A program made the position numbers and the translations under genes. The notes under the pieces are model-generated. The model made no database searches. It saw only the letters and a list, made by a program, of their open reading frames with translations, and had not been told where the DNA came from. A stretch of DNA of 64,000 nt. Source: Candidatus Thorarchaeota archaeon. GTDB lineage: Archaea; Asgardarchaeota; Thorarchaeia; Thorarchaeales; Thorarchaeaceae. Shown one piece after another: positions 1 to 64,000 of this stretch (position 1 is the first letter of the stretch; each line of letters starts with the position of its first letter). The stretch is taken from positions 1,388,676-1,452,675 of the forward strand of contig JAIZWL010000001.1 in NCBI GenBank assembly GCA_021498125.1, read 5' to 3'.

Positions 1-2330
1 TCCTTGAGAATGGGTTCGTTCGTGTCAGGGTCGATGGTCAGTTCTTTGACATTGAGTCTGTGGAGATGGATGGTCGTAAGAAGCACGATATTGATGTTGT
101 CGTTGACAGACTCGAGTTGGGTCAGAAAAATCGTGAGCGTCTCATCAATTCTCTTGAGACCGCTCTTGAGACCAGTGATGGTCGTGCTATAGTTGCTCGT
201 GAGGGCAATCCCGATCTGATCTTTGCCGAGCAGCTCATGTGTCCCAAGTGTGGTATTCAATATGAACGACTTGGCCCCAAGGCATTCTCCTATAACACCC
301 CTCATGGTGCCTGTCCAACATGCAACGGTCTTGGTGTTAATTTCGACGTTGATCCGGCACGGGTGGTTCCTGACGAGACTCTCTCATTGAGCGAGGGTGC
401 ACTCAAACCATGGAGCAAGTCCCCAAGTTCGTGGAATCAGCGATTTCTGGAGGCTCTCTCGAAAGCCGCAGGGTTCTCACTTGACACTCCTTGGAAGGAT
501 CTCTCTCAGACGGTCAAAGATATCATTCTCTGGGGCCGACCCACCTATACGGTCAGTTTCGAGTATACGGACAAGTCGTGGCATGGTAAGACAGAGAAGA
601 TCAAGGTGACACGACGCTGGGAGGGTATGATCCCAAGGCTTCAGCGCCACCTACGCGACACATCTTCAGAATGGTACAAGCAGGAGATAGCAAATGAGTA
701 TTGCAGCAAGACGGTCTGTCCAGCCTGTCATGGAAAAAAGTTGAGGCCCGAGAGTCTTGCTGTGACTGTTGGGGGCAAGTCGATTGATGAGATCACATCT
801 CTGACCATTGGACAGGCGCTGGAGCATTTTGAGAACATTCAACTGACCGAGCGAGAAGAGAAGATTGCAGAATTGATCCTCAAAGAGATAGTTGCTCGAT
901 TACGGTTCATCGTCTCAGTGGGCCTTGATTACTTGACTCTTGATCGGCTATCTATGACTCTCTCTGGTGGGGAGAGCCAGCGAATACGTCTGGCCACTCA
1001 GATTGGTTCCGCCCTGACCGGTGTGCTTTACTGTCTCGATGAACCGTCCATAGGTCTCCATCCGCGAGATATCAATCGGCTCATCAAGACGTTTTACAAT
1101 CTACGGAGTCTTGGCAATACAGTTGTGGTGATCGAGCACGATAGAGATACGATTCTGGCTGCTGATCATATTATTGATCTTGGGCCAAACGCCGGAATCC
1201 ATGGTGGTCGTGTTGTCGCTCAGGGGCCCCCTGCGGAAGTGCTGGCGCATCCAAAGTCCCTGACTGCACAATATCTTGCAGGAGACCGTCGTATCCCTAT
1301 TCCCGAGACACGACGCACAGGAAACGGTCATGCGATAGTCATTCGTGGGGCCCGTCAGTTCAATCTCAAGAATATCGATGTTACAATCCCTCTAGGAAAA
1401 ATGGTCTGCATAACTGGTGTTTCCGGAAGCGGGAAGAGCACACTTGTTCATGAGACCCTCTACAAGGCTCTCTCGCGCCTGATGAATCGTGCGAGTGTCC
1501 AGCCCGGTGCTCATGATGCTATTGAGGGTTGGGAAAATATTGATCGGCTCGTTCTGGTCGATCAGTCTCCTATTGGTCGGACTCCCCGTTCTAATCCGGC
1601 AACCTATACCAAGGTCTTTGATGAGATCAGAGGTCTCTTTGCAAAGACACCGGAGGCTCGGGCTCGTGGTTTCAGACCTGGACGATTCAGCTTCAATACA
1701 CGTGATGGCCGCTGTGAGAAGTGTAAGGGGAGTGGTGTTCTCACGATCGAGATGCACTTCATGAGTGATGTCTTTATCACCTGTGATGTCTGTCAGGGCA
1801 AGCGATTTGATCGTGAGACCCTTGAGGTGACTTACAAGGGAAAGAACATCAACGAGGTCCTCAATATGACGATTGAGGAGGCACTTGGTTTCTTTAGTGA
1901 CATTCCTCCGATCGCACACAAGCTCCAGACGCTTATGGATGTCGGACTTGGTTATCTCACACTAGGCCAACCCGCCACCACTCTGTCAGGGGGTGAGGCC
2001 CAGCGAATGAAGTTGGCCGCAGAATTGTCACGAAGGGCAACGGGTCGGACGCTCTATATTCTTGACGAGCCCACAACTGGTCTCTCCGCATCGGATGTTC
2101 ATGTTCTTCTCAATGTTCTCAGTCGGTTGGTCGATGCGGGCAACACGATCATTGTTATCGAACACAATCTAGAGGTGATCAAGACTGCGGATCACATTAT
2201 TGACTTGGGTCCTGAAGGTGGCGATGCCGGAGGTCGTGTAATTGCGACGGGGACGCCTGAGGAGGTTGCGCGCGTTCGTGGATCGTACACCGGCCGGTTT
2301 CTGAAGAGCGTCCTCCGAGGGAAGACTTGA
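1..2330 (+). CDS. uvrA: Excinuclease ABC subunit A (UvrA), 5'-truncated at the window edge
   Basis: The frame is open from nt 3 (LENGFVRVRVDG...). It has zinc-finger Cys clusters (CPKCG, CPTCNG, CEKCKGSG, CDVCQG) and two ABC signature/Walker regions (LSGGESQR...LYCLDEPSIGLH; GVSGSGKSTL; LSGGEAQR...LYILDEPTTGL). The C-terminus RGSYTGRFLKSVL is typical of UvrA. Confidence 0.93.
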   Translation, partial: LENGFVRVRVDGQFFDIESVEMDGRKKHDIDVVVDRLELGQKNRERLINSLETALETSDGRAIVAREGNPDLIFAEQLMCPKCGIQYERLGPKAFSYNTPHGACPTCNGLGVNFDVDPARVVPDETLSLSEGALKPWSKSPSSWNQRFLEALSKAAGFSLDTPWKDLSQTVKDIILWGRPTYTVSFEYTDKSWHGKTEKIKVTRRWEGMIPRLQRHLRDTSSEWYKQEIANEYCSKTVCPACHGKKLRPESLAVTVGGKSIDEITSLTIGQALEHFENIQLTEREEKIAELILKEIVARLRFIVSVGLDYLTLDRLSMTLSGGESQRIRLATQIGSALTGVLYCLDEPSIGLHPRDINRLIKTFYNLRSLGNTVVVIEHDRDTILAADHIIDLGPNAGIHGGRVVAQGPPAEVLAHPKSLTAQYLAGDRRIPIPETRRTGNGHAIVIRGARQFNLKNIDVTIPLGKMVCITGVSGSGKSTLVHETLYKALSRLMNRASVQPGAHDAIEGWENIDRLVLVDQSPIGRTPRSNPATYTKVFDEIRGLFAKTPEARARGFRPGRFSFNTRDGRCEKCKGSGVLTIEMHFMSDVFITCDVCQGKRFDRETLEVTYKGKNINEVLNMTIEEALGFFSDIPPIAHKLQTLMDVGLGYLTLGQPATTLSGGEAQRMKLAAELSRRATGRTLYILDEPTTGLSASDVHVLLNVLSRLVDAGNTIIVIEHNLEVIKTADHIIDLGPEGGDAGGRVIATGTPEEVARVRGSYTGRFLKSVLRGKT

Positions 2331-4171
2331 TTATCGAAGAGGTGCTAAGAATGCCCGTCATGTCTGATCTCACTCGTCTGGTCAAGGACCTGCCTGACTC
2401 TCCCGGCGTCTATCTCTGGAAGGACGAGGCAGGTGAGGTGATCTACGTTGGCAAGGCTAAGGCCCTGAAGAAAAGAGTGAGTTCATATCTCCGTGTTCGA
2501 GGTCTCGATAGAAAGACGTGGGAACTGATGCAACGCGCCCGAGACCTTGAGACCATCATTACCTCAACGGAGCGAGAAGCTCTCATAGTCGAGGCGGCGC
2601 TGATCCGAAAGTATCAGCCAAAGTACAACTTGGCATTGAAGGACGATCGCCGACATGCGTGGATTCGTGTTGGAGTGAATGATCCTATTCCTTCTGTTGT
2701 AGTCACCCGTGACTTTGAAAAAGACGGTGCAAGGTACTTCGGCCCGTACGGTTCCACTCGGCGTCTAGAACGCTTACTCGATGCGGTTCGGAGGTTCATT
2801 CCCGTGGCCACCTGCCGTGATCCTTCATCTCAGAAGAGAGAATGTATGGACTTTCACATTGGGCGTTGTTCAGGGCCGTGTAAAGGTCATATTGACGAGG
2901 CTGACTATCGAGCACTCATCACACAGATTATTCTTTTCTTGAGTGGGGATGAAGATAGCCTTGCAACAATGATCCGCGATGAGATGGACCGGGCAGCAGA
3001 GAATCTTGACTTTGAGCGCGCTGCTGCGCTGAGGGATCGACTTGATGATGTTCAGATGCTCATGAGAAAACAACGAGTCTTTGACACTGAGGGGATTGAC
3101 AGGGATATTATTGGAATTGCGCGAACTGAAGAGGCTGCCCTTATTGAGGTCATGACGGTCCGTGGCGGAAGCCTGATCGGCTCTGACCATTTCTATTTCG
3201 AGGTCGGCTTGGAGATCAAAGATGTGGATGTGCTCACTACTTTTGTAGAACAATATTATTTCACACTGCCACAATTACCTGCTGAGATTCTCCTCCCCCT
3301 CCAAATTCCTGATCTCTCCATATTGGGCAAGTGGCTCTCTGAAAACACAGACCATTCTGTAAAGCTCTATGTTCCTCATGGAGATCGACTCAGTGGACTC
3401 ATCAAGATGGCCAATCAAAATGCAGTCCGTTCCCTGCGCAAGATTCTCATCTTGGGTGAGAGTGAGGCGGAGGTTGTTGATGATGGTGTCAAGGAACTCC
3501 ATGAGGTCTTGGGACTGAGTCGTGCGCCATTCCACATCGAGGGTTTTGATATCGCTAACATTCAGGGGACCGATCCTACAGGTTCGTGTGTTGTCTTTCG
3601 CAACGGTTCCCCTGACAACAAGAGCTATCGGATGTTCCGAGTTCGCAGCAAAGAGACTCCTGATGATTATGCGATGATGAATGAGGTGGTCTATCGACGA
3701 TACAAGGGTGTCCTTCAAAGAGGTGAGTCCCTTCCCGATCTGATCGTCATTGATGGTGGTAAGGGTCAGCTCAACGCCGCCTTGGATGCACTAAAAAAAG
3801 TCGGGCTGGACTATGTTCCTGTTGTCTCGATTGCTAAGCGTGAAGAGATCCTCTTTACTCGAGACCGCCTTGACGGTATCTACTTGGAGATGAGTTCGCC
3901 TGCTCTTCGCCTTATCCAGCGTATCCGTGATGAGGCCCATAGGTTTGCACAACGATATTATCACAAACTTCGTGAACGACGACTCTCGGGGTCTATTCTT
4001 GAGAATGCCCCGGGCATTGGACCAAAACGCAGGACTGCATTGCTTCGAGCCTTCGGGAGCGTGGAACGTATTCGGCAGGCAAGTGTTGAAGAACTGTCCT
4101 CAGTCGATAGTATGACCGAACAGGCGGCGCGTGCCTTACATTCGTGGCTGGATGATCCACAACATTCCTAG
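2327..4171 (+). CDS. uvrC: Excinuclease ABC subunit C (UvrC); overlaps the uvrA stop (ATGA), so likely co-transcribed
   Basis: The N-terminus has a GIY-YIG motif (GVYLWKD...VIYVGKAKALKKRVSSY). A UvrBC-interaction segment (FERAAALRDRLDDVQ) is followed by a C-terminal HhH region (ENAPGIGPKRRTALLRAFGSVERIRQASVEEL). Length is 614 aa. The true start may be the internal Met at about 2351. Confidence 0.9.
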   Translation: MIIEEVLRMPVMSDLTRLVKDLPDSPGVYLWKDEAGEVIYVGKAKALKKRVSSYLRVRGLDRKTWELMQRARDLETIITSTEREALIVEAALIRKYQPKYNLALKDDRRHAWIRVGVNDPIPSVVVTRDFEKDGARYFGPYGSTRRLERLLDAVRRFIPVATCRDPSSQKRECMDFHIGRCSGPCKGHIDEADYRALITQIILFLSGDEDSLATMIRDEMDRAAENLDFERAAALRDRLDDVQMLMRKQRVFDTEGIDRDIIGIARTEEAALIEVMTVRGGSLIGSDHFYFEVGLEIKDVDVLTTFVEQYYFTLPQLPAEILLPLQIPDLSILGKWLSENTDHSVKLYVPHGDRLSGLIKMANQNAVRSLRKILILGESEAEVVDDGVKELHEVLGLSRAPFHIEGFDIANIQGTDPTGSCVVFRNGSPDNKSYRMFRVRSKETPDDYAMMNEVVYRRYKGVLQRGESLPDLIVIDGGKGQLNAALDALKKVGLDYVPVVSIAKREEILFTRDRLDGIYLEMSSPALRLIQRIRDEAHRFAQRYYHKLRERRLSGSILENAPGIGPKRRTALLRAFGSVERIRQASVEELSSVDSMTEQAARALHSWLDDPQHS

Positions 4172-4429
4172 AAGCATCGCGTGATTATTACAATATTTCT
4201 CGATCTGTCTGACTACTGTTGTATTGCTGCTTTTATGTCTTCGATCGAGTTGATTTTTCAGGAATTGCGTCACTACTTGACGCTGTTCGTAGAATGATTC
4301 GAATGTGTCTAAAACGATACGACAGAACGTTGATTGTTAATGATGAGTATCATGTTTCTCAAATATCCGTTCATTCTCTAACAGCGAGGACTTAAAGGAA
4401 AGGTCCATTATGTAGTTGCGGAGAGAACA

Positions 4430-4660
4430 ATGCCTCTTGTGTTTGTTGGGATTAAAACACAACCGGATCAGTCAGAGACTGTGATGTCCACTCTGGTAAA
4501 AGATAGTCTTGTGCAAGAGATATACAAAGTATATGCGGGTCAATACGATATTGTCATGATCATAGATGTGCCAGACTTGGAAGCATATCACGCATTTGTT
4601 CAGGATGTGCTTGCAGTCCATACTGGGATCGCAGATTTTGAGTCATTCATTGCGGTGTAG
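4430..4660 (+). CDS. Stand-alone Lrp/AsnC-type C-terminal (RAM) ligand-binding domain protein
   Basis: 76 aa. The pattern GQYDIVMIIDVPDLEAYHAFVQDVLAVHTGIADFESFIAV matches the RAM-domain consensus (G.yD.....dle....fv...l....GV....T.i.l). No HTH is present. Confidence 0.5.
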   Translation: MPLVFVGIKTQPDQSETVMSTLVKDSLVQEIYKVYAGQYDIVMIIDVPDLEAYHAFVQDVLAVHTGIADFESFIAV

Positions 4661-4664
4661 AATT

Positions 4665-6035
4665 CTAGTGTTTTGCAATTGTATCCACATTCTCTTGGGT
4701 GAGCATCTTCTTTCGTGATCGCGGTCTGCTATACACAATATAGACCAGAAAGCCCACGATCGTCATAACTCCGCCAAGGTAAAGGGTCTCGATATGTAGA
4801 CTTGGGACCAACAGAAGGCAAGTTATCACACCCAGAATTGGAATTATCGGATAGAATCTCGCCTTGAAGGTTCCCGGAACGCTTAGTCCTTTCTCACGTA
4901 GCATGATGACGGACGCATTGACTATTGCAAGGCCGATCAAATATCCAAAGTCAGACAGAGATGCAACAAGACTGACATTGCCACTGATTGCGAAGAAGCT
5001 CACTATGAACAGGGTCACAATCAATGCTGGGATTGGTGTCTTTAGGCGTTTATTGACGCTCTCAAGAATTGACGGGAAGTAATGATCTCTGCTCATCGAG
5101 TAGGCCACTCTTGCGGTGGCGAGAAACGTTGCATTGAGTGCAGCGTAGTTTGAGGCGGCCATTCCTGCGAGAGCAAAATAGAACGCCCCTGTTCCGAACA
5201 TAAACCCATAGACATCAGCTATGGGCGTGAATGATCCTTGAACACTGGTGTAGTGTACTACTCCCACGATGACAAGTGCTGCGGCCATATAGACCACTGT
5301 TGCAATGACTAAAGTCAACAGAATGGCGCGTGGGATGTTTCTCGCAGGTTCTTTGATCTCCTCACTGGCTGTAGTGATCAGTTCGAATCCGACGAAACTG
5401 ATGTAGATGAACGAGACCGCTCCCATGAACTCAAAGAGTCCCGCTCCCGGTTTGAAGAATGGAGCAAGGTTGGTGGGATTTACAAAAAAGAGGCCGAAGG
5501 CGATAAACGAAAAGAGGACGATCGATTGGAGGATATTTAGAACGCCGAGGACTCCTGAGACCCCTCTAATACTGATGACATTAGTGATGAACGTGATGAT
5601 GATGATCACGACAGCAATCTGGCCAATGGTGGTTTCGGTTGCATTTGGGATAAATACTGCGAGGGTGTGTGCGACGGCAAGTGAATAGAGTCCACACGCC
5701 ACAAGATTGCCGATGAAGAGAAACCATCCTGTCAAGAATGCTGGGAACCCTCCAAAGGTCCCCTGTGCAAAGGTGTAGCCACCACCCTGCTTGGGGATTG
5801 AGCAGGCAAGCTCAGCGTAATTAATTGCAGTAAAAACAGTCAGAAGCCCGGTCACAAGATATGCCAAGATGAGTGATGGACCGATCATCCCCGCAGCCGC
5901 ACCGCTGATCACATAGATACCGCCACCCAGCATTGCCCCAAGACCTATGTTCGTAGCACCGATGAGGCCAAGGCGTCGTGCAAACTTCTCCTCACCCTCC
6001 TGGTCGCCAAACTTTTCGATCACATAGGTCACCAC
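4665..6035 (-). CDS. APC-superfamily amino acid/polyamine permease
   Basis: 456 aa with about 12 predicted hydrophobic helices. The glycine-rich N-terminal region (GLIGATNIGLGAMLGGGIYVISGAAAG) is typical of APC family permeases. Confidence 0.8.
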   Translation of the reverse strand: MVTYVIEKFGDQEGEEKFARRLGLIGATNIGLGAMLGGGIYVISGAAAGMIGPSLILAYLVTGLLTVFTAINYAELACSIPKQGGGYTFAQGTFGGFPAFLTGWFLFIGNLVACGLYSLAVAHTLAVFIPNATETTIGQIAVVIIIITFITNVISIRGVSGVLGVLNILQSIVLFSFIAFGLFFVNPTNLAPFFKPGAGLFEFMGAVSFIYISFVGFELITTASEEIKEPARNIPRAILLTLVIATVVYMAAALVIVGVVHYTSVQGSFTPIADVYGFMFGTGAFYFALAGMAASNYAALNATFLATARVAYSMSRDHYFPSILESVNKRLKTPIPALIVTLFIVSFFAISGNVSLVASLSDFGYLIGLAIVNASVIMLREKGLSVPGTFKARFYPIIPILGVITCLLLVPSLHIETLYLGGVMTIVGFLVYIVYSRPRSRKKMLTQENVDTIAKH

Positions 6036-6442
6036 TTGCTCTTTGCAACCAACAGTACACGGGTTATTTCTGCATGGGCAATCCGTGTTGCTTTTGAAAG
6101 TTTTGTATTCGCCAGTCTTGCGCGAAAAATCCGTAATTGAATGATTTTACAAGTCCGGTCCCAAAATTCTGCGCGGTTCTTTCTTTTTGACAGATCTATG
6201 GTTGTGAATATTTCACGCAATACCGCATGTTGAGGCTCTGTGTGAAAAGTCAGTAACATAGTGGTTATGAAAAGTATGAACCTCATTTTATGTTCGGATT
6301 CAGAATTTTCGGGATTCACTCTGACTTGAACACTCTATGACTGTGGACTTTTCACACAGATTCGTATATTGAGAATGATTTAAATGGAATTCATACTGGG
6401 CCATCGGTGCCGGACATCGAGTCCGGAGGTAGAGTGACAGAA

Positions 6443-6628
6443 ATGATCTGGAAAGTTGATGAGTCTCTCTGTACTGCCTGTGGCACATGTGCTGATGTGT
6501 GTCCAGTCGATCCCCCACTGTACGACATCCAGGAGAACGCAATCTATCTGGTTGACCGTGCAGATGAGTGTACCGAGTGTTACGCCTGCGTTGACTCGTG
6601 TCCCGAAGGTGCAATCTCGGAAGAGTAA
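6443..6628 (+). CDS. 2x[4Fe-4S] ferredoxin (small)
   Basis: Two cluster motifs are present: CTACGTCADVCP and CTECYACVDSCP. The ORF could start at 6407, but the MIWKVDE start is preferred. A T6 tract follows the stop. Confidence 0.8.
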   Translation: MIWKVDESLCTACGTCADVCPVDPPLYDIQENAIYLVDRADECTECYACVDSCPEGAISEE

Positions 6629-6732
6629 TGTAACATTGACCGGATGATCGTTTTTTCGTTCGTCCGGTAGCGTGACAGGATGAGGCTCCCTTGGGGGGCT
6701 GGCCCCTGTCAGCACCATCTGATTTTATTGTT

Positions 6733-7020
6733 CTATTTTACTCTATATGGTTCTCCAAATACGGAGTCGAAGAACTGGCGTAACGATTCATCATTGATGA
6801 CCACACGGATATGTGCGGTCTCATCACTGGACGGGTCATAGCTCGCGCGTACAAGTTCGATTTTTGATTCATCATCAAGGGTGAGAAAGGTGTTCTCTTC
6901 ATCTATCTCTTCATGCATCTTGAACTCCTGTTTAACAAGTTCCAGCTTTTCTTTGTAGACCACAGGGTCGACTCGGTAGTATAGCTTCAAGGATATCGCC
7001 TCTAAGGGATAAGTGCCCAA
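6733..7020 (-). CDS. Hypothetical acidic protein (95 aa)
   Basis: ORF only; no recognisable motif. It is convergent with the ferredoxin gene. Confidence 0.3.
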   Translation of the reverse strand: MGTYPLEAISLKLYYRVDPVVYKEKLELVKQEFKMHEEIDEENTFLTLDDESKIELVRASYDPSSDETAHIRVVINDESLRQFFDSVFGEPYRVK

Positions 7021-7088
7021 TGATAAGTTATAAGTGAATCATCGATGATATGTGACTAGTCTAATCTAATATAGCGAGGAGACTACAT

Positions 7089-8783
7089 TTGCAGAGAGTC
7101 CACCATCAAATTACAAGTCTGTTTCTGATCATGTTAATGATGTCAGGTGTGTTCACATTTGTGTTAGCACCAGCATCAGCCACAGATCTTCCGACGCAGA
7201 GTCTGGAGCCTGCGGCCTTCACATGGCAGACATTCAATAAGAATATGAACGTCACGACTTTTGCGAGTCCTGATGGGAGCAGAGATGCGCTCTGGCAGTT
7301 GTTGCAGAGTGCACGACAGAGTATCTACGTTGAAATCTATGGGATTAATAATCCATACATTCTTGATCTCATTCATGAGATTCATTCAGCCCGTCCTTCT
7401 CTTGTTATGAAATTCTTGATCGGCTGGAATTCCCTTGGATATCCGGATCCGAACAAGTACGTGGCAAATAACCTTACCCAACTTGGCTTTGAGGTCAAGT
7501 GGACGAACTCATCGGACTTTACCTATGCGCATCAAAAATTCTTCATCATTGACAACAAGACTACGGTCGTTCATGCTGGGAATTGGGCTAAGACTTCCTT
7601 CCCCGAGACCGGAAAGAAGGCCAATCGTGAGTGGAGCATTGCCATGACCGATCCTGATGTGACTGGATACTATCGTTCAGTCTTTGATTATGACTGGGGT
7701 CGTGGTAGGGCCTATAGTACTAGTGACGGAACTGGTTCGCCTCTAAGCTATAGCGAAGCGAGCAGTACCTATCCTCGACCTTTTGCTACACCCGGTCACT
7801 TCAGTGGCCCCATGAATGTTACCCCGATATTCAGTCCTGACACAAGTCTTCAGGGAATCCTCTACGTCATCAATAGTGCTCGTGTGACCCTTGACATCCA
7901 GATACCTTACTTTACAAATGTTGGTGATTCTGGAGAGGTCGATCAGATCATTGATGCAATTCTCGCCGCTAAGGCCAGAGGCGTCACTGTTCGTGTCATA
8001 ACTGAGGAAGAGAAAGACTATCAGGAAGTTGCAGATCTTCTTCATGCGCACAACATACCAATCGTCTGGCAGGACACACGCTGGTTCACTGCGAACCATA
8101 ACAAGGGTATCATTGCAGACGGTCGAATTGTGCTGATCAGCAGCATCAATTATTCTGAGGGTTCTATTACGAAGAACCGTGAGGCGGGAGTGATCATCGA
8201 GAATCAGGATGTTGCTCAATGGTACCAAGCGATCTATGACTTTGACTGGGGCATCGGTGATACTGATGTCCAAGATGATGTGAACCTGTATTGGGATCCC
8301 AACATTCCAAAGAGCACCTCGAAGATCAACATCACAGTCTTTGCGCATGCCCTCAACTCTTCTCCAGTCGATGATGTCGAGCTGGATCTGAAGATTGGCA
8401 ATGGTGCATGGTCGAACTTCTCAATAGTCAATAATCTGACCGAGTCGGCAGAGAGCGATCCCGAGAATTACTTCTATACCCTTGACCCTCAGCCAGATGG
8501 AACAAACATCACAGTTGTTGCACGAATAAAGGTCGGCTCAACTTGGCATACTGGTGTACCCATGGTGATTCGTGTTCGTGATTCATTGGGTTCAGCCATA
8601 ACAACGACAACAACGACAACGACAACAACAACTCTGACACCATTCCAGCAATTCATGATCCAATATGGCCCGATTGTCATTGCAGCAGTGGTAGCTATTG
8701 TTTTTGGAGGAGGTGTGATCGCCTACAAGAAGGGTGTTCTCACTTTCTCCAAGAAGCGCTCTCGTAGAAGAAGGAAACGATAA
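7089..8783 (+). CDS. Secreted phospholipase D superfamily protein (two HKD motifs) with Thr-rich stalk and C-terminal TM anchor
   Basis: N-terminal signal-like hydrophobic segment. HKD motifs are HQKFFIIDNKTTVVHAGNW and NHNKGIIADGRIVLISSINYSEGS. There are many N-x-T/S sequons. An 11-Thr run is followed by a TM helix (IVIAAVVAIVFGGGVIAY) and a basic tail (KKRSRRRRKR). Confidence 0.7.
   Translation: MQRVHHQITSLFLIMLMMSGVFTFVLAPASATDLPTQSLEPAAFTWQTFNKNMNVTTFASPDGSRDALWQLLQSARQSIYVEIYGINNPYILDLIHEIHSARPSLVMKFLIGWNSLGYPDPNKYVANNLTQLGFEVKWTNSSDFTYAHQKFFIIDNKTTVVHAGNWAKTSFPETGKKANREWSIAMTDPDVTGYYRSVFDYDWGRGRAYSTSDGTGSPLSYSEASSTYPRPFATPGHFSGPMNVTPIFSPDTSLQGILYVINSARVTLDIQIPYFTNVGDSGEVDQIIDAILAAKARGVTVRVITEEEKDYQEVADLLHAHNIPIVWQDTRWFTANHNKGIIADGRIVLISSINYSEGSITKNREAGVIIENQDVAQWYQAIYDFDWGIGDTDVQDDVNLYWDPNIPKSTSKINITVFAHALNSSPVDDVELDLKIGNGAWSNFSIVNNLTESAESDPENYFYTLDPQPDGTNITVVARIKVGSTWHTGVPMVIRVRDSLGSAITTTTTTTTTTTLTPFQQFMIQYGPIVIAAVVAIVFGGGVIAYKKGVLTFSKKRSRRRRKR
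8601..8633 (+). repeat. ACN-codon microsatellite encoding (Thr)11 linker in the PLD-family gene
   Basis: The DNA reads acaacgacaacaacgacaacgacaacaacaact. Confidence 0.8.
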
Positions 8784-8831
8784 TTTCAATGACAGGTGCC
8801 CACTTGGGCCCTGTCCTCTACTTATTTTATA

Positions 8832-9425
8832 CTAGTCGTCTTCGGCCGCTGTTTCTTTTGCCATCTTTGCAAACTTGATGCAGCTCTCGTACTCTCGCAT
8901 CTCGCCCTTACGCTTGTGGAGATCAGCCGCGATCGTGTAAGCTCTCGCCACCTCATCCCACTGTTGCAGAGCATCGAGGCACAACGCTAGCGCCTTCCAG
9001 ATCTCGGGATTATTTGTATCATGTTTCAGAGCCTCATTAAATGCAGCAGCAGCCTCTTTGACCTTGAGCATGCTCTCTAGGGCACGACCTTTCTTTGTCC
9101 AAAGATCTCCTGAATTTGGCACCTTGCTGAGACCGTCTTCGGCTGCTTTTAGAGCATCGTCAAACGCACCTATCGTCAGATATGCTTCAGCCTTGTTCGA
9201 GTATGCCTGTGGGTCGTTAGGATTGATTGAGATTGCCCGGTCAAAATCTTGTACTGCTTGATCCTGTTCGCCGATCTTGATTCTGACAAGTCCCATCTCA
9301 TTGAGTGCGGCTATGTTTTTGGGATCGGCCTCAAGGACTTCGAGATATTTTTTAATGGCCTTTTTGTTTTCTCCCTTCTGACGGAGCACTCGTGCCTCCA
9401 TTAAAAGACGTTTTGCGTCGGGCAT
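8832..9425 (-). CDS. TPR-repeat protein
   Basis: 197 aa with repeated 34-residue TPR-like units (AIKKYLEVLEADPKNIAALNEMG; AVQDFDRAISINPNDPQAYSNKAEAY; ALKAAEDGL...; AAFNEALKHDTNNPEIWKALA). Confidence 0.7.
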   Translation of the reverse strand: MPDAKRLLMEARVLRQKGENKKAIKKYLEVLEADPKNIAALNEMGLVRIKIGEQDQAVQDFDRAISINPNDPQAYSNKAEAYLTIGAFDDALKAAEDGLSKVPNSGDLWTKKGRALESMLKVKEAAAAFNEALKHDTNNPEIWKALALCLDALQQWDEVARAYTIAADLHKRKGEMREYESCIKFAKMAKETAAEDD

Positions 9426-9576
9426 ACCCTAATTTCCGATAGACTTGGTTTTAACATTATCTTGCCTCTATGATTTCAGGTTCTGCCAGATCCAGATTGT
9501 TGTCAGTCACAAGGATTTTAACGGGGCATTGTAAGCCTTGGATTGTAAATAGTTGACAACTGAATGAGGAATTATA

Positions 9577-10140
9577 ATGCCCTTCGACGAGGACAATCCA
9601 TTTGATGACGATACTGAGGTTGACGAGGATACCTTCTCCGCTACTGAAGATGATGATTTTGAACCTACTGCCTCACTAGAGGAACAGATCGCAGCGCCCT
9701 CTGCTCCGAGCAGGTTGCAGGAATTTATCAAAGATCCATGGCCCTCGGCCACGTTCGTGTTGATGATCATCGGTTTCATTATTGTCCTTGGCACACCAAA
9801 TCCAATCTGGGCCCAATGGAACTGGATGCTGGTTGGGATGTATTTTCTCTGGATTCTCGTGATAGTGACGACTGTCATCAGTCTTGGGATCTGGAACACT
9901 CCCACAAAGTCCAAGATCCGTTATTCGGGTCTGATTACGTTGGCAGTAGCACTTGCCGCAGGTGCAGCCGGAACAATAGACACTCTACTCTTCGTTTCTG
10001 TTGGTGGCGGTCTTGTCAGTGGTCTTGAGGGGTCTCTTCTCACGGCCAGCACCATGATTGTTGTACTCATGCTTTACAGTCTCTGGCTTGTCCAACGTGT
10101 GGTTCAGGGTGAGCAGAATCTAGACGATGATGCTGAGTGA
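9577..10140 (+). CDS. Membrane protein with acidic N-terminal tail (hypothetical)
   Basis: Acidic N-terminal 60 aa (DEDNPFDDDTEVDEDTF...) followed by about 4 hydrophobic helices. Confidence 0.4.
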   Translation: MPFDEDNPFDDDTEVDEDTFSATEDDDFEPTASLEEQIAAPSAPSRLQEFIKDPWPSATFVLMIIGFIIVLGTPNPIWAQWNWMLVGMYFLWILVIVTTVISLGIWNTPTKSKIRYSGLITLAVALAAGAAGTIDTLLFVSVGGGLVSGLEGSLLTASTMIVVLMLYSLWLVQRVVQGEQNLDDDAE

Positions 10141-10511
10141 TCTCTGTGCCAGAACAGAAATCAATAGACGAGCTAACTTCCATTGTCCGGAAGTTTGTAG
10201 AGGAGCGGAACTGGACCAAGTACCAGCGGCCGCTCCCTCTTGCGATCTCAGCCTCGATTGAGATGGGCGAGCTTCTCGAACTGTTTCAGTGGCTCTCTGA
10301 AGATGATATCCAGAAATATGTACATGACAGCAAGTACATTGAGGCACTCTCCGATGAGATCGCGGATGTCATGATCTATCTCATCAGATTGGCTGATGTC
10401 ACCGGAATCGATCTGACCGAGGCGATTCTGTCAAAGATGAAAAAGAATCGAGCAAAGTATCCTGTGGACTCGTTCAGTGGCCGGATTCCCCATGGTCCTC
10501 CGAGTGAATGA
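10137..10511 (+). CDS. MazG-like nucleoside triphosphate pyrophosphohydrolase (DCTPP1/NTP-PPase family)
   Basis: 124 aa. The EEhxELLE-type metal-binding motif is present (SIEMGELLELFQW), with a second acidic helix (SDEIADVMIYLIRLADV). It overlaps the upstream gene stop (ATGA). Confidence 0.7.
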   Translation: MISVPEQKSIDELTSIVRKFVEERNWTKYQRPLPLAISASIEMGELLELFQWLSEDDIQKYVHDSKYIEALSDEIADVMIYLIRLADVTGIDLTEAILSKMKKNRAKYPVDSFSGRIPHGPPSE

Positions 10512-11301
10512 GTCGTGTGTATAATTCTGGCCTCCGATCCTTGAGCAGGTCGTTACGATCCGTTAGTCTCTTATTATCTGCCTCTGCTGGATCAATATCC
10601 ACCCATCGAATCCCGGTCTCCATCTCGTCCATTTGAACGAGGACTTCTCCTTTATTCGAAGTGATCTGAGACCGTCCGTTGAAGGAAAGGTCGCGCTCGC
10701 GGCCAATTCTGTTTGCGGTCGCGGTGAATATTCCATTCTCAATAGATCGTGTGATCATTGCGTTGTGGCAATATGGAAGTACGAGGTTAGCCGGATGCAG
10801 GATCACCTGTGCGCCTTTGAGCGCGAGTATTCTGGCCATCTCGGGGTAAATCCAGTCCCAACAGATCATTACACCAAATGTTGCGTCTTTGAACTTGAAC
10901 ACGGGTGGCTCTTGATTACCCGGTGAAAAGAACTCCTTTTCGCGATTAAAGAGATGTACCTTACGATAGGTCACAACATGTTTTCCATCAACAAATACCG
11001 GAGCCGAATTGTAGAGACCTCCACTGGTTCTCTCACAGATTCCTCCAACGACAGATCTGCCTCTTGACCATTTCTTGAGTAGTTGTGAGAACGGCCCCGT
11101 TGGAATAGTCTCCGCGGCGGCCTCGGTTTCCTCACGTGACTCAAACGCATAACCCGAGTTTGTTAATTCCGGTAATACGAGAACATCAACACGTTCCTCT
11201 TCTGCTGTTGCAAGTAAGCGTGCTGTCTGTTCAAGATTATGGGTGGCGTCGCCGATCACGGGGTGTGTCTGGGCTATTCCAAGTCGTATCAACTCGATCA
11301 T
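10474..11301 (-). CDS. Carbon-nitrogen hydrolase (nitrilase superfamily)
   Basis: A Glu-Lys-Cys triad context is present: VLVLPELTNSGY (E), TYRKVHLF (K), GVMICWDWIYPE (C). 275 aa. Confidence 0.85.
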   Translation of the reverse strand: MIELIRLGIAQTHPVIGDATHNLEQTARLLATAEEERVDVLVLPELTNSGYAFESREETEAAAETIPTGPFSQLLKKWSRGRSVVGGICERTSGGLYNSAPVFVDGKHVVTYRKVHLFNREKEFFSPGNQEPPVFKFKDATFGVMICWDWIYPEMARILALKGAQVILHPANLVLPYCHNAMITRSIENGIFTATANRIGRERDLSFNGRSQITSNKGEVLVQMDEMETGIRWVDIDPAEADNKRLTDRNDLLKDRRPELYTRLIHSEDHGESGH

Positions 11302-11487
11302 ACCTCAATTCTCTCTTGGGAACGGATAGGTAATCTCCATTTCGTGTGTGGCCTGATTATCTTGTTTTCGAATCGCTCACGGTGAAACACATATGCATAG
11401 TTAGGTTTGCTCTTGGGCTTTGCCGTCCATTTCTGATTGGTCATATATATGAACGGAAAAAAGTACACCCGAGGAATACCTGTGCAT

Positions 11488-11718
11488 TTATTCCCCCACA
11501 CCATACAGGATCTCGTCATGATCTACTGATCCGTGTTCACCTTCTCGGCCTTGGAATTCCAGTTTAAAGAATGGGTCATCAGAGTCCGCCTCTGACCTCA
11601 TGAGATATTCGCGGATGATCTGACGCAGCATCTCCTTGATTGTTGTTCCCTTCTGCTTGGCGCGTTGCAGTAGGAGAGCATGCTCCTCACGAGAGATCTT
11701 TGTCTGTACAACCGTCAT
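11488..11718 (-). CDS. Ribbon-helix-helix (CopG/Arc/MetJ-like) DNA-binding protein
   Basis: 76 aa. A beta-strand-then-two-helix pattern is visible (TKISREEHALLLQRAKQKGTTIKEMLRQIIREYL). Direct repeats overlap its start codon. Confidence 0.5.
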   Translation of the reverse strand: MTVVQTKISREEHALLLQRAKQKGTTIKEMLRQIIREYLMRSEADSDDPFFKLEFQGREGEHGSVDHDEILYGVGE

Positions 11719-11746
11719 GTTGCATCATCTATGTAACATGTTGCAT
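11716..11746 (-). promoter_or_regulatory. Candidate autoregulatory operator: two direct copies of ATGCAACATG (minus-strand sense) spaced 21 bp apart, plus an 8-bp palindrome AACATGTT
   Basis: Plus-strand catgttgcat lies at 11716-11725 and again at 11737-11746. The distal copy overlaps the RHH gene's ATG (11716-11718). Confidence 0.4.
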
Positions 11747-12055
11747 GTAGATATATACTGTTTTACACACACCATTAGGAAGAGTTTCCCTCAGCATCAA
11801 GTATGCTACAAGTGTACGATGAAAACTGTCGAGTTAGTAATTGTATTTCTGAAGATCGATGATAGAATGAAATTCATCTGATGAAAACTCGTTCCGATGG
11901 CCACGCCTTCAAAATATCTCCAAATGTTTTGTATCTCTTGTTGATTTTTACACCATGGCAATTGGAGGAAACTCCACATGCAAAAGGTGAGTTATCCGCA
12001 ATGATCTGAAGAAAGACGGGCGTTATGCTATTGAATCACAACGCCCCTTGAGATA

Positions 12056-13201
12056 TTATCGCCGCGCCTCCTCTCGTAGTCTTGCAGCAGAGAACTCGTC
12101 AACACGATCCTTTACTTCTTCCCGGGCTGCCTGATGTTTCTCAAGGAACTCCATCATCATCGGTGCGAGCATCTGTTTGCACTCGCCGCAGAGTATCTCG
12201 CCCCCACGGCACTTCCGTTCGATCTCAGCCAACTCTTTATCGTCAGGCATGAAGATGAATTTGTAGTACTGGAAGACCGAACATATGTCCGGGTTCGCTC
12301 CCAGCTCTCTCTGTTCCTTAGCAGAGGCACGACCCCCTGTGAATGCGTTCATGACCTTCTTCTTAGCCATCTTTGGTGTATCAGTAGTGAACACAGCCGA
12401 CATGGGATCTGACGCTGACATCTTTCCGCCCTCTGCGAGACCGGGTACAAACTTGTTCTGAATCGAGGCTGGTTTGTAGTATCCGAGTTTCTCTGCAACA
12501 TCTCTAGTGACACGCCAATAGGGATCTTGATCGATTGCACAGGGGATGAGGCATGGAGTCTTGACGCCATATATCTCCGAGTGGAGGAAGGCAGGTACTG
12601 CTTGGAGAGCTGTGTACCAGATGGCCCCAATGTTCATGCTGTTCTCAAAACCATAGACCGCCTTTGCAGTAGAGAAGGTCACCTTCTTTGCCACGCGGAT
12701 GCCGATCTCATACATGAGGTCGATATGTTTGATGTCATCGATGATGTATGTGTCCTCTGGTTCAAATCCCAGCGCAAGCAGATCTATGATGTTGTCACGT
12801 GTGTACTTGTGGACATCCTCAATTGACATATTCTGATTGAACAGGAATTTCTCATCATTTGTCATCTGGAAATAGAGTCGGGTGTCAAACTTCTCCTGAA
12901 GCCATTTTGTGAACCGCCAAGGAATCAGATGGCCAATGTGTACATGACCACTGGGGCCTCTCCCCGTGTACAGGACGAACTTCTCACCTTTCTCATACTT
13001 GTCAAGAATCCAATCGAGATCTCTGTGTGCATAGACGAGATCGCGGTCGAGTAGCAGGTTTCTCTCACCTGCGATCTTGAATATCCGCTCTTTCAAGCTC
13101 TCACTGATTCGCTGAGTACCGAACTGCTCGATCAGTCGGTCGTAGTCTATCTTCCCCTTGACTTCCCAAGGGGTGACTACCATCTCTTCATCATTTGTCA
13201 T
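12056..13201 (-). CDS. trpS: Tryptophanyl-tRNA synthetase (archaeal/eukaryotic type)
   Basis: HIGH-class motif GRGPSGHVHIGHLIP, KMSKS-class motif KMSAS, and the archaeal/eukaryotic TrpRS signature PCAIDQDPYWRVTRDVAEKLGYYKPA. 381 aa. Confidence 0.9.
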   Translation of the reverse strand: MTNDEEMVVTPWEVKGKIDYDRLIEQFGTQRISESLKERIFKIAGERNLLLDRDLVYAHRDLDWILDKYEKGEKFVLYTGRGPSGHVHIGHLIPWRFTKWLQEKFDTRLYFQMTNDEKFLFNQNMSIEDVHKYTRDNIIDLLALGFEPEDTYIIDDIKHIDLMYEIGIRVAKKVTFSTAKAVYGFENSMNIGAIWYTALQAVPAFLHSEIYGVKTPCLIPCAIDQDPYWRVTRDVAEKLGYYKPASIQNKFVPGLAEGGKMSASDPMSAVFTTDTPKMAKKKVMNAFTGGRASAKEQRELGANPDICSVFQYYKFIFMPDDKELAEIERKCRGGEILCGECKQMLAPMMMEFLEKHQAAREEVKDRVDEFSAARLREEARR

Positions 13202-13361
13202 TTTCTATTTTCTCCTTGGCGATTCACTCACTGGTGAGCGAATCACTTTCGACCCTTGATTGCACTAAATTAAGGATGTTGGTTGTCCAATCGAAATTGT
13301 ATCATGTAGTTAGCCTAAAAAGGGCCAAGTGTGTTGTATTGTGAAGACACTGACTCATTAG

Positions 13362-13628
13362 GTGCATAGCATGAGAATCGACGATTATGAGTTCGAAGAG
13401 GAAAAGACCCTGAGGAATCTGGCAGAACTCCTTACGAGGATTGCTGAACAGGTCGCGCAAGGCTCAGAGTTGGAGCTCCCAATGCCAAGTCTCAGGGATG
13501 GTATCATCACTCTGCCTCTCGGCGAACCTGTGGAGACCGGAATTGAAGTTGCCTTCCGGAAAGAGTACATCCATCTCCGGATTGATCTGTCATGGACACG
13601 ACCAACTACAGAGGTGAAGAAGGAATGA
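13362..13628 (+). CDS. Small acidic protein, possibly amphi-Trp-domain-like
   Basis: 88 aa. It has an N-terminal acidic helix and a C-terminal ...LRIDLSW with Trp near the end. Resemblance to the amphi-Trp family is from memory only. Confidence 0.25.
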   Translation: MHSMRIDDYEFEEEKTLRNLAELLTRIAEQVAQGSELELPMPSLRDGIITLPLGEPVETGIEVAFRKEYIHLRIDLSWTRPTTEVKKE

Positions 13629-14245
13629 GTGAGCCTGATCTCACAAAAGATGAGATCCTCAAATATCTAGCAGAGATTGTCCAGATGCACCTGCAGATTA
13701 GTCGGGTGCTGAGCGAGAAACTCTGTAAGGACTGTGGTGGTAAAGTTATTGACTGGCATGAGAAACGAAAGACGATCATCTCTCATCTCAGGGATCTGAT
13801 GTCCCCTTACGAGTTCTGTCAGAGGTTGCCACAGAATGAAGATGGTGTAGTGGCCCTCTCGATCATCTCGCATCTTCTCAAGATCCAGTATACTTTCGCA
13901 CAAGTGAAGATCCTAATTGATATGGTCCGTGGTGAATCATTCCAGGAGGTCTATATGGACTCCCTGTCATCCATTGCCTCAAAAGTTCATGGGCAGTTCG
14001 AGGCGCTTGCTCGACTTATCGAATTTAGAATTGAAAAGTCAGAGGCTGCCGATAACGAGAGTGCTACTATTATCCGGTTGGAACGCGAGATCGATGAGGA
14101 CAACATCATCATCTGCAGGCAGGTCTCTGTTGCAACGGGTGGGGATTCGCCTTTCATCTGTTACATGATGCGTAAAATTGTGAGCGAGCTTGAGCATATT
14201 TCTGACTATCTGAAAGAGATCGCTGAGATATTGACCGACTTTTGA
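13625..14245 (+). CDS. PhoU-like/DUF47-type cytoplasmic regulator (putative) upstream of a cation antiporter
   Basis: An all-helical about-200-aa protein ending ELEHISDYLKEIAEIL, which resembles PhoU/DUF47 repeats. The ORF opens at 13592; the MSEPDL start is preferred. Confidence 0.35.
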   Translation: MSEPDLTKDEILKYLAEIVQMHLQISRVLSEKLCKDCGGKVIDWHEKRKTIISHLRDLMSPYEFCQRLPQNEDGVVALSIISHLLKIQYTFAQVKILIDMVRGESFQEVYMDSLSSIASKVHGQFEALARLIEFRIEKSEAADNESATIIRLEREIDEDNIIICRQVSVATGGDSPFICYMMRKIVSELEHISDYLKEIAEILTDF

Positions 14246-14246
14246 G

Positions 14247-15860
14247 GTGGCATGTGTGGCACTTGATCTCTATCTGATTGCTCCTATTCTCATAGGCGGT
14301 GCACTCATTGCTAAGCTCTCAGAGAGATACAGGTTTCCCTATCCCATCCCCTTAATCATTGCAGGAGTCCTTATCGGTCAAGTCGTTCCTCTCAACGACC
14401 TGTCTACAGAGATCATCGGTCTTGACCTCATTGCGCAGCTCACTCTTGCTACAGTTCTGTTCTACGCAGGACTGACGATGAACATCCGTGAACTTCGCTT
14501 CTCACTTACTTCGGTCATGCTTCTTGCAACTCTAGGCGTCCTCGTTACTTCCATTGTTGCAGGATTCACTATTGCGATGTTCACCTCTCTTGGTGTTGTT
14601 GCTTTTCTGATCGGTGCCGTTCTCTCTCCGACAGATCCTGCCGCGTTGTTCTCCGTTCTTGAGAGCGGTGGAGTTCGTGTCAAACGTAAAGTGTTCTCGA
14701 TTCTCGAAGGTGAGGCTGTCTTTAATGATGCAACGGCCGTTGTACTTGTTATTACCGTCTTTACTCCTATCATCATCCCCGCACTGTCTGTGCCATGGTT
14801 TGTTGTTGTTCAAGAGTTCTTCCTAAGTATGATCGTTGGAATTCTCATCGGTTTTGGTATAGCATATGTGATCGGCAGTATTATTGTTCGTACTGGCGAA
14901 GACACATCACTCTCAATACTCACTGCTGCTACTCCAATTCTTGCGTACGGTATTGGTGAACTATTTGCTCCACTGGGAATTCATCCGGGTGCTCTTGCGG
15001 CGGTCTTTGCTGGAATATTCATGGCCAATGCTCGACGAATGATGAAGATGGATCCTCTCCCGCAAAAATCCATGCGAGGTGCGATGAAGAATGTCTCATT
15101 TGCCTTTGAGATTGTCATCTTCATCCTACTGGGCGCCACTGTGGACATTCAGCATCTCTTTTTGAATCCCGATCTTGTCATGACCGGTCTCATAACAGCC
15201 GCACTTGTCATCTTGCTCGCTCGTCCAATTGCGGTGTTTCTTGTGACCGCCTACGACAAGGGGATGGGCTGGCGAGATCGTTTTCTTGTGAGTTGGGCTG
15301 GAGTCAAGGGTGTGGCGACTGCGGCTCTTGCGGCGATCAGTATTGCATCGATAACGCGCTATGCGGTTCCTGGTTTTGCAGAGATTGCACGGACCATCAA
15401 CGGTATCGTCTTTATCGTCTTAATGGTGAGCCTGACTGTTCAGGGGATCACTACCCCGTTCCTTGCCTCGGCACTCGGTCTCACAGAAAAACAGGATGTC
15501 ACTCTCGAAATAACCGCGCGACGTGATGCTACACGGCAGGCACTATTACACCTTGTTGATCTCTATACTGAAGGCAAGATCGACAATGCTCTCTATACGC
15601 GGCTGAAGGCTGAGTTGGAGGAAGAGATCTTTACGTTAGAGGACGACTTACGTAAGATCATCTCTGAGACCCGTGCTCGACTAAGAGAGCTTGAAGTCCG
15701 TGAGTCGCTCCTTACAGCAAAGTTGGATTATTATCGGAAGCAGTACGAGGCTGGCAAGATTGATGACTCCTCATATGAGACCTATCGCCGTGAGCTAGAG
15801 GCTGAGATCGAGGAGATACAGATGCGGATGCGTTCTCTCTCCCGCGGTATGACCACATAA
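14247..15860 (+). CDS. Na+/H+ (cation:proton) antiporter, CPA1/NhaP family, with C-terminal coiled-coil tail
   Basis: About 12 TM helices. The conserved EGEAVFNDATAVVL (ND motif) is present. The C-terminal 120 aa contain an internally duplicated motif (EGKIDNALYTRLKAELEEEI / AGKIDDSSYETYRRELEAEIEEI). Confidence 0.75.
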   Translation: MACVALDLYLIAPILIGGALIAKLSERYRFPYPIPLIIAGVLIGQVVPLNDLSTEIIGLDLIAQLTLATVLFYAGLTMNIRELRFSLTSVMLLATLGVLVTSIVAGFTIAMFTSLGVVAFLIGAVLSPTDPAALFSVLESGGVRVKRKVFSILEGEAVFNDATAVVLVITVFTPIIIPALSVPWFVVVQEFFLSMIVGILIGFGIAYVIGSIIVRTGEDTSLSILTAATPILAYGIGELFAPLGIHPGALAAVFAGIFMANARRMMKMDPLPQKSMRGAMKNVSFAFEIVIFILLGATVDIQHLFLNPDLVMTGLITAALVILLARPIAVFLVTAYDKGMGWRDRFLVSWAGVKGVATAALAAISIASITRYAVPGFAEIARTINGIVFIVLMVSLTVQGITTPFLASALGLTEKQDVTLEITARRDATRQALLHLVDLYTEGKIDNALYTRLKAELEEEIFTLEDDLRKIISETRARLRELEVRESLLTAKLDYYRKQYEAGKIDDSSYETYRRELEAEIEEIQMRMRSLSRGMTT

Positions 15861-15947
15861 CTCAAAAAATTGTAGCGACTCGCATAAAATGCCACCGCAG
15901 AATGAATTATATATCCTCGCCGCGAGGTTGATTATGGAGAGTGCGCC

Positions 15948-16718
15948 GTGGACGATCCCTTGGATGAAATTGAAGATTTGCGTGAAGGCATCGATTCCTT
16001 CATTGACCGTTGGACTAAGATCCAGCGGGCCTCAGTAAAATCAATTCAAGCTCTAACAAACACTCTTGTTCAGATCGAGCATTTAGACGGCCCCTTGGGA
16101 AAACTTGAGGGGTTCCAGAAGATCCGTGACAACACGAAGGGCAAGCTCCTTGTCACCTTATTTGATCAGTTAGTCCCAGCACTTGAGTCCTCAATAAAGG
16201 AATTTACAAAGCTCATGAAGATGTTTGAAAATCTGCGATCAAAGGCCGCCCGTGTTCAAACATTTGTAGAGAGTCTTAGGGGAAATACCGAACCGATCAC
16301 CAGTTGGTTGGGCGACGCTGACCCATCATCTATAAAGAAACTGTTACATTCTCGTTACGGCCGGAGTCGTACTGGTCAATCCCAGTATGATAGTGGCGAT
16401 TCCGAGCGCCCGCTCATTGAAGACATCATCGGTTATCTCGAAGTCATCCTGATGAGCATTCAAGAAATTCTCAATATGTTCGAGGCGGAATTCCTTGTCA
16501 AGATCACAATATTCAAGGATCTTGAGGAGGGTGGTGTTGACATTGGTGTTGTGAGCAATTATCTCACCGTCTGGACTGCTCAGCCAAATATCATTCCTAG
16601 AACACTTGAAGACCTTCGAAAAGATCTTGATGAGCATCTTGATCTGCTTAGAGACGCCCTGATGAGCAAGGGTGATTTTGGTATTCTTGATGTGACCAAA
16701 AAGCTCCTTCCTTCCTGA
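15948..16718 (+). CDS. Hypothetical helical protein (256 aa)
   Basis: ORF with plausible composition; no motif recognised. Confidence 0.35.
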   Translation: MDDPLDEIEDLREGIDSFIDRWTKIQRASVKSIQALTNTLVQIEHLDGPLGKLEGFQKIRDNTKGKLLVTLFDQLVPALESSIKEFTKLMKMFENLRSKAARVQTFVESLRGNTEPITSWLGDADPSSIKKLLHSRYGRSRTGQSQYDSGDSERPLIEDIIGYLEVILMSIQEILNMFEAEFLVKITIFKDLEEGGVDIGVVSNYLTVWTAQPNIIPRTLEDLRKDLDEHLDLLRDALMSKGDFGILDVTKKLLPS

Positions 16719-16754
16719 TCGGCCCACATCCGGTGGGCTTGCCTATTTGTTTGC

Positions 16755-17318
16755 CTATTTGTTTCGAGCAGGCAGTGGAGCATCTTCCATTCCTAGCGGT
16801 AATAGATCCGACCTTGTAATTATTCCTGTGAGTCTCCCTTTGTGTCGTACTAGTACTGCTTGAAATGCGTCAAAGAGCTGGAGTATGTCTTCGACACGTG
16901 TGTCCTCTTCGACAACTGGTGGACCTTGCGACTCCATTATTGCTTGTACTGACATCTCCTTGAGGTCTCGCATCAGGTTCTTTATGATGTCTTTCTCAGT
17001 CACCATTCCGACGATCTTGCCCACTCGTACGACGGGAAGTTGAGAGAATCCATGTTCGAGCATCAGTTTGACAACATGACTTGCTGATTCTCTGGCGTCC
17101 ACAGTCACAGGGTTCCTGCTCATGACATCTGCGCACGTGACACCCCATGATTCGATGACCTCGAAGATCTTGTTGACAATCGAGACCTTTGGGTCAAGCG
17201 AGCCGCTCTCTAATCGTGCAATGTATGCTTGAGATACCCCGACCTTTTCTGCAAGCTCGGCCTGAGTGATTCCGAGTCGCCTTCTCATCTTCGCAATACT
17301 GTCGATCGGAATTTTCAC
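16755..17318 (-). CDS. Transcriptional regulator, XRE-type HTH fused to a CBS-domain pair
   Basis: N-terminal HTH (RRRLGITQAELAEKVGVSQAYIARLESG). It is followed by two CBS-like modules (VTCADVMSRNPVTVDARESASHVVKLMLEHGFSQLPVV...; VEDILQLFDAFQAVLVRHKGRLTGIITRSDLL). Confidence 0.7.
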   Translation of the reverse strand: MKIPIDSIAKMRRRLGITQAELAEKVGVSQAYIARLESGSLDPKVSIVNKIFEVIESWGVTCADVMSRNPVTVDARESASHVVKLMLEHGFSQLPVVRVGKIVGMVTEKDIIKNLMRDLKEMSVQAIMESQGPPVVEEDTRVEDILQLFDAFQAVLVRHKGRLTGIITRSDLLPLGMEDAPLPARNK

Positions 17319-17333
17319 AGTATATCACAACAT

Positions 17334-17348
17334 ATTACTGTCAGTAAT
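17334..17348. promoter_or_regulatory. Perfect palindrome ATTACTG-t-CAGTAAT between the HTH-CBS regulator and mat
   Basis: Arms are 7 bp with a 1-nt spacer. It is overlapped by a second palindrome TGTCA-N7-TGACA. A TATA-like TTTAAAG lies at 17357. Confidence 0.45.
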
Positions 17349-17437
17349 AATGACACTTTAAAGTTATTCCTGTGGGTAATACCTATGACAAACCTTATAA
17401 GCCATCCATCGCCGCGACCTCTCTAGGAGTGATTAAA

Positions 17438-18637
17438 ATGAATCTGGAAGTCACTTGCGGTGAGGGTCTCCCCGTCACCAAACGAAAAGTTGAGATTGTA
17501 GAGCGAAAAGGCCGAGGCCATCCAGATACGCTTTGTGACAAAGCGGCTGAAGAACTCTCCATTCGATTGAGTGAATACTACCTCGAGACCTTTGGACGTG
17601 TGCAACATCACAATGTAGACAAGGTGCTTCTTGTTGGTGGCCAGTCCAATGCTCGGTTCGGTGGCGGTGATGTCATTGAACCTATCTATCTCTTGCTGAG
17701 TGGCCGTGCCGTTGACGTTGTTGATCAAGATTATGAGCGTCAGGTACCCGTCGGTAAATTTGCTGTTGAACATACACGAGATTGGCTCAGTAAGGAGCTT
17801 CCTCATCTTGATGTGAACTCCGATGTGATCATCGATTACAAGATTCGTGCTGGCAGTACTGATCTTGTTGGAAACTTTGATGTCGGTGTTGATGTTCCCC
17901 GTGCTAATGACACAAGCTTTGGTGTCGCTTATGCACCACTGTCACCAACAGAGAAGCTTGTGCTTGAGTCCGAGGAGCTGCTTAACTCCGAAGCTATTAA
18001 GAAGAAGTGGCCCCAGATTGGTGAGGACATCAAGGTCATGGGTACGCGAGTTGGTGATCAGATCCACCTCCAAGTGGCAGCAGCCATTATCTCCACCGAG
18101 ACCCATGATGCTGATGAGTATTCCAGTGTCATGCAGGCGATCAAAGACCTTCTTCTCGATCTCTCTACAAAGATAACTGACAAGCCGGTCGATGTTGCTG
18201 TTAATACGGCTGACAAACCTGATCAGGGACTCTTCTATCTTACAGTCACTGGTACATCAGCCGAGCATGGTGATGACGGACAGGTCGGTCGTGGCAATCG
18301 TGCAAACGGTCTCATTACTCCATACAGACCAATGACTCTTGAGGCAGCAGCCGGTAAGAACCCGGTCTCACACGTCGGTAAGACCTACAACGTTGCAGCC
18401 CGTGAGATTGTTGAGCGGATCGTTAATGAGAACCCCGACCTCGAACAGGTCTACTGTTATGTGGTCAGCCAAATTGGTGCACCCATTACCGAGCCTCAGG
18501 CCGTCAACGTGGAACTCTATGGCAGCTGTGATCTTAAGGCAGCACAGAAGTCCGTTGGCAGCATTGTCGAAGAGGTCATCGCCAAGTTGCCTGATGTCTG
18601 GAAGGGCTTTGTAAAGCGTGAATTCCAACTATGGTAA
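17438..18637 (+). CDS. mat: S-adenosylmethionine synthetase, archaeal type (MAT)
   Basis: The archaeal MAT N-terminal signature [24 protein letters not shown] is present. About 400 aa. GGAGTG lies 6 nt upstream of ATG 17438. The ORF opens earlier at 17372. Confidence 0.9.
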
Positions 18638-18654
18638 ATGATACGAATCTAACG

Positions 18655-18700
18655 AGATGGTCTTTTTGACCACTCGTGACTTTTTTTCTTTATATTTCCC
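18655..18700. terminator. Bidirectional T-tract terminator region between convergent mat and ctaB
   Basis: The tracts ggtctttttgacc and gactttttttctttatattt lie downstream of the mat stop. Confidence 0.4.
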
Positions 18701-18731
18701 GCTTTAATAAAAATAAGAAGATGTCATGCCA

Positions 18732-19679
18732 TCAAGGCCATGGCACCAATGTGACAAAGAATGGTGTGATGACAATTCCTACAAAGAGCCATAGGAATGC
18801 AAAGCCCATATACATGGACGCCATCTTGAAGATCCAGAAGGTGGCCTCCTGTGTCGCGCCTCTTAGATTCGAGACCGCCCGTGCAGTGATCACAAGACTA
18901 AGAATCAATAGAGGTAGCATGACTACCCAATGTAATCCCATGACCATTCCTGTGAGCACCACTACGACTGCACTAATCACAGCAGAGATTGTTATGACTA
19001 CCATGGTCTCATGCTCCCCACGGACAACGGGCCACATGGGGACTCCTGCCTCCTTGTAGCCTGCAAGATTGTCTGGTAGTAGTGCAAGGGTTAGGATGTG
19101 CAGTGGAATCCATGAGATGACGAATAGGGCCATCATAATTCCGGTCAGATCTACCATGCCGATGACAGCAGTTCGACCCGCCAGGGCTGGCATCCCTCCT
19201 GCGATACCCCCAAAGAGAATAGAGGCTGGGGACTTGCGCTTGAGCCATACCGAGTAGACTACCACATCCAAGAAGAATCCAAGAAATACTATGATCATGG
19301 TGACCTGATTAATGAACAGTCCGCAGGTGATTACTCCGAGCGCCACTAGAATGATACCATGTATGAGTACTTTCCACGCGGCAATCTTCCCACTTGGAAT
19401 CGGACGGTTCTGTGTGCGAATCATTACTGCATCGATGTCCCTGTCGATATACATGTTCAGTAGAGTGGATCCTGAGACTGCGAGAGTGAGCCCTACGATT
19501 AGCAGGAGTGCTTGGAGTAGGTTGATACCTACATTCCATGTGCTCATCAGATATGCGAAACCTGTTGTGTAGACAAGAAGCACAGTCTGTTTGCTCTTGA
19601 TCAATTCTCCATAGAGGCCAAACATAGACGATTTGGTCGAGTCTTCTTTTGTTTTGGAGGGAGTTGAACTCTCTGACAT
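18732..19679 (-). CDS. ctaB: Protoheme IX farnesyltransferase (heme O synthase), UbiA superfamily
   Basis: NMYIDRDIDAVMIRTQNRPIPSG matches the CtaB/CyoE motif N-Y-DRDID--M-RT-NRP. 315 aa with about 8-9 TM helices. Confidence 0.72.
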   Translation of the reverse strand: MSESSTPSKTKEDSTKSSMFGLYGELIKSKQTVLLVYTTGFAYLMSTWNVGINLLQALLLIVGLTLAVSGSTLLNMYIDRDIDAVMIRTQNRPIPSGKIAAWKVLIHGIILVALGVITCGLFINQVTMIIVFLGFFLDVVVYSVWLKRKSPASILFGGIAGGMPALAGRTAVIGMVDLTGIMMALFVISWIPLHILTLALLPDNLAGYKEAGVPMWPVVRGEHETMVVITISAVISAVVVVLTGMVMGLHWVVMLPLLILSLVITARAVSNLRGATQEATFWIFKMASMYMGFAFLWLFVGIVITPFFVTLVPWP

Positions 19680-19812
19680 CTCTTTGTCCCTACTTTGCGA
19701 TTACGCCTTGTGATAAAAGATATTGCGTATGGACAGAGGTACTGACCTAATTCTTGTCAGTATTGTTCTGGCTCTCAGAGATTCCTTCTGTCCATCGCTA
19801 TATCATACGGTC

Positions 19813-21291
19813 TTATTCTCTATCGTATCGGCCTCGAATGAGTTCCGATAGCATGTAGACACAGAAAAGTCCGATACCTGCTATGAGCAGAATGAGACCA
19901 ATATCAATGCCAAATGATGCAATTGATCTCGGAATGCCCAGTTCCTGTTCGAACATGTATGCGTCAGCAAAGAAGAATGCAACTATGCTTGCAATGAGCA
20001 GAGTCCATCCAATAATCTGTCGTGCCACTCCCTTGATATTGAGATAATCGAATGCAAGTAGTAACGCTATCACTGCTGTCAATGTGGCTAGTACATGCCA
20101 GTGTCCAATCGCTATCGTCAATTCGATTGCAAAGTCAATCGTTCTAAAGTAATCAAGGTTGAACGCCAGATAAATCCCCGGAGCCGTGACAACTACATTC
20201 ACCCACATGAACATGAAATAGAGCGCAAAACGTACAGGATCCTTAAAGACCGCAATGACCTTTCGTCCAAGTGATGCAGTGTCGTAATTCTCACCAAGGA
20301 CTTTCTTCGATGTTTCGACCCATCCAAAGAACATCAGAATGAGTGCCGCCATGAGTGCGAAAGTTGCTCCTACATTGATGACTGTGTGGGCCTTCTCATA
20401 ACCCACTGGTACTAGCCAAGCGCCTACTGAGATGATAATCGTCCCAGGGATAGTAAGGATCATTCCAAGCAGATACCATCGTCCCTTCTGTTCAGGGTTA
20501 GTCCACCTGAACACGATAAGCATGAGTGCAGTATCGATGAGCGCAAGCATGATGTGTAGGTGTCCAATGATCGCCCGCTCGAAGATATTATGTTCGAGTC
20601 TGAGAAGTTCCTCCGCCAAAAATGGTTCAACGCCGCTGCCGAAGTATGCACCTACAGAAGCGCCAAGTGTGGATGAAATAAGAATACAGAGTGCAGCTAT
20701 TGCAAGATTCCATTGTGCAAGATTGATCCCTTTGATGTACGGTCCCTCTTCCTTTCGTTCGGGGAAGTTTTTGGTTGGCCAGACTCCTATCAAAAAGAGA
20801 ACTCCGCTAAAGAAGACAAGTGTAAGTCCGACTATGAACAAGGCGTGTGTGACCATCTCTCCTGGAAGGATGTATGCAAAAATCAGTCCTGTGATAGTGG
20901 TCATCAAATATCCGGGAACAATGGTCCATTTGACCAAGTTCTCAAACTTTGGTCGCACATCACAGATATCCAGTGCAAATAATACGACTGCACCGAGGAA
21001 TGTGATTGCCAATGAATGATACAGCATTATTGTTCGTGCTACAGTAGCCTCATGTGACGGATTCAAGTTAAAGGGAAGTATGTATCCGCCTAGCATATCT
21101 ACAACTGGTTGTGACATTGTAGAAAGAAATGCTACAATAACAAATTCAAACACAATTGTTGCTGTGATCAAACCCTTGTAGGTCCCAAGCCATTTGATGA
21201 ATGCCTGAAATCTACTATTGCTTGTCTGTTCTCCACTTTCTGACGACATGGTGATCACCATCCGAATGATTTTCTTCAGGTGAAGCCTCAC
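19813..21291 (-). CDS. Polytopic membrane protein (about 14 TM), His-containing, unknown function
   Basis: 492 aa and strongly hydrophobic. Conserved-looking His motifs: GHLHIM, IGHWHV, HEATVARTIMLYH. It is adjacent to ctaB. Confidence 0.5.
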   Translation of the reverse strand: MRLHLKKIIRMVITMSSESGEQTSNSRFQAFIKWLGTYKGLITATIVFEFVIVAFLSTMSQPVVDMLGGYILPFNLNPSHEATVARTIMLYHSLAITFLGAVVLFALDICDVRPKFENLVKWTIVPGYLMTTITGLIFAYILPGEMVTHALFIVGLTLVFFSGVLFLIGVWPTKNFPERKEEGPYIKGINLAQWNLAIAALCILISSTLGASVGAYFGSGVEPFLAEELLRLEHNIFERAIIGHLHIMLALIDTALMLIVFRWTNPEQKGRWYLLGMILTIPGTIIISVGAWLVPVGYEKAHTVINVGATFALMAALILMFFGWVETSKKVLGENYDTASLGRKVIAVFKDPVRFALYFMFMWVNVVVTAPGIYLAFNLDYFRTIDFAIELTIAIGHWHVLATLTAVIALLLAFDYLNIKGVARQIIGWTLLIASIVAFFFADAYMFEQELGIPRSIASFGIDIGLILLIAGIGLFCVYMLSELIRGRYDRE

Positions 21292-21480
21292 TAAAAAGGA
21301 ATCCGTGTCAATACGGTAAGCATGTTACCATTTGATAACCTACGAGGTGGAAATATACGATGTTGATGTATTTCATTAGAGCTTTTGTCCGTAACCATTT
21401 TTCTTGTGGCGATTCCTATGGCTTATCCTAAGTAGTGTTATCGTATAGCATGATTCATATGCTATGATGGTATGATAATA

Positions 21481-21498
21481 ATGATGATGATGATGATG
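21481..21498. repeat. (ATG)6 trinucleotide microsatellite in the intergenic region upstream of the HxlR-like gene
   Basis: The run atgatgatgatgatgatg is flanked by imperfect atgatggtatgataata. Confidence 0.8.
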
Positions 21499-21642
21499 TT
21501 CTTGTGTACGTGTAACTGATCTAATGAATAATCATTTTGTAAGTGGCTTACGATGTAGTGATTTGCTGACCGAAAGACAATTCTTAAAACTCGAAATTTT
21601 TCTCCTCTTCTCTTACTAATTAGACGTTCAGAGTGTTGCCAT

Positions 21643-22116
21643 ATGGACGAACCGATGGAAACCTGCAGTGTTCTGCGCGCATTGAAGATTCTTGGGCGAA
21701 AATGGATCCCATGGATTCTCTGCGAACTGATGACTGGTGAGGAGTTGTATTTCACAGACCTATTGAATAGAGTGATCAATGTCACTGGCACCAAGATATC
21801 GGCTCGTGTGCTCTCGGAGTCATTGACCATTTTGGAGCAGGAGGGAATTGTCATTAGACTGGTAGAATCCGAGAGTATGCCTATTCGTGTGAAGTACCTG
21901 CTCACTCAGAAAGGCCGGGATCTTGATGTAGTCCTTGGTATTCTCAAGGGTTGGGGCATTAAGTGGGGCGATATTCAACAAAAGAAATGCAAGTCCTTTA
22001 CATGTGTTCACAATGGTATTGCTACGATCAATGTTGACAAGGTTCGTCAGTTCCTTGAATTTGGGCCAGAATCCGAGGTGCCCATTGAAAATGACGCAGA
22101 TGAAAAGGCAGGCTGA
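21643..22116 (+). CDS. HxlR-family winged-helix transcriptional regulator
   Basis: The HxlR consensus is present: CSVLRALKILGRKWIPWILCELMTGEELYFTDLL...LSESLTILEQEGIVIRL...PIRVKYLLTQKGRDL. Confidence 0.6.
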   Translation: MDEPMETCSVLRALKILGRKWIPWILCELMTGEELYFTDLLNRVINVTGTKISARVLSESLTILEQEGIVIRLVESESMPIRVKYLLTQKGRDLDVVLGILKGWGIKWGDIQQKKCKSFTCVHNGIATINVDKVRQFLEFGPESEVPIENDADEKAG

Positions 22117-22150
22117 GGCAGTATTCTACTACCTCAGTCACTGCTTATTG

Positions 22151-22846
22151 CTATTGTGTGATGGTCTCATCATGGGGAATTTCTGTAGCTCTGCCGAGCT
22201 TGAGTAGATGTGTTGCATGAATGCGTTCAGAGAGTTTGATGGATCCTGCGAGTAGGACCGAAAAAAGTCCGCCGAAGAATTGCAGTGCTTCGAGACCATA
22301 CTCGTAGACCCCGTCTATGACATGCGTCCAAGGAACTACAATTGGTTGCAGCATGAGCACTATTCCAATCGCAATGAGCATGTACATGACAATTGAAGAG
22401 GTGATGCCTGTGGTCACAGTGCTGGATGCTGTGAAGACAGCCTTGATGGTTGGTGCTTTAAATGGCAGTACGAGATAGATTAGAATGAATAGGTTGAGAA
22501 ATGCTCTCAGCAGTGAGGGGCTAAACGGCATGCCATTTATCATTACGAGGATTGCTGGAATGAAGCCACTTAGTGCACCGACTAGGCTCACTAGCACCGC
22601 AGACGTGTAGAACCAAGCCTTACGACTTATTATTGCCCAGATTAATAGTATCCATGCTATGCCAACAGCCCATGTGAGTGCAGTTGTAATGATGAAGACT
22701 GGTTGAAGAGTATGCATGATGTATAGTTTACTAGTTGGATCAGTCGGTGGATCCAGTGTGGGGCAGGTACTTCCGTAACCGCTAACAATTCCTAAGACCG
22801 CAGCAATTGCTGACAGAACGCTTAGGTTTCTTACAATCTTGTCCAT
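22151..22846 (-). CDS. Membrane protein (about 6 TM), hypothetical
   Basis: 231 aa with multiple hydrophobic helices and a signal-like N-terminus. Confidence 0.4.
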   Translation of the reverse strand: MDKIVRNLSVLSAIAAVLGIVSGYGSTCPTLDPPTDPTSKLYIMHTLQPVFIITTALTWAVGIAWILLIWAIISRKAWFYTSAVLVSLVGALSGFIPAILVMINGMPFSPSLLRAFLNLFILIYLVLPFKAPTIKAVFTASSTVTTGITSSIVMYMLIAIGIVLMLQPIVVPWTHVIDGVYEYGLEALQFFGGLFSVLLAGSIKLSERIHATHLLKLGRATEIPHDETITQ

Positions 22847-23082
22847 TGACTATCTCTCCAATTCTTGAGTTGAACTAAAGGTGAACCGTGAGTACACTAT
22901 GTTCACCACAAATGTAGTAATTTTGTAGTCACCGTATCTTATCAATATCACAGTAATGTTTTAGTAACTATCAATAGTTTGAGATCATGGCCGAAAAACA
23001 ATCGTTTATGTAGCATTGACTTGTTTACAAATCATCAATGCCCTGAATTTGTGTCTAAATTTTTAAGGCAAATCCGTGGTCA

Positions 23083-24069
23083 TTGAGATGGAGAGACTGC
23101 CTCTTGCACACAGAAATTGAATTTAGAAATCTCCTCAATTGCAGCACTCTACATCAGAAGACTGATGATGTTGTATCTTTTGCAACTGGATTGATCAACG
23201 CTCGAAGCACGACGGAACCACTTATCCGTGGAGTCATCATTGATTTTCTCAAGGCTTATGATATCGAGATTTCATCCGTGATGGCACTTGTTAGTGCAGA
23301 GGCAATGGGTGTCTTACCTACTAGAGCACTAAATGTTGCATCGGCAGTCTTGTTTGTACGCACAGCCTCACTATTACACGATGTCATTAACGAGCCTGAA
23401 TCTGTTAGTACTATTGGTGGCAGTAGAGGGCTTGACAAATTGCTGATTCTTGCTGGGGACTTGCTTTTAGCAGAGGCGACAAGGATCATGGCCGATCATG
23501 GTACACATCAGAGTATGGTTCATCTTGGAAACGGACTCATACAGCTCTTGAGGTTGAGTGCTCGATTATTGTCATTAAGTACATCCGATGATCTGATGGA
23601 TCAACTAGAACACATCCTCAAGTCCCCCCAGTTTGGAGTCACTTCGTTTGTCGGGGAGGCTGCTATTGTTGGTGCCTTGCTCAACGAACAGAGAGCCATC
23701 AACATCGATATGTTACGCTCATTTGCAACCGCATTTGGGGGTGCCTTTCAACTAGTGCGCCAAGCCTCTAATCTTGAGTTGATGGTCAAGTCCTCGGCTC
23801 GTGATTTCCCTCTTGCTTTTCGTATTGGGGAACTCATCTATCCACTGGCTCATGCACTCGGATTCTGCTCTAGCGATGAAGTAGAAACCATGGTTTCAAG
23901 TCTGGTGCACGGAAATGTTAGGATGTTCTCTGAAATTGCTTTACGTCTTAATTTAATTGAGCGCACTCGTACTGAGGCGAACGAGTATCTCGATGAGGCC
24001 TCCTTCGTCTTACCTCAGGTCACGTTCAAGTTTCCTGAGATGGTCTATGAGTCGTTGAAATGTGTCTAG
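23083..24069 (+). CDS. Polyprenyl (trans-isoprenyl) diphosphate synthase homolog with degenerate first Asp-rich motif
   Basis: ASAVLFVRTASLLHDVINE...GGSRG...LLILAGDLLLAEA aligns closely to the FARM region AAIELIHTASLIHDDIIDD...RRG...AILAGDFLLSRA. Here DDxxD is HDVINE and no second DDxxD was found. 328 aa. Confidence 0.4.
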   Translation: MRWRDCLLHTEIEFRNLLNCSTLHQKTDDVVSFATGLINARSTTEPLIRGVIIDFLKAYDIEISSVMALVSAEAMGVLPTRALNVASAVLFVRTASLLHDVINEPESVSTIGGSRGLDKLLILAGDLLLAEATRIMADHGTHQSMVHLGNGLIQLLRLSARLLSLSTSDDLMDQLEHILKSPQFGVTSFVGEAAIVGALLNEQRAINIDMLRSFATAFGGAFQLVRQASNLELMVKSSARDFPLAFRIGELIYPLAHALGFCSSDEVETMVSSLVHGNVRMFSEIALRLNLIERTRTEANEYLDEASFVLPQVTFKFPEMVYESLKCV

Positions 24070-24540
24070 TGGTTTCACTAGCGTGTGTTGTAGATTGAAT
24101 GACTGAAATGGTTGTGTCAGGGATGGTGGATCTTGAGGATGTTATCAATGAGTTACGTGGTTGCATCACCGTTGAAGGGGATCTCAATCCGTTACAACTT
24201 AAGGAGATATGCGACCGCAGTACCACAATTATTGATGAACAGAAATAATCTACTATTTCAGGTCAAGTATGTTGAATGAGCACCATTTTGGTACTACGCC
24301 ATTAGAGGCCTGTGCAAATGGTGGATCATATTTCCGTTTCAGAACAATAATCGAGAACGCCAACTGTTGACCAAGAACCCCTTTTGACAAGGTGGTCTTG
24401 AATGTGCATCAAACTGGTTTTTGCAGAGACTTGTTCGTAAGATTGTTTAAAAGCATACATGTCTAAATTCTGCATAGGACAACCCACACCACCACGGGAA
24501 TTTGGGTTGTGTAAATAATTAATTAAGGAGAAAACACGGC

Positions 24541-25101
24541 ATGGGTAAAATCACTGACCCAATTGCAAAGCGGATTCGGAAAAAGGCAGCCAAGGACATT
24601 AAGGGTGGCTTTTTTGGTAAGATCACTCATTATATTCCTGGCTGGCATGGGTACCAAGAGAAAGAGGAGCGGCGCGCCGCAGATAAAGTCCTCAGAGAGT
24701 TTATTGCAGATCAACTCAGGTTGGTAAAGCAAGACCTCGAGAAGCTGCAGATGATGGCTGTCGATTATAATCTCACCAAGACGTGGGAGACCTTTGACAG
24801 GATGTTGAACCTGACCGACAAGATTGAATCGGCAATTCGCTACGCCGATTATGGTTATGCCGCATGGGGGTCCAAGGAAAAGATCAATGAAGACGCCCTT
24901 GATCGCATGTACGAATTCGATGCCACTATCATTGATGACATTGGCGAGATCAATGATGTCGCCGAAGAGTTCTTGGACAAGATGAACCAAGGACAATTTG
25001 ATGAGGCCTGGAACTACACGTATCGCATGTGGACCATCATGCAGCGTCTTGAAGAGAAGTGGAAGCAGCGTGAGGGCTACATGAAAGGCTATCAAGATTG
25101 A
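24541..25101 (+). CDS. Hypothetical charged helical protein (186 aa)
   Basis: Plausible composition, with an AGGAG-like motif and an A/T-rich box upstream. The overlapping 216-aa minus-strand ORF looks antisense (Leu-rich, low complexity). Confidence 0.4.
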   Translation: MGKITDPIAKRIRKKAAKDIKGGFFGKITHYIPGWHGYQEKEERRAADKVLREFIADQLRLVKQDLEKLQMMAVDYNLTKTWETFDRMLNLTDKIESAIRYADYGYAAWGSKEKINEDALDRMYEFDATIIDDIGEINDVAEEFLDKMNQGQFDEAWNYTYRMWTIMQRLEEKWKQREGYMKGYQD

Positions 25102-25247
25102 TCTCTGGTCAAGGTCTCGGAAGATCTCACTCTTCCTTGACCATTTCTGTTTTTTTATTCTGTTTCTGGACACTATTCCTTATAGGTCGTTTAACCAGTT
25201 GCAAGTTCCAGTATTGTTTCATACTATGCTTTTGTGCCACTCATGAT

Positions 25248-25934
25248 CTATCCCACAGTTGTACCGCAATACTGGCAGGTGGCCATCTTTCCTGTGAGAA
25301 TTGCTTGAGCCTCATTCTGATTGAACTTGCTACCACAGAGCGGGCAGAGCCAGATTCGGACCTCTCTCTCTGCTGTTGCGATCTCGTCTCCTCCCATCTC
25401 GTCAAGCATCTTCTCGACCCATGAGGCATAGGCCGCATGACCTAACTCGAGAAATAGTTTCTTTCCCTCTTGCAGATATGGGATTGCCTCACTGGCCTTT
25501 CCTTGGCCGCGTAGTGCTTTTCCAAGGCCAAATGCATTCCATGCCACGAACCACTTGTCTGATACGGATCTTGCATGGTGGAGGCCAAGTTCAAAATAGA
25601 TTGCAGCCTTTCTGTAATTCATCTGGTGATTTGCAATCTCGCCGAGCCCCCAATTTGCAGCGGCCTCATAATAGGTTGCGTGAACTGTATGGGCCTCTTC
25701 AAGAAGCTCTTTGTAAAGCCGTTTTGCCTCTTGGAAATCATGCTGATTGAGGGTACAATCCGCCATGACTCGCAATGCCTCGGTGGCCTGTCCTTGCTGA
25801 TCCTCTTTCAAAAACTTCTTCCGTGCCTTCAGGGCCTCTTTCATCCCTTTCTTGAACTCCCCTCTACCGTGGAGAGTCCTTGCTTCTTCAAGGTGCTCTT
25901 GTGAGGTTGGCATAATTACGCCTCCGCGTCTCAA
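25248..25934 (-). CDS. TPR-repeat protein with C-terminal zinc ribbon
   Basis: TPR-like repeats (ALKARKKFLKEDQ..., RLYKELLEEAHTVHATYYEAAANWGLGE..., AAIYFELGLHHAR...). The C-terminus carries CPLCGSKF...CQYCG. Confidence 0.6.
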   Translation of the reverse strand: MRRGGVIMPTSQEHLEEARTLHGRGEFKKGMKEALKARKKFLKEDQQGQATEALRVMADCTLNQHDFQEAKRLYKELLEEAHTVHATYYEAAANWGLGEIANHQMNYRKAAIYFELGLHHARSVSDKWFVAWNAFGLGKALRGQGKASEAIPYLQEGKKLFLELGHAAYASWVEKMLDEMGGDEIATAEREVRIWLCPLCGSKFNQNEAQAILTGKMATCQYCGTTVG

Positions 25935-25959
25935 AATTCAACTCATTGGGACGCCGTGA

Positions 25960-26391
25960 GTGGCTGAATATTATAGCAGTTTAAATATGCCGCTATTGAA
26001 CAAATTGGTGGTCTCTTTGATGTCACGTAACGTTCTCTCTACAGATTTTGCGCACGAGATTGTTCCATCATATCTACGGGCTCTCCAGTACCTCAATTCC
26101 ATGTATGATGTGTTGCTCTTGGGCGAACCGAGTTTCAGGACACGCACCCATCTCCTCTATCTCCATGATCGGCTGATGTGTTCGATCGTTCAGCTTATCC
26201 ATGATGTGAACATTGGTCTGATTGATGTTGAACCTGTCTCACTTTTGCGAACCCTGCGCGCGGTGAATGGTCGAGATCTCTGGTTAATGCTGACCGATGC
26301 GAGTTCTAAGACTGAGAATCTCATCAGAGAAGTTCGTGCCATGCTCAATATCCTGACAAATCTTGTTGCTCCGCCCCCACGGGATGACTAA
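25960..26391 (+). CDS. Hypothetical protein (143 aa)
   Basis: ORF only. Confidence 0.3.
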   Translation: MAEYYSSLNMPLLNKLVVSLMSRNVLSTDFAHEIVPSYLRALQYLNSMYDVLLLGEPSFRTRTHLLYLHDRLMCSIVQLIHDVNIGLIDVEPVSLLRTLRAVNGRDLWLMLTDASSKTENLIREVRAMLNILTNLVAPPPRDD

Positions 26392-26436
26392 TAGTAAGGC
26401 TATTATCTGCTCTATGTCATCCGCTGTTCGATCACA

Positions 26437-27192
26437 ATGCGTGTAACGCTCTTAGGAACAGGCACATCTTATCCTGACCCTGACCGTGTACAGTCGGGTG
26501 TGCTCGTTGAGGCAGCAGGTCTTCCTCTTCTCTTCGATATCGGATCTGGGATTCTTCAAAGGCTGACCCAATTAGATCTACCACTGACATCCATCGAACA
26601 CATCTTTCTCTCTCATTTTCATATTGACCACTGTTCGGATTTTTTGACCTTCTATCAGTCTATTTGGTTATCAGGGTTCGATAAGACACTTCATCTCTAT
26701 GGCCCTCCTATGATCCGTGATTGGTTACGCGGTCTCTTTGATGTCGCCTTTCCTTACTTGCGTCATAAACTCAAAATGGAAGTCACGATCCTTGAAGAGA
26801 ATCATGTGGTACATATAGGCCCCGTGACGGTGATCACATGTCCAACATTGCATGGGTCAATGGAGTCACGAGCGTTTCGCATCGAACATGATGGGTCCTC
26901 TGTAGTCTATACCTCCGATACGGCTCCTTGCCCCGAGGTGATAGATCTTGCGTGCGGTACCGACTTGTTGATTCATGAGTGTAACTGGCTTGACGGCGAT
27001 CATCCATCCGGTGTACACACAAGCCCCTTACAATTAGCTGATGTGGTCGAGCGGATCGCACCCAAGGTGGTTATATTAACACATGTGCCGCCTGAGGTTG
27101 TTGAATCGGCTGAGCAGGTCCTCTCTATCGTGCAACGTCGGACTGACGCCAAGACACTCATGGGTACTGACCTTACCACCTTTGATGTTTGA
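26437..27192 (+). CDS. Metallo-beta-lactamase-fold hydrolase (short RNase Z/PhnP-like)
   Basis: N-terminal LLGTGTSYPDPDRVQSGVLVE and the HxHxDH motif (LSHFHIDHCSDF). Downstream His/Asp ligands are present (TSDTA; HECNW; LTHV). Confidence 0.75.
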   Translation: MRVTLLGTGTSYPDPDRVQSGVLVEAAGLPLLFDIGSGILQRLTQLDLPLTSIEHIFLSHFHIDHCSDFLTFYQSIWLSGFDKTLHLYGPPMIRDWLRGLFDVAFPYLRHKLKMEVTILEENHVVHIGPVTVITCPTLHGSMESRAFRIEHDGSSVVYTSDTAPCPEVIDLACGTDLLIHECNWLDGDHPSGVHTSPLQLADVVERIAPKVVILTHVPPEVVESAEQVLSIVQRRTDAKTLMGTDLTTFDV

Positions 27193-27482
27193 ACGTGTAA
27201 GTCGTGTGTCATATTTGCGAGGCTTAGAAATTTATTTAGTACTATTCTCCCGTGCAGATTGGCAAAACGGGTGATTTCCGAAAGTTAATTATTTTGTATA
27301 TCTTGCTCTAATGATTGAATGATTTACTACCGAGCTTCACACAATCAACCATTTCGAATAGCAGTTCTGAAATCAATTATTGATATTTATCGCTTTTTTT
27401 TAACCAAATCGGCGATTATGTTTCGCAAAAAGATATAGGTGTTCATACTGACGCTCGCCTAATACTTGGAGGTCATTTTCTA

Positions 27483-30400
27483 ATGATTCGAAAGCACGCA
27501 ATACTCATGGTAAGTGTTACTTTATGCGTACTACTTTTGTTCGGTGGTTCTTCTTCCACGAAAAATGGAACGATTGCCCCTTCAAATCTGGTACACTCAG
27601 ATAGGTCCGTCTTGGCGTATACGTCACATGGCCCAATTAATATTGTAAATGATAATTTCACAGCTGCTGGGTTCAGCGGTTCTGGGACCGAAGCTGATCC
27701 GTATGTACTTGATGATGTTAGTATAACAATGGCAACATATGCGAAAGCGATTCATATCGAGAATTCAACTTCGTATTTCATCATTCGGAACTCGCTGATT
27801 GATGGGTACGGTAAAAGCTCTCCGAATGCATATGGGCTGTATATGAAAAATGTTACACATGGTACAATAGAAAATTGTACGTTCATTGACCATTACTATG
27901 ATCTCTATGCATCGAATGTGAACTTTACAGAAGTTCTTGATTCTGAGTTCACTGAATCTTGGTATGGTGTCAATACCGCCACAGTTGTCAATTTCACTAT
28001 TAGCGATAGTGAGTTTAAGGATGTGGACCTTGATTTTATACGGATAGTCCCTACCTCCTCATTGAGTTATAATATTACAATTAGCGATAACGTAATGTCG
28101 CATGGTTCTCGATTTACTGTTGAAGGAGCGGTATACCTAGAATCATGTTATCGTGTGACCATCTTTAACAACACTATGTACAGTCTAAGTTCGGATGTGA
28201 TTAAATTCGATCAATGTTATTATGTGACTATTCAAAATAATATTATCCACGAGATAAACGGCAATGCCATTAGGTTTTCTACTTCATCTCTATCGATAGT
28301 CATTGATAATAACACAATTCACTGTATTAATGAAAACGGTATGTATATTTATAATAGTCAAGTAACTATTACGAACAATAAGATCTATCTGGTCGCACAG
28401 AATGGGATTTGGTTACGCCGAACATCAAGCTCCACTGTTGTAGACAACACGATATTCAAGGCGTTTGATACGGGAATCATACTTAATGATTCATCTAGTA
28501 GTAATACTATCGTTAACAACGAAATCGGCTGGAATGGTCGAAACGCTTTTGATAACGGCTCTTCCAATTCGTGGGATGACGGGGTATTGATTGGAAATGC
28601 ATGGAGTAACTACACGGGATCTGGAACAATGCCGATTCCCGGTGCAGCTGGTTCTATTGATAACCATCCTTCGACTTTTACAGACACGACTCCTCCAACG
28701 CTCAGCTCACCTGCGGATGTGACCTACGATGAAGGGGACACAGGTTATAACATCACGTGGACTTTTTCAGACGCGCATCCCTACAGATTGATCCTCTATG
28801 TTGATGGGGTCGAGAATGAGACCGAGTATTGGTGTTCAGACTCGGGTACGGTGTCGGTAGATGGGCTTCCTGCTGGAGATCATAACTACACAGCTGTGGC
28901 TCAAGATGCAGCTGGTAACAATGCAACTGATACTGTGTTTGTGCATGTTCGTGATATCACCAATCCTCAAATAGTGGGAGTTGGTACTATCCATATAGAA
29001 ACGCCACAAATTTACTTTATCAACTGGAATGCTACCGATCTTCATCCTGACACGTATATTATATATAAAAACAATTCGTTTTATGTATCGGGAACTTGGG
29101 ATAATCCGAATAATATTAGCGTTGGTCATAACACTTGGAATGTTGAATCTCTCAACTTCACCGTGTGGGTCAATGATACCTATGGGAACACTGCGACTTT
29201 CACCACTTGGCTCATCTGTGAAGATACCACAGATCCACTGGCGTATCATTCAGGTGGTGACAATTACGAGTATGGTACTACAGGACATAATATCAATTGG
29301 ACTATCAATGAATACTTCAATAATACCTACACTATCTACCTCAACGGAACTCCTATTCAAAGTGGCCATTATAACAAAACATCAGAACATGACTCACGTT
29401 CTTATGTTGACATCAATGTAGATGGTCTTGGGCTAGGGGCATACAACTATACGCTCTACGTGACTGATCAAAACGGCCATAATGATACTGATGTTGTGAT
29501 CTTTACAGTCAGCGACACGACCCCTCCAAGTATCTCACAACCAGCAGATATCACTTATGAGGTGGGGTCAACCGATAACATACTTACGTGGCAATGTTCG
29601 GATCTTTTACCTGATCATTATGTACTGTATCATAATGGCACCGTGATAAAGTCACTTGCGTGGGACGGTTCGGACATAAGTCACATTGTTGACGGGTTCA
29701 TGGAGAACCGACAACAGAACTTCACCCTTGTGATCTATGACACCTCTGGTAATAGTGCCAAGGATACTGTTATGGTCACAGTGACTGATAATGAAGGGCC
29801 AACGCTTGACCATCCCGCAGATGTCACTTATGAGGCTGGCACAACGGGTCATGTCATCACTTGGCATCCGTCAGATGGCAATCCCAGCCGATACCAGATA
29901 ATGCGTGGGAGTGATGTTATCAGAGAAGGTTCGTGGAACAGCAGTTCAGAAGTCATCTCAGTAAATGTGGATGGGCTGGATCTTGGTTCATACGATTTCC
30001 AACTGACCGTCTGGGATCGATCCGATCATACTACTGTGGATTATGTTCAGGTTACTGTTCAGGACACGACTCCCCCAATTGTTACTGGGCCGGATGACTT
30101 TTCATACACATTTGGTACCACTGGTCATTTCATCAATTGGACTATCGAAGAACTCTATCCGCATGCATGCTATGTGTATCGAAATGGAACTGTTGTAGGG
30201 AGTTACCTATGGGAGAATACGTCGGTACACTACTCTATTGATGGCTTAGCTATCGGTGTGTATAACTTTACAATTGCTTTCAGTGATGAGTCTGATAATG
30301 TTGGATATGACACAGTTTTCGTCACAGTCGTAGCTGAAAGTACAACGACGACAACGACCACAACGACGACAACGACCACAACGACGACAACGACCACAAC

Positions 30401-30551
30401 GACGACAACGACCACAACGACGACTACACCAACAACGATCCAGGTACCTCCACCGGACATGACCATGATTCTTGTGGTAGTGGCTGGTGTAGCTGGTGTT
30501 ATTGTTATCCTAGTTGTTGTATTCGTTATCCGACCTAAGAAGTCCGTATAG
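27483..30551 (+). CDS. Giant cell-surface protein: signal peptide, right-handed parallel beta-helix region, six tandem Ig-like repeats, 33-Thr stalk, C-terminal TM anchor
   Basis: 1022 aa. There are PbH1-like repeats (ITISDNVMSHG..., TIFNNTMY..., TIQNNIIHEI..., IVIDNNTIHCI..., TITNNKIY...). A repeated about-100-aa unit has the pattern T-PP-x-P-AD-x-Y-E-G-T-G-H-I-W...Y-x-NGT. More than 60 N-x-S/T sequons are present. The C-terminus has a TM helix and the tail RPKKSV. Confidence 0.75.
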   Translation: MIRKHAILMVSVTLCVLLLFGGSSSTKNGTIAPSNLVHSDRSVLAYTSHGPINIVNDNFTAAGFSGSGTEADPYVLDDVSITMATYAKAIHIENSTSYFIIRNSLIDGYGKSSPNAYGLYMKNVTHGTIENCTFIDHYYDLYASNVNFTEVLDSEFTESWYGVNTATVVNFTISDSEFKDVDLDFIRIVPTSSLSYNITISDNVMSHGSRFTVEGAVYLESCYRVTIFNNTMYSLSSDVIKFDQCYYVTIQNNIIHEINGNAIRFSTSSLSIVIDNNTIHCINENGMYIYNSQVTITNNKIYLVAQNGIWLRRTSSSTVVDNTIFKAFDTGIILNDSSSSNTIVNNEIGWNGRNAFDNGSSNSWDDGVLIGNAWSNYTGSGTMPIPGAAGSIDNHPSTFTDTTPPTLSSPADVTYDEGDTGYNITWTFSDAHPYRLILYVDGVENETEYWCSDSGTVSVDGLPAGDHNYTAVAQDAAGNNATDTVFVHVRDITNPQIVGVGTIHIETPQIYFINWNATDLHPDTYIIYKNNSFYVSGTWDNPNNISVGHNTWNVESLNFTVWVNDTYGNTATFTTWLICEDTTDPLAYHSGGDNYEYGTTGHNINWTINEYFNNTYTIYLNGTPIQSGHYNKTSEHDSRSYVDINVDGLGLGAYNYTLYVTDQNGHNDTDVVIFTVSDTTPPSISQPADITYEVGSTDNILTWQCSDLLPDHYVLYHNGTVIKSLAWDGSDISHIVDGFMENRQQNFTLVIYDTSGNSAKDTVMVTVTDNEGPTLDHPADVTYEAGTTGHVITWHPSDGNPSRYQIMRGSDVIREGSWNSSSEVISVNVDGLDLGSYDFQLTVWDRSDHTTVDYVQVTVQDTTPPIVTGPDDFSYTFGTTGHFINWTIEELYPHACYVYRNGTVVGSYLWENTSVHYSIDGLAIGVYNFTIAFSDESDNVGYDTVFVTVVAESTTTTTTTTTTTTTTTTTTTTTTTTTTTTTPTTIQVPPPDMTMILVVVAGVAGVIVILVVVFVIRPKKSV
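30342..30440 (+). repeat. Exact 18-nt tandem repeat (acaacgacgacaacgacc x4 plus partial units) encoding a 33-residue poly-Thr stalk
   Basis: Four perfect 18-nt units span 30342-30413 and then degenerate. Confidence 0.85.
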
Positions 30552-30949
30552 TATACATAAGATGTTAGAGGAGGTACGTCCTCCTCTCGTCTTCTCTCTT
30601 TTTTTGCGACCTATTTATAGATTTATTTCCGGATCTCCTTTGTCGCCATTTTCAAAATTCTGTTTCCTAGGTGGCGGACTGTTATCTCCGTTTTCGATCC
30701 GTAATTGCACCTGTACGATAGGTTTGTGTAGCACATTACTTGCTAACTAGTATGTTATTTTTATTATTTTGAACTGCAGTATCCACAGAGAATGGATGAG
30801 GTCACATCCACAGACATCACAATATTACTTATTAACATTGAATACTATATATTATACGTCAGGGCTTTGCCTCAGCGATCACATTTGCACTCAAGACAAA
30901 AACAACCCTCCCATAACCATCCCCGATTTCCTTGACTTTTACGTGCTGA

Positions 30950-31408
30950 CTATGGCGGCCCTGTTTTTTCTTTTTTTTCCGGTTCGTTCATGAACATACC
31001 CCTAACATTGAGTAGACCGAAATCTGCTGTGAGGATGAGTAAGGGGCAGGCAAGGGTTAGTTTTTCAATGGAGGGAAGAATAAGATAGCTTCCTATGTGT
31101 ACGAATGAGATTCCATTGATTGCTAATAAAATGAATGCGCCAATTGCGAGAACTACATTGTAATAGCTGGCTTTGCGTGCGAGAGATCTAGTGGAATGGG
31201 CGAGGATGAAATGAGCCATTCGAAGAGCATCAATGGTGAAGAAGAGCATAACGATGATGAGCATCTCGTAACCGAACATGTAGAAGATCGCATAGGAGAT
31301 GATCATTGCGATGGCAATGTAGATGTAGGTGGACATCGGATTAAATGGGCGTTCTGCCTTCATTCCGGGAATGTCGAAACCTTCTGGTTCGCTTGAAAAA
31401 GTGGCCAT
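30950..31408 (-). CDS. Small membrane protein (4 TM), hypothetical
   Basis: 152 aa, hydrophobic. Confidence 0.35.
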   Translation of the reverse strand: MATFSSEPEGFDIPGMKAERPFNPMSTYIYIAIAMIISYAIFYMFGYEMLIIVMLFFTIDALRMAHFILAHSTRSLARKASYYNVVLAIGAFILLAINGISFVHIGSYLILPSIEKLTLACPLLILTADFGLLNVRGMFMNEPEKKEKTGPP

Positions 31409-31555
31409 TATGAATCACATACTCCTTGTGGTCGGTCTTAATAACTTGGGCTCTATCAGCAAAATGCGAAATACGTCAGAGCTATATCATGTGAATGTTT
31501 AAAACACAATAGGCGATAGAATGGGCAGACTCGATTATTAAGAGAGTGTAGATTC

Positions 31556-32446
31556 ATGGCTGATGCTATAGAGTGGACAAATGCTGGCCCAGAGGAGATT
31601 GTCTGGCGCTATCCTGACAATCGGATCCGATGGGGGTCACAGCTTATCGTCATGGAGAACCAGGTTGCGATATTTTACAGAGATGGAAAGGCACTCGATA
31701 CCTTTCTTGCTGGCCGTCATAAACTGACTACCAGTAGCATGCCCGGCCTTGTTGGCTGGCTACAAAAGAAGATTAAAGGCGATGTCTTTGAGGCCACCTG
31801 TATCTTTGTATCGCGAGGCCAGTTCCAAGGCAAGTTTGGAGGTAGAGGTCAGACAAGTGATCTTGCGCCACTGATGTTTCATGGTAACTTTTGGTTCCGT
31901 GTTAAGGAACCCAAGATCTTCGTGACAGAGGTCGTGGGTAATCAGAGAGCATTCACGACAAAGAAGATCAATGATTTCCTTCGTTCCTTCATGAACGAGC
32001 GAATTATCGACGAGTTCGCGCACTATGACCTACAAGCAGTCTTCACACAACTTGATGAGACCTCATTGAAGGTCAAGACCAAGGTGCGGATGAATTTTGA
32101 GCGCATTGGTCTAGAGCTTGTTGATCTGAAGTTCGAAGGTATTGACACCACCGAGAAATATCGTGAGCGCCTCTTCTGGCTGCGAACTGGTGGAGTTTCA
32201 GGGCAGCAGGTCGCTGGAATGGAAACAATGAAAGATGCCGCAGAATCACTTGGTCACAGTCCCGGTGCCGGATTCGGTGCAGGAATGGGCTTCATGGGTG
32301 CTATGGGCGGCATGATGGGTGGTGGACAACAAGGCGGTGGCGGCGGTGGTGCTGCACCCGCAGGTGCCAAGTTCTGTCCGAACTGTGGTACGAAGTTGTC
32401 ACCAGGTGTCAAGTTCTGTCCGAACTGTGGTACGAAAATCGGGTAG
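31556..32446 (+). CDS. SPFH/Band-7-like (Band_7_1/YdjI-like) protein with Gly/Met-rich segment and C-terminal duplicated zinc-ribbon
   Basis: The N-terminus IEWTNAGPEEIVWRYPDNRIRWGSQLIVMENQVAIFYRDGK resembles the Band_7_1 family start. The tail (GAGFGAGMGFMGAMGGMMGGGQQGGGGGG) is followed by KFCPNCGTK...KFCPNCGTK. Confidence 0.55.
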   Translation: MADAIEWTNAGPEEIVWRYPDNRIRWGSQLIVMENQVAIFYRDGKALDTFLAGRHKLTTSSMPGLVGWLQKKIKGDVFEATCIFVSRGQFQGKFGGRGQTSDLAPLMFHGNFWFRVKEPKIFVTEVVGNQRAFTTKKINDFLRSFMNERIIDEFAHYDLQAVFTQLDETSLKVKTKVRMNFERIGLELVDLKFEGIDTTEKYRERLFWLRTGGVSGQQVAGMETMKDAAESLGHSPGAGFGAGMGFMGAMGGMMGGGQQGGGGGGAAPAGAKFCPNCGTKLSPGVKFCPNCGTKIG

Positions 32447-32454
32447 GCTACACG

Positions 32455-32480
32455 CCTTCCCTTTCTTTTTATTTTCATAT
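32455..32480 (+). terminator. T-rich tract downstream of the SPFH gene
   Basis: The tract ccctttctttttattttcatattc follows the stop. Confidence 0.35.
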
Positions 32481-32549
32481 TCATTCTGGTTAGTGGATGT
32501 CTTATCGAATCCGAAAGGCATTAACGTTGCATTATTTCACTTCTGTTGA

Positions 32550-35153
32550 GTGGCACGAATGGAGTATGATTTGGAATTCCTAAAGGCGCACGGTCTGATG
32601 GTTCAAGAACATAAGGGATCTCTTGCTATCAGGGGCACCGAAGTAGAATTCCACTATGACCGTGCAAATCGACTGCTCTACTTTAACATGCCTCCGACGC
32701 TCACGCCTCAGGAAATAGTTGCAGTTGTGACCGACTCGATGCTTGTCGATTACATCTGGTTCTGGGGTGATCATCTTGAGGTGTTCCGCCTCATTGACAG
32801 GACCTGTTACATTTGCAAACACCGTGGCGAAGCTCTATTTGATGAGCACGAGCCGGGTGAATTCGACCATACTGGTCTAGAACGGCTCTTCAGTGATATG
32901 ATCGGACTTCCTGACTTCACTGATCGGCTTCCATCTATACTTGACAGTCTTAGACCGCTTGAACGAGAGCGATCCGGTGTCATGCATGGACTTCTCTTCA
33001 GATTTTTTACTATTATATTTCTTATACAGATGGGTATGGTGACGGTCAAAGGTGCAGAAACGATACGCGACTTTGGAGAACGTCTACTATTATCTTCTGT
33101 AGGTCCTGACTTGGCAATTCCTCGGATTATCACGGGTGATGGCATGGGCCTTGTGGACTCAACTGTAGCCGGGGTCTCTCTCTCGCAGATTCTTGAGACT
33201 CTCTTCGGAGATCATGCGGATATCCCCCACACACTGCCGCCCTTTGCTGGATCTTATCTCGCCAATTTTATCAAAAATTATGCAATTGGGATGGATGATA
33301 CCGATCAGTCCCGTTCTCTAACCCTGCAGTTTCTTGAATTCTTACATGAGTATCTCATCTCAACATCGGGGATCAATCGTCGCATTGGCTCATATTATAC
33401 GCCTATGGGCATAGCCTACTATATTGCAAGTCAGGCAATTGCGTACTGGCTTGCTGCGACGACGGGGATTGACATCTACGAGCCGGATGATTTGTTGGAA
33501 CTTGACGAGATCAGGCGAAAGGCTCTCCTCGCCAGAGTGGAGCGAATTCGTATTCTCGACCCTGCGGTTGGAGGTGGGGCTTTTCTTATGGCTGCTGCTC
33601 AAGTGTTGCTGAGATTGAGAAAGCTGCTTGGGGATCGGCGACCTGATGGTCACATTCGATCCGAGATAGTGAGGCACAACCTATACGGAGTCGATATACT
33701 CCCCTCTGCTGTTGAATGTGCCACATTACGGCTAAAGCTCTGGTCACTGGATACCGCCTCTTTTCTCACGAATGACCTCCCGACTCATTTGCATATCCGA
33801 GTAGGTAACAGTCTAGTTGGACGTACGCACTATTCACATGACGCATTGGATGTCCCATCCATCCCTAAGCGATTTGATTGGATCAAAGAATTCCCAGAAA
33901 TATATGACCGAGAGGATCCGGGATTTGATATTATCATTGGTAATCCGCCCTACGGAAATATCACGTCGTATGATGAACGTGCCTACATTATACTGACCTA
34001 TCCATGGTCTGTGAGTGGTGAACGTACAGGAACCTGGAATAGTGCCTCGCTCTTCCTTGTTCGTTCAAGGATGTTGTTGAATAGCAAAGGGCAGCTTGGT
34101 CTTCTTGTACCGAATAGTATTCTCCGGGTGCGACAGTTCGCCAAGACTCGTTCTTTCATTACGAGCCAGTTCTTCCCTCAGGAATTTGTTGATGAGGGGA
34201 GCCCCTTTGACGGAGTGACCCTTGAGACCGTGACGCTCTTTTTGAGCGTGAGCGATTCCCAGTCGTCGTATATTCGTGTTCTCTCTCGGCGTCCCGATCT
34301 ACGACCGGCTCATGCCATACCACGCAGAGCGTCAAAGGACGACACGATTGTGGTCCTGTATCACGATGACATTCTCGATCTTGTTCTGGAACGGGGAACC
34401 AAAGGAGTCTTTCACGCATCACGAGGGAGAGATATTCCCCGCGAGCACTATGCTTTCTCCCCATCCGTTCGCTTTTCAATTCCTTATGCAGCAGTTGGAC
34501 GCTGTGTGAGTCGATATACGTTCGTTGATTCGTTTATGAGATATTCCGATGATTGGTTTGAACAAGATCGTTTGATGCGCGCATCTTTTCACGAGTCGTT
34601 TCTTGTCGCAACCAAGAATTTACCCTATCCTCGGTGCACACTGAAGCCTATCGGAGTCCTTCATGGTGGGGGGCTAGTTCGTATCACGATTGATGATCCA
34701 CACTTAGACCCACGAGCGGCTGCTGTGATCTTGAATTCCCGTTTTGTCAGGTATCTCTGTCTGCGGTACTTTACGAACTACTCGCAGTTGACCACCTGTC
34801 TTAACACTGGCATCCTTGAGGAGATTCCCGTGCCTCCTCTCTCTGTCCCTGATGTGTACCCTGTTCTCTTTGAGATTCTGCATGATGTTCATACTAGTAA
34901 CAAGTATGATTCTGCTGCCATCGCTTCTGTTGAGATGTTGACAGATGCTCTTGTATACGAACTCTATCTTCTTGATTCGGATGAACTTCATACTACAGCA
35001 AGAGACTCTTTGCTAGATGCTGCGGGTCGTGATACTCAGACCCTGATTCCTAACTTGATCGGCGGCTCTCTCCGTCAGAGTATGTTGAGTGTGTTGGATG
35101 ATCCGATAGTCCGTAGAGTAGAAACCTCTCCCCGGATGTCAAGGTCTCGTTGA
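32550..35153 (+). CDS. Large gamma-class N6-adenine DNA methyltransferase (Eco57I/type IIG-like architecture) with uncharacterised about-290-aa N-terminal region
   Basis: Motif X GSYYTPMGIAYYI, motif I (SAM-binding) RILDPAVGGGAFLMAAAQ, and motif IV DIIIGNPPYGN, in gamma order. There is a C-terminal about-250-aa putative target-recognition region. The N-terminal region contains CYICKHRG...EFDH. Confidence 0.75.
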   Translation: MARMEYDLEFLKAHGLMVQEHKGSLAIRGTEVEFHYDRANRLLYFNMPPTLTPQEIVAVVTDSMLVDYIWFWGDHLEVFRLIDRTCYICKHRGEALFDEHEPGEFDHTGLERLFSDMIGLPDFTDRLPSILDSLRPLERERSGVMHGLLFRFFTIIFLIQMGMVTVKGAETIRDFGERLLLSSVGPDLAIPRIITGDGMGLVDSTVAGVSLSQILETLFGDHADIPHTLPPFAGSYLANFIKNYAIGMDDTDQSRSLTLQFLEFLHEYLISTSGINRRIGSYYTPMGIAYYIASQAIAYWLAATTGIDIYEPDDLLELDEIRRKALLARVERIRILDPAVGGGAFLMAAAQVLLRLRKLLGDRRPDGHIRSEIVRHNLYGVDILPSAVECATLRLKLWSLDTASFLTNDLPTHLHIRVGNSLVGRTHYSHDALDVPSIPKRFDWIKEFPEIYDREDPGFDIIIGNPPYGNITSYDERAYIILTYPWSVSGERTGTWNSASLFLVRSRMLLNSKGQLGLLVPNSILRVRQFAKTRSFITSQFFPQEFVDEGSPFDGVTLETVTLFLSVSDSQSSYIRVLSRRPDLRPAHAIPRRASKDDTIVVLYHDDILDLVLERGTKGVFHASRGRDIPREHYAFSPSVRFSIPYAAVGRCVSRYTFVDSFMRYSDDWFEQDRLMRASFHESFLVATKNLPYPRCTLKPIGVLHGGGLVRITIDDPHLDPRAAAVILNSRFVRYLCLRYFTNYSQLTTCLNTGILEEIPVPPLSVPDVYPVLFEILHDVHTSNKYDSAAIASVEMLTDALVYELYLLDSDELHTTARDSLLDAAGRDTQTLIPNLIGGSLRQSMLSVLDDPIVRRVETSPRMSRSR

Positions 35154-35200
35154 AGTTGATGTTTATATAGTGCAGGCCTCCATGTGCAAACCGAATCGCG

Positions 35201-35803
35201 ATGAACGAAGAATCACCAGAGCCACATGATGACTCTAAAGAGATGGCTGACGAACTCATAGATGCGGCGACCTCCGAAAGAGAATCTGTTGAAGACGATG
35301 GCCTTACCAAGCGTGAGCGGGAAATAGCGCGCCGGGTTGAAGAGGAGCGCAGGCAAAAAGGAAAGGCTGCACTCAAGCGTTTACAGGAGCGAAAGATGGG
35401 TGTTCTCAATTATAGGTGGCCCGCCATCATACTGGTAGGTGCTGGTATTCTCTCGATCTGGTCTGAATTCTTGGTCGTGATGATCCATCCTGCCGGAATC
35501 GGTTTTGACACATTCTTACAGGCCTATCTGGAGCATGGCTCGGTCTTCTTTGTCTTTCCAATCATTTCTGGCGTGTTTCTGTTTATGTGCGCATTCTGGG
35601 CGTATGAGGATCCCCGTGGTTCATTTGTGTCAATCATCCCTGCAATGATGATGGCAATGTCTGGGATGACGGTGTATTATCTGGTGTCTTTTGCATTGGC
35701 TGCGGATCCAAATGTCGGCGTGTCAGCAACAGGCGCACCCTTCACAATGATCCTTGCGGCTGTTCTATGTCTATTGGCAATTGTGATGCGAGAGCGGGAA
35801 TGA
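35201..35803 (+). CDS. Membrane protein with acidic/charged N-terminal tail (hypothetical)
   Basis: 200 aa. A charged coiled N-terminus is followed by about 4 TM helices. Confidence 0.4.
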   Translation: MNEESPEPHDDSKEMADELIDAATSERESVEDDGLTKREREIARRVEEERRQKGKAALKRLQERKMGVLNYRWPAIILVGAGILSIWSEFLVVMIHPAGIGFDTFLQAYLEHGSVFFVFPIISGVFLFMCAFWAYEDPRGSFVSIIPAMMMAMSGMTVYYLVSFALAADPNVGVSATGAPFTMILAAVLCLLAIVMRERE

Positions 35804-35804
35804 C

Positions 35805-36386
35805 TCATGGCTCAAGAAACTCATCTAGTCGCCCTTCTTCCTCTAACATCTCCATCCAATCAATATGCAGTCGCTCTTCTTTGCCATTGATAAATCCAAG
35901 GATCTTTGAAGCCGTGTCCTTCGGACTGAGCGATGTGGTATCGATCTCTATGACCGCATCCTCTCCGAAGGCATCTATTGCATCCATCTGACATACGCCG
36001 ATGACCTCGGCCTCTACGTTCTCAGCGATCTTTGACTTGGTATAGTCTCGCTTCTCAAGACGGGTTCTCAGGGTCTCAGGGTGCGTTCGCAGTACAAAGA
36101 CCCATTCGACTTCTCCATTTGGAACGAGATCTATGTAATGGCCCTCGATGATCATGCGGCCTCTCTTTTTGTCTAAGATGTCAATGAGCGCCGACACAAG
36201 ACAATCTTCGTCGATGACTCCTGTGTTTCTCTTGAAGTCCATCTCACTGATGCATCCCTTCTCTCTTGCGAGGTCCCCCATGGAAATCACTTCAACTGAG
36301 AGGAGTGCTCCTACTATTTTTGCAACCTCAGTCTTTCCCGTGCCGGGTGAGCCGCCAATAATGATCGCTGTCAGATTTACAACCAC
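35805..36386 (-). CDS. Fap7/AK6-type adenylate kinase-like P-loop NTPase
   Basis: Walker A IIGGSPGTGKTEVAKIV. About 190 aa with an LID-less short AK fold. It resembles archaeal putative adenylate kinase / Fap7. Confidence 0.65.
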   Translation of the reverse strand: MVVNLTAIIIGGSPGTGKTEVAKIVGALLSVEVISMGDLAREKGCISEMDFKRNTGVIDEDCLVSALIDILDKKRGRMIIEGHYIDLVPNGEVEWVFVLRTHPETLRTRLEKRDYTKSKIAENVEAEVIGVCQMDAIDAFGEDAVIEIDTTSLSPKDTASKILGFINGKEERLHIDWMEMLEEEGRLDEFLEP

Positions 36387-36474
36387 CTTTTTTTACTGAA
36401 TTTGCCGTTGGCAATATCACAATATGTTGATTCCGTCAACTCAAGGTTCTTTAGGCTAACGATACAGTACTCTT

Positions 36475-37233
36475 TTGAGGGGCCCCTTGATGTCAACAAA
36501 TGCCAAAACCCATGAACGATTGCAGCATTCACTTGTACAAGATCTTATTGCTGTGTTTTTGAGTGCCTGTGCAGTCGTAATCTGGCCTATGAACAAGATC
36601 ATCAGTCTGGTTCTCCTCATGGTCGTGCTATACATCATAGTTATAGCTGTTGGCAATCTCTTCTTTGATCGAATGCAGAGGGAGCCCACCTCGGTGGACC
36701 TCGATTCTCTACGGCAGATGCTTGCAGAGCGTAGTTTAGATCAACCGGGTGATATGGCACGATTCTCAATCCGTGCATCATCGATCTATGAAGCAGATAC
36801 AAGCTCACTGAGCCTGCCAAGCGATGGTGCAGCAGCCGAAGTTCCAATGCCTCCCTCGATAGTTGTTGAGGACGAGTCGGTCACTGACGAAGATTTCTTC
36901 TCAGTTGGGATCCGGCATCTCCGTCATCTGGCAGACATAAGCCCCGAAGAGCTCTCGCAGTATCTTGATATTGACGAGTCGGAGGCGGAGGACCTGATCT
37001 ATAGGGCCAACCTGCTCTATTACGGGGCCAATGTACAGAGTCTGATGGACCTCGCAATGATGACTCCGAAAGAGATCATCCTGAAAATAGAAAATGGGCC
37101 ATGGAGTGACATTTACTCCTCCGATGACGATCTCTCGTATCTTGAGGAGATGGCTGACCGATGGATTCAGACTGCCAAAGTCGTGATGGCACGGTCTCTT
37201 ACAGAGTTCTTTCGAGGCAGAAAGAATTTGTGA
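36475..37233 (+). CDS. Hypothetical protein with N-terminal TM hairpin and acidic C-terminal region
   Basis: 252 aa. Two hydrophobic helices are followed by an acidic soluble domain. Confidence 0.35.
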   Translation: MRGPLMSTNAKTHERLQHSLVQDLIAVFLSACAVVIWPMNKIISLVLLMVVLYIIVIAVGNLFFDRMQREPTSVDLDSLRQMLAERSLDQPGDMARFSIRASSIYEADTSSLSLPSDGAAAEVPMPPSIVVEDESVTDEDFFSVGIRHLRHLADISPEELSQYLDIDESEAEDLIYRANLLYYGANVQSLMDLAMMTPKEIILKIENGPWSDIYSSDDDLSYLEEMADRWIQTAKVVMARSLTEFFRGRKNL

Positions 37234-37320
37234 GTCTGACCTCTTGTCGTCCGTCCACACTCAGTAGATGAGATCATTTTGCAGCCAATTCAGGTGCAAT
37301 TTATTATATTTTTCTGCTAC

Positions 37321-38298
37321 TCACTCTGTCGTATTGGTAGAACGTTCTTCATCCTCGTTTTTTGACTCCTCTGGTCTTTTCTCAGGTGGAGCCGCTATTT
37401 GCTTCTTCTTGGTTGTTCCTCCAGCAAGTCCAGTAAGGCCAATGATCTCTCCACGTGTCATGTCCATTGGAATTGCAAAGACGATCGTGTTGCTTTGATC
37501 AAAGCTGATGTCTTCGAGGCTCGAGAGTGTTCTTAGATAGAGTGCCTTTGTGCTCATCTTCTTGACAGCCGCCTCCAAGTTCTCAGCAGCCCTCAGTTCT
37601 CCCTCGCTCTTGATAATGACTGCACGCCGCTCACGTTCAGCCTCCGCTTGTCTGGCAATCACTCTCTTCATGTCCTCAGGAATCTCGATATTTTGCAGAT
37701 TGACACTGATAATATCGATGCCCCACTCGGCGGTCTCCTTATCGACTATCTCCTCAATGGCATTTGCAATCTCGTCTCTTTTTGCAAGTAGATCATCAAG
37801 CTCGACATTACCGATAACATCCCGCATGGTCGTCTGAGCATAGGAGATCACACTTGTCTTGATGTCCTGAATATTCATCAATGCATCTGCTGTTTTGACG
37901 ACCTTCATAAAGACGACCGCATCTGCGACAAGACTGATGTTGTCTTTCGTCATGACCTCCTGACGGGACACATCAATAGTCTGGATTCGTCTATCAATTC
38001 TCAAAAATTTTTCAACGAATGGCCATTTGAAGAATATTCCCGCACCGACCAATCTCTTGTATCTGCCGAACCGTAAGATGATAGCCTCTTCCCATTGCTT
38101 GTTGATCGCAATGGTCAGTGGGATCATGAGTAGGAATACCAATGCTAGAATCCATACCACTGGCTCTGGCAAAAACGTGATCGGTAATTTCAATATTGGT
38201 ATTGCTATAGTGAGAATAAATAATATTAGAAACGTCACAAAAGGTGCTGGCGAACCTGAATATTCGTATGTGTTATCGTGTTGTTCCTCTGTCCCCAT
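37321..38298 (-). CDS. Stomatin/prohibitin-family SPFH (band 7) membrane protein
   Basis: An N-terminal TM anchor precedes an SPFH core (VSRQEVMTKDNISLVADAVVFMKVVKTADALMNIQD...) and a coiled-coil/Ala-Glu-rich segment (RQAEAERERRAVIIKSEGELRAAE). Confidence 0.8.
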   Translation of the reverse strand: MGTEEQHDNTYEYSGSPAPFVTFLILFILTIAIPILKLPITFLPEPVVWILALVFLLMIPLTIAINKQWEEAIILRFGRYKRLVGAGIFFKWPFVEKFLRIDRRIQTIDVSRQEVMTKDNISLVADAVVFMKVVKTADALMNIQDIKTSVISYAQTTMRDVIGNVELDDLLAKRDEIANAIEEIVDKETAEWGIDIISVNLQNIEIPEDMKRVIARQAEAERERRAVIIKSEGELRAAENLEAAVKKMSTKALYLRTLSSLEDISFDQSNTIVFAIPMDMTRGEIIGLTGLAGGTTKKKQIAAPPEKRPEESKNEDEERSTNTTE

Positions 38299-38554
38299 TT
38301 CAAATCAACTGTCCGCAACCCTGTTCTTGGCACTTACATTACGAATAGTCTTTTGAATGTTTACTCGTAGTTTTTTTTTTTCAGGATAGCCATTTGTATG
38401 AACGAATGACGGTTTTGACTATTTGATCCGTTATACTCGATGGTTGACTAAACGGCCTCGGTAGAGCCTTTTCACGAGTAATCTGACCACAACAAACGCT
38501 AAAAAGAGGTGGAGTTCTGACGAGTCCAAGCTAATATCCAGAATGTGATGCTAA

Positions 38555-39058
38555 TTGAGCGACTGGAGCATTCGGCACTTTGATCAAGATGACCTGAAGG
38601 CAGTCATGAGTATCAATCAGACCTGCCTACCAGAGAACTATCCCGACTCATTCTTTATGGGTCTCTATCAGCACGCACCACGAACATTCCTGGTGGCGGA
38701 GATTGATGGAAACATCGTGGGATACATCATGTGTCGCATTGAGCGAGGGGTTTCCAGCTTTGGAAGACTTCCTGTAAAGAAAGGGCATGTTGTTTCTATA
38801 GCGGTACGTCCTGAATATCGACATCAGGGAATTGGCACTGCTCTAGTGACTCGCGGTCTTGAGGGCATGATCGAATATGGTGCTTCAGAGGTCTTTCTTG
38901 AAGTTCGCAAGACCAATACTAATGCAATCTCAGTGTATGAGCGACTTGGGTTCACAGTCAAACGAGTACTGAGAGGATACTATCGAGATGGTGAAGATGC
39001 GTATTTAATGGTCAAGACGCTCAAAGTGTCTGATGAGGTCGATGCACATGCTTGGTGA
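38555..39058 (+). CDS. GNAT N-acetyltransferase (RimI/Ard1-like N-terminal acetyltransferase)
   Basis: Acetyl-CoA binding motif VSIAVRPEYRHQGIGTALV and a downstream SVYERLGF motif. 167 aa. Confidence 0.8.
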   Translation: MSDWSIRHFDQDDLKAVMSINQTCLPENYPDSFFMGLYQHAPRTFLVAEIDGNIVGYIMCRIERGVSSFGRLPVKKGHVVSIAVRPEYRHQGIGTALVTRGLEGMIEYGASEVFLEVRKTNTNAISVYERLGFTVKRVLRGYYRDGEDAYLMVKTLKVSDEVDAHAW

Positions 39059-39965
39059 TAAGATCGAAGTCCCCCTGATTCCTAGATGTTCAGCCTGTAT
39101 TATCCATAGCCTTATCCAACTCGTACCACTGCTGACCGATGACCCTCATGAGCAAATACGATACTTTGCTCATGCAATGTCTATACTTTCTGATGGGTTT
39201 GAAAAACGAACTCGTCCACATCCCCTCTCTGTGGCCATCTATACACAGCTCTATGAAATGGCTGGTGTGACCGACCCCTATGCTGAGATCAAACGTTCTG
39301 GTATCGAGGCAGCTCGTGATTTGATTCCTGAAGTGGATCGCATTGTGTCCCAGTATGAGGGGCTCTCTCGTCTTCGTGCAGCTCTAAGTGCTGCTATCAC
39401 AGGAAATCTCATTGACTACACTACTGCAGCACACACGCCCAATCTTGACACTCTTCTCCAGGACTACTATGGGATCCTCAATGCTGGCTTCTCCCCTGAT
39501 GATTCAGCCCTGATGTGGCAGGAGATCAAAGCGCACAAGGGTCATGCAGTCATTATCGCTGACAATGCGGGAGAGTCTTTCTTTGATATCCCCCTGATCC
39601 ATCTTCTTCGTGATGAGGGTTGGCATGTCACATATGTCGTCAAAGGTGGGGCCATGGCTAATGATGTGACTCGTGAGGATATTCATGGTACAGAACTTGA
39701 AGAACTGGCACAGATTGCTGACACTGGTGCGAAAGCACATGGTGTACCTCTTAGTCTTGTCAGCCACGAATTTCTCTCCTTGGTAAGCGAGGCTGATCTC
39801 ATGATCTCCAAGGGTCAGGCTAATGTTGAGACCCTTCCCGAAATTCAAGAACAACTTGGGGTCGCAGCATATTATGTGTTAAAAGGAAAATGCCCACACA
39901 TCTCGCAAGCGCTTGGTGCAAATAGCGGTGAGAATATTGTGAGGCGTTGGCCCTCGAACAAGTAA
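39042..39965 (+). CDS. DUF89 / ARMT1-like (damage-control phosphatase family) protein, putative
   Basis: About 300 aa. It has an N-terminal CSAC, an IADNAGESFFD (DNxGE-like) motif and VVKGGAMANDVTRED. The ORF opens at 39033 and overlaps the GNAT gene by about 20 nt. Confidence 0.5.
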   Translation: MHMLGDKIEVPLIPRCSACIIHSLIQLVPLLTDDPHEQIRYFAHAMSILSDGFEKRTRPHPLSVAIYTQLYEMAGVTDPYAEIKRSGIEAARDLIPEVDRIVSQYEGLSRLRAALSAAITGNLIDYTTAAHTPNLDTLLQDYYGILNAGFSPDDSALMWQEIKAHKGHAVIIADNAGESFFDIPLIHLLRDEGWHVTYVVKGGAMANDVTREDIHGTELEELAQIADTGAKAHGVPLSLVSHEFLSLVSEADLMISKGQANVETLPEIQEQLGVAAYYVLKGKCPHISQALGANSGENIVRRWPSNK

Positions 39966-40116
39966 ACGTTCATTCGACAAAGCTTTTAAACATGCCAACA
40001 GGCGTTTCGGAGGTCAGAGTCCAAACTCAACCTTTAAATGCGGAAGATGGTGCGAAGTCCATGTACAGTTTTGTCGGACTTAGTCTGAAAAGATCTACTA
40101 CGCGGAGGAAGTATCA

Positions 40117-41751
40117 ATGAGTCAAACTCCAATTATTGTGCTGAGAGAAGACACCGAACGGACACGTGGTCGTGATGCACAGCGAAATAACATCATGGCT
40201 GCTGTTGTCATTGCAGAGGCTGTCAGATCAGCGCTTGGACCAAAGGGAATGGACAAGATGCTTGTCGATTCTTTTGGTGATGTTACCGTGAGCAATGATG
40301 GCGCAACCATCTTGAAAGAAATGGATGTCGCACATCCCGCAGCAAAGATGGTCATCGATGTATCGAAGACCGTCGATAGCGAGGTTGGCGATGGGACTAC
40401 TACTGCCGCAGTTCTCACTGGAGAGCTGCTAAAGCAGGCCGAGACCTTGCTTGACCAGAAGATCCACCCAACCACGATCATCAGCGGTTACCGAAAGGCA
40501 GTCGATAAGGCAATGGAATATCTTGAGGAGATATCTGAACCAGTAGACCCGAGTTCTTCTGCTGCATTCAAGAAGACCCTCAAGGATGTTGCCAAGACAG
40601 CAATGTCGAGCAAATTCGTTTCCACATCAAAAGACGCTCTTGCTGATGTTGTTGTGGCTGCTATTCTTGCAGTCAACAAGGAGCGAAAGGAAGGCGAAGA
40701 GATCAATCTCTCTAACATTCCACGCCAGAAACAGGTTGGCATGAATACTTCTGAGACCGAGCTTATTCATGGCATTGTGCTTGACAAAGAGGTTGTCCAT
40801 GCAGGAATGCCGAAGAAGGTCGAGGCGGCCAAAATAGCACTTCTAGAATGTCCACTTGAAATCATCAAGACCGAGTTTGATGCTAAGATCTCAATTACCG
40901 ATCCTCTTGCCATGCAGCGCTTCCTTGATGAAGAGCAGAGCATGATCAAAGAGATGGTGGACAAGATTGTCGAGTCTGGAGCAAATGTTGTCATCTGCCA
41001 GAAAGGCATTGATGATGTAGCCCAGCATTATCTGGCTAAGAATGGTATTTTGGCAGTGCGCAGGATAAAGAAATCCGATATCGAGCGCATCCACAAGGCC
41101 ACAGGTGCGACCATCGTGAGCAAGATCCAGAATTTGACAGCCGAGAGTCTTGGAAAGGCAAAGTCTGTCCAGCAGAAGCGTGTGGCTGATGATAAGATGC
41201 TCTTTATTGAGGGAACCCCCAAGAGCTCTGTTGTCACGCTACTCGTTCGTGGTGGTACAGATCATGTTGTTGATGAGGTTGATCGTGCAATCAATGATGC
41301 GATCTATGTAGTGAAAGATGTAGTTGAGCATCCTCAGATCCTCTATGGTGGAGGTGCTGCCGAGGCACACATTGCAGTGAAGCTTCGTGAGTATGCATCC
41401 TCGCTTGAGGGCCGTGAGCAATATGCTGTAAATGCATTTGCCGATGCTCTTGAGGCACTCCCTGCGACGCTTGCCGAGAATGCCGGACTCGATCCCATTG
41501 ACATCATCGTTTCACTTAGGTCTGCCCACAGTGAAGGAAATGCCAGTTACGGTATTGATATTACCAAGGGTAAGGTGTCTGACATGAAGAGGGCCCGTGT
41601 TGTCGAGCCCACAGTCGTCAAACGGCAGGTCATAGCCTCTGCGGCTGAAGCATCACAGATGATTCTAAAAATCGATGATGTTATTAGCTCAAAGGCTCCG
41701 CCAATGCCCGGTGGCGGCCAGCCCGACCGTGACCTTGGTGACGAAGATTAA
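40117..41751 (+). CDS. Thermosome subunit (group II chaperonin, CCT/TCP-1 family)
   Basis: Signature segments [35 protein letters not shown], and GGGAAE near the C-terminal third. The tail is GG-rich and acidic ([15 protein letters not shown]). GGAGGAAG lies about 8 nt upstream of the ATG. 544 aa. Confidence 0.95.
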
Positions 41752-41784
41752 ACAATTCAAACAACAGAATACGAGGGTATAGGA

Positions 41785-42450
41785 ATGTCGAACAGCCCCG
41801 AAGAAAATGAGACCACAACGGAAGAAGAGATGGCACTTGAAGAGAAGGCCGCCATGTTGACCAATATCCCTGGTGTTGGGCCCCGGACCGCAGAAAAACT
41901 GGTGGCCGCAGGCTATGACACAATTGAGAAATTCGCATCAGCTCCTGCTGAAGAGATTGCGAGTGCAGTTACAGGCCTCAGTGTGTCCAAGGCCGAGATA
42001 CTGGTCGCAGAGGCTGTTTCTCTCCTTGAGGCAGTGGCCTCCGGGGCTATAGATCTCACCCACAAGTCCAAGTCAAAACGGAAAGGCGCAGTAGAGCCGG
42101 AGCCTGAGAGGCATGAGTTGGAACCTATGGACGAGCTCGCGGCCGAAGAGGAAGTCACCTCTCTGACCACTGGCTTTGAACGCGAGAAGGAAGAGATGGG
42201 CATCACTATTGGTCCTAAATGGCTCACCCGATTTGAAAAGGCAAGGATCATTGGAGCCCGTGCCTTACAGATCGCTATGGGTGCACCCACTCTGATCGAT
42301 ATGGCCTCTGCACCTCCTGGCCTATTTGCACTTGCCGAGGCCGAGTTGCGTGCAGGTGTTCTTCCAATGACTGTGCGCCGCTCAAAACCGACTGGCGAAT
42401 ATACAGACATTCCTCTTGCTGTGTTGTTGAAAAATACGAGGCTGGACTAA
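41785..42450 (+). CDS. rpoK: DNA-directed RNA polymerase subunit Rpo6/RpoK (RPB6/omega homolog) with acidic N-terminal extension and HhH motif
   Basis: The C-terminal 85 aa carry the RpoK signature [22 protein letters not shown]. The N-terminal about 130 aa contain an acidic tract ([17 protein letters not shown]) and an HhH-like segment ([24 protein letters not shown]). Confidence 0.65.
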
Positions 42451-42551
42451 GTTCCAGACCTCATTCTCCTATTTTTTCCTATTTGTTCCGTCAACACAAT
42501 CTCTAAATGCCACTTCGTAGCAACTTCAGTCTCCATAGTTGGTGACTGATT

Positions 42552-43880
42552 ATGCAAGAGTTGTTTCTCTCTCCTGATCTTATAATCCGAAGCGTTCTGG
42601 GTTTTGCTGTAGGTGCATTGATAGGTCTCGAGAGACAGAAACGTATGTCCGAGGGTGACGCCATTGGTGTGCGCTCCTTTGGTCTGCACAGTCTATTGGG
42701 TACTCTTGCTGCTTACACCTATACGGTCACCGGCAACGCAGTCGTACTGATCTATGCAATAGCAATCTCACTGGTCTTTGTCACAGCACAAATCGTCTAC
42801 AAGATCTTTCGCACAATGCGTAAGGGTATGACCACTGCTATCGTCTTTGCGATCTCTTTCGTCTTGGGTACTCTCGTCGGGCTTGATGAACCACCGACTC
42901 CACCGCATCTCATTGGTCCACTTGCAGTACTCGCTATGACCGTTTCATTTCTTGTGTTTCTGGTCCTTGGGTTCAAGGAAGAATTGAGTGCAGTTGTTGC
43001 AGTGATTACCCGCGAAGAGATGATCAGTGCAGTCGAACTGGCAGTTCTAATACTCTTCCTCTGGCCACTTATGCCACAGTTTATTCAGATCGGTACAGTC
43101 AACTTTCCTATCTTTCAGACGTACTGGCTGATCGTACTCCTCTTGTCCATCAGTTTTGCGAACTATCTTCTCATTAAGAAATACAAACACAAGGGTCCAT
43201 ACTTCTTTGGGTTCTTTGGTGGGTTCGCTAATAGCGAGGCGACAGTGGCAAGTCTTACCGATTTTCATGTGAAGACCGAGCGTCAATTCACTGGTCGGGT
43301 TTCTCTGGGTGCGATCTTTGCCAATCTCGCAATGGTTCTACGAAATACTGTTATCATTATCTTGTTTGATCATTCCCTTGCAGTGATGCGCTATTATCTC
43401 ATTCCCTTGGGGATTCTAGTTCTTGTGGGTGTGACTAGGATGTTCAGTGAACGTAATGAGGTCCGTGATGACGTCACACATGATATTGACATTCGACTTG
43501 TGTCCCCATTTGAATTTGGGGCCGCTTTCAGATTTGCTGCTGTCTTCACTGTAGTGTCGTTCATCTCAATCGCATTACAGAATGCATTTAGTGATGTAGG
43601 TATCCTTGTGGCTGCGCTCTTTGGAGGGTTTACATCTGCTGGTGCAGTCGTTGCCATCGCAGTGCCTGCCTACTCACATCATATCATCTCTCTTCAGACC
43701 GCAGTCTTTGCAGTGATCATCACAACAACTATCTCTGTGCTAAACAAGATCATCTACGTCTATACTGCCGATCACGAGGGGACCCTTGCTCGCCGTGTTG
43801 CAAAAGATTCACTTATCATGGCAGTTGGTGTGGTCGTGTATCTCTTGCTAATTGCAGCAAACGTCATTTCATTAGTATAG
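42552..43880 (+). CDS. MgtC/SapB-family membrane protein with C-terminal DUF4010-like extension
   Basis: N-terminal MgtC-like motif LGFAVGALIGLERQKRMSEGDAIGVRSFGLHSL. 442 aa with about 10 TM helices. Confidence 0.55.
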   Translation: MQELFLSPDLIIRSVLGFAVGALIGLERQKRMSEGDAIGVRSFGLHSLLGTLAAYTYTVTGNAVVLIYAIAISLVFVTAQIVYKIFRTMRKGMTTAIVFAISFVLGTLVGLDEPPTPPHLIGPLAVLAMTVSFLVFLVLGFKEELSAVVAVITREEMISAVELAVLILFLWPLMPQFIQIGTVNFPIFQTYWLIVLLLSISFANYLLIKKYKHKGPYFFGFFGGFANSEATVASLTDFHVKTERQFTGRVSLGAIFANLAMVLRNTVIIILFDHSLAVMRYYLIPLGILVLVGVTRMFSERNEVRDDVTHDIDIRLVSPFEFGAAFRFAAVFTVVSFISIALQNAFSDVGILVAALFGGFTSAGAVVAIAVPAYSHHIISLQTAVFAVIITTTISVLNKIIYVYTADHEGTLARRVAKDSLIMAVGVVVYLLLIAANVISLV

Positions 43881-44028
43881 AGCGTATTTCACGCCCCTGC
43901 CTCATTGATGGTCTCCTGAGTGAACATTTGGTGTTCTCATAGAGGCCGCGACTGTTGAGAAACCTTAATCTATTAGCGTACGCTTATTTATCGTTGGTCT
44001 ATTAAAAATAAAATCAGAGGCTTAGTAA

Positions 44029-45216
44029 ATGGCATTTGAAATAAAGAATAATGTATTTTGGGTCGGAAAGATCGATTGGGAACTGCGTAAGTTCCATGGT
44101 GAAGAATACTCTGCGCATAGAGGTTCGACATATAATGCGTATCTCATCAAGGACGAACATAATGTCCTGATTGATACAGTATGGTCCCCCTTTGCTGAGG
44201 AATTTGTTGCGAATCTAGCAAAGACGATCCCTCTGAAAGATATTGACTTCATTGTTGCAAATCATGGCGAACCTGATCATAGTGGTGCTCTCCCATTGTT
44301 GATGGAGGCCATTCCTGACACCCCCATCTATTGTACACCGAACGCTGTCAAGTCGCTCAAGGGCTATTATCATAAGGACTGGGATTTTCATACGGTCAAG
44401 ACAGGCGACAAGCTCGATCTCGGCTCACGTGAATTGGTCTTTGTGAGTGCTCCTATGCTCCATTGGCCGGACAGTATGTTCTCCTACCTCACTGGTGATA
44501 ACATTCTCTTTCCCAATGATGCCTTCGGACAGCACTTTGCATCAGAACTCTTGTACAACGATTTGGTGGATCAGAATGAGTTGTATCAGGAATGCATCAA
44601 ATATTATGCTAATATCTTGACACCGTTCAGCAGGTCAGTGGTCCGAAAGATCGAAGAAGTCTTGGGTCTCGGATTGCCAGTGGACATGATCTGTCCAAGT
44701 CACGGCGTACTCTGGCGTGATGATCCCCTTCAGATCGTGCACAAATATCTTGAATGGGCAAAGGACTACCAAGAGAACCAGATCACGATCCTGTATGATA
44801 CAATGTGGAATAGCACTCGGAAGATGGCTGAGGCCATTGCCAAAGGAATTGGCATGGCTGACAAAGATGTGGTCGTGAAGCTCTACAATATAGCTCGTGG
44901 CGACAAGAATGATATCATTACTGAAGTGTTCAAGTCTAAAGCGATTCTTGTGGGATCACCTACTATCAATCGGGGTATTCTCTCTTCGACCTCAGGTATT
45001 CTTGAAGAGATCCGTGGTCTTGGCTTCAAGGGGAAGAAAGCAGCCGCCTTTGGTTCCTATGGCTGGTCCGCTGAGAGCCCTAAGATGATCACCAAACTAC
45101 TTGAAGAGGCAGGCTTTGAAATTGTCAGTGAGGGCCTTGGCGCATTATGGAATCCAAATGAGGAGGCAATCGCAGACTGCATCGAGTTCGGAAAGAAATT
45201 TGTTGCTGGACTCTAA
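44029..45216 (+). CDS. fprA: Flavodiiron protein (FprA-type; metallo-beta-lactamase plus flavodoxin domains)
   Basis: Di-iron ligand region ANHGEPDHSGAL (H-x-E-x-D-H). The C-terminal flavodoxin-like domain reads AILVGSPTINRG...AAAFGSYGWS. 395 aa. Confidence 0.8.
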   Translation: MAFEIKNNVFWVGKIDWELRKFHGEEYSAHRGSTYNAYLIKDEHNVLIDTVWSPFAEEFVANLAKTIPLKDIDFIVANHGEPDHSGALPLLMEAIPDTPIYCTPNAVKSLKGYYHKDWDFHTVKTGDKLDLGSRELVFVSAPMLHWPDSMFSYLTGDNILFPNDAFGQHFASELLYNDLVDQNELYQECIKYYANILTPFSRSVVRKIEEVLGLGLPVDMICPSHGVLWRDDPLQIVHKYLEWAKDYQENQITILYDTMWNSTRKMAEAIAKGIGMADKDVVVKLYNIARGDKNDIITEVFKSKAILVGSPTINRGILSSTSGILEEIRGLGFKGKKAAAFGSYGWSAESPKMITKLLEEAGFEIVSEGLGALWNPNEEAIADCIEFGKKFVAGL

Positions 45217-45519
45217 AAATCAGTTCCTCCTCTTGAGATGTGATCGACATCGATTCTATTGAATGGCGGGGACTCGGCCACCGAGGAAAAATCTCACGCC
45301 ATTCAATTATTTTCTTTTAGCATTCTGTTTCCCCACATCTGTATACGAAACAGAAACGTGCTACAAGTGTTTTTGTCCGGTTCATCGAGCACGTCTATAT
45401 TTTCTCTAGCACATTCTTTTGTAACGCAAGATTTAAAGTGTGATTCCTTGCAGGGTCAATTGGTGACAGATAATGGTTGGTGGATTTGTTCATCTCCCTC
45501 AATAATTCTTTGAACAATC

Positions 45520-46869
45520 ATGAGTATCTGTCCCAGAACTCCGATGGAGGTTCTAATTTTGAATGAACTAAGAACAGTACGTGGTATGCGGGATCTCATG
45601 GGTCCGGAAATACGTGTTCGTGACTACCTTGTGGAGACTGCCACGGAAGTCTTCAGACAGTTTGGATACGAACCACTAGACTCTCCAGTCATGGAGCTCT
45701 GGGCGACTCTATCCGCAAAAGGTGGTGAAGAAGTAGAAGCTGAGACCTTCAAGTTCACTGATAAGGGTGAACGTGAGGTGGGCCTGCGATTCGATCTCAC
45801 GGTTCCTCTTGCGCGAATTGTGGCCTCGCGCCCTGACCTCTCACTTCCTTTCAAGAGATATGCGATTGGAAAGGCGTGGCGATATGACCGGCCTCAAGCC
45901 GGCAGGTATCGTGAGTTCATGCAGGCTGATGTTGACATCATAGGATCTCCAAGTCCTGCTGCTGACGCGGAAGTGGTCATGGTCGCTCTTGAGGCTTTGC
46001 GGCGACTATTGGGAAAAGAGTACGTCGTCCGCATCAACAGTCGTAAGGTGTTGCGTGGAATGACAGAGAAGGCGGAGGTGCCAGATAGCCTTGCCTTCGA
46101 ATGCTTCCGTGCAATTGACAAATTGGACAAGATCGGTCTGGAAGGCGTGACTGAGGAGCTACATGAGCGAGGTATAAGTTCCGATCAGATAGAATTTCTT
46201 GTAGATGCCATTGGGATCAATGGTACTGGCAGAGACATACTTGAAGAATTCCGTGAGCTATTGGTTGGCTCCGAGGTTGGAATTGAGGGAGTTAATGAGC
46301 TCGACCTGATGGCGGAGATCTTTGAGGAGGCACATGTTGCGGGTTTTATAGAATTTGACATGTCCCTTGCGCGAGGCCTTGACTACTATACGGGTCCTGT
46401 CTTTGAGGGTCGGTACCTTGGGAAACCTAATGTCGGCTCCATTCTTGGTGGTGGCAGGTACGACCATCTCATTGAGAGGTTCGGTGGCCCGCCGACTCCT
46501 GCGACCGGGATCTCGCTTGGAATCAGTAGACTGATTGATGTTTTACTCGCACGTGGTATGGGTGAGACCCTGCTACCAAAACTCGATGTCTTCATTGCCC
46601 CGATAAAACAACCGATGTTGAGATACGCTATGCGTTTTCAGAAGGAGCTCATAGAGGCCGGGTTCACATGTGAAGTTGATCTCATGGGACGTTCTCTCAA
46701 GAAACAGCTTGAACGAGCAGATGCAAAGCAGGCTCGGCTGGTCATTATCGTGGGAGCACGTGATATTGAGAAGCGTGAGGTCAGTCTTCGAGACATGATG
46801 ACCAAAGAGACCACGCAGGTTTCTCTCGACAACTTGGTCAAGATGGTACGTTCACATCTCTCTGAGTGA
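45520..46869 (+). CDS. hisS: Histidyl-tRNA synthetase
   Basis: Class II motif 1 region RGMRDLMGPE, HisRS signature ILGGGRYDHLIERFGG, and a C-terminal anticodon-binding domain. 449 aa. Confidence 0.9.
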   Translation: MSICPRTPMEVLILNELRTVRGMRDLMGPEIRVRDYLVETATEVFRQFGYEPLDSPVMELWATLSAKGGEEVEAETFKFTDKGEREVGLRFDLTVPLARIVASRPDLSLPFKRYAIGKAWRYDRPQAGRYREFMQADVDIIGSPSPAADAEVVMVALEALRRLLGKEYVVRINSRKVLRGMTEKAEVPDSLAFECFRAIDKLDKIGLEGVTEELHERGISSDQIEFLVDAIGINGTGRDILEEFRELLVGSEVGIEGVNELDLMAEIFEEAHVAGFIEFDMSLARGLDYYTGPVFEGRYLGKPNVGSILGGGRYDHLIERFGGPPTPATGISLGISRLIDVLLARGMGETLLPKLDVFIAPIKQPMLRYAMRFQKELIEAGFTCEVDLMGRSLKKQLERADAKQARLVIIVGARDIEKREVSLRDMMTKETTQVSLDNLVKMVRSHLSE

Positions 46870-46975
46870 GATCGTGTTCTATTGAGGATGGTCGTTTTCT
46901 GTTCCATCCTCTCTCATCTTCTTCTTTGACAATGTTTTTCTCTTGCCACGTGATAGTATTCTTTGGGCGATAGTG

Positions 46976-47815
46976 ATGGTTAGAATGCCAGTTGTTGCAG
47001 GTTCATTTTATGAAGGCGAACGTGATCTCTTGCTCCAGAGGCTTGAGGCTTGTTTCAAAGGGCCCGAGGGGCCTGGTGCGCTTCCCACTGGGGATATCGG
47101 TTCAGCGCGTCAGATCAAGGCGCTGATATGTCCACATGCGGGATATGTCTACTCGGGATCTGCGGCAGCACACAGCTATCTCAGGCTCTTTGAAGACGGA
47201 CAACCCGAGGGGATCGTGATCCTGGGGCCGAATCATACAGGACTGGGCGCACCCGTTGCGGTTTCAACCGATGATTGGGAGACGCCACTCGGTGTACTTA
47301 GCAATGATAGAGCGCTGGCGAACATGATCGTGAATTCTAACAAATATGCGATAGTTGATACGGTCGCTCATGGTGGCGAGCACTCGATCGAGGTTCAGTT
47401 ACCTTTTCTCCAGTACATCTTTGGAAATGCTATCTCAATTGTCCCCATCTCTCTGATGACTCGTGATTGGGTCGTACTAGAATCTCTGGGCAAGACCCTT
47501 GCGCGTCTTGCAGAGGACATGGATATCCTTGTCATTGCCAGTTCCGACTTCACGCATTTTGAGAGTGCAAGTACGGCCCGTATGAAAGACTATCAGGCAT
47601 TGGAGTACTTGGAGAATCTCGACCCTCATGGGTTTCTAGATTTCGTGAATGGGCACCGACTTAGTATCTGTGGTGCAAGTCCCATAACCGCGGCCCTTGT
47701 ATTTGCTAATGAAGTTGGGGCGGTCCAATTCAATCTGCTCAAGTATACACATTCAGGGATTGTCACAGGGTCGGATGATAATGTTGTTGCCTACGTGGCA
47801 GCCGAGTTTGTCTGA
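46976..47815 (+). CDS. MEMO1-family protein (AmmeMemoRadiSam system protein B-like)
   Basis: An N-terminus PVVAGSFYEG as in Memo/AmmeMemoRadiSam B (AGqFYP). Conserved His/Asp (CPHAGYVYSG; HGGEHSIEVQLPFLQ). The ORF opens at 46943. Confidence 0.65.
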   Translation: MVRMPVVAGSFYEGERDLLLQRLEACFKGPEGPGALPTGDIGSARQIKALICPHAGYVYSGSAAAHSYLRLFEDGQPEGIVILGPNHTGLGAPVAVSTDDWETPLGVLSNDRALANMIVNSNKYAIVDTVAHGGEHSIEVQLPFLQYIFGNAISIVPISLMTRDWVVLESLGKTLARLAEDMDILVIASSDFTHFESASTARMKDYQALEYLENLDPHGFLDFVNGHRLSICGASPITAALVFANEVGAVQFNLLKYTHSGIVTGSDDNVVAYVAAEFV

Positions 47816-47823
47816 TGTAGATC

Positions 47824-49128
47824 TTACAGTGAAGTGTTAAGCGCATCCGGTTCTTCATCAGCAGCGGTCTCATCAGATATGATGATCCCTCCCGGTAGAC
47901 CCACTGCTGCAACACCCACCCCCGCCAGTGTTACTACGATCGCCAACAAGAGGCTGGATATGCTATCCCCACTACTATCATACATGATCCCACTCAACAG
48001 TGGACTGATGGCGTAGGCTCCGTTGCTTACTGCTCCAAAAGTGCCCATGACTACTCCATACGCACTCTCATCAGTGAGGTCTCCTATGAGTGCTTGGATC
48101 GTCGGGCCACGCATCGACATGCCGACTGCTAATACAATTCCCGCGAACATGAATCCCATGATATCCCCTGAGATCATGAACATGTACAACGAGACCGCAC
48201 CAATGAGACCACCACTGACGATGAGCCACTTTCGCCCATGATGATCCGAGAGATATCCAAAACCCACGTTGCCAATGACAGTGAAGACTCCGATGAGACC
48301 AAAGAAGACACCGATCTCCAATGGCGAGACATGAAATCGCACAACCGCATCAAGAAGGAATGCCACCTCAAGGATGCCCATTGCAAACATATTTGCGAAC
48401 ATAGCCATACCCAATGCCGTATATGACTTCACATGCCTTGAGAAGACGTCTCTCAAAGGAATCTCCGGTTGCTTTTCATGCTCTTCTGAAAACTTGTATG
48501 CTGGCTCTACTAATAGTGCCATCACTGCCACAAATGTTGCTAGAGTGGCAATGGCCGCAATCACGAATGGCAGGCGTATTCCAAGGAACTGGGCGAGTGC
48601 GCCTCCGATCATCGGGCCAATGATGAATCCCACCATGTTCCCCATGCTCAGGTATCCCATGGCGGTCCCGCGATTTTCTGGAGATGTGACATCCGATACG
48701 AATGCGTTTGCCGCAGGAAAGAATCCGGCTGAGACTCCACCCTCAAGAGCCCTCGCAAGGATCATGATGAAAATATCTTCAGCCATGGCATAGATGACAT
48801 TCGCAATGGCAAAACCGATCAGCGAGGCGAGAAGCACGGGTTTTCTTCCAGTCTTGTCCGAGAGTCGGCCAAGTGGTCCCGCAAATATAATTCTAGTGAT
48901 CGCAAATGATGCGGCAAGGACTCCGAGTTCCGTTGCACCAACTCCGAGTGAAACAATATAGTACGGAAAGATCGGCATCACGATCCCAAATCCAACTTGA
49001 AGAAGTGCCAATGAGAACGCCAGCATCCATACCTGATACATCCCTGTACTATGGTCAGACTCAGTTGTCGTGGCCAATTCTAGTTGGTCCGGTTCTGGAT
49101 ATTGCTCGGAGTCTGATGGAAAACTCAT
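47824..49128 (-). CDS. MFS transporter
   Basis: 434 aa with 12 TM helices. MFS signature-like loop GPLGRLSDKTGRKPVLL between TM2 and TM3, with a repeat in the second half (LSDHHGRKWLI). Confidence 0.8.
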   Translation of the reverse strand: MSFPSDSEQYPEPDQLELATTTESDHSTGMYQVWMLAFSLALLQVGFGIVMPIFPYYIVSLGVGATELGVLAASFAITRIIFAGPLGRLSDKTGRKPVLLASLIGFAIANVIYAMAEDIFIMILARALEGGVSAGFFPAANAFVSDVTSPENRGTAMGYLSMGNMVGFIIGPMIGGALAQFLGIRLPFVIAAIATLATFVAVMALLVEPAYKFSEEHEKQPEIPLRDVFSRHVKSYTALGMAMFANMFAMGILEVAFLLDAVVRFHVSPLEIGVFFGLIGVFTVIGNVGFGYLSDHHGRKWLIVSGGLIGAVSLYMFMISGDIMGFMFAGIVLAVGMSMRGPTIQALIGDLTDESAYGVVMGTFGAVSNGAYAISPLLSGIMYDSSGDSISSLLLAIVVTLAGVGVAAVGLPGGIIISDETAADEEPDALNTSL

Positions 49129-49241
49129 TACTTCATTCGCCTTCGAGCTTGATAGGCACTCTGCTTTTCAACATATGCGCATCGGCATTATCTTTAATGT
49201 ACTACTCCGTGGCTCATGGCTCAGATCTTGTGACGTTCTTT

Positions 49242-49802
49242 TTACTTCTGGATCACGACTCGGCTTACTCCACGGATGCCAGTCAAGGCGTTGATGATGC
49301 CTCCTGACAATTCCTCCTGTGTGATGACCTTCAGGCAGGGTTCAGGATACACTCCAGCATCCTCCGCAATGACTTGACGGATCGAGATTCCATAGCCAGC
49401 AATCGTGGTTGTGACTTCCGAGAGGATTCCCGAGTTTTCCGGGTCTTTTACAAAGATCACAACAATCCCAAAACCAAAGAGATGTGCTACTCGTTCAAGT
49501 GAAGGACCAGCAGGTCTCAAGTTTGCAAAGAATGGTTGCAGTTCTGGGTCATTGATGATGATTTCAGTAGTCGCCCTTACAGTCCTTCGATCGATCCGAA
49601 ACGCATCTCCCAAGGACTTGAGAGGGATTCGGATGTCCCCACATCGAACATCACCTATTCCCGCCACTCGAAATCCATGACGAATGATTGCTTGTGCTAC
49701 ACGCAATCGTTGGGGCGAGTCATGAAATCTCTTGGCAAGAAGTTGCCACATATAATCACAGACCTTTTTTAATATATTTTGGGGGCATTTATCACATGGC
49801 AA
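49242..49802 (-). CDS. Putative ACT-domain regulator of amino-acid metabolism (COG2150-like)
   Basis: 186 aa. The C-terminal half has an ACT-like beta-alpha-beta pattern (GFGIVVIFVKDPENSGILSEVTTTIAGYGISIRQVIAED...GIRGVSRVVI). Confidence 0.35.
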   Translation of the reverse strand: MPCDKCPQNILKKVCDYMWQLLAKRFHDSPQRLRVAQAIIRHGFRVAGIGDVRCGDIRIPLKSLGDAFRIDRRTVRATTEIIINDPELQPFFANLRPAGPSLERVAHLFGFGIVVIFVKDPENSGILSEVTTTIAGYGISIRQVIAEDAGVYPEPCLKVITQEELSGGIINALTGIRGVSRVVIQK

Positions 49803-49891
49803 TACTCCGTTATATTATGTACGGATTTGGGCAACATTGTTCATTTTCGCTCCCTCGAACCTGAGTGGAGATCGACGGAGTAGCGCAACCG

Positions 49892-50515
49892 TTATTGGAT
49901 TCTCTTCTCATAGAGAACCTCGTCAATGTAATCGTGTGGCATTTTGAAATGTTTCTCTCTGATACCTACGAGTCGATATCCAACTGATTCGTAGAGATGT
50001 CGTGCCACTTCGTTATCCGCAAAAGTGCTGAGGACAATTTTCTCAAAGCCATTTTCACGAGCTACGTCGTCCGCGGCTATCATCAGCGATTTTCCAACGC
50101 CGATCCCCCGTAGCCCTTTGATCACAATGATTCCCAGTCGTGCAACGTGCTTAGATGCTTCCCACTCTTCCGGCTGAAGGCTCAAGTGTCCTGCATATTT
50201 ATAGTCGATCTCCGCAACAAGAAGTGCCTCGGTCGTTCTACGTGTCCGGTGTATCCACGATATCCAATCTGAGACAGTCCCATTTGGATGAAGTGTTGGT
50301 AGCCATCTCTGTTCGCTCACGACTTCTCGAAACCCTTTGTGAAGTGTTTGTGCATCTTCAGGAAAGGCGTGGCGCACTATGATGTGTCTATTGTCCGTAC
50401 TTGTAAACTCCCAATTTTTCAATGGCAGGACCCGGCCAATGCGACGAGCTGCATAGAAAAAGGATTGTGGTGTGGCAGTTTCCTTTTTGACGAAGTCAGT
50501 TGGTCGTCTAATCAA
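49892..50515 (-). CDS. GNAT family N-acetyltransferase
   Basis: CoA-binding motif IKGLRGIGVGKSLM and YESVGYRLVG. 207 aa. Confidence 0.7.
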   Translation of the reverse strand: MIRRPTDFVKKETATPQSFFYAARRIGRVLPLKNWEFTSTDNRHIIVRHAFPEDAQTLHKGFREVVSEQRWLPTLHPNGTVSDWISWIHRTRRTTEALLVAEIDYKYAGHLSLQPEEWEASKHVARLGIIVIKGLRGIGVGKSLMIAADDVARENGFEKIVLSTFADNEVARHLYESVGYRLVGIREKHFKMPHDYIDEVLYEKRIQ

Positions 50516-51158
50516 TTCCGGAAACTATGTATCCTCTTGCTGCTCTTAACAGATCTGAGATGTCCGTGAAAACGCGCTCAGTCCCACGAACTACGACTTG
50601 CAAAGTCCCTATATTTATGGTAATGATCACACTGCTGAGCATTATGGTCATTATGATTATCATTATCTGATCATGCATGAACATCATATCACCGCCTAAC
50701 CAGAAGTCCAATGGATTTGTATATGTCTGGATTATTACTCCCTCTAGCCATGAGAGAATGAGAAAATTATGCTTGGCCGTAGCAGCGTACGTGATCAGCC
50801 GCTCTTTCTTTTCTGTTGAGATTTCATACCTTTGTGACAGGAATGGAATGAGTTCGCTCTCATACCAGTTTCTTCCCGGAAACCGCGAGTACAAGAAGCC
50901 TCCTATGCAGAGTGTGACAGCCAATGGAAGACCGTAAATGCCAAAGATAATTGAATCAGTTAGTATTTGACTTGTCACGATAATCGCAGCAAGGGCAAAA
51001 TGTATGTTACGCACTATCTTATTTCGGGGATCAGGTTTTGGCTCCGGTGGTCCGAAACCTTCTTCTTGTGATCTCCCTTCATACCACTTGTCCAATAATA
51101 TCGCCGTACAAGATTTTTGATAAAACATGGACTGATTACTTTTACACTTTTGCGTCAT
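50508..51158 (-). CDS. Membrane protein (hypothetical, about 5 TM)
   Basis: 216 aa, hydrophobic. Confidence 0.35.
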   Translation of the reverse strand: MTQKCKSNQSMFYQKSCTAILLDKWYEGRSQEEGFGPPEPKPDPRNKIVRNIHFALAAIIVTSQILTDSIIFGIYGLPLAVTLCIGGFLYSRFPGRNWYESELIPFLSQRYEISTEKKERLITYAATAKHNFLILSWLEGVIIQTYTNPLDFWLGGDMMFMHDQIMIIIMTIMLSSVIITINIGTLQVVVRGTERVFTDISDLLRAARGYIVSGID

Positions 51159-51259
51159 TCTGGTACGTTCCCTGCATTTGCGCTAGCTTTAAAAATGCCC
51201 CACAAGTTGAGCGTTCAATCGCCCGACTACATGCTATTGGGTATCAGGAAGGCGTAAGA

Positions 51260-52840
51260 ATGAGGAAAACGAGTCTGCTTACACTCCTAATCGTATCGGT
51301 GATGATCATCAGTGCATTCCATGTACAAACTTCGAATGTTGGTCTGTCCGCCAACCAAACTACGTTGGACAGCCCGACCTCAGTGAATACCTTTGCTGGG
51401 TACGATTCGGAAAACATCACGATAACACTACTATCTCCTGCAAACCAGTCTCAAATTGTTGGAACAATTAATGTGACTCTGAATATCACATCGGTCAATG
51501 GTCCTCTCAATCTTACTCTCTTCATAGAGAATGAGATCTACCCGTCTTATAATCAGACTCTGATCAGTCCTGGAGTTCAGAATGTCACGATTGATACGAC
51601 CACACTTGCAGAGGGCAACCTGAATTTCACATTTTATTTCGAGAATGCTTCATTTTCGGCACCTGAGCGAGAAACCTATCATCTCGTGTTCCTCGTCAAT
51701 AATCATGGCGCCCCACACGTAATCATTGTGGCACCTGATAGTGATGGTACCTTCACGGGCATGGACAATCTCACACTCAATATCACGTCGGATTATTTAC
51801 AGGTGTATCTTAACATCACTGTCAATGGTGAGATCACCCCTGAGTATAATCAGACCTTAGTTCCTGTAGGACTTGCAAATTATACTATCAACGGAAGCCG
51901 ATATGAGAATGGTGATAATACTGTTGAAGTCACAGTGTGGACTGAGGAGGGACTCTCTGCTACAGCCTCGCGTGTACTCTACTTCCTTGATTACATTCGA
52001 TTCACAATTGCAGGCTACACTCAATACAGCGAAGTGTCTGGTGTCATCAATATGACATTAAAGGTGTTCACACTTTATGACACGTTCAAGATGTCCGTGT
52101 TTGAAGAAAGCACTGGTACAACTATTGTGAACAACATTACTGTTAACAAGGATTCTCCTATTCTGTCAATTGACACAACCGATCTCTCTGAGGGCAATCA
52201 TAATATCACCTTTATTGCCTATGATGGATTTGGTCACAGCTGGAGAACCTACCTTCTCTTGGTGGTCAATAATCATGGGGCTCCGACAGTAGCAGTTGTT
52301 TCTCCGAAAGAGGACATTGTTGTTGGCACAGTGACCTTCTCTGTAGAGATCAAATCAACATGGGATACCGTGACGGTGAACGTCTATGTTGATGATGAGC
52401 TAGTCCCCTCCCTTAGCAATCTTACCGTCAGTCCCGGAGTGTACAATTTCTCTCTTGATGTCGGTGCTTACAGCAAATGGCAGCATACTCTGAAGATCGT
52501 CGTGGAGACCCCCGAAGGCCTGACTGCTGAGACCAGCCGTGACTTTGGATTTGCCTCGATCCGGCTTGAGGAGATCGCAAGTGGTATTGTCTTACTTGCT
52601 GTTGCCTTCTTCATTCCCATATATCGCGTAAAGAATCGCAGACCTGTCCGTTCAATGGTTCTCCTTGATGTGCTCTTCTTTGTAGTTGTTCTTGCCATCT
52701 TCTTTGCTCTTGGTGTGAGTTCGCTGAGCCTTGCGATCTGGCACTTTAACCTTGCAAGCATTTGGGCGATTGGTGTGACCCTCATCTTTACGAACTGGAT
52801 CTACCACTTGTTCCTTGAAGCCGAAGAGCAATCACAATAG
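51260..52840 (+). CDS. N-glycosylation-rich cell-surface protein with tandem duplicated domains and C-terminal TM segments
   Basis: Signal peptide MRKTSLLTLLIVSVMIISA. There are more than 25 N-x-T/S sequons. A repeated module has the LVFLVNNHGAPHVIIVAP / LLLVVNNHGAPTVAVVSP signature and N-QT-L-SPG/VPVG motifs. Two C-terminal hydrophobic helices follow. The ORF opens at 51038; the Met at 51260 is preceded by GGAAGG. Confidence 0.6.
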   Translation: MRKTSLLTLLIVSVMIISAFHVQTSNVGLSANQTTLDSPTSVNTFAGYDSENITITLLSPANQSQIVGTINVTLNITSVNGPLNLTLFIENEIYPSYNQTLISPGVQNVTIDTTTLAEGNLNFTFYFENASFSAPERETYHLVFLVNNHGAPHVIIVAPDSDGTFTGMDNLTLNITSDYLQVYLNITVNGEITPEYNQTLVPVGLANYTINGSRYENGDNTVEVTVWTEEGLSATASRVLYFLDYIRFTIAGYTQYSEVSGVINMTLKVFTLYDTFKMSVFEESTGTTIVNNITVNKDSPILSIDTTDLSEGNHNITFIAYDGFGHSWRTYLLLVVNNHGAPTVAVVSPKEDIVVGTVTFSVEIKSTWDTVTVNVYVDDELVPSLSNLTVSPGVYNFSLDVGAYSKWQHTLKIVVETPEGLTAETSRDFGFASIRLEEIASGIVLLAVAFFIPIYRVKNRRPVRSMVLLDVLFFVVVLAIFFALGVSSLSLAIWHFNLASIWAIGVTLIFTNWIYHLFLEAEEQSQ

Positions 52841-53755
52841 TCTGGTGATTGGGATCAGATTGGAGTCATTCACACTCCAGTCTGCTATCCCCTCATATTT
52901 TTCCCACTGTACTTTTGGAATGATCGTCTTTATTCTCTTCACCCGAAGTTTCTTTGCGAGTGTGGCTGCACGGATCGCCACAGTCTTCAGCAACTCTTCC
53001 TTCCCCTCTCTGACATCAGCAATGAATTCAACTGTGCCATTGTTGGTTCTTGCAACTACGCAGCTTCCAACAAGTTCGTTATTTTTATATAATTCGTATA
53101 CTGCGCCTCGTGTTGTACCTTCTAGTACAGGTTCCGCCAACCGTGATAGATGTCCGACAGGTGCAAGATGCGAGAACTTCACACTATATGGCAAGTGATA
53201 GAATTTTTCCAATGGCCTTGCTTGGATCGTCCTGCTCCTGCTATTTACTACACTTGAGATGTCTGCTTCAATTGTGAGCAGTGGCTGTCTGGCGAAGTAT
53301 CCAAGCTTCATCCAGAAGTTGTACGCTTCAGGTGGTGTATCTGTAAATGTTCTCGAAACACCACGTTCAGAGAGTATCTGTTCGGCTCTGCTGACCAACT
53401 CTCTACCTACTCCATGTTTCTGGTAACGTACATCGACATCAACACTGGTAATTATCCCAACAGTCCCAAGTGTGGGATTCTCTTCCGTACGAAAGATGAT
53501 CTCCCCTATGACCTTCTCATCGATCTCGGCCACAAGCCATCCCCAGCGTCGGAAAAACAATCCTTGGTGTTCTTTCTTGACTTCGTCCACATGGGTGTAT
53601 TTGTGATCTAACCAGCGCGTTGTTTGATATATTGTCAAGATGTCCTTACAATCTTTGAGCACACCTTGGCGAATCTGAGGTGAAGTCATCACAGTGGTCA
53701 TACCTACCCGTTGGTCAAAATAAACAAAAGAGTGTGTATCACTTGGTATGGTCAT
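52832..53755 (-). CDS. Tandem (two-domain) GNAT acetyltransferase
   Basis: First domain motif RYQKHGVGRELV...WMKLGY. The second half repeats a GNAT-like fold. Its start overlaps the stop of the upstream ThiR-like gene by 4 nt. Confidence 0.5.
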   Translation of the reverse strand: MTIPSDTHSFVYFDQRVGMTTVMTSPQIRQGVLKDCKDILTIYQTTRWLDHKYTHVDEVKKEHQGLFFRRWGWLVAEIDEKVIGEIIFRTEENPTLGTVGIITSVDVDVRYQKHGVGRELVSRAEQILSERGVSRTFTDTPPEAYNFWMKLGYFARQPLLTIEADISSVVNSRSRTIQARPLEKFYHLPYSVKFSHLAPVGHLSRLAEPVLEGTTRGAVYELYKNNELVGSCVVARTNNGTVEFIADVREGKEELLKTVAIRAATLAKKLRVKRIKTIIPKVQWEKYEGIADWSVNDSNLIPITRLL

Positions 53756-54672
53756 CTGATTTGTTTCACGATCGACTCGCAGATCTGCGCCAATTCGGTT
53801 GCTGTCGCTCCAAACAGATAGATCACTGGCTCTATACCAAATCCTCCTGGTATCTGAATCGCATACGGTGGTTGCTTAATCCTCTTTATTGCGGGTTCGG
53901 CCAACTTAGTAATCTCTTCAACTTCTGATGCTGGCTCTCTTAATTGAACCAATTTGAATCCGAGGCTCTTGACTGTTTCCGCAACATCATCTCTTCCAGT
54001 GATACACATACACGCCTGTGACATTGGAATCTTATTCTTGGCCCACAGAAGCAGGCTGGCCGTATGTTGCGAGGCCCCATACTCTGGTTCGGCCGGGGCC
54101 CTTGCGCGACCCTTGATGTCTGTGATTCGGCCGGGAACCCCTGCAACCTGTTCGACGGTTGTTGCATCTTCCGAACACGCTACGAGACTTGCGCGTACCT
54201 GTGGAAGTAATTGAATAAATCCAGTTGTACGTTCGATGATCTCGATAGCCCTGTCCATGTCTGCAAGTATCTCTGCTCTTTTCACAAACTTGTTCTGTCG
54301 TCCGAGCAGGTCGCTACAGATCTTGCACTTGACTTCTCCAAGTTGGGGGACAGTAGCCCTATGTCGGTGGCATAGATCACCACCTATTCTCAATTCCATA
54401 CATGTGGAACAGAGAATCTTGACCATGTCGTCCTGTCGTGCATTCTGTGGCTCGATGATCTTGATTAACTCTTGAACGCCTGATTCTATTGCTGATTTTC
54501 CAAATGTTGGGACAATTGGCCTGTTCAGATACTTTGACACTGCGGCTTGAGTGATATCCATCTGTCGCGCAATCTGATTCTGGGACAGGCCTCTCTCATG
54601 TAGTGCGAGTGCCAGACGTGATCTGAACGCCGGGAGGAATTCCTTCTGTACCAATTCGCAGGGGGGTCTCAT
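53752..54672 (-). CDS. HTH transcription regulator with Cys-rich linker and C-terminal ThiN-like domain (ThiR-like, putative thiamine-responsive)
   Basis: N-terminal HTH (GLSQNQIARQMDITQAAVSKYL). A Cys cluster follows (CSTCMELRIGGDLCHRH...CKICSD). A C-terminal about-190-aa domain (...GASQHTASLLLWA...MCITGRDD...) resembles archaeal ThiN. It is divergent from the ABC importer operon. Confidence 0.4.
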   Translation of the reverse strand: MRPPCELVQKEFLPAFRSRLALALHERGLSQNQIARQMDITQAAVSKYLNRPIVPTFGKSAIESGVQELIKIIEPQNARQDDMVKILCSTCMELRIGGDLCHRHRATVPQLGEVKCKICSDLLGRQNKFVKRAEILADMDRAIEIIERTTGFIQLLPQVRASLVACSEDATTVEQVAGVPGRITDIKGRARAPAEPEYGASQHTASLLLWAKNKIPMSQACMCITGRDDVAETVKSLGFKLVQLREPASEVEEITKLAEPAIKRIKQPPYAIQIPGGFGIEPVIYLFGATATELAQICESIVKQIR

Positions 54673-54740
54673 GGAATTTCAACCTTCAGAAAGATATTTA
54701 TCACACCTGTATATATAACTGTGTTGTATAACTCCCATAT
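54673..54740. promoter_or_regulatory. Divergent promoter/operator region between the ThiR-like gene and the ABC transporter operon
   Basis: A/T-rich (cctgtatatataactgtgttgtataact) with an imperfect CACA...TGTG inverted repeat. The tatatata box is TATA-like. Confidence 0.35.
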
Positions 54741-55874
54741 ATGGTGAGAGAGATGACCGAGTATCCACGGAGACGAGATCCTAAACGGTTGATTATCACA
54801 GTAGTCGTGATCGTGAGCGTGATAATCGCCGCCTTTGCCTTCATCACTTGGCCGCGTCCTAAGATGTATGTCTACACCTACGATAGTCTTCTCCTGTGGG
54901 GTGACGAGTCAAAGACCATTGATGAGACCGTCTTTGGCCCCTTTGAACAGCAACATGGTGTGGACGTGGAGATCGTGCGACTGAACACAGACGCGAACGG
55001 TATTGTTTCCCGCTTGGTTGCAGAGGCTGGGAATCCTGTTGCCGATGTAGTCATTGGGATTGATAATCTGCTTATTCTTCAGGAACAGGCGAAGAGCGTG
55101 CTTGTGCCGTACAACTCAACGAATATCGGTCTGGTCAATGATACGCTTGTACAGATTCTTGATCCTGATCATTATCTTACTCCGTTTGACTTTGGAGTTG
55201 TCACCATCATTTACTCATCTAACACATTGAATACTACAGTCATGCCCTCGCTAGACAGCCTCACCTTTTCCGAGCTTGGAACGCCCGATGTTGCGTCAAT
55301 GCTTGTCACTGAGAATCCACATCTCAGCAGTCCCGGACTCGCGTTTCTCCTCAGTGAGATCGCAGTGTATCATGGGATTCTTGGGACTGATTGGCGCAGC
55401 TGGTGGAGTGATGTCAAAGGACACATTGATGTTCAAGAGGGCTGGTCTGAGGCATGGTCCAAGTGGGACTCGGACCCCTCACGCCACATGATGGTAAGCT
55501 ATGGGACGGATCCTGCATATTCCGCCTATTACTCTCCGGACTCAAAACCAGCAGTAGGAACGGCCCCCCTGCATTACAACGCAAAGGACTATGCATGGTT
55601 ACAGGTGGAAGGTATGGGATTGGTCAAGAATGGTCCTAATCCCGAACTGGCAAAGGCCTTCATTGACTACTGTCTGACAGAGGCTGTGCAATCACATATT
55701 GCTCTGAACCAATGGATGTACCCCGCAAATCTGAATATTGATCTTCCAACGGTATTCGATTATGCGGTGCATCCGGACAACATAAATCCCCTTAACGAAT
55801 TTCTCCCCGCAACACTCATTCAGGCAAATCTGTCCAGTTGGTTGGATGAGTATGACCTGATTATGACCACATAG
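54741..55874 (+). CDS. ABC transporter substrate-binding protein (thiamine/Fe3+/polyamine SBP family)
   Basis: An N-terminal TM/signal anchor precedes a periplasmic-binding-protein fold of about 350 aa. It is the first gene of an SBP-permease-ATPase operon. Confidence 0.7.
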   Translation: MVREMTEYPRRRDPKRLIITVVVIVSVIIAAFAFITWPRPKMYVYTYDSLLLWGDESKTIDETVFGPFEQQHGVDVEIVRLNTDANGIVSRLVAEAGNPVADVVIGIDNLLILQEQAKSVLVPYNSTNIGLVNDTLVQILDPDHYLTPFDFGVVTIIYSSNTLNTTVMPSLDSLTFSELGTPDVASMLVTENPHLSSPGLAFLLSEIAVYHGILGTDWRSWWSDVKGHIDVQEGWSEAWSKWDSDPSRHMMVSYGTDPAYSAYYSPDSKPAVGTAPLHYNAKDYAWLQVEGMGLVKNGPNPELAKAFIDYCLTEAVQSHIALNQWMYPANLNIDLPTVFDYAVHPDNINPLNEFLPATLIQANLSSWLDEYDLIMTT

Positions 55875-55903
55875 ATTGGAGAACATAGACTGGAGATATT
55901 GGC

Positions 55904-57550
55904 ATGAGGCGTAGCTTGACTGCTCAGAACCTGCTACTGCTCATGCCGCTCGTCATTCTTGTTATCTTTATCATCTATCCAGTGAGTGTTGTACTAATCG
56001 AGGGCTTGCTTGATCCGAGAGGCTCTACTCTCGCCGAGGTGTTGAGTTCGCCGATCGTTCAGAGGATAGGACTCTTTACATTCACGCAGGCAGCTTTGAG
56101 CACGATTCTCTCAGTAGTCATCGGATTGCCAGCAGCAGTGCTTCTTGCACGGTTCAGGTTCAAGGGACGCTCAATAGTCCATGCTGCTCTGATCGTTCCT
56201 TTTGTCCTGCCACCTATTGTTGTGGTTGTGGGGTTTCTGAGAATGTTCGGTCCGTACGGAATTCTTGACACACTGGCAATGACTATTCTCGGTTCCTCGA
56301 CCTCCGTTCTTGACTTGGCCTCTGGAATGGGCGGGATCGTTCTTGCTCATGCATTCTACAATGTTCCACTTGTGACCCTGATGGTGTCCGCTTCTCTGGA
56401 ACGATTGAACCCCGAGATTGAGGAGGCGGCAGAGCTGTTAGGTGCAACCTCTATTAAGAAGTGGCAGAGGATCATTTTTCCACAGATACGCCCTGCACTT
56501 GCCGCATCTGCTATCCTCACCTTCCTCTTTTGTTTCATGTCATTCCCCATCGTCCTTGCACTAGGCCATGGTCAATACTCGACCATTGAGGTTGAGATCT
56601 GGAGCGCGTTTCGGATGTTCGACTATGGTGAGGCCAGTTCTCTGGCTCTCATGCAGCTTGTGGTCACGCTCGCGTTAGCAGCATCTTACTTTAAACTGGG
56701 TGGGCAACAGACGGGCGATCCCGGCAAGACATCATCAATCAAGACCTTCACCTTCTCCAACTTGAACATGGGTCTTCGTTTTGCAGTGGTTGTGTATGTT
56801 GTCGTCATGGTCTTTCTCATGGTCGGACCAATTGCCGCCATTGGGTTTGCAGCCATTTATGATCCGATCGTGCACTCCTACAGTCTGGCAGGATTTGCTA
56901 ACCTCTTAGTGATAGGTACTGGTGGTGGACTGCTTCCGCTGATCAACTCAGTCGTCTATGCTAGTATCGCCACCTTTTTTGCAATCGTTCTTGGAATTCC
57001 TCTGGCGTATGCTCAGGTCGCTCGTGGCAGGACCCTTCCCAAGGTCTCATCTATTATGATCATGCTCCCTCTTGGGATCTCTTCGATAACAATCGCCTAT
57101 GGTCTCTTGCGGGCAATTGCTGTTCCGCTTGGGCTCAGTACCAACCCTTGGCTTCTCATTGTTATCGCCCAGACAGTCATCGGTCTTCCCTTCAGTGCCC
57201 GGTCAATAGAACTGGCACTTCGAAATATTGATCCCGAACTGTTGCAGCAGGCTGACTCTCTTGGTGCCTCGCGTTTTCAACGGCTATTCTTTGTAGAGCT
57301 GCCCCTCTTGGCCCCCGGTATCTTGGTCGGTGGCGTCTTCGCGTTTGCAATGGCAATTGGCGAAATGTCTGCAACGATCTTTATCGCGCTTCCTCAGAAC
57401 TATACGCTGGCAGTTTCTATCTACCAGTACCTTGCAGTCCGGAAATTTCTTGAGGCTGGTGCCGCCGCCTTTGTCTTGGTGATTGTCTGTCTTGTGGCCT
57501 TCCTAGTGATTCAGAGGGTTTCAGGTGAGACCGCCGGAGGTGCTTTGTGA
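55904..57550 (+). CDS. ABC transporter permease, duplicated (two-module) ThiP/FbpB-type
   Basis: 548 aa with 12 TM helices. Two EAA-like loops are present (EAAELLGATSIKKWQRIIFPQIRPA and QQADSLGASRFQRLFFVELP). Confidence 0.8.
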   Translation: MRRSLTAQNLLLLMPLVILVIFIIYPVSVVLIEGLLDPRGSTLAEVLSSPIVQRIGLFTFTQAALSTILSVVIGLPAAVLLARFRFKGRSIVHAALIVPFVLPPIVVVVGFLRMFGPYGILDTLAMTILGSSTSVLDLASGMGGIVLAHAFYNVPLVTLMVSASLERLNPEIEEAAELLGATSIKKWQRIIFPQIRPALAASAILTFLFCFMSFPIVLALGHGQYSTIEVEIWSAFRMFDYGEASSLALMQLVVTLALAASYFKLGGQQTGDPGKTSSIKTFTFSNLNMGLRFAVVVYVVVMVFLMVGPIAAIGFAAIYDPIVHSYSLAGFANLLVIGTGGGLLPLINSVVYASIATFFAIVLGIPLAYAQVARGRTLPKVSSIMIMLPLGISSITIAYGLLRAIAVPLGLSTNPWLLIVIAQTVIGLPFSARSIELALRNIDPELLQQADSLGASRFQRLFFVELPLLAPGILVGGVFAFAMAIGEMSATIFIALPQNYTLAVSIYQYLAVRKFLEAGAAAFVLVIVCLVAFLVIQRVSGETAGGAL

Positions 57551-58614
57551 TGGTGCGTGTAGAATTACGGTCTCTAAGCAGAGTGTTTGCTGATGGTACG
57601 CGGATCGGCCCGATTGATCTCACGATCGAGCATGGAGAACTGATGACTCTCTTGGGCCCGAGTGGTGCCGGGAAGACCACGACTCTGAGAATGGTGGCTG
57701 GTTTTATTCGCCCTGATAGTGGAAACCTCCTGTTTGACGATAAGAGCGTTCTCAATGTTCCGCCACGAGACCGGGAGATCGGAATGGTCTTTCAATCAAC
57801 AGCATTGTTTCCGAACATGAACGTCTTTCAGAACATCTCTTTCTCGCTTGATATGGCGGGGTGGCCTTTTGAAGAGGTGGTCTCGCGAGTTGAAGAACTC
57901 GCCGATCTACTGAACATCAGGGGCCTGCTCAATAGACATGTCAATGAGATAAGTGGTGGTGAGGCACAACGTGTTGCTCTTGCACGGGCCCTGGCTCGAA
58001 ATCCCCGTCTTCTTTTGCTGGATGAGCCTCTCTCCGCTCTGGACCCACAACTGAGAGAACGCCTACAGGCTGAGATACGCCGGATCCAGAAAAAGTTGGA
58101 CATCACTGCTCTCTATGTGACTCATAGTCAAGAGGAGGCCTTTGCCATGTCGGACAAGATCGCTGTCTTGCGTGATGGTGTAGTCGTGCAGGTTGGTGAG
58201 CCTGAGGCATTGTATGAACATCCACAAGACGAGTTCGTTGCTCAGTTCATTGGTGATGGTAACGTCTTCGAGGGTACTATTATTGAGTCGCAAAGTGATC
58301 TGATGAAGGTTCAGATGGACGGGTTCCACTTTACGATTGCTGGTGATGGCCCCACTGGTGAGCGTGTGACCTTCGCTATCAAACCCGAGGATATCTCGGT
58401 CAATACAGATCCTGGTTCGGAGATCGAAGGTGTGGTCCAGAGTGTGGTTCCACGAGTGGGTGTCTATCGTGTCACGGTCTCGCTTGATGGATGCTCGGTG
58501 GTCGCTCTCATTGATGATGTTGATCTTGCACATAGGTTGCGTGCTGCAATTGGGGAGCGGGTCTCACTAAGTTTCGATCCACGTGATGCCATCGTGATCC
58601 GTATCTCTTCATAG
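57547..58614 (+). CDS. ABC transporter ATP-binding protein with C-terminal TOBE-like domain (PotA/FbpC-like)
   Basis: Walker A GPSGAGKTT, signature ISGGEAQRVALARAL, Walker B LLLLDEPLSALD. It overlaps the permease stop (GTGATGG), which suggests translational coupling. Confidence 0.85.
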   Translation: MMVRVELRSLSRVFADGTRIGPIDLTIEHGELMTLLGPSGAGKTTTLRMVAGFIRPDSGNLLFDDKSVLNVPPRDREIGMVFQSTALFPNMNVFQNISFSLDMAGWPFEEVVSRVEELADLLNIRGLLNRHVNEISGGEAQRVALARALARNPRLLLLDEPLSALDPQLRERLQAEIRRIQKKLDITALYVTHSQEEAFAMSDKIAVLRDGVVVQVGEPEALYEHPQDEFVAQFIGDGNVFEGTIIESQSDLMKVQMDGFHFTIAGDGPTGERVTFAIKPEDISVNTDPGSEIEGVVQSVVPRVGVYRVTVSLDGCSVVALIDDVDLAHRLRAAIGERVSLSFDPRDAIVIRISS

Positions 58615-58692
58615 AGGCATCCAATGTATCTACATGCGTGATTGCAGTCTTCGTCTCTCTGTACTGTTAGCGAGGCGTTCTGTGTCCGCTAT

Positions 58693-59844
58693 TCATTGTT
58701 CGCTGTCTGATGTTTTTCGTCTGTTAGATGATGCAAGCTCTGTTGCGGCAAGAGGCTCTTCTTCTGATGTCTCTTCCTGTTCGAGGGTCTCCCTTGCATT
58801 CTTGATGGGGGTCTCACCCGATTCTCCTGATTCTGCGCGCATCTGGCCATACTCATCAAGAAGTTCGGGAATTGATGATGGCTCGATAGGTATCTCGGGT
58901 GCGGTCTCAGCCTCTGACTTGACGATCTCCTCTACAAGCATTCGTTTATCGATCAGACCTAAGACACGTCGTCTGATATAATCCGGTGAGTTCACCATGT
59001 CGGGTACTCTATAACGTTCTAAGAGCAGACTGATCATTGCTATTGTTGCTCTGTCTTTTACGGCTGTGAAGATAAGGGTGAAGTTTAGCATGATTGAGAA
59101 CAGTGGTCCCACTACCACAAAGATCACGAATGGTGCGACCCAGAGTTCGGTATTGATCGTGAGTTCGATCCAGACAAGGATAATATCAATCCCTGCAACG
59201 AATTCAAGGAGGTCTTCCAGATCATCACCCACATTGCTCAGAGACCGGTCACGTGTATCGAGATGGAAGAGACCTGAGTCTTTGATGATCCAAGGCGCAT
59301 AGTAGAGCTGCATGACAGTGATGGGCAGAATGGCAACACTGGCCACCATCACGATTGCTCCGAATCTGAGAATGTCCATCTCGGTCGCGGTGCCCATGAG
59401 ATCAAAGCTCATTATCGTAAGTGCTATCCCTGCGACCAGAATTGAGCCATACAGCGATCTTCTGATGACCGTGCTCTTCGATTGGTCTGGGACATCCGGG
59501 CAGATGAAATATTCTCCTGTTCCATGTTTCAAGAATGAATGAATCTTGAGGAGTAATGTGATTGTTCTGGGTTTTCGTATGATGAGCCAGCAGATGAATG
59601 CTGCAATGACTGTTGCAATCGCAAGTCCCCACAGCATGTATGATGTGTACTTCACAATATCCGCAAATGCGAATCTGAATGGTGTGAGCACTGCAACGTA
59701 GTAGAGTAGGCCAAATGTTGATGCTCCCATTAACAGTACTGACAGGACGAGGCCTCCAAGAATCTGTTTAGGCCCCAGTTTCTTAGCCTCTGACAACTGT
59801 TTCATATAGAAGCTCAGTGATGCCTTTGAATCGCTCATCCTCAT
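58693..59844 (-). CDS. Polytopic membrane protein with acidic C-terminal tail (hypothetical)
   Basis: 383 aa with about 8 TM helices. The C-terminus is Glu/Ser-rich. Confidence 0.4.
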   Translation of the reverse strand: MRMSDSKASLSFYMKQLSEAKKLGPKQILGGLVLSVLLMGASTFGLLYYVAVLTPFRFAFADIVKYTSYMLWGLAIATVIAAFICWLIIRKPRTITLLLKIHSFLKHGTGEYFICPDVPDQSKSTVIRRSLYGSILVAGIALTIMSFDLMGTATEMDILRFGAIVMVASVAILPITVMQLYYAPWIIKDSGLFHLDTRDRSLSNVGDDLEDLLEFVAGIDIILVWIELTINTELWVAPFVIFVVVGPLFSIMLNFTLIFTAVKDRATIAMISLLLERYRVPDMVNSPDYIRRRVLGLIDKRMLVEEIVKSEAETAPEIPIEPSSIPELLDEYGQMRAESGESGETPIKNARETLEQEETSEEEPLAATELASSNRRKTSDSEQ

Positions 59845-60151
59845 CGAAAAGTATGTTGTAACGGTACAACTTAACTCTTAGTGGTGTCAATTTTGGTGAT
59901 CTGTGGTTGTAGTTGCAGAAAACAAATAGCCTTGCAGTTGATTTTAATTTGTTATGATATGTGTGAAGACTTAATATTAGATAGTTTTCAGGCTCAAAAT
60001 TTATTCGATATGCATCTATGTCTAACGGACAAAGAATAATAAAGGCTTCATACCCCGTGATTTATTGTCGATTGTGCAAACATTCATTTAGCACGAATCA
60101 TCCCTCATGAAAATGTTGGGCTCCGGCGAAAAGTAATAGTAGTGAGTTAAA

Positions 60152-61126
60152 ATGGTCACAGGCTACGAAGTCTCGGATGATGGTACGCTTCAAGAGATCG
60201 ATATCAGTAAGGACACTCTTGATTCCACTCGTGTCTTTTGCGTGGTGGATGATTCGACCCGCAGTATCTATCTCTGGAAGGGTAATCAAGCAGGAATTCG
60301 GAAAAAGTTCATTGGTGCAAGAGTTGCCACCAACCTGCGAACTGAGTACGGCTTTCATTTCAAGGTGCGTCCTGTGGATGAAGGCGAAGAACCTCCAACA
60401 TTTTTCACCGCGCTTGATGGGACTACAACAGCCACACGGGTCATAAAACCTGGGGTATCTGCTCCATCGAAAAGTGTACCTCCACCGACACCGCCCAAGA
60501 AGCCCAAAGCCGTGTCCGCATCTACTTCGACTGCCTCTCCTGCAGCGAGTACTACTGCTCCCCCGCCTACACCGCCCAAGAAGACCACTACTGCTCCCCC
60601 ACCGACACCACCTAAGAAGACCACTACTGTTCCCCCGACAAAACCTCCCAAAACAACAGCTCGATCGGCCTCGGCAGCATCTGCTTCAGTCGCGGCCAGT
60701 TCCGGAGTTGGAGCTGTCAGTGATGCTGAGATACAGGCGATGATTCATGAGTTGGAGGAGACGGCTCCTCCCGAGGGTTATCGGCGTGAGCTATTGATCG
60801 TCTATAATCGGCTCTACACTGTGACGGAACGCAGGACCTCCATCTTCGGGCAAGAAAAAATCGAACGTAAATTCGAGCTTGTGAAGGATCCTCCAGAGGG
60901 GACCTTTATGGCTGAGGGATTCATTCCCCGTGTCATAGTCAAGGACGGAATGATTCTGGGGATCGAACTTCTGAAAGGCACACCGGATGCGATTCTAAGT
61001 CCTATTAAGACGGAGATGAAAGAGCGGCTCAGTGATCTCATTAGTTTCTTCAAGAGTGAGGTTGAGGCCGAAGAGGCACCGGTCAAGCCAAAGACAAAAC
61101 GTAAGAGGAAGCTTGTGGCCAAATAA
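60152..61126 (+). CDS. Gelsolin-domain protein with polyproline (PPPTPPKK) repeats and C-terminal domain of unknown function
   Basis: The N-terminal about-100-aa aligns to the gelsolin-homology core (RVFCVVDDSTRSIYLWKGNQAGIRKKFIGARVATNLRTEYGFHFKVRPVDEGEEPPTFFTAL vs gelsolin G1 YVILKT...[50 protein letters not shown]). A Pro/Thr/Ala-rich linker carries three PPPTPPKK(T/P) motifs. A 140-aa C-terminal domain and the basic tail KPKTKRKRKLVAK follow. Confidence 0.6.
   Translation: MVTGYEVSDDGTLQEIDISKDTLDSTRVFCVVDDSTRSIYLWKGNQAGIRKKFIGARVATNLRTEYGFHFKVRPVDEGEEPPTFFTALDGTTTATRVIKPGVSAPSKSVPPPTPPKKPKAVSASTSTASPAASTTAPPPTPPKKTTTAPPPTPPKKTTTVPPTKPPKTTARSASAASASVAASSGVGAVSDAEIQAMIHELEETAPPEGYRRELLIVYNRLYTVTERRTSIFGQEKIERKFELVKDPPEGTFMAEGFIPRVIVKDGMILGIELLKGTPDAILSPIKTEMKERLSDLISFFKSEVEAEEAPVKPKTKRKRKLVAK
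60559..60630 (+). repeat. Tandem 36-nt repeat encoding PPPTPPKKTTTA x2 (a third, degenerate copy lies at about 60478-60501)
   Basis: cccccgcctacaccgcccaagaagaccactactgct is followed by cccccaccgacaccacctaagaagaccactactgtt. Confidence 0.8.
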
Positions 61127-61182
61127 TCAATGACCATTTATCCCCTCATTATTCATAAGTCTACAAATGAACAAGTTATTTA

Positions 61183-61614
61183 ATGCCTCTCGCATTGAGA
61201 GGAATGACCTACGGAGGAGCGAACATGTCCATTCAACTGGATCCCGCAAAGGAAAAGGAACTTATTGAACTCTTAATGGGACTCACTGACGTTGCAGACC
61301 TTGATGCGATTGCAGTAGTCAGTAGACAAGGTGTGAAGATCTCTTATTTTGCCACTGAAGACTCTGATGCAGACCCGGACCTCATGGCTGCTGTTAGTGC
61401 AGCATTGTTGGTTCAGGGTGAGATGGCAGCCCAGCGTCTTGGGCTTAATGATCTGTATGAGGTTGTCATTCGCGGAGAGTCTGGGTTTGTTGTATTATCC
61501 CAGGCTGGTGATTTTCTAGTCATGGGCTCTGCTAAAGACATCACCTCCATGGGTCTTGCAGTCACTCAGATGCGACGGTATGCGCGTGAAATCGGCGCAC
61601 TTCTATCCGGATGA
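61183..61614 (+). CDS. Roadblock/LC7 (MglB-like, longin-fold) domain protein
   Basis: LMGLTDVADLDAIAVVSRQGVKISYFATEDSDADPDLMAAVSAALLVQGEMAAQRLGLNDLYEVVIRGESGFVVLSQAGDFLVMGSAKDI matches the Roadblock consensus (alpha-beta-beta-alpha-beta, ...dG..ia....ae..aa..a.l....lg.g.l....ie.e.g.l.l...g...L.v...). The start may be the Met at 61207 or 61228. Confidence 0.65.
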   Translation: MPLALRGMTYGGANMSIQLDPAKEKELIELLMGLTDVADLDAIAVVSRQGVKISYFATEDSDADPDLMAAVSAALLVQGEMAAQRLGLNDLYEVVIRGESGFVVLSQAGDFLVMGSAKDITSMGLAVTQMRRYAREIGALLSG

Positions 61615-61714
61615 TCTCGGTTCGTTCTGTTGAACCATTACTCTGGCATGAATTTACACATGTCGAAAACCAGATATAGGCCGTTGCCCGGCTCCCAGAG
61701 TCGGAGTTGACGTA

Positions 61715-62917
61715 ATGCAATCACGAATAACCGCACGAGCGGCGAATCTCAGATATGCGATCCGTGACATTGTTGTTGCTGCACGAGCCTACCAACAACG
61801 TACTGGTGACACTCCTCTCTATCTCAATATTGGGGATCCGATCAAGTATGACTGGAAGACTCCCGACTTCATGATTGAAGCTCTCTGTAATGCTGCACGC
61901 GAAGGCGCAAGCTATTATTCTCCTTCTGACGGTCTGCCTGAATTAAAAGAGGCTGCTGTGGAGAAAGAGAAGCGGGTGAATGGGATTGATATTGATGCAG
62001 AGCGGATCATTGTGACCGCCGGAATCTCTGAGGCGATTCAATTTCTTGCTGGTGCATTGGTCAATTCCGGGTCGGAGTTCTTGGTTCCGGGCCCTGCCTA
62101 TCCGCCATACATATCCTACGTCTCATTTTTCGGTGGAACCCCAGTGACCTATCATACCATCGAGGAGGAAAACTGGAGTCCTGATGTGGATGACCTGCGG
62201 AAGAAGATCAATGACAAGACGGCCGGTATTCTGGTCATAAACCCCAACAATCCTACTGGTGCAGTCTACGATGCAAAGACCCTACGCGAGATTGCAAATC
62301 TGGCTGGCGAGTATGGCCTGCCTCTGGTCTCAGACGAGATATACGACCAGCTCACCTACGATAAGGACACAACTCCCATGGTAAAAGTTGCAGGAGATAT
62401 TCCTGTCATCGGATTCAATGGGATCAGCAAGGTGTACCTCGCTCCGGGCTGGCGTGTTGGGTATGTGTACTTCCATGATCAGGACGGCGAACTTGACCCG
62501 ATTCGTGATGCAATGATGCGTCAGGCCAGAATCAGGATCTGTGTCAATGCTCCTGCCCAATGGGCCGCCATTGCAGCTCTCAAGAGCAGTGGCCCTCATC
62601 TCAAGGATATGATGCATCGTCTGCGAGAGCGACGAGACCTCATCTGGAAACGGCTCAATGAGATCGATTCTGTATCATCTCAGCTTCCAGAGGCCGCATT
62701 CTATATTATGCCCAAGATAGATCTACGCGGGCGTTGGGCCAATGACACGGAGTTCGTGCTTGATGTTCTCAATTCGACTGGTGTTGTCTTTGTACCTGGT
62801 TCGGGATTCGATCCTCATTATGGTGCATCTCATTTCAGAAGCGTCTTTCTCCCGCCTCCGGAGATGATCGGTGAGGCAATGGACCGTCTTGACGACTTCA
62901 TGTCGAAAAAGAAATAG
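61715..62917 (+). CDS. Pyridoxal-phosphate-dependent aminotransferase, class I (aspartate/alanine aminotransferase-like)
   Basis: The ILVINPNNPTGAVY motif and the PLP-lysine region FNGISKVYLAPGWRVGY. 400 aa. Confidence 0.85.
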   Translation: MQSRITARAANLRYAIRDIVVAARAYQQRTGDTPLYLNIGDPIKYDWKTPDFMIEALCNAAREGASYYSPSDGLPELKEAAVEKEKRVNGIDIDAERIIVTAGISEAIQFLAGALVNSGSEFLVPGPAYPPYISYVSFFGGTPVTYHTIEEENWSPDVDDLRKKINDKTAGILVINPNNPTGAVYDAKTLREIANLAGEYGLPLVSDEIYDQLTYDKDTTPMVKVAGDIPVIGFNGISKVYLAPGWRVGYVYFHDQDGELDPIRDAMMRQARIRICVNAPAQWAAIAALKSSGPHLKDMMHRLRERRDLIWKRLNEIDSVSSQLPEAAFYIMPKIDLRGRWANDTEFVLDVLNSTGVVFVPGSGFDPHYGASHFRSVFLPPPEMIGEAMDRLDDFMSKKK

Positions 62918-62927
62918 GGGCCGAGAA

Positions 62928-63986
62928 TTATAGCTCGGCCTTCTTTTGTTCCATCAGATTTCCAATGTCTGACTTGAGATTCTGTATGGTCTCTTTTGTG
63001 AGGCGTACTTTGTCAGGGATAGATGCATGGGTCCCCGGTTGAAGGGCTGGGGCCGTGGTCATCCTCTCAAGTTCTGTCCGCAATTCACTGATCTTGGAGG
63101 TGATCGCCTCCACAGATTTTCTCACCTGAGTTCGTCTTGTCGCCTCTGCTGGATCGTCAGTTGTAGATGCTGTTGGTAGAAGACCATATACTTTATCGAT
63201 CTCCGCCTTAACGTCGGAGAGCTTTTGTCTGAGGCCCGCTACATCGTCCACTACGCTCTTCAAGTCCGCGACCAGTCTGTCCCATTCTGTAACGACATCT
63301 CCCACTTGTGATTCTATCTCACCGCTGCTCTTGTCGAGTCTACGTGTGAGTTCCTCTTGCAGACTGATGATCACTCCTCGTGCGTAGGTCTTTTGTGCCT
63401 CCTCTCTGGAGGTCTGTAGTCTCTTGGCCATCTCCTCGTCACCCATGAGATTGTCTACAACATCGACCATCTCATTGATGACATTGATCCGAGCTCTGGC
63501 CGCATCGAGTTCTTTGTTCTGAATCTCTTCGCGCGCCTTAGTCAGCGTAGCAGATAATCCATCTATGAGGCGTAGAATAGGTTCTTGTTCAAGATCGGAG
63601 GTCGCCACAGTATCTTTCAACAGGCTGATTCTTCCATCGGAGACATCAGCATCATGTTGGAGTTTCTCTGTGACTTTGTAATCTCGTAATACGAACGTTC
63701 CCGGTCCGGCCTGTAAGCTATACTCGGTGTTTAGCATATCGGCATATGTGCCCCTGACAAGCACTTGGTATTCTTTGGCACCCATCAGGGTCTCGTCCGC
63801 AGCCTTCGCTTTGATCTCAAGTGTGATCTGTTGGCCTGCTGCAACGGTACCCAGTGCTTTGATCTTGTCACCAGCTGATAGTTTGAGACCCTCGTCAAGA
63901 ACCCATTCGAGTTTCAACTGCAATGCATCACCGTCGCCATCATTCTTAATGACGACCTGCAGCGGGAACTCTTCACTAAAGGTCAT
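62928..63986 (-). CDS. Coiled-coil protein with N-terminal beta-rich domain; possibly 5'-extended beyond the window
   Basis: The N-terminal about-110-aa look beta-sandwich-like. Long heptad-rich helical segments follow (EEIQNKELDAARARINVINEMVDVVDNLMGDEEMAKRLQ...). There is no stop between the Met at 63986 and the window end. Confidence 0.45.
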   Translation of the reverse strand: MTFSEEFPLQVVIKNDGDGDALQLKLEWVLDEGLKLSAGDKIKALGTVAAGQQITLEIKAKAADETLMGAKEYQVLVRGTYADMLNTEYSLQAGPGTFVLRDYKVTEKLQHDADVSDGRISLLKDTVATSDLEQEPILRLIDGLSATLTKAREEIQNKELDAARARINVINEMVDVVDNLMGDEEMAKRLQTSREEAQKTYARGVIISLQEELTRRLDKSSGEIESQVGDVVTEWDRLVADLKSVVDDVAGLRQKLSDVKAEIDKVYGLLPTASTTDDPAEATRRTQVRKSVEAITSKISELRTELERMTTAPALQPGTHASIPDKVRLTKETIQNLKSDIGNLMEQKKAEL

Positions 63987-64000
63987 GTCAACAGGAAGAT

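Follow-up and report, generated by a model that had tools for sequence, protein, structure and literature searches.

A vertically inherited, predicted gamma-class N6-adenine DNA methyltransferase of Thorarchaeota, probably solitary, with likeness to type IIG restriction-modification enzymes

Closest described methylases

CamA is a gamma-class N6-adenine DNA methyltransferase, with a large beta-rich target-recognition domain (TRD) located C-terminally of the catalytic domain, that has the target motif CAAAAA and a role in sporulation. This enzyme of C. difficile is an orphan that is conserved across the whole taxon and is rare outside it (PMC8187626). The same domain order and the same pattern of distribution are seen for the Thorarchaeota methylase described here. 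The two proteins do not belong to the same sequence family, however (~14% sequence identity), and CamA is a bacterial protein that is conserved at the level of a species and lacks the ~270-aa N-terminal module of the protein analyzed here, the homologs of which are conserved in dozens of Thorarchaeota species.

Persistent orphan methylases conserved in archaeal taxa are also documented, e.g., the haloarchaeal CTAG and GATC orphans and groups HG3 and HG4 of a REBASE survey (PMC6471742; PMC10609329). The presence of a methylase throughout a lineage in the absence of a restriction partner points to a functional constraint other than defence. The archaeal examples come from Halobacteria, Methanomicrobiales, Nitrososphaerota and others, and belong to methylase families other than that of the present protein; unlike these, some of the Thorarchaeota members retain what is probably a relic type IIG N-terminus. 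In the table of the REBASE survey, Asgard archaea are represented by a single genome, a Lokiarchaeota (PMC10609329), and literature searches did not turn up any account of a methylase conserved in Thorarchaeota. Nothing in the present results overturns current understanding.

Two groups of defence proteins have to be considered as well. The type IIG/IIL restriction-modification (RM) enzymes (MmeI, BpuSI and DrdV; REase_MTase_IIG in PADLOC) are patchy in distribution or mobile and have variable TRDs, whereas the Thorarchaeota gene occupies a housekeeping locus and encodes a conserved TRD. Furthermore, the Thorarchaeota protein contains no nuclease catalytic motif, conserved charged residues are replaced in its homologous N-terminal domain, and the entire module is absent in most of the homologs retrieved. 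The BREX PglX/BrxX and DISARM DrmMI proteins share the Eco57I-type core, and BrxX/PglX structures are matched with E about 1e-19, but the protein analyzed here is about 350 aa shorter than PglX, its scores with the NCBIfam BREX PglX models (27.7-51.3 bits) stay below the cut-offs (400-900), and the PADLOC BREX/DISARM matches span the methyltransferase core only. None of BrxA/B/C/L, PglZ and DrmA/B/C is encoded among the neighbours. Given the scores below the cut-offs and the lack of system genes nearby, membership in BREX or DISARM was rejected.

Catalytic and target-recognition domains

The gene is located in a 64 kb window (the whole stretch of DNA that was analyzed) of a Thorarchaeota MAG. 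The ORF list and the translation show a plus-strand reading frame that is open without interruption from 32550 to 35153, in agreement with the first-pass annotation, but the 867-aa length given there has to be reduced. The true start is almost certainly the ATG at 32559 (MEYDLEF...), yielding 864 aa, rather than the GTG at 32550, because a 100% identical database entry (P0001, "N-6 DNA methylase [Candidatus Thorarchaeota archaeon]") is 864 aa long and the N-termini of the orthologs align at this position, an equivalent M-x-Y-D opening every ortholog in the N-terminal alignment. The GTG at 32550 is merely the upstream bound of the open frame. A tRNA scan and an Rfam scan of the window were both empty. 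The features discussed below are the following (amino acid positions of the motifs are counted from the ATG at 32559):

32559..35153, plus strand: methyltransferase gene, complete, 864 aa (ORF list and translation)
32559..32828, plus strand: beta-rich sub-domain (aa 1-90), consisting of a helix, three strands, a helix and three strands; fold assignment ambiguous
32805..32870, plus strand: segment CYICKHRG-x10-EFDH, flagged in the first-pass annotation as an HNH or zinc-binding candidate
32868..33374, plus strand: helical sub-domain (aa ~104-272), ahead of the catalytic domain
33375..34238, plus strand: predicted gamma-class N6-adenine methyltransferase catalytic domain (aa ~273-560; motifs X, I and IV, Pfam)
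33387-33410, plus strand: motif X, GSYYTPMG (aa 277-284; sequence)
33555-33587, plus strand: motif I, LDPAVGGGAFL (aa 333-343; sequence)
33933-33956, plus strand: motif IV, IIGNPPYG (aa 459-466; sequence)
34239..35153, plus strand: beta-rich TRD (aa ~561-770) and helical tail (aa 771-864) (conservation, Foldseek)
35201..35803, plus strand: 200-aa membrane protein (u200) with a charged N-terminus and about four hydrophobic helices

The three motifs follow each other in the gamma-class order, X (TGxYYTP), then I (DPxxGxGxF), then IV (NPPY), with the TRD located C-terminally of the catalytic domain, just as had been read from the sequence at first pass, and the assignment to the Eco57I family made there is upheld by the profile searches. 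The protein matches Pfam Eco57I (PF07669) with 76.1 bits (cut-off 25.3; E=4.7e-21) and exceeds the Pfam cut-offs also for MmeI_Mtase (36.4 bits, cut-off 27) and N6_Mtase (26.6 bits, cut-off 20.4). An alignment of 69 sequences shows no variation at G277, Y280, T281, P282, D334, G338, F342 and N462-Y465. The Pfam scores and the invariance of motifs X, I and IV argue for the catalytic competence of the predicted methyltransferase, the substrate of which is most likely DNA; the product would be m6A.

The full-length AlphaFold (AF2) model has a pLDDT of 87.5 (mostly >90 in the catalytic domain) and a pTM of 0.88. A Foldseek search started with this model identifies CamA (PDB 7lni and others) as the best match, with E=3e-22, a TM of 0.70 normalised to CamA and about 615 aligned columns that include the TRD; the next matches are BrxX/PglX, M.BseCI (TM normalised to the target, 0.64-0.67), M.TaqI (0.67-0.69, likewise normalised) and DrdV. 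The modelled two-domain fold, catalytic domain plus TRD, is superposable on solved DNA-bound members of the class. A PDB sequence search with the full protein retrieved M.BseCI only (E=0.0085).

The NPPY motif is common to rRNA, tRNA and protein-glutamine N-methyltransferases, and weak matches to RMKL-like UPF0020 and to PrmC were detected, along with a TrmN6 label that one source attaches to one homolog. An enzyme derived from a DNA methylase could, accordingly, have been retargeted to m6A in rRNA or tRNA, or to a protein (Gln/Lys N-methylation); such retargeting would explain why the gene is conserved throughout the class in a housekeeping context, and would fit both the strongly conserved recognition domain and the proximity of genes for a putative AAA_18/PRK03839 kinase and the thermosome. 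Nevertheless, this possibility appears quite unlikely. The best-matching families, Eco57I, MmeI_Mtase and N6_Mtase, are all DNA methylases, the matches to RNA and protein methylases fall below the cut-offs, the methyltransferase and the TRD align structurally with DNA-bound CamA, M.BseCI and M.TaqI, homologs contain the TaqI_C DNA specificity domain, and type IIG-like DNA enzymes form the closest outgroups.

The TRD-sized C-terminal region anticipated in the first-pass annotation is indeed present (aa ~561-770, followed by the helical tail). No family in Pfam or NCBIfam covers aa 565-864; Pfam TaqI_C is matched by some of the homologs. Conservation among 59 family members peaks in the TRD, where the mean pairwise identity is 52% (minimum 38%); the catalytic domain reaches 48% and the N-terminus 23-30%. 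The TRD contains the conserved stretches TKNLPYPRC, HGGG, LNS and TNYSQLTTCLNTG. The dN/dS ratio for the TRD is 0.10 in the comparison with the nearest ortholog (dS about 1), the only one usable for this purpose because synonymous sites are saturated in the comparison with a 49%-identical ortholog. RM families that diversify their specificity show the opposite pattern. At the level of sequence, the conservation of the TRD would imply a constant target motif across the lineage.

Chromosomal locus and inheritance

Orthologs were identified at 49 loci in 49 species-representative genomes when a single genome was scanned for each GTDB species, a count that covers the genomes carrying the gene. Most of these are labelled Thorarchaeota, and the others "uncultured archaeon", "archaeon", Promethearchaeota and, in one case, "Hermodarchaeota"; the loci with broader labels share the Thorarchaeota synteny. 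At the family boundary, E-values in the protein search fall from 1e-114 to 1e-57. When the neighbours of the gene in the window were compared to the 49 loci by tblastn, the same gene order was recovered at every locus with enough flank: MBL hydrolase, u152, SPFH/Zn-ribbon protein, the methyltransferase, u200, AAA_18 kinase (on the minus strand), GNAT, ARMT1 and thermosome. Gene calls at four loci match this order. The syntenic block extends over ~15 kb.

The neighbours within about 10 kb of the gene, which include the genes for the thermosome and for a putative AAA_18/PRK03839-type kinase, encode housekeeping proteins or membrane proteins with no assignment. No restriction, specificity, BREX or DISARM genes were found in the flanking ~10 kb in either direction or among the largest ORFs scanned elsewhere in the window, so that the initial observation of a methylase gene with no RM, BREX or DISARM partner nearby is confirmed for this range; an adjacent cognate restriction endonuclease is not encoded at the four gene-called orthologous loci either. 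The gene is inherited vertically at one fixed chromosomal position in Thorarchaeota. The fixed locus and the vertical inheritance indicate that the protein is most likely a lineage-wide orphan methylase rather than a component of active defence. Together with the conserved TRD, they favour the first of the three options that had been proposed from the sequence alone, namely an orphan methylase, a self-contained RM enzyme and a part of an undescribed system.

Thus, the best explanation, with an estimated probability of roughly 70%, is that the product of this gene is a gamma-class N6-adenine DNA methyltransferase of the persistent solitary (orphan) kind, and that the gene belongs to the vertically inherited core of Thorarchaeota genomes and goes back to a type IIG-like ancestor. 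If the enzyme works in the manner of CamA, M.TaqI and M.BseCI, its conserved TRD would bind a single invariable DNA motif, which is probably short and may be asymmetric, the adenine to be modified would be flipped into the NPPY pocket, and the methyl group would be passed from S-adenosylmethionine to N6, which would result in a lineage-wide m6A mark on the chromosome. Such a mark may serve housekeeping or epigenetic functions (replication, repair, gene regulation) rather than restriction. The model predicts one conserved m6A motif across Thorarchaeota, a prediction that can be checked in existing long-read metagenomes, and the predicted motif could aid the binning of Thorarchaeota contigs by methylation signature. 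The likeness to type IIG enzymes appears, from the sequence comparisons, to reflect ancestry and not the current function. Defence pipelines keyed to Eco57I or type IIG could register a type IIG RM system in each Thorarchaeota genome that carries the gene, and such counting would inflate the immune content of Asgard archaea; a better flag would be a persistent solitary methylase.

N-terminal module and downstream membrane protein

Amino acids 1-270 are not covered by any family in Pfam or NCBIfam, nor by any nuclease family in Pfam, NCBIfam or PADLOC, in line with the first-pass description of an unassigned N-terminal module with no obvious PD-(D/E)xK motif. A search of PDB sequences with a profile of the beta-rich sub-domain yielded only spurious matches to antibody light chains (E about 1). 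This sub-domain shares homology with the N-terminal ~100 aa of 970-1,190-aa Eco57I/TaqI_C proteins that PADLOC classifies as type IIG. In the core tree, these proteins form the closest large outgroup; support for the backbone of this NJ tree is weak, and the clade of the protein analyzed here is recovered in 47 of 100 bootstraps. The larger relatives keep the FD, AYxE and GExK signatures, and their position at the N-terminus together with the conserved charged residues suggests that the respective domain could be a nuclease. The protein analyzed here has D34, N43 and R81..C83 instead, i.e., of the D/E/E/K positions, D34 is kept and three of the four are replaced (N43, R81 and C83); the lysine of GExK is never kept among the aligned Thorarchaeota family members. 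Given the loss of three of the four conserved charged residues, the N-terminal domain is probably not a nuclease but a non-nucleolytic relic. The helical sub-domain that follows shows some likeness to the helical domains present at the N-terminus or as spacers in HsdM, MmeI, DrdV, BsaXI, BpuSI and PglX. The module evolves under purifying selection (dN/dS 0.17-0.25), so that it probably performs a structural, DNA-binding or regulatory role.

The segment CYICKHRG...EFDH, for which a degenerate HNH-like or zinc-binding function had been suggested, has a spacing of x10 and not x13 as originally reported; pLDDT around aa 91-120 is low (about 60-72). A 71%-identical ortholog reads RHVYKSKD...VEFTH at this place, so that conservation of C83, C86, H88 and H104 breaks down already at this level of identity, and more distant orthologs contain neither Cys nor His in the respective columns. 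The candidate HNH or zinc element was rejected for this lack of a conserved Cys/His pattern; judging by the alignments, the segment is a chance pattern.

The entire ~270-aa module is missing in about 50 of the 61 homologs found by protein search. The module-free homologs consist of 550-641 aa and begin at motif X; one of these comes from a closed genome and is encoded at the same locus. Full-length, helical-only and module-free forms coexist at one orthologous locus, and appear to record the conversion, in steps, of a restriction enzyme into a housekeeping methylase. Under the orphan methylase interpretation, the protein would descend from a type IIG-like RM enzyme, its beta-rich and helical module would be the remnant of the N-terminal part of that ancestor, and most Thorarchaeota would have dropped this module entirely.

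If the protein were, alternatively, an active single-polypeptide type IIG/IIL RM enzyme, its N-terminal domain would be expected to cleave foreign DNA that is unmethylated, close to the site that the same protein methylates on the chromosome of the host. This is very unlikely given the housekeeping locus in 49 genomes, the conserved TRD, the absence of the module in about 50 of 61 homologs and the lack of conservation of the HNH-like residues, and the same four lines of evidence argue against the suggested novel or undescribed defence system. In a bolder scenario, the domestication of an RM enzyme at the base of Thorarchaeota would have given rise to an essential genome-wide m6A epigenetic writer, and the decayed domain in the nuclease position would have taken on, in some lineages, a new role as a module for regulation or for reading DNA or methyl marks. 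This scenario is rather unlikely; if true, it would provide an Asgard case of selfish RM machinery turned into a core chromatin or epigenetic function. A variant in which the enzyme is vertically fixed and still restricts DNA via a non-canonical active site is less likely.

The u200 gene starts 47 nt downstream of the methylase gene on the same strand and was detected at 43 of the 49 scanned loci, an arrangement that could reflect an undescribed two- or multi-gene system, either for defence or membrane-linked, comprising the methylase and u200. However, the adjacency of the two genes is little informative because the whole block is syntenic, u200 has no match in Pfam or NCBIfam and no recognisable effector domain, no PADLOC system partner is present, and at five loci the methylase is kept while u200 is demonstrably absent. 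Such a system is therefore highly improbable, and u200 is probably not a functional partner of the methylase. A co-occurrence of u200 with the N-terminal module, suggested by one locus, was refuted by the 49-locus survey. The u200 gene is preceded by its own canonical TATA box, TTTATATA, at 35162-35169, which likewise argues against a multi-gene system.

Coding region, catalytic core and structural relatives

The region 32550-35153 (+) is an open frame without interruption, according to both the ORF list and the translation. The first-pass annotation, which started an 867-aa protein at GTG 32550, had the frame right, but ATG 32559 is the better start because the protein that begins there opens with MEYDLEFL…, the 100% identical database entry of the query (P0001) is 864 aa long, and an M-x-Y-D start aligned with this ATG is common to all full-length orthologs. 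The three motifs reported previously are found in the gamma-class order (X, I, IV), and the reported CYICKHRG…EFDH is present, with a spacer of 10 rather than 13 residues; thus, the observation is real and needs only small corrections.

Catalytic motifs, numbered from the ATG
aa 277-284: GSYYTPMG (motif X)
aa 333-343: LDPAVGGGAFL (motif I)
aa 459-466: IIGNPPYG (motif IV)

The Pfam Eco57I model matches the protein with 76.1 bits (cut-off 25.3), MmeI_Mtase and N6_Mtase likewise exceed their thresholds, and aa 1-270 and 565-864 have no Pfam or NCBIfam coverage. Motif I and NPPY show no variation in 69 aligned sequences.

The AlphaFold2 model of the full-length protein is confident (pLDDT 87.5, pTM 0.88). 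Its best PDB match is CamA (E=3e-22, TM 0.70 normalized to CamA), with about 615 aligned columns, so that the match spans the catalytic domain and the target-recognition domain (TRD); BrxX/PglX, M.BseCI, M.TaqI and DrdV follow. CamA is a gamma-class orphan adenine methylase that is present in all sequenced genomes of C. difficile, is rare elsewhere, and is involved in sporulation control, not restriction (PMC8187626). The ~600-aa core of the Thorarchaeota family shares the architecture of CamA.

Mean pairwise identity by region, 59 family members
aa 1-90, N-terminal beta domain: 30%
aa 91-272, helical domain: 23%
aa 273-560, catalytic domain: 48%
aa 561-770, putative TRD: 52% (minimum 38%)
aa 771-864, helical tail: 30%

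Against the closest ortholog (dS ~1), the TRD has a dN/dS of 0.10, the catalytic domain one of 0.16 and the N-terminal module values of 0.17-0.25. In families of restriction-modification (RM) enzymes, the recognition domain is usually the variable part. Here, by contrast, conservation is highest in the TRD, which would imply a single fixed target throughout the lineage.

Gene neighborhood and distribution

P0001 is encoded in a Candidatus Thorarchaeota MAG, on a contig of 1.55 Mb, and the window is ordinary archaeal chromosome.

Genes in the window
26437-27192 (+): MBL-fold hydrolase
31556-32446 (+): SPFH/Band-7 protein
32559-35153 (+): methylase
35201-35803 (+): 200-aa membrane protein, directly after the methylase
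37321-38298 (-): SPFH/Band-7 protein
Also in the window, among the ORFs scanned: UvrA, UvrC, amino-acid permease, class I tRNA synthetase, archaeal SAM synthetase, AAA_18/PRK03839-type putative kinase, GNAT acetyltransferase, ARMT1-like phosphatase, thermosome and Rpb6-like protein

As noted in the first-pass annotation, no restriction, specificity or BREX/DISARM gene is adjacent; next to the methylase there is also no helicase or other PADLOC partner. There are no tRNA genes and no Rfam families at the gathering threshold across positions 1-64000.

A protein search identifies about 61 close homologs (E from 0 to 1e-114, 36-71% identity), and every named one comes from a Thorarchaeota or “Promethearchaeota” MAG; past these, the E-value jumps to 1e-57, with generic type IIG/PglX-like proteins. 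With each GTDB species represented by one genome, a scan yields 49 methylase loci, the majority labeled Thorarchaeota; the remainder (“uncultured archaeon”, “archaeon”, Promethearchaeota and one Hermodarchaeota) show unchanged synteny. When the neighboring proteins of the window are compared with these 49 loci by tblastn, the loci with enough recovered flanking sequence have the order MBL hydrolase, 152-aa ORF, SPFH/Zn-ribbon, methyltransferase, 200-aa membrane protein, AAA_18 kinase (opposite strand), GNAT, ARMT1, thermosome; four loci with gene calls agree. This order persists down to 36-40% methylase identity, including the closed chromosomes CP070658.1 and CP070761.1. This pattern marks a core gene that descends from the group's common ancestor, and not a mobile RM or defense gene.

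Such housekeeping conservation would also fit an RNA or protein methylase, but DNA enzymes account for every sequence family above threshold and for the structural matches to the whole protein, and DNA RM enzymes are its nearest relatives. The adjacent membrane protein gene, which turned up in 43 of the 49 loci scanned, weakly suggests a two-gene system; against this, the entire block is syntenic, the methylase is demonstrably kept without the membrane gene in five loci, and the latter has its own canonical TATA box, TTTATATA, at 35162-35169, ~35 nt upstream of its ATG. No Pfam or NCBIfam model matches the 200-aa protein, whose N-terminus is acidic and charged and which contains about four hydrophobic helices.

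Several neighbors deserve mention. The two SPFH/Band-7 genes flank the methylase region on either side; the upstream protein (62-98% identity among scanned loci) has a Gly-rich linker followed by a duplicated CPNCG zinc-ribbon at its end. The MBL-fold hydrolase, which keeps its position in most scanned loci, scores below the Pfam threshold for Apyc1, an anti-Pycsar nuclease of phages (25.7 bits, cut-off 50), and seems to be a chromosome-encoded housekeeping relative of this anti-defense enzyme. The gene at 27483-30551 (+) encodes a 1,022-aa beta-helix/NosD and PKD protein with a C-terminal hydrophobic segment; it is missing at the syntenic position of L001 (the locus of the closest relative), where a 143-aa ORF stands alone, and the stretch that holds it has a GC content of 0.41-0.43 versus 0.45-0.50 on both sides. 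It looks like a strain-variable surface-protein insertion. L001 carries a TnpB/Cas12f-like (Cas12f1-like_TNB) gene fragment at its edge (15202-15407, ~2.6 kb downstream of the methylase), with no counterpart at that window position. L002 (the locus of the 49%-identical ortholog) has at 13112-14745, a few kb beyond the downstream end of the methylase block, a Dam-like MethyltransfD12 gene overlapped by a 241-aa ORF. The matching place in the window has no counterpart, and the pair may represent a separate insertion of an RM or orphan methylase gene.

The N-terminal module and the origin of the methylase

In the AlphaFold2 model of aa 1-272 (pLDDT 79.6), aa 1-88 form a helix, three strands, a helix and three strands, and aa 104-270 a helical bundle. 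A Foldseek search with the module finds no significant match, and the beta-domain sequence profile has no real match in the PDB, so no nuclease fold is asserted. The HNH-like or zinc-binding element proposed for CYICKHRG…EFDH is rejected for lack of conservation: the 71%-identical ortholog has RHVYKSKD…VEFTH at this place.

The evidence of homology is firmer than that from fold searches. The module profile matches only 45 of 1.84 billion representative proteins; apart from members of the Thorarchaeota family, most are proteins of 970-1,190 aa with the module at the extreme N-terminus. In the large proteins examined, Eco57I, MmeI_Mtase and TaqI_C domains are accompanied by weak MmeI_hel domains. 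PADLOC assigns these proteins to type IIG, with its models aligning only from about residue 120 on, so that the module sits at the nuclease position of known type IIG enzymes. In the methyltransferase/TRD core tree, no large outgroup lies nearer to the Thorarchaeota family than these proteins, so that module and core were probably inherited jointly. Four charged positions conserved in the large proteins (…FD…, …AYxE…, …GExK…) are D34, N43, R81 and C83 in the query, and the GExK lysine is retained in none of the aligned Thorarchaeota family members.

About 50 of the 61 homologs lack the module, being 550-641 aa long and beginning a few residues ahead of motif X; the short form of the closed genome CP070658.1 lies 148 nt after the SPFH gene, which leaves no hidden upstream part. 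Intermediate forms (proteins P0010 and P0018; ortholog loci L019, L021, L029 and L035) keep the helical part alone. In the tree, the members with a module do not cluster together but sit among the short forms in at least two distinct groups (group B, bootstrap 100/100; both groups monophyletic together, 0/100), on a weak backbone with the query clade in 47/100 replicates. This scatter is most simply explained by ancestral presence of the module and repeated loss.

These observations best support a gamma-class N6-adenine DNA methyltransferase that is persistent and solitary and that was domesticated, at or near the base of Thorarchaeota, from a type IIG-like ancestor. With DNA as the predicted substrate and m6A as the predicted product, it would write a single conserved motif on the chromosome. 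The module, lost from most lineages, survives in that of the query as a folded, selected domain that is probably non-nucleolytic and would serve in structure, DNA binding or regulation. The missing nuclease motifs, the dispensable N-terminal domain, the conserved TRD and vertical inheritance disfavor an active type IIG enzyme with a nuclease of non-canonical kind. The suggestion of a candidate type IIG or novel defense enzyme is not supported. The alternative offered with it, an orphan methylase, is right, to which the analysis adds that this is a lineage-wide core gene bearing a relic of restriction-enzyme ancestry.

Conserved orphan methylases within archaeal taxa are documented (PMC6471742; PMC10609329), and the Thorarchaeota methylase joins this class of persistent enzymes. 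A REBASE-based survey table includes only one Asgard genome, a Lokiarchaeota (PMC10609329), and literature searches found no account of this family. The case calls for caution in defense-system annotation of Asgard genomes and yields a directly testable prediction, one shared m6A motif in Thorarchaeota.

Large type IIG-like relatives

The proteins P0126-P0153 form a small uncharacterized family of type IIG-like enzymes (~1,000-1,190 aa) with a common N-terminal domain, for which Pfam has no model, with the pattern YDLEFLKEKGFF … FDxxNxLAYFE … DYYWFW … RTFGENKxFIYN … KSKxDKL … LFD. This domain may be an undescribed type of nuclease. In the members examined, the Eco57I model, 171 positions long, is matched over ~260-330 residues, a span suggestive of a large insertion within the Eco57I domain.

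Follow-up and report, generated by a model that had tools for sequence, protein, structure and literature searches.

A Thorarchaeota GelX gene, positional ortholog of 1DGelX by identity and synteny, with a proline-rich linker and a Roadblock/LC7 neighbour

Which protein is encoded by an archaeal gene that joins a gelsolin-homology domain to PPPTPPKK motifs, and does it couple actin binding to recruitment by polyproline? An earlier note, written from the letters of the DNA, had raised this question for an open reading frame in the window, i.e., the whole 64-kb stretch of DNA analysed. The reading frame was confirmed in the sequence and the ORF list: a complete gene at 60152..61126 on the plus strand, with an ATG start, a TAA stop and a product of 324 aa. 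The product is 100 % identical to NCBI K9W43_06845, annotated as "hypothetical protein" in a metagenome-assembled genome of a Candidatus Thorarchaeota archaeon. By BLASTP it shares 60 % identity over the full length with KXH72031.1, the Thor 1DGelX of Candidatus Thorarchaeota SMTZ1-83 (Akil et al. 2020, PNAS, PMC7444086), the two being nearly identical in their gelsolin and X domains. This accession corresponds to our homolog P0113 and appears as Thor_1DGelX in Supplementary Table 3 of bioRxiv 10.1101/2025.11.30.690169; its gelsolin domain is 35 % identical to ProGel, in agreement with the figure in PMC7444086. The gene order ABC transporter, membrane protein, GelX, Roadblock recurs in the SMTZ1 contig as well as in 73 species-level Thorarchaeia genomes. 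Judged by identity and synteny, the window protein is the positional ortholog of KXH72031.1. It carries what defines the Asgard 1DGelX/GelX proteins: one N-terminal gelsolin/cofilin-type domain, a domain X homologous to that of KXH72031.1, and the shared locus. The two proteins are alike in architecture, position, neighbours, the KLVAK end and the type of Pro-rich linker, but the linkers differ in length and sequence (324 aa against 304 aa for the whole protein): the window protein has three exact PPPTPPKK motifs, of which a 36-nt tandem duplication supplies two, and the units of KXH72031.1 are of the PPPSPPKPK and PPPKPK types. The core finding is thus real but known, since the architecture was named "1DGelX" and biochemically characterised in 2020. 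The rarity or novelty implied at first was not sustained: the host is a Thorarchaeote, hence an Asgard archaeon in which a gelsolin fold is expected, and Lokiactin co-immunoprecipitation brought down a Lokiarchaeum homolog. Among the approximately 65 ORFs scanned in the window there was no actin, profilin or further gelsolin.

The gelsolin-homology domain comprises aa 1-88 (60152..60415, plus strand). A phmmer search against the PDB retrieved Thor ProGel over these residues (7c2f_B, E=7.3e-14), followed by Thor 2DGel3 (1.2e-9), Heimdall 2DGel (2.4e-7), Loki 2DGel (2.6e-6) and horse gelsolin (1.8e-3). The AlphaFold model contained a single gelsolin-type domain, which Foldseek aligned with 7c2f_B at E=5.7e-6, a TM score of 0.75 and 35 % identity; the best 50 Foldseek matches were all domains of gelsolin, villin, severin, fragmin or adseverin, alone or complexed with actin. 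Gelsolin homology is therefore established via the solved Asgard gelsolins despite a sub-threshold score for Pfam Gelsolin (PF00626; 12.4 bits, cutoff 21, E=0.14). The alignment with the G1 core over about 100 residues held for the presence of the domain, but not for its type, as the matches to eukaryotic gelsolin sequences by phmmer against the PDB fell mostly on G3-type repeats. The D...W.G motif that separates gelsolin from cofilin is present (VVDDSTRSIYLWKG), and the family alignment shows no variation at D33, W42 and G44; an LWKG motif was also found. The long helix aa 49-66 holds the peptide GARVATNLR, invariant in the family and the most conserved peptide picked by a pattern scan. The domain is followed by a conserved extension, ALDGTTTATRVIKPG (aa 87-101, 60410..60454, plus strand), in which, by column counts of the alignment, all 51 Thor-type homologs agree at A87, G90, A94, K99, P100 and G101. 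The low pLDDT of the extension in the model suggests that it probably becomes ordered solely upon binding, and it may run along the actin surface.

At the other end of the protein, the AlphaFold2 model, built on a 37-sequence alignment, predicted with a pLDDT of 92 a folded domain X of about 117 aa (aa 191-307, 60722..61072, plus strand). A helix (191-203) is followed by a five-stranded beta-meander (210-217, 220-231, 234-243, 257-264, 267-276) and a long helix (278-307). The 140-aa C-terminal domain of the earlier note was thus too long, although a folded domain without a family and a basic tail were rightly seen; the tail, AEEAPVKPKTKRKRKLVAK, has 17 aa (308-324, 61073..61123, plus strand) and is basic over the last 13. 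The profile search proposed for the C-terminal domain was run, and neither the PDB, Pfam nor profile comparison yielded a relative of domain X. A Roadblock/longin/profilin-like fold was considered for it, and no profile or structural similarity was detectable. The coiled coil modelled by I-TASSER in the 2020 paper was rejected in favour of the predicted sheet between two helices. With domain X as query, phmmer retrieved 88 representative clusters, and 45 of the 48 full-length ones possess the N-terminal gelsolin domain. The most conserved element of domain X is the loop between strands 3 and 4, VKDPPEGTFMAEGF (aa 244-257, 60881..60922, plus strand). It shows no variation among 51 Thor-type sequences; when all 37 divergent domain X sequences are compared, only the columns of G250 and R260 stay invariant. 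This loop is a candidate binding site. The tail ends in KL[VI]AK in 118 of the 120 homologs listed and in KLVKK in the other two, while other GelX clades have different endings; it may contact F-actin or a membrane.

What the protein probably does is known from its ortholog with rabbit actin. Thor 1DGelX bound rabbit actin with a Kd of 7.7 uM, shortened the nucleation lag at substoichiometric doses, blocked polymerisation at 1:1, and severed filaments equally in EGTA and Ca2+ (PMC7444086). Expression of Thor actin and of the single 1DGelX domains did not succeed in that work; its authors hypothesised that domain X is the filament-side binder. In L. ossiferum, B35_GelX was enriched in a Lokiactin co-immunoprecipitation according to the main text (bioRxiv 10.1101/2025.11.30.690169), and the supplement contains a row, GNAMCCOK_00673, with values consistent with an enrichment of about 2.3 log2 fold in that experiment. 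We consider the gene, with a probability of roughly 0.85, to be a Thorarchaeota 1DGelX (GelX) ortholog that regulates the Asgard actin cytoskeleton independently of calcium. This orthology also bears out the role as actin regulator proposed at first. In the mechanism that we propose, the invariant helix aa 49-66 would enter actin between subdomains 1 and 3, at the site of G1 and cofilin, like ProGel in 7C2F. Thanks to the flexible linker, domain X and the basic tail could reach the filament, or a partner, for a second contact. Such a contact could keep the gelsolin domain at the side of the filament, where competition with actin-actin contacts would lead to severing. The PPPxPPK motifs of the Thor-type proteins probably add a weak, multivalent docking of profilin or profilin-actin, as an accessory and not a core function. 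Among the known systems, Thor ProGel (7C2F; 35 % identity, TM 0.75) and the Asgard 2DGels (7C2G, 7C2H, 7WHF, 7WHG) share the homologous gelsolin domain, but unlike GelX they have no Pro-rich linker, no domain X and no basic tail. ProGel consists of just this domain, with hardly any affinity for actin (Kd 337 uM), and the 2DGels, with two domains, are regulated by calcium (PMC7444086). Lokiarchaeum ossiferum B35_GelX (UYP44381.1) comes from a different Asgard class than the window protein; its published description gives it a single gelsolin-homology domain and an X domain, with a long linker "of unknown function", and it clusters with Thor GelX (bioRxiv 10.1101/2025.11.30.690169).

The linker between the two domains (aa 102-190, 60455..60721, plus strand) is rich in Pro, Thr, Ala, Ser and Lys and was predicted to be disordered throughout (pLDDT 37-61); aa 101-185 contain 22 P, 16 T, 15 A, 14 S and 10 K among 85 residues. 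There are exactly three copies of PPPTPPKK, at aa 110-117 (60479..60502, plus strand), 137-144 (60560-60583) and 149-156 (60596-60619). The earlier derivation of all three from one 36-nt repeat had to be amended. The number of motifs and the 36-nt period are correct, but the in-frame tandem array (60551..60651, plus strand; 2.8 units, TRF score 139) encodes only TTAPPPTPPKKT twice, i.e., copies 2 and 3, and then a degenerate unit, TTVPPTKPP; copy 1 lies outside the array, 48 nt upstream.

At somewhat less than even odds, the linker is a mere flexible or extended spacer whose composition drifts and whose length shifts by repeat slippage, and PPPTPPKK has no specific partner. Consistent with a spacer, the stretch from the gelsolin core to domain X, conserved extension included, has 93-126 aa and 17-29 % Pro in the homologs, its length being kept while the linker sequence is unconserved save for one motif. 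The copy number and spacing of PPPTPPKK differ even in the 94 %-identical homolog P0002, and assemblies break within the linker repeat, as is typical of low-complexity DNA. The non-Thor GelX clades have the same architecture although their linkers contain 4-23 % Pro and not a single PPP, thus polyproline is dispensable for the core function. Two observations speak against a mere spacer. First, copy 1 keeps its position: in the Thor-type clade a PPPxPPK sits directly after the conserved RV(L/M/I)KPG segment, and in 51 sequences the columns P110 (48/51), P111 (49/51), P112 (42/51), P114 (50/51), P115 (49/51) and K116 (37/51) are retained. Second, the DNA of the three motif copies differs at 3, 3 and 4 sites, all of them third codon positions.

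Both observations suit a second explanation, to which we give somewhat less credit: the PPPxPPK motifs would act as ligands and bring in profilin, profilin-actin or a different proline-recognition domain, and GelX would be a primitive VASP- or formin-like factor uniting an actin-binding module with monomer delivery. The exclusively synonymous differences fit purifying selection on the peptide, and at least one PPPxPP motif is present in 49 of 63 full-length Thor-type proteins. Every PPPTPPKK also matches the class II SH3 consensus PxxPx[KR], of which the linker has seven overlapping matches (aa 111, 112, 138, 139, 150, 151 and 162); a proline-recognition domain, SH3-type included, was not found in the window. 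Classical profilin ligands have runs of at least five prolines or repeated XPPPPP units. The longest proline run of the linker is three (PPP), so that its motif, PPPTPPKK, does not fit the FH1/VASP pattern of profilin-binding tracts. Among eukaryotic proteins, Abp1/drebrin and Ena/VASP likewise combine an actin-binding module, a proline-rich region and a further C-terminal domain, a likeness to GelX that is an architectural analogy only. There is no homology beyond the distant relationship of the ADF-H and gelsolin folds, the proline runs of GelX are much shorter, and domain X is neither an SH3 domain nor an EVH2 region or coiled coil. The VASP peptide PPPAPPLPAAQ begins with the same PPPxPP core as the GelX motif and is bound by a Thorarchaeota profilin, however very weakly (Kd 0.25-0.5 mM), and no binding of the VASP peptide was seen with the profilins of Loki, Odin and Heimdall LC2 (PMC8410842). 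The ortholog, moreover, nucleated and severed without profilin (PMC7444086), and the PPP-free linkers of the other clades count against the ligand as well. It is plausible that the proline motifs would recruit profilin. TFG13563, a polyproline protein of Thor Tekir-14 (PMC8410842), is probably not a GelX member; the GelX of Tekir-14 has PPPTPP, not PPPAPP.

Directly downstream of GelX, on the same strand, lies a Roadblock/LC7 gene of 129 aa (61225..61614, plus strand). Its start was set at an ATG preceded by GGAGGAG, in agreement with the 129-aa orthologs. The product matched Pfam Robl_LC7 (PF03259) with E=2.2e-12 and 47 bits against a cutoff of 23, at the full length of a Roadblock protein, and its nearest solved chains, 7f8m (E=7e-9) and 9jue (E=1.4e-8), are labelled as Robl_LC7 or Roadblock-LC7 domain proteins. 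A possible, though rather unlikely, explanation of the pair is a two-gene module in which domain X docks on a Roadblock dimer, elsewhere a platform regulating small GTPases, so that severing and nucleation would stand under GTPase or polarity control. The conservation of the pair argues for it. Of 73 Thor-type loci, 68 have Roadblock directly after GelX on the same strand, and the other five are contig ends or an N-gap. The arrangement recurs at 61 of 70 eligible non-Thor metagenome loci, and Roadblock adjoins the GelX homologs P0127 and P0163. It is the sole neighbour common to the Thor and non-Thor clades, the remaining flanking genes being different, and on one contig a single ORF of 558 aa joins gelsolin, X, a winged helix and Robl_LC7. 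Locus L074 was considered as a true exception to the adjacency and rejected, since a run of N breaks its gene and the context beyond that run is different. The non-Thor cluster is labelled mostly as Hermodarchaeota or Promethearchaeota in the NCBI sources (L123). Against the module, the lineages of P0124 and P0136 have no Roadblock neighbour, domain X and Roadblock share no sequence-profile relation, and the proteins named as enriched in the Lokiactin co-immunoprecipitation of L. ossiferum do not include Roadblock (bioRxiv 10.1101/2025.11.30.690169). Co-transcription is uncertain in the second clade, because the intergenic gaps are long there (median 183 nt). If domain X and Roadblock formed such a module, the loop DPPEGTFMAEGF of domain X would be the candidate Roadblock interface. 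A wider proposal is less probable still: an ancient GelX-Roadblock module in several Asgard classes, in which the orphan alpha/beta domain X docks the Roadblock dimer and ties severing and nucleation to small-GTPase or polarity signalling, while PPPxPPK in Thorarchaeia additionally recruits profilin-actin. If true, the module would be a pre-eukaryotic counterpart of the logic that leads from a GTPase via a nucleation-promoting factor to profilin-actin.

That the gelsolin-like fold serves another ligand and the protein is no actin regulator in vivo is very improbable: the Thor ortholog was assayed with heterologous rabbit actin only, and its GFP fusion associated weakly with filaments in U2OS cells, being concentrated at the nuclear envelope and ER-like regions (PMC7444086), but the micromolar binding and robust severing by the ortholog, the native co-immunoprecipitation of the Loki homolog with Lokiactin and the invariance in the GelX family of the actin-contacting helix of gelsolin-type domains all speak against it. 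As regulator of Asgard actin, the protein belongs with the Asgard gelsolins, which are among the few direct records of pre-eukaryotic actin regulation. The locus brings no new kind of protein, being an ortholog of a characterised one, and 1DGelX is already in laboratory use. Three points go beyond the main texts of the earlier GelX papers: the position-conserved PPPxPPK, the fold of domain X, and the Roadblock adjacency. A binding of profilin by PPPxPPK, a partner of domain X, or a link from Roadblock and GTPases to severing would, if true, extend the Asgard actin toolkit past profilin and gelsolin alone.

The GelX open reading frame (60152-61126, plus strand) has an ATG start codon and codes for a protein of 324 aa. 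Its product was 100 % identical to an NCBI protein encoded on a 1.55-Mb contig, thus the host is an Asgard archaeon. The Pfam Gelsolin model scored below threshold (12.4 bits, cutoff 21, E=0.14). A comparison with the sequences of solved structures (phmmer, PDB) matched residues 1-88 to Thor ProGel (7c2f_B, E=7.3e-14), with Thor 2DGel3 (E=1.2e-9), Heimdall 2DGel (E=2.4e-7) and Loki 2DGel (E=2.6e-6) next, while gelsolin, villin and adseverin of eukaryotes had E values of about 1e-3 and higher. As a direct match of sequences to solved structures, the gelsolin homology of the N-terminus is unambiguous. In the AlphaFold2 model of the whole protein, built on a 51-sequence alignment, the N-terminal domain (pLDDT 72-81) and the C-terminal domain are folded, and the part between them (pLDDT 37-61) is disordered. 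Foldseek placed 7c2f_B at the top of the PDB matches (E=5.7e-6, TM 0.75, 35 % identity); the others within the top 50 were gelsolin-type domains, free or actin-bound. The earlier note had assigned the first 100 or so residues to the gelsolin homology domain and suggested structure prediction as a check; the ProGel match and the gelsolin-type fold of the model bear this out.

A search of 5.8 billion proteins yielded 315 GelX homologs. Among the 120 matches listed, 298-331 aa long and mostly of Thorarchaeota by source name, every protein had the gelsolin domain, a stretch of 93-126 aa with 17-29 % proline between gelsolin core and domain X, and a highly conserved C-terminal domain; 118 ended with KL[VI]AK and two with KLVKK. 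One homolog of 304 aa with 60 % overall identity, KXH72031.1 from Thorarchaeota SMTZ1-83, is named "Thor_1DGelX" in Supplementary Table 3 of bioRxiv 10.1101/2025.11.30.690169, and the identity between its gelsolin domain and ProGel is 35 %, equal to the figure published for 1DGelX (PMC7444086). The SMTZ1 contig and the window have a common gene order: solute-binding protein, permease, ABC ATPase, divergent membrane protein, GelX and Roadblock. This order recurs in the BC isolate and is kept across the 73 species-level genomes with a copy, the membrane-protein gene being somewhat variable. Thus the window gene is the positional ortholog of Thor 1DGelX. The earlier note read the sequence correctly, but rediscovered an Asgard protein already named and biochemically characterised.

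The SMTZ1-83 protein binds rabbit actin with a Kd of 7.7 uM, shortens the lag phase at 0.1 uM and inhibits polymerisation at 1:1; it severs fast in pyrene, viscometry and TIRF assays, acts independently of calcium and bundles the fragments to some extent (PMC7444086). GFP-1DGelX bound filaments weakly in human cells. Akil et al. were unable to crystallise 1DGelX or to express either its domains separately or Thor actin, and proposed a filament side-binding element within the C-terminal extension (PMC7444086). The main text of that paper uses none of the terms proline, polyproline, linker and roadblock. The Lokiarchaeum ossiferum homolog B35_GelX was enriched in Lokiactin co-immunoprecipitation (supplementary row GNAMCCOK_00673); there, both domain X and the linker are said to be of unknown function (bioRxiv 10.1101/2025.11.30.690169). 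With a probability of about 0.85, the window protein severs, nucleates and sequesters actin independently of calcium.

The C-terminal domain (domain X), which the earlier note had termed uncharacterised and proposed for a profile search, matched no Pfam family and, even when a profile was used, no PDB sequence. Residues 186-324 matched 88 clusters among 1.84 billion cluster representatives (phmmer), and 45 of the 48 representatives of at least 240 aa had a gelsolin domain upstream; domain X is thus essentially confined to the gelsolin-X architecture. AlphaFold2 modelled it from an alignment of 37 divergent members (23-46 % identity) with a mean pLDDT of 92 and a pTM of 0.67. The predicted fold consists of a helix (191-203), five long antiparallel strands (210-217, 220-231, 234-243, 257-264, 267-276) and a 30-residue helix (278-307), which contradicts an earlier prediction of a coiled coil. 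The loop DPPEGTFMAEGFIPR is the most conserved element, and across all clades G250 and R260 alone are invariant. By its model, domain X is a genuine compact domain, for which no related solved structure was detected.

The linker carries PPPTPPKK at aa 110-117, 137-144 and 149-156. A 36-nt tandem repeat (60551-60651; TRF: 2.8 copies, score 139) is in frame and encodes TTAPPPTPPKKT twice and a degenerate TTVPPTKPP. All three motifs had been ascribed to this repeat; motifs and repeat were confirmed, but the first motif precedes the array. In 51 aligned sequences of the Thorarchaeota clade (Thor-type) the gelsolin core is followed by the conserved extension FFTALDGTTAATRV(L/M/I)KPG(E/D)xA and then directly by PPPxPPK. 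The column counts of the first motif (P110 48/51, P111 49/51, P112 42/51, P114 50/51, P115 49/51, K116 37/51) indicate a position-conserved short linear motif, more than a compositional bias. At least one PPPxPP, with x mostly K, R, T, A or S, was present in 49 of 63 full-length Thor-type proteins. Pairwise, the DNA copies of the three window motifs differ at 3, 3 and 4 sites, all third codon positions, a pattern consistent with selection on the peptide.

That this linker is a plain spacer is a serious possibility, if somewhat short of an even chance. Against a core role of the prolines stand proline runs of at most three, a number and spacing of the later motifs that vary even in a 94 %-identical relative, and the linkers of other clades, with 4-23 % proline and without any PPP. 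A specific ligand function of the PPPxPPK motifs appears rather doubtful, although the fixed position of the first motif and the restriction of variation to third codon positions speak for it, as does the binding of the VASP peptide PPPAPPLPAAQ by a Thorarchaeota profilin (Kd 0.25-0.5 mM; PMC8410842), which makes profilin docking onto the linker plausible but weak in the Thor clade. The profilins of Loki, Odin and Heimdall LC2 did not bind the VASP peptide (PMC8410842). Ligand and spacer roles can coexist. Assemblies often break inside the repetitive linker: the chromosome-level record L074 has an N run at about 4290-4400 followed by unrelated genes, and the contigs of four loci (L059, L075, L076, L077) end within or just past the gelsolin domain. 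Metagenome-assembled genome annotations may therefore under-call or truncate GelX.

About 65 window ORFs were scanned and included UvrA/UvrC, tRNA synthetases, a thermosome, SAM synthetase, transporters, GNAT acetyltransferases, SPFH proteins and a restriction-modification methylase; actin, profilin or a further gelsolin were not among them. An Eco57I/MmeI-type methylase gene (32550-35153) lies between two SPFH/Band 7 genes (31556-32446, plus strand, with a fused C-terminal zinc ribbon; 37321-38298, minus strand). A Na+/H+ exchanger (14247-15860, plus strand) has a C-terminal extension weakly similar to a CdvA-like coiled-coil domain (E=1.6e-6, under the Pfam cutoff). A predicted membrane protein of 383 aa (58693-59844, minus strand), transcribed divergently from GelX, has an acidic, serine-rich C-terminus and no Pfam match; in 44 of 73 Thor-type loci a homolog (35-74 % identical) occupies this position. 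A 352-aa protein (62928-63986, minus strand) combines a beta-rich N-terminus (weak DUF11-like match) with a long coiled-coil region whose matches (FlgK, EzrA and the like) were all weak; in 21 of 73 Thor-type loci the protein is kept downstream of the aminotransferase (26-64 % identity).

Downstream of GelX lies a Roadblock/LC7 gene (61225-61614, plus strand; 129 aa from an ATG after GGAGGAG; Pfam 47 bits, cutoff 23), whose product is a distant relative of solved Roadblock/LC7-domain proteins. In 68 of the 73 Thor-type loci (L006-L078) GelX is directly followed by an ortholog (73-93 % identical) on its own strand. Four of the other five stop at a contig edge; L074, interrupted by its N run, was rejected as a true exception. 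A second scan, with domain X sequences from outside the Thor clade, gave 80 metagenome loci (L085-L164), of which 70 extended 600 nt or more downstream. In 61 of these 70 a Roadblock ortholog lay downstream in the orientation of GelX, and in two others it lay downstream on the opposite strand; where directly compared, identity to the window protein was 40-42 %. NCBI source labels of one such GelX cluster were mostly Hermodarchaeota or Promethearchaeota, and one locus was a contig from the LAZR01 metagenome record. The median intergenic gap was 32 nt in Thor-type loci versus 183 nt in the other clade. Thor-type genes are flanked by the ABC transporter, membrane protein and aminotransferase, the others by a YjeF-type gene (47 of 80 loci); all other flanks differ, thus Roadblock is the only neighbour common to both. 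The lineages of homologs P0124 and P0136 have GelX after thermosome, Rpb6 and AAA_18, without a Roadblock gene. In two non-Thor lineages (L079, L082), one of them labelled Candidatus Asgardarchaeia, GelX comes immediately after genes for a thermosome, an Rpb6-domain protein and an AAA_18 kinase-like protein; these gene types lie 18-24 kb upstream of GelX in the window (35805-36386, minus strand; 40117-41751 and 41785-42450, plus strand), which suggests an older linkage, rearranged later. On one metagenome contig (L162, 2485-4161, plus strand) a single 558-aa ORF joins gelsolin, domain X, a winged helix and Robl_LC7 (E=7.8e-17); this case, seen once, may represent a true fusion of GelX with Roadblock or result from misassembly or a frameshift. 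No mention of the pair was found in papers joining roadblock, gelsolin and Asgard nor in the Asgard Roadblock structural paper, which is not proof of its absence from the literature.

By analogy with ProGel in 7C2F, the gelsolin domain would engage actin via its invariant long helix. Domain X and the basic tail may give a second contact, missing in ProGel, that would account for the approximately 40-fold tighter binding and the gained severing relative to ProGel; the prolines or the Roadblock protein may also play a role. Beyond the known 1DGelX, testable additions are the conservation of PPPxPPK, the orphan domain X fold and the conserved pairing of GelX with Roadblock.
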